Notes under the pieces: generated by a model
What the model was told of the DNA's origin: nothing
Seen by the model: the letters and a program-made list of their open reading frames with translations, nothing else
Databases searched by the model: none
In this document: positions 1-16,100 of the stretch, one piece after another
Position numbering within the stretch: the stretch's first letter is position 1
Layout of the letters: each line of letters opens with the position of its first letter
Origin: Chlamydiota bacterium
GTDB taxonomy: Bacteria; Chlamydiota; Chlamydiia; Chlamydiales; SM23-39
Length of the DNA: 16,100 nt
Assembly (NCBI GenBank): GCA_050049995.1
Contig: JASFVE010000043.1
Location: forward strand, 1 to 16,100
Direction: 5' to 3'
Program-made: the position numbers and the translations under genes

Positions 1-1
1 A

Positions 2-202
2 GATCTTGTAAAGAAATATGAAAAGTTAGCAGAATCTCATCCTTTGCTTAGCCTTCCACAAGTCACTCGGGAAATTGATGGGGTTTGGGCTAGGATAGGT
101 AGTATTTCAAATCTTTTGAATTTGCAGAGATTGGAGATAGTTCAGCCAAATAGACTACTAGAAAAATTAAATTTAAATGAAGATTTTCTAAACTGGTGCT
201 AA
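2..202 (+). CDS. 3' end of a hypothetical protein (partial, runs off the left edge); likely paralog of the 544..1119 gene
   Basis: Frame 2 is open from base 2 to TAA at 200-202: DLVKKYEKLAESHPLLSLPQ...RLEIVQPNR...FLNWC*. Its first 16 aa align with GLVVKYSKLAETHRLL in the downstream ORF. Not in the supplied ORF track because the start is outside the window. Confidence 0.7.
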   Translation, partial: DLVKKYEKLAESHPLLSLPQVTREIDGVWARIGSISNLLNLQRLEIVQPNRLLEKLNLNEDFLNWC

Positions 203-263
203 ATTGACCTTAATAATCTAAGAGTAAGTATTCCTATAAAAGAAGGCTTGACAGACGCATAGT

Positions 264-286
264 TTGCTCTCTTTTAGAGGGAGTAA
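264..286 (+). terminator. Possible weak intrinsic terminator hairpin after the leftmost gene
   Basis: TTGCTCTCTT-TTA-GAGGGAGTAA can form a ~10-bp stem with three G-U pairs; followed by an imperfect T-rich tract (TAGTCTTTT). Confidence 0.3.
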
Positions 287-530
287 TAGTCTTTTAGCTA
301 TTTATTAGAAGCTTGGGAAGTGTTTCATAGATCCAGAGTGTCAAAACATTTGACCTGAAAAATCTATTTGAAGCTGAAGAGATCTATGTCCAACTGTCTG
401 CTCTATAAAGATTGCTTTAGGTCCGAGGTTTAGTAAGTTTTTTATTTTTCAAAAATAGTTAGTGATAGAATTTATTTATCAATTTAAAAATAGCATATTT
501 TATATGTAAATAATTGTTTTTTAATAAAAA

Positions 531-536
531 AGAGGT
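531..536 (+). promoter_or_regulatory. Shine-Dalgarno site for ATG 544
   Basis: AGAGGT 7 nt upstream of ATG at 544, at the end of a very AT-rich intergenic tract. Confidence 0.7.
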
Positions 537-543
537 AATCTAT

Positions 544-1119
544 ATGACATCAATTTCAAATATAACCGAAGCTCCTATCGATTTAATGGCCTTAATTGGC
601 GAATTTTCAGGTAATATTGACTTTTTGCCAGCTGTTTCAAATGAATTGGCAGAAAAAAATCTTCATAAAGCAGCGGAAAAGATCTCTACATTAGCTGCTG
701 AGTTAGCTCCCTGTCTTGCTATGAGTTCTTTGCTAGCAGAGGAGGAGTCACTAGGCAATGAAATAACCGACTTAGAGAAAAGGGATAAAGCTCTTGAAGG
801 TCTTGTAGTGAAATACTCTAAGCTTGCTGAAACCCACCGTTTGCTTAAAACTCCGGAAAAAATAAAGCTTTTAAGTGAAGTTAAAAAAGTAGCTAAGACT
901 CTACAGGGTGAAAAAGCAAAGGAGATAATCCTTATTGGTCTTACTAAAAAAATTGTGGTACTTGAGTTAGTCCAAGCTGGGAAATATCAAGAAGCATTAG
1001 AAATGAATAGACAAGTTGTCGAATTTTCAAAAGCAAATACTCTTAATAATATTGCTGAGAATTATAGAGAAGAAGATGTTGAAGATGCATTTACGATAGC
1101 AGATCTAATTGGATCTTAG
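544..1119 (+). CDS. Hypothetical alpha-helical protein (191 aa), possible T3SS effector with TPR-like C-terminal helices
   Basis: ORF 514..1119; ATG 544 with an SD is preferred over TTG 514. Ser/Thr-rich N-terminus (MTSISNITE), amphipathic helical content, TPR-like segments (LVQAGKYQEALEM; EEDVEDAFTIADLI). Its 3' end overlaps the yidD-like gene convergently by 15 bp. Confidence 0.75.
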   Translation: MTSISNITEAPIDLMALIGEFSGNIDFLPAVSNELAEKNLHKAAEKISTLAAELAPCLAMSSLLAEEESLGNEITDLEKRDKALEGLVVKYSKLAETHRLLKTPEKIKLLSEVKKVAKTLQGEKAKEIILIGLTKKIVVLELVQAGKYQEALEMNRQVVEFSKANTLNNIAENYREEDVEDAFTIADLIGS

Positions 1120-1509
1120 TTTTTTGTCTTCCAAGGCAGGATCGAATTTATAAGTACATCCATTGACATCTATCGTTCTATATACCCATGGGTCGGAGTT
1201 TTCTCTCATAAGGCGGTCACACCCCATAACAAACCCTTTTACAAAGCCATATCTTTGAATAGCTAGCTCCATATATTTGGAGCTGGTGGGCCTAAAGTTA
1301 CTTTTAGGTCCATTAGCAGGGGAGATGTTTTTTTGATAAAAGTGAATGACACCATTAGCAATTTTTCTTCCTACAGTTTTTTTTTGCGGAATAGATTGAT
1401 GGGCTTTTTTTTGAAGCAAGATAGTATCTTTTCCCCAAGGTTCCTGAAAAGGTTCTTTGGCAAAAATAAAAATAGGTAGTAGAAGTATGATTAACTTTTT
1501 AAAATCCAT
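1105..1509 (-). CDS. yidD: YidD-like (membrane protein insertion efficiency factor / haemolytic domain) protein with N-terminal signal-like segment
   Basis: HFYQKNISP...NFRPTSSKYMELAIQRYGFVKGFVMGCDRLMR matches the YidD pattern YQxxISP...CRFxPTCSxYxxxAIxxxGxxKG; starts with MDFKKLIILLLPIFIFA. Confidence 0.8.
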   Translation of the reverse strand: MDFKKLIILLLPIFIFAKEPFQEPWGKDTILLQKKAHQSIPQKKTVGRKIANGVIHFYQKNISPANGPKSNFRPTSSKYMELAIQRYGFVKGFVMGCDRLMRENSDPWVYRTIDVNGCTYKFDPALEDKKLRSN

Positions 1510-2443
1510 ATTGCAATGAAAATACAGGAAACAGGCGATAGTGGTTCATAACTGATGAGGCCATTTCTTCGTAGACTCTTTCATTATAGTATCTAGCCTC
1601 TAGTCCTGCCCCGTGAATCCCTCCAAAATACCATCCAAACTCAAAACTTGTAGTTAGCAAACCTGCAGATATTTGACCATTTAAAAAAAAGTGGGTAGCA
1701 GCTCCAATAAACAGTCCATTGATTAAAAAAGAAGTTAAAGCAGCTTTTTTCTGACCTACATATAAATAGCCAGCGCCAGGAATAAAAGCATTTAAAGCTT
1801 TTGCTTTGTTAATAGACTTTTTATTTTTCTCATACGCATCCAGCATTAGCGTAATATCTTCTTTATAGGGAGTATTTTGAGACAAGCATTCTGCTCTTTC
1901 TATATCAGGCTGCATTAAAGCCATAGAAAGATCAATTTTCTCAGCAGTTTTAGGATAGTTCTTTTTTAATAAGTCTAACGCAGTATTTGCTTTATCTAGA
2001 TCGCCTATCTGTAAATAACTGCTATATAAAACGATTAACAAGTCATGAAAAGTCGTGAAAGATTTGTCTATATGATCTAGTTCGGATCTTTCAAAAGTTA
2101 TCACTACATCTTCATATTTTTTCGCAAGAAAATAGCAGAGGATTATATTGTATTGTATTTCTAGCTTTCTAGTTTCCTTTTCTTCCGGGACTAAAATAGA
2201 GGCTCTTTTAAATGTTGATACTGCTCGGTAAAGATCCATTTCTTTTGCAAAAGCAAGAGCAATTAAATATTCTTTTCCCCATTCCTCTCGTTTTTCAGCA
2301 TCAGAGATAGGAGCAAAAGCAGGTTTGAGCTCATCTAGGTATTTTTCTTCTAGTCTATAGTTAATTTGAGGCTGGATTTTATCTTGTACACGATAACAAC
2401 TACAACAAAGTAGTAAAACAAAAAGGCATATCCTATTCATCAT
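1499..2443 (-). CDS. TPR-containing putative lipoprotein with C-terminal TM2-like hydrophobic region
   Basis: Likely start ATG 2443 or 2440 (MMNRICLFVLLLCCSC, lipobox-like), overlapping the cdsC stop. TPR-like helices (DLYRAVSTFKRA; CYFLAKKYEDVV; SYLQIGDLDKA), TM2-like ALNAFIPGAGYLYVG, C-terminus SLQYGF. Confidence 0.8.
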   Translation of the reverse strand: MMNRICLFVLLLCCSCYRVQDKIQPQINYRLEEKYLDELKPAFAPISDAEKREEWGKEYLIALAFAKEMDLYRAVSTFKRASILVPEEKETRKLEIQYNIILCYFLAKKYEDVVITFERSELDHIDKSFTTFHDLLIVLYSSYLQIGDLDKANTALDLLKKNYPKTAEKIDLSMALMQPDIERAECLSQNTPYKEDITLMLDAYEKNKKSINKAKALNAFIPGAGYLYVGQKKAALTSFLINGLFIGAATHFFLNGQISAGLLTTSFEFGWYFGGIHGAGLEARYYNERVYEEMASSVMNHYRLFPVFSLQYGF

Positions 2444-5400
2444 CGTAAGATTTAATCTTTTCCATAGCTTCATCGAACTCTGACTCTAAAACAGGTGCGC
2501 CAGTTTCTTCTCTAAAATAATCTTCTTGTTTTCCTGTAATGTCTTGAAGATCTTCTAAAGAGTTTAAAATATGGGGCCTTAAGAAAATAACAATGTTGTT
2601 AAAGGAATCAACATTATTATTTAAATTGAACGCAGCTCCAATTAATGGGAGACCACCTAAACAAGGAAGGCCGGATTTTTGCCTGTCTTTAGTTTGAGAA
2701 ACTAAGCCAGTTAAGATTAAAAAGTGCTTATTGGGAACATGGAAGGTAGTATCCAAGCTTGTTTTATTGGTTGTTACACCTTGTACATTTCCAACATTGA
2801 GAGTAATGCCACCACCAGTGTCAGTTGAAGACCTAGATAAAGACAAGTTTAAGGTAACTATGTCAGAGTTTCCAAGAACTGGTGTAATTTCCAAATTGGT
2901 ACCGATATCTCGGTATTCAATATTGGTAGTATTAACAACGTTATTTCCTTGGTTGGTGACAAAAGATCCAACAAAAGGGATGTTTTGACCAATAAATAAA
3001 GTCGACTTCTTACTGTCTTGTGCAAACACTTTTGGGGTAGTTACAATAATAGTCTCGCGGTCATTTTGCAGAGCCTTCATTAAGGATCCCATAGAGACAA
3101 AAGAGGCTCCCTTATGGAAAATCACATCTCCTATTGCGCCGAAACTAAATCCACTATTGGCAAAAGGTATCGTAGTTCCTTGAGGTGTATTAGTAGCATT
3201 TATACTTTGAAAGTTAGTAGAAAAAGCATCTGTTGTAGAATTGGCATTACTAATACTTGTAGCCGCTTTATCTTTCCACTTTCCTTTTCCAAGCCAATCT
3301 AGACCAAACTCCAATGAGTTAGAAAGAGAAGTCTCAATGACCAACACTTCAATAAATACTTGCTTTAAGGGAATATCTAAACTTTTAATCAGCTCCCTTA
3401 GTCTTGCTAAAGTTTGAGGGTCAGCTGTACATAAAAGAGAGTTAGTGACTTCAATCCACTGCACAGCATTAATAGCATCTAATAAAACTTGGTTTTGAGG
3501 AACTTTTGATTCTGATAAATCTTTTGCAATAGACCTAAGGGCTGCTCTAATAGATTCTCCTTTATGGTATTGCAATTTGTAGACTAGAAAGCTGGTTTGC
3601 TCACCAGGTTGTATTGTAGGTTCAATATGAGGAGCGATGCCATCAACTACATCTACTTCTCTTAAAAGCCCTTTTACTTTTTCCAGTGTTTGTGGATCAG
3701 CTGTAATGATAAGAGACTTATTAGCCTCTACCCATCTAGCATTATTTAAGGCTTGGTATAAAAGAGGGTCGGAAAGCCCCGTCATTTTTAAATTATCAGC
3801 AAAATCTTCTAACTGCTTTTGTAGTTCAGTTCCGCTTAAATATTTTGGTTTGTAAACAAAGAAGGTCTCACCAGCTGGTCCCATTTCTACTCGACCTGCT
3901 AAGCTTTTGACATCAAACTTTTCTACTAAGGCTTGCGCCTTTTCTAAAGAAGTCGGATCCCCAGTAAACAATAGAGAGTTGGTTTCAGGAACATACTTCA
4001 TGCTCTCTAATGTTTTTAAAAAGTTTTTGTCAGATGTGCCAGATCGTTTTAAGTCTTTTAATATTTGTCTGATAGATGCTTGAATCTGATTTCCTGAAGC
4101 ATTTTTGAGTTTATACAAAAGAAATGTAGTTTTGCCTATTTGTTGAATAGGTCCTTGGGCATTTTCATCATCAATATTTTGTAAAATAACTTGCAGCTTT
4201 TTTATAGCTGAAGGATCTCCAGTAAAGATAAGAGTCTGAGTAGTGTCGGAGTAGCGCATGCTTTTAATCAGATTAACTAAAGCTGAGTCACTTAAGTCTG
4301 ATTTTTTTAAATTTGAAACAAGTTCATTCAGTGATTTTTGCAATAGTTCAGGCGGTAAGAATTTAGGTTTGTACATAAATAAATCTGCCCGCTTACTATC
4401 ATCTCTGATAACGTCAAACTTATTTAAAATTTCTTTTGCCTCTTGTATTGCTTTAGAATCACCTGTAAGCAAAATGGAGTTAGTCTCTCTTACCCATTTT
4501 GCATTGTCCAATACTTTAATTAGCTCACTATCTTTTAGTCCTGTAGATTTTAAGTTGTCTGCAAAACGCTCCAAATCCTCTTCAATTAAAGCGCCAGATA
4601 CATTTTGCAGCTTGTAAAGAAAATAAGCAGAAAAGGATTGTTTCTCTACTTCAGGACTATCAAAAGAGTTTAAAATTTCCTGAACTTGGTTGAGCGCATC
4701 TTGTGTTCCAGAAAACATTAGCGATCTAGACTCAGGTACATAGCGCATAGACCGGATAGCAGCTACTACTGGCTCATTTTTTAGGCCTGATTTGCTTAAG
4801 TTCAGTGTTACTTGCTTTAAGTATTCTTCAGCTCTTTCTCTGCTGACATACTTTAAAGGATGGATCCAGTACGTTGCTTTGGCATACTGAGCTGTTTCTT
4901 TTCCATCAACATCTTGTAAAAGAGCTTCCAACCGTTTTAATGATTCAGGGTCGCCAGTAAATAAAATAGTTTGTGTGGATTTTACATACTTTCCGCTATC
5001 AATAGCTCTTATTAAAGCAGGATCAGATAGTTGTGAATCTTCTAGGTTTTTAGCAAGGTCTTTTAGTGATTCTAAAATCTGATCACCAGTAAGGTAAACA
5101 GGACGGTGAACTAAAAATTGACTACTAATAGGCAGAAGACCATCGACTTGATCAAAACTAGGTAGGAAATTTTGAAGCTTTTGAACTCCACTTTGAGGTC
5201 CTGTAAAAAGCAGGGAATTAGAATCTTTTAAGTATTTCATCGAGTCAATAGTCTCAATAAGATCCTGTTCAATCACATCAGCTTTCTTTAAATCTTTTAC
5301 CATGGAGTTGAGAGCGTCAATAAGACCCTGTGAAGTCGTCTTCTCGATTTTGTACATCCAAAATGTTTTTTGCCTTCCCTTTACGTCACTATCAGAAGCA

Positions 5401-6680
5401 TTGTCAATGCTATTTAAAATCTCTCTGATTTTTTCAAATGTTACGGGGTCGCCAGTAAATAATATTGATTGTGTGGAAGGAATTACCTTTGCATTTTGCA
5501 GTGACTCAATAAGGGTTTGGTCCGTGTATTTAGAAAGGGCTAGATTTTTTGCGTATTCGTCAATGGCCTTTTTTGTGGCTGAAATACTTAAAAATTGAGG
5601 CTTATAAATAAAAAAGCGAGTTGACTCTGAAAAAGCAGCTTTGCCTGGAGCATCTAAACTCAATAGAAACTCTTTTACTTTAGCTAAAGAGGCTGGGCTA
5701 CCCATAAAAAGAATAGAGTTTGTCTCAGGGATAAATTTCTGAGTCTCGATTGTTTCTATAAGGTCTTTATCAAGAACGCCTGATTCTTTTAAAGTACTTG
5801 CAATATTGGAAAGTGCCTTGACAAGCTCCATTGCGTTTTTTTCTTGCGCTTTATAAATAAGAAGATTTTCTCCTTTTACACGCTTACCTTTTGTTTTTGC
5901 GTCTGGCTCTACATCTAAGTTACTGAAAATAGCGATTGCTTTTTCTACAAGTCGAGGCGTTGAAACAATGTAAATTGTGTTGGCGATATCATGTGGCACT
6001 AAAATGAATGGACTTCCTTGAGACAGGGGGGCCATAAGCTGGCTTGCCAAGCTGATTAGATATTCAGGCTGGTTAAAACGAACTTTGTAAGGCTCAATCT
6101 CCAAAGGGGTCTCAGGAGAGTCTAGATTTTCAATAAGGGATTCCACCTTTTCTAGGTTAGTCGTGATGTCTGTTAGGATTATTTGCCTAGTTTCCGGTAA
6201 AACATCTAGAACTGCTTGAGCAGATATCATGGATTGAATAATAGCTGCAATAGACTCTACAGAAGTGTTCTTTACTCGAAATACTTTAGTGATAATAGGA
6301 ATTTCAGGATTAAGCTCTTCGGTAGAAGAAGACACATGCGCTAGTTGCTTTACACTATCTGATTTAGTAATAAGAAGACTTCCTTCTTGCTCTAGTAAGT
6401 TCAATCCATGAATTCTTAGTGTCTGTATTAATGTAGACATTAAGTTTTCACGGGTAATAGGCTCATCGGAAACAACAGTGATAGTTAAATTTGCAAGTTC
6501 ATTTTCATCATAGATGAAATTAGTTTTGCAAATTTTCCCAACAAACTTAACATACTCGAGCAAAGAGACATTTGTGTAGTTAATGGTAAAACCATTTTCC
6601 TGAGCGACTATGCTTTCAGGTAAAGAAAGGGAACTAAAAAAAATAATAGAAAAGATAATTTTACGAAAAACATTTTGCAT
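2433..6680 (-). CDS. cdsC: T3SS outer-membrane secretin CdsC/SctC, greatly elongated (~1415 aa)
   Basis: Signal peptide from ATG 6680 (MQNVFRKIIFSIIFFSSLSLPESIVA), N0 domain (FTINYTNVSLLEYVKFVGKI), N1/N2, ten N3-like repeats, secretin domain (KQVFIEVLVIE; IEYRDIGTNLEITP; SGLPCLGGLPLIGAAF; IVIFLRPHI). Position after pkn5 as CT674. Confidence 0.95.
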   Translation of the reverse strand: MQNVFRKIIFSIIFFSSLSLPESIVAQENGFTINYTNVSLLEYVKFVGKICKTNFIYDENELANLTITVVSDEPITRENLMSTLIQTLRIHGLNLLEQEGSLLITKSDSVKQLAHVSSSTEELNPEIPIITKVFRVKNTSVESIAAIIQSMISAQAVLDVLPETRQIILTDITTNLEKVESLIENLDSPETPLEIEPYKVRFNQPEYLISLASQLMAPLSQGSPFILVPHDIANTIYIVSTPRLVEKAIAIFSNLDVEPDAKTKGKRVKGENLLIYKAQEKNAMELVKALSNIASTLKESGVLDKDLIETIETQKFIPETNSILFMGSPASLAKVKEFLLSLDAPGKAAFSESTRFFIYKPQFLSISATKKAIDEYAKNLALSKYTDQTLIESLQNAKVIPSTQSILFTGDPVTFEKIREILNSIDNASDSDVKGRQKTFWMYKIEKTTSQGLIDALNSMVKDLKKADVIEQDLIETIDSMKYLKDSNSLLFTGPQSGVQKLQNFLPSFDQVDGLLPISSQFLVHRPVYLTGDQILESLKDLAKNLEDSQLSDPALIRAIDSGKYVKSTQTILFTGDPESLKRLEALLQDVDGKETAQYAKATYWIHPLKYVSRERAEEYLKQVTLNLSKSGLKNEPVVAAIRSMRYVPESRSLMFSGTQDALNQVQEILNSFDSPEVEKQSFSAYFLYKLQNVSGALIEEDLERFADNLKSTGLKDSELIKVLDNAKWVRETNSILLTGDSKAIQEAKEILNKFDVIRDDSKRADLFMYKPKFLPPELLQKSLNELVSNLKKSDLSDSALVNLIKSMRYSDTTQTLIFTGDPSAIKKLQVILQNIDDENAQGPIQQIGKTTFLLYKLKNASGNQIQASIRQILKDLKRSGTSDKNFLKTLESMKYVPETNSLLFTGDPTSLEKAQALVEKFDVKSLAGRVEMGPAGETFFVYKPKYLSGTELQKQLEDFADNLKMTGLSDPLLYQALNNARWVEANKSLIITADPQTLEKVKGLLREVDVVDGIAPHIEPTIQPGEQTSFLVYKLQYHKGESIRAALRSIAKDLSESKVPQNQVLLDAINAVQWIEVTNSLLCTADPQTLARLRELIKSLDIPLKQVFIEVLVIETSLSNSLEFGLDWLGKGKWKDKAATSISNANSTTDAFSTNFQSINATNTPQGTTIPFANSGFSFGAIGDVIFHKGASFVSMGSLMKALQNDRETIIVTTPKVFAQDSKKSTLFIGQNIPFVGSFVTNQGNNVVNTTNIEYRDIGTNLEITPVLGNSDIVTLNLSLSRSSTDTGGGITLNVGNVQGVTTNKTSLDTTFHVPNKHFLILTGLVSQTKDRQKSGLPCLGGLPLIGAAFNLNNNVDSFNNIVIFLRPHILNSLEDLQDITGKQEDYFREETGAPVLESEFDEAMEKIKSYDDE
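3375..5864 (-). repeat. Ten tandem ~83-aa secretin N3-like repeats within cdsC
   Basis: Ten recurrences of approximately FxYKxxxxxxxxxxxxLxxxxxxLxxSxxxDxxLxxxIxxxKxxxxTNSLLFTGDPxxLxKxxxxLxxxD, from LLIYKAQE (aa 284 of the listed ORF) to ELIKSLD; 2490 nt in total. Confidence 0.92.
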
Positions 6681-6734
6681 TTTTAAGAAACCATAAAAGC
6701 ATGCGTTTTGCAATTTTGCTGCACTCTTACTAAA

Positions 6735-6763
6735 ATCGTAAAATACTAATCTAATAATTGCAA
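6735..6763 (-). promoter_or_regulatory. Putative sigma66 (sigma70-type) promoter for cdsC
   Basis: Minus strand TTGCAA (6763-6758), 17-nt spacer, TACGAT (6740-6735), about 55 nt upstream of ATG 6680. Confidence 0.55.
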
Positions 6764-6840
6764 TCTTTCATAGAGCTAAAAAAAAAATTACACCTTTTCT
6801 TTTTACTATCATATTTGATTTATTTAAATCACTTTTATTT

Positions 6841-6864
6841 AAAAAACTGAACAATCAGTTTTTT
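6841..6864. terminator. Perfect 10-bp inverted repeat: weak bidirectional terminator or operator between pkn5 and cdsC
   Basis: AAAAAACTGA-ACAA-TCAGTTTTTT, 120 nt downstream of the pkn5 stop. Confidence 0.45.
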
Positions 6865-6983
6865 GTGGGAATTACACGTCAATTCTTTGAAGAATATTTA
6901 ATTGAGATCTTTGTCTTGTTATATTCTTAACACTTTTTTTCAGATAATCTTTAGAGATCAGCCCTTGCACAAAAAACTTTGAT

Positions 6984-8540
6984 TTAAAAAATTCTATGGA
7001 GCGCAATTGCCGTTGAGTTCTTTTGAGATTTGATATCTTGCTTGCTTAGAATTTCAGACAAGATTTTTTCTGACTGTACTTGTGGAGATAAAAAAATATA
7101 ATCGGAAATAGCAGTATCAAAAGAAGGTATTTCTTTGGAATTCATAGAGCAAAGTAATAATAAATCAGAACTTTTCCAATTAGCAGCAGTTTCTAAAAAA
7201 GAGGAATCACTACTTTTTCCAATGGGGTCATTGGGAGTTGTTAATGCTTTATAGTTAGAACTGTCAGAAGGCAAGTGATACAAAGAGCTATGGGCACAAG
7301 AAATGAATACCATGCGATCTTTTTCTGGTATAAGCAATAAAAGAGAAAGTCCAAAAGAGTTGGGGTAAGTTTGTTTATCAAGTGCTACAAATCTGTTAAT
7401 AGTATGCGTGAAAGTAAGTGGGTGAAATTCATTTTGCTGATTTTCTATAAGGGTATGTATCATCCCTTTAAGAGCAGCAATAGGAAGGAGAGTAGACAGT
7501 CCTTCTTGTAAAGGTTCTGCTATTATAACTAAGTACTGATCATTGGGCAGCTTGTGAAAGTCATACAGCGCTCCTGTCATAAACTCTGCTTTTTGCTGAG
7601 AAAAACCAATTTCAATTTGTGGCCATGTGGGAGCTTTTTGTGAAAAGAAATCCTTTTTTAATGAGAGAAAACTATCGAGTGTCTTGTTATCTAAAGAAGT
7701 GGGTATTTCATCGCGTGTTTTCTTTAAGAAAAGGGTTATTTCACTTATTACATCTACTATATCTTGATAGCGATCTTGTGGATTTACCATTAAAGATTTT
7801 TCAATAATCTTCTGAAGAGATCCAGGCAAAAAAGATAGATGGATAACGCCATGCGAAAGTCTTCCTAAGATGAGTTCATAGGCAATAATTCCCAATGAGT
7901 AAATATCCGATGAAAAAGATACTTTATTAGGATTTTCTTTTTGTTCAGGGCTCATGTAATTTGGCGTGCCTATCAGACGAGATTTTTTAGATGTTATTTC
8001 TTCTTCTTGATGAAGCTGGGCTATGCCAAAATCAATGACTTTAACTTTACCAGACTCTGTAATGAGGATGTTTTCAGGTTTTAAGTCTCTGTGGATAACT
8101 CCATGAGTATGTAAGTGTAATAAGGCATAAGCTACTTGGAGTATAATATCCAGAGCTTTGGTCTGCGATAAAGATTTTTGTAGAATAAATTGCCTTAAAG
8201 AAACACCCTGAACAAACTCCATAGCAATATATAATCCTTTCTCCCACTTTCCTTGGCCAAAAACTTTTATAATGTTGGGGTGGTCAGTCATGGAAATGAT
8301 TTCAGCTTCCTTTAAAAATCGTGAGACCATTTCTTTGTTGGTGATATATTTAGGCGACAAAATTTTTACAACTAAAGGCTCGTGAGTTTCAGGATGACTT
8401 GCAAGGTATAAAATACTCATGCCACCTTTACTAAGAGGGCTTTCAATACGATAGGGTCCAATTATGGATGGGGTGGCGAACGATACATCTTTAGTTAAAT
8501 GAGGCTTAGTGTTTTGATGATATATATTTTCTTTAGTCAT
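6984..8540 (-). CDS. pkn5: Ser/Thr protein kinase Pkn5 with degenerate SpoIIE/PP2C-like C-terminal domain
   Basis: Hanks motifs SKGGMSILY, VVKIL, RFLKEA, HPNII, HRDLKPEN, DFG, GTPNYMSPEQ, DIYSLG; syntenic with CT673. Confidence 0.92.
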   Translation of the reverse strand: MTKENIYHQNTKPHLTKDVSFATPSIIGPYRIESPLSKGGMSILYLASHPETHEPLVVKILSPKYITNKEMVSRFLKEAEIISMTDHPNIIKVFGQGKWEKGLYIAMEFVQGVSLRQFILQKSLSQTKALDIILQVAYALLHLHTHGVIHRDLKPENILITESGKVKVIDFGIAQLHQEEEITSKKSRLIGTPNYMSPEQKENPNKVSFSSDIYSLGIIAYELILGRLSHGVIHLSFLPGSLQKIIEKSLMVNPQDRYQDIVDVISEITLFLKKTRDEIPTSLDNKTLDSFLSLKKDFFSQKAPTWPQIEIGFSQQKAEFMTGALYDFHKLPNDQYLVIIAEPLQEGLSTLLPIAALKGMIHTLIENQQNEFHPLTFTHTINRFVALDKQTYPNSFGLSLLLLIPEKDRMVFISCAHSSLYHLPSDSSNYKALTTPNDPIGKSSDSSFLETAANWKSSDLLLLCSMNSKEIPSFDTAISDYIFLSPQVQSEKILSEILSKQDIKSQKNSTAIALHRIF

Positions 8541-8569
8541 TCTAGAAACAGTTTAAGGAAGAAGTTTCT

Positions 8570-9625
8570 TCAAGTCATTTCAGTTATGCGAACGCCAAAA
8601 GCTTCGCCAACTTTTACGAGTTCGCCTTTCCCAAGGTAATTTCCATTTAAAGTTAAATCAATGTCCTGTTCAATATTGTGAGGTAGATCAATCGTCTCTC
8701 CCTCTTCTAAGGTCATTAACTGCTTAAAAGGGATTTTAAAAGAACCTATTTCAACATGAAGGTTTAAAGGAAGGTCTTGCTCTTCCTCATTTAACGCTTC
8801 ATCTTTTGGCTCTTCTTCAGAAAAAGCTGCCCCTATGATTTTTATTTTATCTTGTTTTAATTTTGCTTGGAATAGGGGAGTATTTTCCAGTTGGAGAAGG
8901 ACAAATCCTTGATGTAGTTTGCTATCATAATAAGTTTTATCTAATAAAATAACGTCACCGAGGGTAATCGTTTCTAATATATTTTCACTTATGGCTGTTT
9001 CAGCAATAAGAGCCTTAAAATTAAGGCTAAAGGATTCTGTAACAGGCAATTTGGTAAAATCAATAGCACTTTTAATCTGATTATCCCAAGAGTCAATAAA
9101 ACCTTTTGTTAGAAAAACTTTTGCAAAACATGTTTGTTGCAGATAGGTAATTTGCAAGTCGATAACAAGACAGGCTTCTTTTATTTCCGTTGTTTCTTGA
9201 GCAATTTTAAAGGAAAGGCCTTGGCAAAGGTCATCTTGCTCTACGATATCGAGGGTTTCAAGAACCATGTATCGATAAAAGCCTTCCTGAAGCAGTTCAG
9301 AAGAAAAGCTGCTACCTTCCCCTTTTTTGAATAAAGCCCAGGAGATAATTTTAGAAATTTCCTCTTGATCCATGAACAAGTAACAATTTTCTAAAACTGG
9401 CTGAGTTGCAATTTCAATAAAAAAGTTTTCACTGTTAGAAAGACTTTCAAATTCTTCAGGAGTTAGCCAATAGCTTTTTAAAGGTTCAATTTTGAAGTCT
9501 TCCAACTCAAACTTCTCGGAAAATTTCTTGCTAAAGCTATTCCAAGAAAACGCATCGATTCCTACTGGAACTTCTACAATATTCTGTATTTTTTCTTGTA
9601 TCTGTGTATTCCAAAGCGTTGTCAT
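8570..9625 (-). CDS. cdsQ: T3SS cytoplasmic ring / sorting platform protein CdsQ/SctQ
   Basis: C-terminal SpoA/FliN domain (DLPLNLHVEIG...GKGELVKVGEAFGVRITEM) preceded by a first SpoA-like half (LGDVILLD); syntenic with CT672. Confidence 0.92.
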   Translation of the reverse strand: MTTLWNTQIQEKIQNIVEVPVGIDAFSWNSFSKKFSEKFELEDFKIEPLKSYWLTPEEFESLSNSENFFIEIATQPVLENCYLFMDQEEISKIISWALFKKGEGSSFSSELLQEGFYRYMVLETLDIVEQDDLCQGLSFKIAQETTEIKEACLVIDLQITYLQQTCFAKVFLTKGFIDSWDNQIKSAIDFTKLPVTESFSLNFKALIAETAISENILETITLGDVILLDKTYYDSKLHQGFVLLQLENTPLFQAKLKQDKIKIIGAAFSEEEPKDEALNEEEQDLPLNLHVEIGSFKIPFKQLMTLEEGETIDLPHNIEQDIDLTLNGNYLGKGELVKVGEAFGVRITEMT

Positions 9626-9626
9626 T

Positions 9627-10601
9627 TTACTTTCCTAAATCTTCTCCAGACATATCTCCACCCGATGCAGATCTTTTTCTTCGAAAAAGCGGTCTTGTTG
9701 TTTCGTGGGCAGCTTCTAGTCTACCTATTCTAAAGTTTAAGTTTGATTTCTGAAAAGCTTCCATTAAAGATTCCATATTAGCATTAAAAATGGTCACGGC
9801 TTCAGGAGAACCAGTTAAGCGAATATTAAAAGAATCTGGAGCTGTAGCATATTTTTCCAATACTACTGAAGAGCCAAAAAAAACGGAATTTTCAAAATTA
9901 GCACTGGTCAAGTCAATTTGCGTTTGCATAATCCCTTCTTTAGCGCTCATAATTACCATTCTTCCAACCATCTGTTCAAATAAAGGAGCAATTTCAGGAT
10001 TTAAAAAGACTTTTACTGAATTGGTAATTTCAGAGGCCTTTTGCACAATTTCAGCTGGCATTGCAATAGGAAGAGAAGGAAGTGGTGTTTCCGTTTCTTT
10101 TTTCTTTTCTTCTGGTTCTTCCTTTGCCTTAGGCGCCTCTACGTCTTTTTCTGATTCAAGATGTTTTTGCTCTATACGTTCATCCGGCTTTGGAGGTAGG
10201 TAAGTTGTAACTTTTGCTTCTTTAGATTCTGTCGGATGTTTAGGTGAAACAGGTTTTTTCTTGTCATATTCCTTTGCCTCTTCCATACCGCCTTCTTTCG
10301 AAGATATAGACTTTTCTTCTTTTCCCAGCTCTGACTTTTGTTCTACGCCTTTAACTGGCTCTTGCTTTTCAGCAGGTCCCTTATCATAAAAGGTTGTTTC
10401 ATAAGGGGAAGGCTTTTTTTCTTCAGGAGCAGCTTTAGACTCTGTTTCTTTTTCAAAGTGTTGTCTAAATTTTCTTCTTTTCTTTTCTTCTGGATCTACT
10501 TCTCTGGCTCTTTCTACCTTCTTATGCTTTTCTGCAAATTCATCAGCTCTAGAAGTTTTTCCTTTATCATCTGGTGGTAGTGGTCTCATTGGGCCTATCA
10601 T
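9627..10601 (-). CDS. cdsP: CT671-like protein, putative needle-length ruler CdsP/SctP
   Basis: Long K/E/P-rich disordered N-terminus and folded C-terminal domain (SVFFGSSVVLEKYATAPDSFNIRLTG); located between cdsO and cdsQ. Confidence 0.8.
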   Translation of the reverse strand: MIGPMRPLPPDDKGKTSRADEFAEKHKKVERAREVDPEEKKRRKFRQHFEKETESKAAPEEKKPSPYETTFYDKGPAEKQEPVKGVEQKSELGKEEKSISSKEGGMEEAKEYDKKKPVSPKHPTESKEAKVTTYLPPKPDERIEQKHLESEKDVEAPKAKEEPEEKKKETETPLPSLPIAMPAEIVQKASEITNSVKVFLNPEIAPLFEQMVGRMVIMSAKEGIMQTQIDLTSANFENSVFFGSSVVLEKYATAPDSFNIRLTGSPEAVTIFNANMESLMEAFQKSNLNFRIGRLEAAHETTRPLFRRKRSASGGDMSGEDLGK

Positions 10602-10637
10602 CCTTTTCTTTGCTCCTTATACTTATAGATTAATCAT

Positions 10638-11138
10638 TCAAGATGATTTTTTCTTCTTATTTTTACGGGAATACAAGGCAGCTCCAATTTCATCTTGCTC
10701 CGCAGCTTCTTTTCTTGTTTCTTCTTTTTCCATTTCGCTCATCCATTCCTTTTTATGAGTAGTAAGCTTTTCGACATCTTTTTGTTTTTGGTATAAGTCT
10801 TTTTTGGCAGCTTCTACCTGTTCTTCCGCTAACCTTACCTGTTTTTTTTGGGCATCGACTTGCTTTTCTTTCTCTGCTAGACGCTCATCTACGACTTCTT
10901 TGTAGCGCTTCATTTGTTGAATTTTATCTGTCCTTTCACCTTGATCTAGAGCTTGTCGTAACTGATGAAGCTTTTCCAGTTTGTGTTTTAATACTTTATC
11001 CCTTTCTCTCTCTTTTTCTTTTAACTTTTCTTCTTCCTCTAAAAGTTGTTTTTTCTTTTTTTCTAAAATACGGGCAGCTTCTTGAAACCGCCTTTCTTTG
11101 ATCTCAACTAACTCTTGAAGAGGGTAGTCAGCGCTCAT
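10638..11138 (-). CDS. cdsO: T3SS stalk protein CdsO/SctO (CT670-like)
   Basis: YPLQELVEIKERR start, long K/E coiled coil, EQDEIG near the end; TAATG overlap with the cdsN stop. Confidence 0.9.
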   Translation of the reverse strand: MSADYPLQELVEIKERRFQEAARILEKKKKQLLEEEEKLKEKERERDKVLKHKLEKLHQLRQALDQGERTDKIQQMKRYKEVVDERLAEKEKQVDAQKKQVRLAEEQVEAAKKDLYQKQKDVEKLTTHKKEWMSEMEKEETRKEAAEQDEIGAALYSRKNKKKKSS

Positions 11139-12454
11139 TAAAATAGATTTTTAAGCAGGTTAAGAGTTTCTTCAAAACTAGACTTCTCAAGAACGCCTTG
11201 CTTTAAGAACTGATTGACTTTATCAATGTATTTGATGGCAAAGTCAGCATCTTTGTCAGAGCCAGGTTTATATTCTCCAATTCGAATCAGCAATTCATTT
11301 TTTTTGTAGTTTGCTAACACTTCTCTTATCTTTCCAATAACTTGCTGGTGCTCTTTGTCAGTAATATGCGTTAAAATACGTGAGACAGATGATAAAACGT
11401 CAATAGCAGGGTAATGGTGTTGCCTCGCTAAGTCTCTAGACAAAATGATGTGACCATCTAGAATGGATCTTGTTTCGTCAGCAATTGGCTCATTTAAGTC
11501 ATCTCCAGCTACCAATATAGTATAAAATCCTGTGATAGAGCCTTTGTCTGAGTTTCCAGACCTCTCTAAAAGTTTAGGAAGGGTGGAAAATACAGAAGGG
11601 GTAAATCCAGCTCTAGCAGGGGGTTCACCTGCTGCAAGGCCGATCTCTCTTAAGGCCCTTGCATATCTAGTAACCGAGTCCATCATTAAAATGACGGATT
11701 TGCCTTGGTCGCGAAAATATTCAGCAATGGCCGTTCCTACATAAGCTGCATTAATTCTCAGTTGAGGGGCTTGATCAGAAGTGGAAACTATCACTACAGA
11801 TCTTTTCAGACCTTCTTCTCCAAGATCATTTTTAAGAAACTCTCTTACTTCTCTTCCCCGTTCTCCAATCAGTGATATAACATTAACGTCTGCTTTAGCA
11901 TTTTTGGCGATCATTCCTAAAAGTGTTGACTTACCGACACCTGCAGCTGCAAAGATACCTACTCTTTGTCCTTTACCACAGGTTAAAACTCCATCAATAC
12001 TTTTTATTCCAACAGATAATGGCTCATCAATAATAGAGCGCTTTAATGGATCAGGAGGCGGAGCAATTACAGGGACACTTTCAGGTAAGTCTTCAATAGG
12101 TCCTAAAGTATCTTCATCCATGGGTTTTCCCACACCATTTAAAACGCGACCTAAAAGTTTAGGACCTACTTTAATGTGTAAAGGTAGTCGCATTGGGATT
12201 ACTTCAGATGAAGGCCCTATACCAGACATTTCGCCTAATGGCGACAAGAGTACTTCATCTTTAGTAAAGCCGACTACTTCAGCAACTAAAGGATCTCCCT
12301 CTCTTTTAATTAAGCAAACTTCGCCTAGTTTAACTTGAGGGATTACTGCCTTAATCAGCATTCCGATTGCCTCAGTAATTCTTCCATGGACAGTTGTCAA
12401 TTCAACATCTTCCAAGTGAGAAATCAAATTATCTAAGGGAGATTTAGGATCCAT
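11138..12454 (-). CDS. cdsN: T3SS ATPase CdsN/SctN
   Basis: GQRVGIFAAAGVGKSTLLGM (Walker A), LIGERGREVREF, LMMDSVTRYARA (Walker B), GEPPARAGFTPSVF, YPAIDVLSSVSR. Confidence 0.98.
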   Translation of the reverse strand: MDPKSPLDNLISHLEDVELTTVHGRITEAIGMLIKAVIPQVKLGEVCLIKREGDPLVAEVVGFTKDEVLLSPLGEMSGIGPSSEVIPMRLPLHIKVGPKLLGRVLNGVGKPMDEDTLGPIEDLPESVPVIAPPPDPLKRSIIDEPLSVGIKSIDGVLTCGKGQRVGIFAAAGVGKSTLLGMIAKNAKADVNVISLIGERGREVREFLKNDLGEEGLKRSVVIVSTSDQAPQLRINAAYVGTAIAEYFRDQGKSVILMMDSVTRYARALREIGLAAGEPPARAGFTPSVFSTLPKLLERSGNSDKGSITGFYTILVAGDDLNEPIADETRSILDGHIILSRDLARQHHYPAIDVLSSVSRILTHITDKEHQQVIGKIREVLANYKKNELLIRIGEYKPGSDKDADFAIKYIDKVNQFLKQGVLEKSSFEETLNLLKNLF

Positions 12455-12456
12455 AA

Positions 12457-13101
12457 TTATAATTGGATGTTAATCATCTGTTTTAATACATCAATAGTTT
12501 TACTTAGCAAAATAGAAGCGTATTCTAGATTTTGCTGTGCCTGAGCCAGTTTTACTTGTACCAGCATCATATCACCAGGATTAAGCTGGCCTTCGTTATC
12601 TTTTAAATCAAGTAAAGCCTGTTGGGCTTCATGTAATTGATTTTCCCCATTTGTGACAAGTCCTATAAATCTTTCGACAGGGCTTGCTCCCGAAGGAATG
12701 TTCATGGGGGTGGCAACTTGAGCTCCCATTTTATTAGAAGCTGCCATTAAATGAGTATTTGCTTCCGATAATTTATTTCTAAGAAGATGCTCTTGAGATC
12801 GCTTAAACTTAAGATTAGGCGTTTGCAGCATCTTTTTGACATTTTCGAAATTTGAATGGGTAGTATTTACCTGGGCTAATAAGGAGTCTAATGTTGGTTG
12901 ATTAGCTCCTTGCAGTCCTCCTTGTGCAAGTTCCATAGGACTTACTCCGGATGTACCTTGTGGGGCTGCTCCAGGGGTTTGCCCAGGAGCTTGCTGCATA
13001 TATGAATCAAATTGCGATTTATCCGGCGTTAATTTTGGTTTTTCCCCAGTGGGTTCAATAGGACCGCCAGGGCCAGTAGGGGGAGGTGTTTGTTCTGCCA
13101 T
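12457..13101 (-). CDS. CT668-like T3SS-associated protein; candidate inner rod SctI
   Basis: Position between cdsG and cdsN; Pro/Gly-rich N-terminus; C-terminal NPGDMMLVQVKLAQAQQNLEYASILLSK helix hairpin. Confidence 0.8.
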   Translation of the reverse strand: MAEQTPPPTGPGGPIEPTGEKPKLTPDKSQFDSYMQQAPGQTPGAAPQGTSGVSPMELAQGGLQGANQPTLDSLLAQVNTTHSNFENVKKMLQTPNLKFKRSQEHLLRNKLSEANTHLMAASNKMGAQVATPMNIPSGASPVERFIGLVTNGENQLHEAQQALLDLKDNEGQLNPGDMMLVQVKLAQAQQNLEYASILLSKTIDVLKQMINIQL

Positions 13102-13104
13102 ATA

Positions 13105-13536
13105 TTATTTTTGTTTTTTCATTCCTTCGACAGGAGTAGGTGTTTTTTTGATAAATTTTTCCACAAAATCAAGAGCTGAAACAGAAAGATTCTTAATAAG
13201 TGAATCACTGGATTTTGCAGTTGATTCTAAAATCTTTTCGGCTTCGTTTACCCCTTTAGGAGTAAAGCTTAAACTCAAGCCTAAAAATGTTTTAGCCATT
13301 TCATTTTCAGGTTCTTCTTTTAAAACACTTTCAAAAAGTTCTACAGCTTGCTTAAGCTCTAGTTTGTGTAAGTGTAAATAGCCTATGCCTACTTTAGGCA
13401 GGGTGCTTTTAGGATCTAATAGCTCAGCTGCTTTAAAAAGTTTTCGTGCGGCATCTTCGTCTGCTTGATTAACAGCTATAAACCCAGACTCTAAAAGCAG
13501 TATAAAATCTTCTTTGTAACCTTGAATAAAAGACAT
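13105..13536 (-). CDS. cdsG: Needle chaperone CdsG (TPR)
   Basis: FILLLESGFIAVNQADEDAARKLFKAA matches the CT667 N-terminus as recalled; TPR helices; follows cdsF. Confidence 0.9.
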   Translation of the reverse strand: MSFIQGYKEDFILLLESGFIAVNQADEDAARKLFKAAELLDPKSTLPKVGIGYLHLHKLELKQAVELFESVLKEEPENEMAKTFLGLSLSFTPKGVNEAEKILESTAKSSDSLIKNLSVSALDFVEKFIKKTPTPVEGMKKQK

Positions 13537-13547
13537 ACTCCCTCAGA

Positions 13548-13796
13548 TTACTGGGTTTTCTGGTTACGTACCGCATTATTAATAACGGAATTAACCTGTG
13601 AAATTAAGTTAGAAATTGACTCACCAATCTGAGTTACTTGGGCCATTTGAAATTGCACAAGCAAAAATTGACCAGGAGTTGCCTGACTCATAGAGGATGC
13701 TAGTTTTTTTACTTGCTGAACCAAGCTTGACTGTAATTTTGCATAAGCTTTAATCAATGATGAAAATGAGAGTGTTACTCCAGGGAGTTTTGCCAT
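13548..13796 (-). CDS. cdsF: T3SS needle subunit CdsF/SctF
   Basis: 82-aa helix-turn-helix; FLLVQFQMAQVTQIGESISNLISQVNS resembles chlamydial CdsF C-helix; located between cdsE and cdsG; SD AGGAG upstream. Confidence 0.85.
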   Translation of the reverse strand: MAKLPGVTLSFSSLIKAYAKLQSSLVQQVKKLASSMSQATPGQFLLVQFQMAQVTQIGESISNLISQVNSVINNAVRNQKTQ

Positions 13797-13815
13797 TAGT
13801 TTCTCCTTTAAAGTT

Positions 13816-14049
13816 TTAAGATTTGGCGATTTTATTTAATACTTTTCGAAGGGCCGTATAACCGTGAAGAAGGCTACCTAATTTATCAAAGTCTTCTTCA
13901 CCCTGACCCGATCGCATTTTTGTTTTAAGCTCTTCAATTCTTTTTTCGGCGAGTTCAATATATTTTTTCCCTTTGTCGGAATCATTTTTGATTTCTTCTT
14001 CCAAGTCAAAGGCAAACTGTTCAGGTTCTTTTTTTTCTAATCCGTACAT
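13816..14049 (-). CDS. cdsE: Needle chaperone CdsE (CT665-like)
   Basis: FDLEEEIK...MRSG...FDKLGSLLHGYTALRKVLNKI typical of the CT665 family; SD AAGGA upstream; synteny. Confidence 0.9.
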   Translation of the reverse strand: MYGLEKKEPEQFAFDLEEEIKNDSDKGKKYIELAEKRIEELKTKMRSGQGEEDFDKLGSLLHGYTALRKVLNKIAKS

Positions 14050-14061
14050 GCTGTCCTTTTT

Positions 14062-15888
14062 TTACGGGTTATAATCGATTTTATATTTTAGGCCATCTTT
14101 TTCAAGTAGAATCATATTTTTCTGGATGGATGTAATGTCCATGCCATCTAGTGAATCGCCTAAAGTTAGAATTTGTCCATTAATTACCACGCTATAATTA
14201 TTGCTGTCATACTTTGCATAACCTGTTATTTGATAGTTCGCGGTTAAATTAATTCTGGCAGAAGACTCGCTGGAACCTACTGCTATATTTTGCACAGAAC
14301 GTATTCCGGGTATCTCTTCTAGTTGTGCAACAGTATCTTGATATTTTCGGTTTTCCTTTTCATTAAAAAAACCAGATAAGGTTAAAGCACCATTGTTAAG
14401 TTGAAATAAAATACCATCCAATCCATTTGACTGTAAAATTGCTTGTACTTGCATAGTTAAATTTTGTTCAACATATACTTTATTTTCTAGCTTATCTAAA
14501 AAAGGAAAGTGGGTATTTAAATAATCATCTAAGTTATCTTTCTCTTCATTAGTTGCAAGATATCCGGAAATGATAAAATGACCTGCTTCTGTGGCGTAGA
14601 CATTAATTCCTTTCCAGTCCGCATTTTCTACTAAAACATCATTGATGTTTTTCCAAATATACTCATCAATGATGATGTTATCTTCTACAGAGTAAATAAA
14701 GGGGAGTGCTTTTAGATCATAAAGCAGCTCTTGTTGATCAACCTTAGTAAGTACATGTCCTGTTAAAAAAAGTTTTCCGGTGGCAGGGTTATAAGAAAAC
14801 TCAACGTCATTGTATTTTTTTAAAGCTTCATGAATTTTTTCTACCGGTTTTTTGGTAACAACTTCCATTTTTTGACTTTTAAAAAGAGAAAAAAAGCTTA
14901 AAAACACAATTAGTAAAGTAACCACACCGCCAATGGCAAGGGCTATATACTTTGTAGGTATGATGCTTTCTTTCCAATCAGTGGGGAGTACTTCTTCTTC
15001 AGGCTCTTCCTCTACTTCTTCCTCTGGTTCAACTTCTTCAAAAGCTGCATAGGCAGGCGAGTAGATTGTTTCTTGAGCTGCTTCCTTATCTAAAATAACA
15101 AAAGTAGTTGTTCCGCAGGCAATGAGATCTTGTGAGGTTACATGCTTTAGTTCTTCGATAAGAACCCCGTTAAGCCTTGTTCCATTTTTGGAATGGAGAT
15201 CTTCAATGGTAATAATTCCTTCACTGTCAATTGTTAGTTTGGCGTGGTTTCTGGATACGCTTAAATCTTGAAACACAATCTCACAGCTATTAGGGTCTTT
15301 GCCGATTAAATAGGTCTTATTTTTTTCCAATCCAATCTCAGCGCCTGCATTAGGCCCTGAAATCACTTTAAGAAGCAAGGGGGTATCCCCAATTAAATGA
15401 AAAGGAACTTCTTCTTCGGATTCTTCAAAGATGGTGTCATAGGCATTTCTCGCCTCGGGTTCTACTTCAGACTCGCTATCAGGCTCATTTTCTTCAGCAG
15501 AAAATTCTTCAGGCTCTTCTAGAGAACTGAAAATGTTGTCATAGCTACTTTCATTTTTTTTTTCCTCTGTCTTTTCGTCTTCTAAAGATGATTCTTCAGA
15601 AAAAAGAAAGAGTGTTTGTCCTATGCGAACTCTATCGCCCTCTTTCAAAAGGGTTTTTCCTGTAAATTCTTCTTCGTTGATCAAGGTGGGGTTGATACGG
15701 CTTAGATTTTTTATAAAAAATCCTTCGTCACCAAGAGATATTTCAGCGTGCTTGCGGGATACAGTAGCATCTTCTAAAACATAATCTGTCTGGTCGGGAT
15801 CTCTTCCAATAATCCAAAGATTCCCTTCTTTAAAATCTAAAACGAGTCCCTGTAGTGGACCTTCTTCTGCAATAAAGTGTGCTGCCAT
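14062..15888 (-). CDS. cdsD: T3SS inner-membrane ring protein CdsD/SctD with two FHA domains
   Basis: FHA1 (IGRDP...VSRKHA...SRINPT), acidic linker, FHA2 (IGKDP...VSRNHA...SKNGT), TM helix (YIALAIGGVVTLLIVFLSFFSLF), BON-like periplasmic domains, chlamydial-type end EKDGLKYKIDYN. Confidence 0.95.
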   Translation of the reverse strand: MAAHFIAEEGPLQGLVLDFKEGNLWIIGRDPDQTDYVLEDATVSRKHAEISLGDEGFFIKNLSRINPTLINEEEFTGKTLLKEGDRVRIGQTLFLFSEESSLEDEKTEEKKNESSYDNIFSSLEEPEEFSAEENEPDSESEVEPEARNAYDTIFEESEEEVPFHLIGDTPLLLKVISGPNAGAEIGLEKNKTYLIGKDPNSCEIVFQDLSVSRNHAKLTIDSEGIITIEDLHSKNGTRLNGVLIEELKHVTSQDLIACGTTTFVILDKEAAQETIYSPAYAAFEEVEPEEEVEEEPEEEVLPTDWKESIIPTKYIALAIGGVVTLLIVFLSFFSLFKSQKMEVVTKKPVEKIHEALKKYNDVEFSYNPATGKLFLTGHVLTKVDQQELLYDLKALPFIYSVEDNIIIDEYIWKNINDVLVENADWKGINVYATEAGHFIISGYLATNEEKDNLDDYLNTHFPFLDKLENKVYVEQNLTMQVQAILQSNGLDGILFQLNNGALTLSGFFNEKENRKYQDTVAQLEEIPGIRSVQNIAVGSSESSARINLTANYQITGYAKYDSNNYSVVINGQILTLGDSLDGMDITSIQKNMILLEKDGLKYKIDYNP

Positions 15889-15892
15889 TTTT

Positions 15893-16099
15893 TTACAATA
15901 TCGCTTGGTTTATTTTCTTTTCAAATTTTTCCACTTCTTCCCTCCAGTAAAACAGGTAGTTGGTGAAATCCTCAATAGTATTTTTGAATTCGGCGTAATT
16001 TGTGTCATAGGACAATATAGAAGAGAGTGTCAAGAATTTCTCTTGTTGATCTAATCCTATTGCACTTTCTCCTGTTCCTTGCCCCAGTAAATTAGCTTC
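15893..16099 (-). CDS. scc4: 3' part of CesT-family T3SS chaperone Scc4 (CT663-like), partial
   Basis: Manual translation: EANLLGQGTGESAIGLDQQEKFLTLSSILSYDTNYAEFKNTIEDFTNYLFYWREEVEKFEKKINQAIL*. The ANL-G-GTG--AIGLD and F---I--F-NY---W motifs are class I chaperone hallmarks; stop is 4 nt upstream of the cdsD ATG. Confidence 0.9.
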   Translation of the reverse strand, partial: EANLLGQGTGESAIGLDQQEKFLTLSSILSYDTNYAEFKNTIEDFTNYLFYWREEVEKFEKKINQAIL

Positions 16100-16100
16100 C

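Follow-up and report, generated by a model that had tools for sequence, protein, structure and literature searches.

The question raised by the 16,100-nucleotide stretch of chlamydial DNA analysed here (the window) is what a type III secretion secretin might gain from ten tandem N3-type units in its periplasmic part. In SctC secretins, the barrel lies in the outer membrane, N0 docks onto the SctD ring of the inner membrane, and the N domains stack as rings. To our knowledge, the periplasmic part of the injectisome secretin has been treated as fixed, with three or four domains.

The secretin gene, cdsC (sctC), occupies 2433..6713 on the minus strand, as do all features described below, and was delimited by its open reading frame and Pfam matches. 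The frame is intact from 6713 to 2433 and comprises 1426 codons from a TTG start, or 1415 aa from the first ATG (codon 12, at 6680). A probable Sec signal peptide (6597..6680, residues 12-39, recognized by eye in the translation) is followed by the N0 domain (6381..6584, residues 44-111; PF21305, E 2.8e-9), the N1 domain (6111..6290, residues 142-201, the best PF03958 stretch in Pfam) and the N2 domain (5910..6104, residues about 204-268), and the predicted structure of N0 resembles GspD N0 (Z 11.1, rmsd 2.2 over 79). The secretin barrel and C-terminal region (2436..3374, residues 1114-1426) are matched by Pfam Secretin (PF00263) at residues 1214-1383 (E 2.2e-31, 109 bits at a cut-off of 27.5). 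Secretin_N (PF03958), the family to which the first-pass annotation had pointed, scores 228 bits with 8 passing stretches, individual units not all passing. The ESM Atlas entry for the protein begins at residue 12, and the clusters returned are ordinary GspD-like ones.

Upstream lies the remainder of a T3SS operon, beginning with cdsD for the inner-membrane ring (14062..15888, 608 aa), whose domain set is ordinary (two FHA, CdsD PD1, PD2 and C-terminal domains). It is followed at 13105..14049 by three genes in conserved order with TPR and DUF5398 matches, which from the chlamydial gene order we take to be cdsE (13816-14049), cdsF for the needle subunit (13548-13796) and cdsG (13105-13536), and by a 214-aa protein that is presumably CT668-like (12457..13101; no Pfam family, conserved in this slot). 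Next come the ATPase gene cdsN (11138..12454; ATP-synt_ab, T3SS_ATPase_C), the stalk gene cdsO (10638..11138; YscO-like), cdsP (9627..10601), the C-ring gene cdsQ (8570..9625; FliMN_C) and a gene for a 518-aa Ser/Thr kinase (6984..8540; Pfam Pkinase), presumably Pkn5 given the chlamydial gene order. The gene at 2433-6713 therefore encodes the type III secretion secretin CdsC, here with ten N3-type units: it has the barrel, N0, the ring-building N domains and the slot after cdsN-O-P-Q-pkn5, and the injectisome identity proposed in the first-pass annotation is upheld. A barrel query recovers the operon gene in genomes of family f4, in keeping with orthology to the Chlamydiaceae-type protein, and family membership predicts a homo-oligomer in the outer membrane that would let the needle through. 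A type II GspD, for which a gspE/F context was sought, was rejected since the neighbours are T3SS genes, and a Thermus-type PilQ (pilMNOPQ context) was rejected because Pfam found no pil family among the 14 window proteins scanned.

The ten units run from 5867 to 3375 and bring the number of N-type domains to 13 (one N0, one N1, one N2 and the array). When each unit was scored with a profile built from the remaining nine, all ten reached 66-94 bits, while the top score among 200 shuffled sequences per unit was at most 11.5 bits. The units are R1 (5649..5867, residues 283-355, 70.9 bits), R2 (5400..5618, residues 366-438, 76.6 bits), R3 (5148..5366, residues 450-522, 73.9 bits), R4 (4902..5120, residues 532-604, 82.3 bits), R5 (4656..4874, residues 614-686, 66.4 bits), R6 (4410..4628, residues 696-768, 87.0 bits), R7 (4167..4385, residues 777-849, 80.7 bits), R8 (3909..4127, residues 863-935, 93.7 bits), R9 (3648..3866, residues 950-1022, 83.2 bits) and R10, the ancestral N3 that adjoins the barrel (3375..3593, residues 1041-1113, 79.8 bits against a single-N3 profile). 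R10 is the best match to that profile, and in all 75 other arrays it corresponds to the final unit; internal units are much less conserved than the last one, and expansion has occurred mostly in mid-array. Cores of 72-73 aa recur with a start-to-start spacing of 81-91 aa (mean 84) and a pairwise identity of 21-41% (mean 31%), and BLOSUM autocorrelation gives a signal only at lags near multiples of 82-83. Tandem Repeats Finder detected no DNA-level array, and self-BLASTP and tblastn, which are too insensitive here, did not reveal the repeats, which indicates that the units are old and diverged rather than the product of an assembly duplication. Ten repeats between N0/N1/N2 and the barrel, with a core of about 71 aa, a period of about 83 aa and an extent of 3375-5864, had been noticed in the first-pass annotation, and the profile analysis agrees closely with it.

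In the predicted CdsC monomer, every unit adopts a beta-alpha-alpha'-beta-beta-alpha fold (mean pLDDT 85), that is, in all ten the ring-building fold of secretin N domains with an additional helix following helix 1. The linkers between units, about 10-20 residues long, are modelled with low pLDDT, and at a pTM of 0.40 the model does not resolve the domain arrangement. Folded alone, R5 reached a pLDDT of 91, and in a search of 48,161 chains secretin N domains filled ranks 1-13 (Z 8.7-7.0, rmsd 1.9-4.0), with a small margin, as KH domains reach Z 6.9; Foldseek with one unit gave no E below 0.001, though secretins headed the list. R4-R6 can be superposed as one block on the N1-N3 domains of GspD in its assembled form (5zdh; 191 residues, Z 8.2, rmsd 8.0). 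The single-N3 profile, the R5 fold and the structural ranking together support an N3-type origin, and the ring-building fold on which the first-pass annotation depended is predicted for every repeat. By likeness to known N domains, the units would be expected to self-associate laterally into rings.

Comparison with known systems places the expansion in context. In the available sections of PMC4682100 and PMC3459982, the orthologue in Chlamydia trachomatis (CT674; 921 aa) is encoded by the last gene of a cdsD...cdsN-O-P-Q-pkn5-cdsC operon and has the same GspD-like N0-N1-N2-N3-barrel backbone. It carries one N3-type unit and 250 hydrophilic residues before N0, whereas ten units and about 30 residues are found here. 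The same portion of PMC3459982 derives chlamydial CdsC from type II secretins, and it is to GspD, XcpQ and PulD that N0-N2 and the single units are structurally closest; type II secretins, however, have four N domains, and the GspD orthologues here are unexpanded. Canonical SctC proteins (InvG, MxiD, YscC, EscC) share the barrel and the ring-building N domains, R5 aligning to EscC N1 and InvG N1/N3 at Z 7.3-7.9, but they are 566-607 aa long and, as far as PMC10333785 was available, have three N domains (N0, N1 and a single N3), against 13 N domains here. The closest parallel in another machine, the type IV pilus/competence secretin PilQ of Thermus thermophilus, has extra beta-alpha-beta-beta-alpha domains stacked as six rings (350 Å) that span a wide periplasm (PMC5745081, in part); unlike PilQ, the chlamydial protein has 13 N domains here and up to 32 in relatives, varies in unit number and is coupled to the needle ruler.

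Although the first-pass annotation treated the protein as exceptional, it proved typical of a clade-wide trait. An array is present in 230 of 235 genomes of 15 families and in 0 of 165 genomes of the other 29 families; the carriers form one clade, which we infer to be the Group 1 chlamydiae (Simkaniales plus Anoxychlamydiales), and have 4-29 units, by the count across Chlamydiota that the first-pass annotation had called for. All 211 homologues in which units were counted have 8-29, and among 81 array-clade loci no intact operon secretin has fallen back to one unit. A contig scan with a single protein query had found 3 loci only. One 14-unit protein bears the name Simkania negevensis, and another protein so named has 1 unit. 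Two units of one locus (L089) are 95% identical, a recent duplication. Genome size was rejected as an explanation of unit number (rho 0.13, p 0.33). Outside the clade, a CdsC from f4 (921 aa, equal to the published length of the C. trachomatis protein) has one unit and its extra length sits before N0, which fits the one-unit Chlamydiaceae protein of about 920 aa mentioned in the first-pass annotation; the same segment as in the array clade is lengthened otherwise in f10 (six N2 copies) and f7 (an insert of 1042-1238 aa). In the literature searched, from which subscription journals were mostly outside coverage, we found no account of the array, nor of the short paralogue and second ruler discussed below, and the GspD-related Simkania protein reported by proteomics in PMC12591485 is given no length and cannot be tied to the long form. 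PMC3741330, PMC5451489 and PMC7926512 likewise yielded nothing that bears on the array.

Indirect support for added axial length comes from CdsP (324 aa), the presumed needle-length ruler, a role assigned from its position between cdsO and cdsQ, as for SctP/FliK rulers, and by analogy. About 195 residues of charged low-complexity linker precede a conserved domain (196-310), which may be T3S4-type; it has no Pfam match, and a home-built profile links it (35 bits) to a 283-aa f4 protein in the same slot. A disordered linker with a conserved C-terminal domain is also found in SctP, YscP, InvJ and FliK. Needle length scales with SctP size according to the available parts of PMC4682100 and PMC10333785; here, by contrast, rulers vary naturally with the architecture of the secretin, and in many relatives two ruler genes stand in tandem. 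Across 57 array loci, CdsP length rises with unit number (Spearman 0.73, 23.9 aa per unit), and independent contrasts give r 0.74 and 21.9 aa per unit, with the same sign in 31 of 45 non-zero contrasts, r 0.66 after two 21-unit loci are dropped, and r 0.77, 0.78 and 0.80 within families f1, f8 and f9. Residues per unit are fairly steady across these three families (17-26), the raw rank correlation in f9 alone being weak (0.41, p 0.11), and with genome size as covariate the slope is 22.5 +/- 2.5 (58 genomes). Seven of the eight other operon proteins do not track unit number, and CdsD, Q, O, Pkn5, N, G, F and E are without a significant positive trend. Ruler length follows the N0-to-last-N3 span (r 0.74) and not the length before N0 (r 0.10), a 2503-aa CdsC with 1768 residues before N0 being paired with a ruler of just 300 aa. 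That copy number rises with ruler length across relatives suggests unusually long injection machines. The relation is not uniform: in single-unit lineages, span against ruler gives r 0.30 (p 0.08) over all 36 loci and 0.55 only without L149; long rulers are also seen where the secretin is not long (L149, 765 aa; f14, 388 and 489; f17, 450); and the ruler of the source genome measures 324 aa where 448 would be predicted (a residual of -124 aa, about 2 SD), that of the nearest relative retrieved being likewise short for the trend. In the 29-unit genome, the ruler match lies on another contig with two stops and its length is not usable.

A distinct GspD-like gene is present in 80 of 80 genomes, and in the source genome its frame lies on contig C38 ahead of two frames that by eye resemble GspE and GspF. 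Its median length is 784 codons in 51 array genomes against 787 in 25 single-unit genomes, and does not follow unit number (rho 0.03). Because the type II secretin is unchanged, a generally wide periplasm was rejected, and widening, if any, is more likely confined to particular places or stages. The exceptionally long tube envisaged in the first-pass annotation is thus favoured as regards added axial length, by the co-variation of unit number and CdsP, but not as regards a wide periplasm in general.

The reading that we consider probable, with considerable reservation, is a locally lengthened basal body. A large chlamydial clade would have inherited a multiplied N3 from its ancestor, each unit adding one ring of roughly 4 nm (4-9 nm by ruler calibration), and the basal body would be tens of nanometres longer than that of C. 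trachomatis (34 nm), within a locally widened periplasm or under a raised outer-membrane patch. Since the needle must cross the shaft, CdsP would lengthen with it, and short flexible linkers would probably permit some compression. An alternative that we regard as doubtful is that only the terminal units form fixed rings and the internal ones act as a beads-on-a-string accordion, so that a single basal body could stretch or compress with the periplasm, which changes between elementary and reticulate bodies or upon host contact. The low-pLDDT linkers, the low pTM, the poorly conserved internal units with mid-array growth, the short ruler of the source genome and the unchanged GspD would all fit it, as would the shrinkage of C. 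trachomatis basal bodies from 34 to 29 nm upon host contact (PMC4682100, available sections). The fairly steady number of ruler residues per unit in three families, however, suggests a set length per unit, and the short secretin retained by many relatives would be less necessary if the long one were freely compressible.

It is improbable that the units add no axial length and instead project outwards, forming a collar or a binding scaffold in the periplasm, a longer ruler then reflecting a longer external needle under selection from the same hosts or surface layers. While the extra helix, the ability of rulers to vary without secretin change, the short source-genome ruler and the unlengthened GspD are compatible with such a scaffold, the units come after the N0 that docks on SctD and before the barrel in the chain, the ruler follows their span and not the pre-N0 extensions, and the coupling persists in within-family contrasts. 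Neutral repeat slippage, tolerated but unused in small endosymbiont genomes, is very improbable and was already disfavoured: copy number is labile (4-29) and the L089 duplication is recent, but no intact array locus has been reduced to one unit, the fold is kept at 21-41% identity, unit number is independent of genome size, and the ruler co-varies with it. Finally, although the source assembly consists of 122 contigs, the units are too diverged for mis-assembled copies and the counted homologues all bear arrays, which refutes an assembly or annotation artefact and leaves it a negligible chance.

A short N0-N3-barrel paralogue and a second, short ruler are likewise present in many array carriers, which hints at injectisomes of two sizes; the source genome has neither, and the neighbourhood of the short secretins contained no second ruler at any of 20 loci. 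A clade of long forms only, with the short paralogues outside it, was rejected by the AU test (p 0.002) on a quick LG+G4 tree of 64 of 143 rows. A broader reading, which we offer tentatively and put somewhat below even chances, is that Group 1 chlamydiae build modular, ruler-matched shafts of 4-29 N3 rings, possibly over 100 nm in extreme cases, and that many, cultured Simkania negevensis among them, also build a second, short injectisome from the deleted N0-N3-barrel paralogue and the short ruler, the two sizes serving different stages or membranes, while the family of the source genome keeps the long type only.

To conclude, the number of N domains varies from 7 to 32 in a clade to which over half of the chlamydial genomes sampled belong, with the ruler changing in step. 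This variation is a natural experiment that asks if SctP takes its measure from the machine's base, and it yields a numeric prediction: each unit should bring one ring and about 22 ruler residues. Should the short paralogue and the short ruler make a second machine, one cell would hold two injectisome sizes with shared core parts. The locally lengthened basal body would also predict envelope architecture for mostly uncultured chlamydiae, of which the cultured species are open to imaging.

The minus strand of the window carries a type III secretion operon comprising cdsD, E, F, G, a CT668-like gene, cdsN, O, P, Q, a Pkn5-like kinase gene and the secretin gene, in which genes without a Pfam match are named after the chlamydial gene order. 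The secretin gene, cdsC (6713-2433, minus strand, 1426 codons), encodes N0, N1 and N2, followed by ten N3-type units and the barrel. The units (R1-R10) are 72-73 aa each with a spacing of 81-91 aa and pairwise identities of 21-41%. Tested with a profile of the remaining nine, every unit reaches 66-94 bits, compared with at most 11.5 bits for shuffles (200 per unit). Both the coordinates (3375..5864) and the count of ten proposed in the first-pass annotation are correct. In every testable feature but one the protein is a CdsC, the exception being the single N3.

Several neighbouring features were also recorded. A 270-bp AT-rich gap upstream of cdsC (6714-6983) may contain its own promoter. A 324-aa TPR protein (1499-2473, minus strand), with an N-terminus judged by eye to be lipoprotein-like, overlaps the cdsC stop; in several loci of the array clade, weak partial matches lie directly downstream of cdsC. 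TPR lipoproteins serve some secretins as pilotins, and this protein may be a candidate pilotin or may reflect simple synteny with the yidD gene. A weak match (21 bits, E 1.8e-4 in the genome) to a profile of CdsF, the needle subunit, makes the CT668-like protein (12457-13101, minus strand) a candidate inner-rod (SctI-like) protein. The Pkn5-like kinase gene is absent between cdsQ and cdsC in five loci of the window genome's own family (L055, L056, L057, L062, L071), and a 201-aa frame at 514-1119 (plus strand) gave no convincing family match.

An AlphaFold2 model of residues 38-1115, built on an alignment of 85 rows, folds every unit as strand, long helix, short helix, strand, strand, helix (mean pLDDT 85), while the model as a whole has a pTM of 0.40 and linkers of low confidence. 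When R5 was folded singly (pLDDT 91) and compared with 48,161 chains, ranks 1-13 were all secretin N domains (Z 8.7-7.0), which agrees with the N-domain fold initially claimed for the units; KH domains come next (Z 6.9), and this small margin means that sequence evidence also matters for unit identity. R10, which adjoins the barrel, is the ancestral N3: a profile built from 42 single N3 domains gives it the highest score, with N1 and N2 much lower, and it maps to the last unit in all 75 other arrays. The extra helix is therefore a chlamydial N3 feature passed to all copies.

A ten-row unit profile gave at least three matches in 230 of the 235 genomes of 15 families and in 0 of the 165 genomes of the remaining 29 families (400 scored genomes of the phylum, one further genome left out; matches in any paralogue are counted, and a count of 14 means at least 14). 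The 140 fetched loci and the window yielded 143 secretins, namely 81 operon secretins with arrays of 4-29 units (a few truncated at contig ends and two having additional weak units), 42 secretins with a single unit and 20 short paralogues. In a tree built from five further operon proteins of 93 loci containing CdsN and CdsO, the 57 array carriers group together as one clade (FastTree support 0.999), so that counting the repeats over Chlamydiota and mapping them to a tree, a check suggested in the first-pass annotation, returned a single array clade with 4-29 units. All 211 top homologues counted, a length-filtered set biased to best matches, have 8-29 units. L001 is the nearest named record, with 92.7% identity across 11 kb. 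The longest arrays (L105 = G350, P0161, P0182) reach 29 units in proteins of 2810-2847 aa and 28 units in one of 2754 aa. Homologues are named as Simkania negevensis (1764 aa, 14 units) and Ca. Neptunochlamydia vexilliferae (1269 aa, 8 units); Simkania was reportedly imaged by Pilhofer 2014. Because these two have arrays and one short paralogue is named as Rhabdochlamydiaceae, we infer that the array clade is Group 1 of Dharamshi et al. (PMC9816063). The literature searched yielded no description of an N3 array, and the accessible parts of Abby and Rocha 2012 and of Nans 2015 mention nothing beyond small insertions and an N-terminal domain specific to Chlamydia.

The same CdsC segment was lengthened independently of the array clade in two other families. 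In f10, CdsC has N2 in six tandem copies and one N3 (2/2 loci, L164 and L170; f10 rulers were assigned by position only), and in f7 a charged insert of 1042-1238 aa, rich in Leu/Glu/Lys/Gln and probably a coiled coil, lies between N2 and N3 (2/2 loci, L143 and L147; total lengths 1761 and 1934 aa). Two further loci, L135 (G023) and L136 (G122), have two tandem cdsC genes with one unit each.

N0 is described as joining the inner-membrane SctD ring, and SctP as a secreted ruler that sets needle length (PMC10333785, PMC4682100); units that lengthen the shaft would be expected to come with a ruler that lengthens in step. In the 57 array loci where CdsP, the presumed ruler, could be measured (two values entered by hand; 24 of the 81 array loci left out because CdsN, CdsO or CdsP was absent from the fetched stretch), the rank correlation is 0.73 with a slope of 23.9 aa per unit. 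By independent contrasts r is 0.74 and the slope 21.9, with the same direction in 31 of 45 non-zero contrasts; with genome size as a covariate the slope is 22.5 +/- 2.5. CdsD, Q, O, Pkn5, N, G, F and E have no significant positive trend with unit number in the array loci, and the CT668-like protein lengthens slightly with it (r 0.35, 0.7 aa per unit). Within the array clade the stretch before N0 does not track ruler length (r 0.10). A CdsC of 2503 aa with 1768 residues preceding N0 accompanies an ordinary 300-aa ruler; it is read on the minus strand from L174:5391 onward (G064), and G256 is similar by frame length. At the Yersinia value of about 0.19 nm per residue, the 22-24 residues per unit correspond to 4.2-4.6 nm. 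At the full extension of 0.37 nm per residue (PMC6972891), they correspond to 8-9 nm. Thermus PilQ, which the window CdsC resembles in working without itself being a PilQ, is reported to measure 35 nm with its six rings and the barrel (PMC5745081), from which a ring height of about 4 nm can be estimated.

Other results run against added length. The window genome is an outlier, its CdsP (9627-10601, minus strand) having 324 aa against 448 predicted, about 2 SD low, although its linker of 196 aa still exceeds the 122 aa of a 283-aa f4 protein. One-unit secretins can also accompany long rulers, as expected if the ruler sets external needle length too, and in one-unit lineages the contrast of span and ruler is weak unless one locus is left out. 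The longest ruler seen (765 aa) lies next to a one-unit CdsC in L149. The separate type II secretin, GspD, shows no lengthening, with a median open frame of 784 codons in 51 array genomes and 787 in the other 25 (a unit count was available for 76 of 80 genomes searched), so the periplasm as a whole is probably not wide and the generally wide periplasm first envisaged probably does not hold. Local widening fits C. trachomatis elementary bodies, in which the periplasm is widened only at the injectisome-bearing pole (PMC4682100). In the window genome the C-terminal part of the type II secretin is at G000:C38:17705-18385 (L176) and runs off the contig end.

In most array families, barrel searches of 160 genomes turned up another CdsC-like gene, about 450-640 codons long; it occurs in 0/27 genomes of the window genome's family. 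These short secretins have the order N0-N3-barrel without N1 or N2 (20/20), sit outside the operon and are monophyletic (SH-aLRT 100), nested among the long secretins; the short form also occurs among named S. negevensis and Neptunochlamydia proteins. In loci L034-L053 they often lie 3' of an S9 prolyl oligopeptidase gene (L039, L042, L043, L046 and others), with a DUF5399 gene nearby on the opposite strand. Many operons have an additional CdsP-like gene, whose product is short (168-238 aa) and does not vary in length with unit number. With three uninformative genomes left out, this short ruler occurs in 45/55 genomes with the short secretin versus 1/19 without, the latter being an 82%-complete genome. 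Two families that branch before the duplication account for 13 of the 18 double negatives, so the independent evidence consists of five joint absences, ten cases of the short secretin only and one reverse. Neither short gene was found in the window genome. The short secretin presumably works in the injectisome, and a bold reading would be that the long and short sets give two injectisome sizes.

Published accounts of N0 docking, ring stacking and ruler action provide the basis for a mechanism in which the units would stack as rings. An accordion tether in place of a fixed ring stack is a distinctly less probable arrangement, an outward collar formed by the units is unlikely, and neutral slippage of repeat number is very improbable. 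Ring stacking is the reading that we moderately favour, and the stacked units would make the basal body tens of nanometres taller where the periplasm is locally widened.
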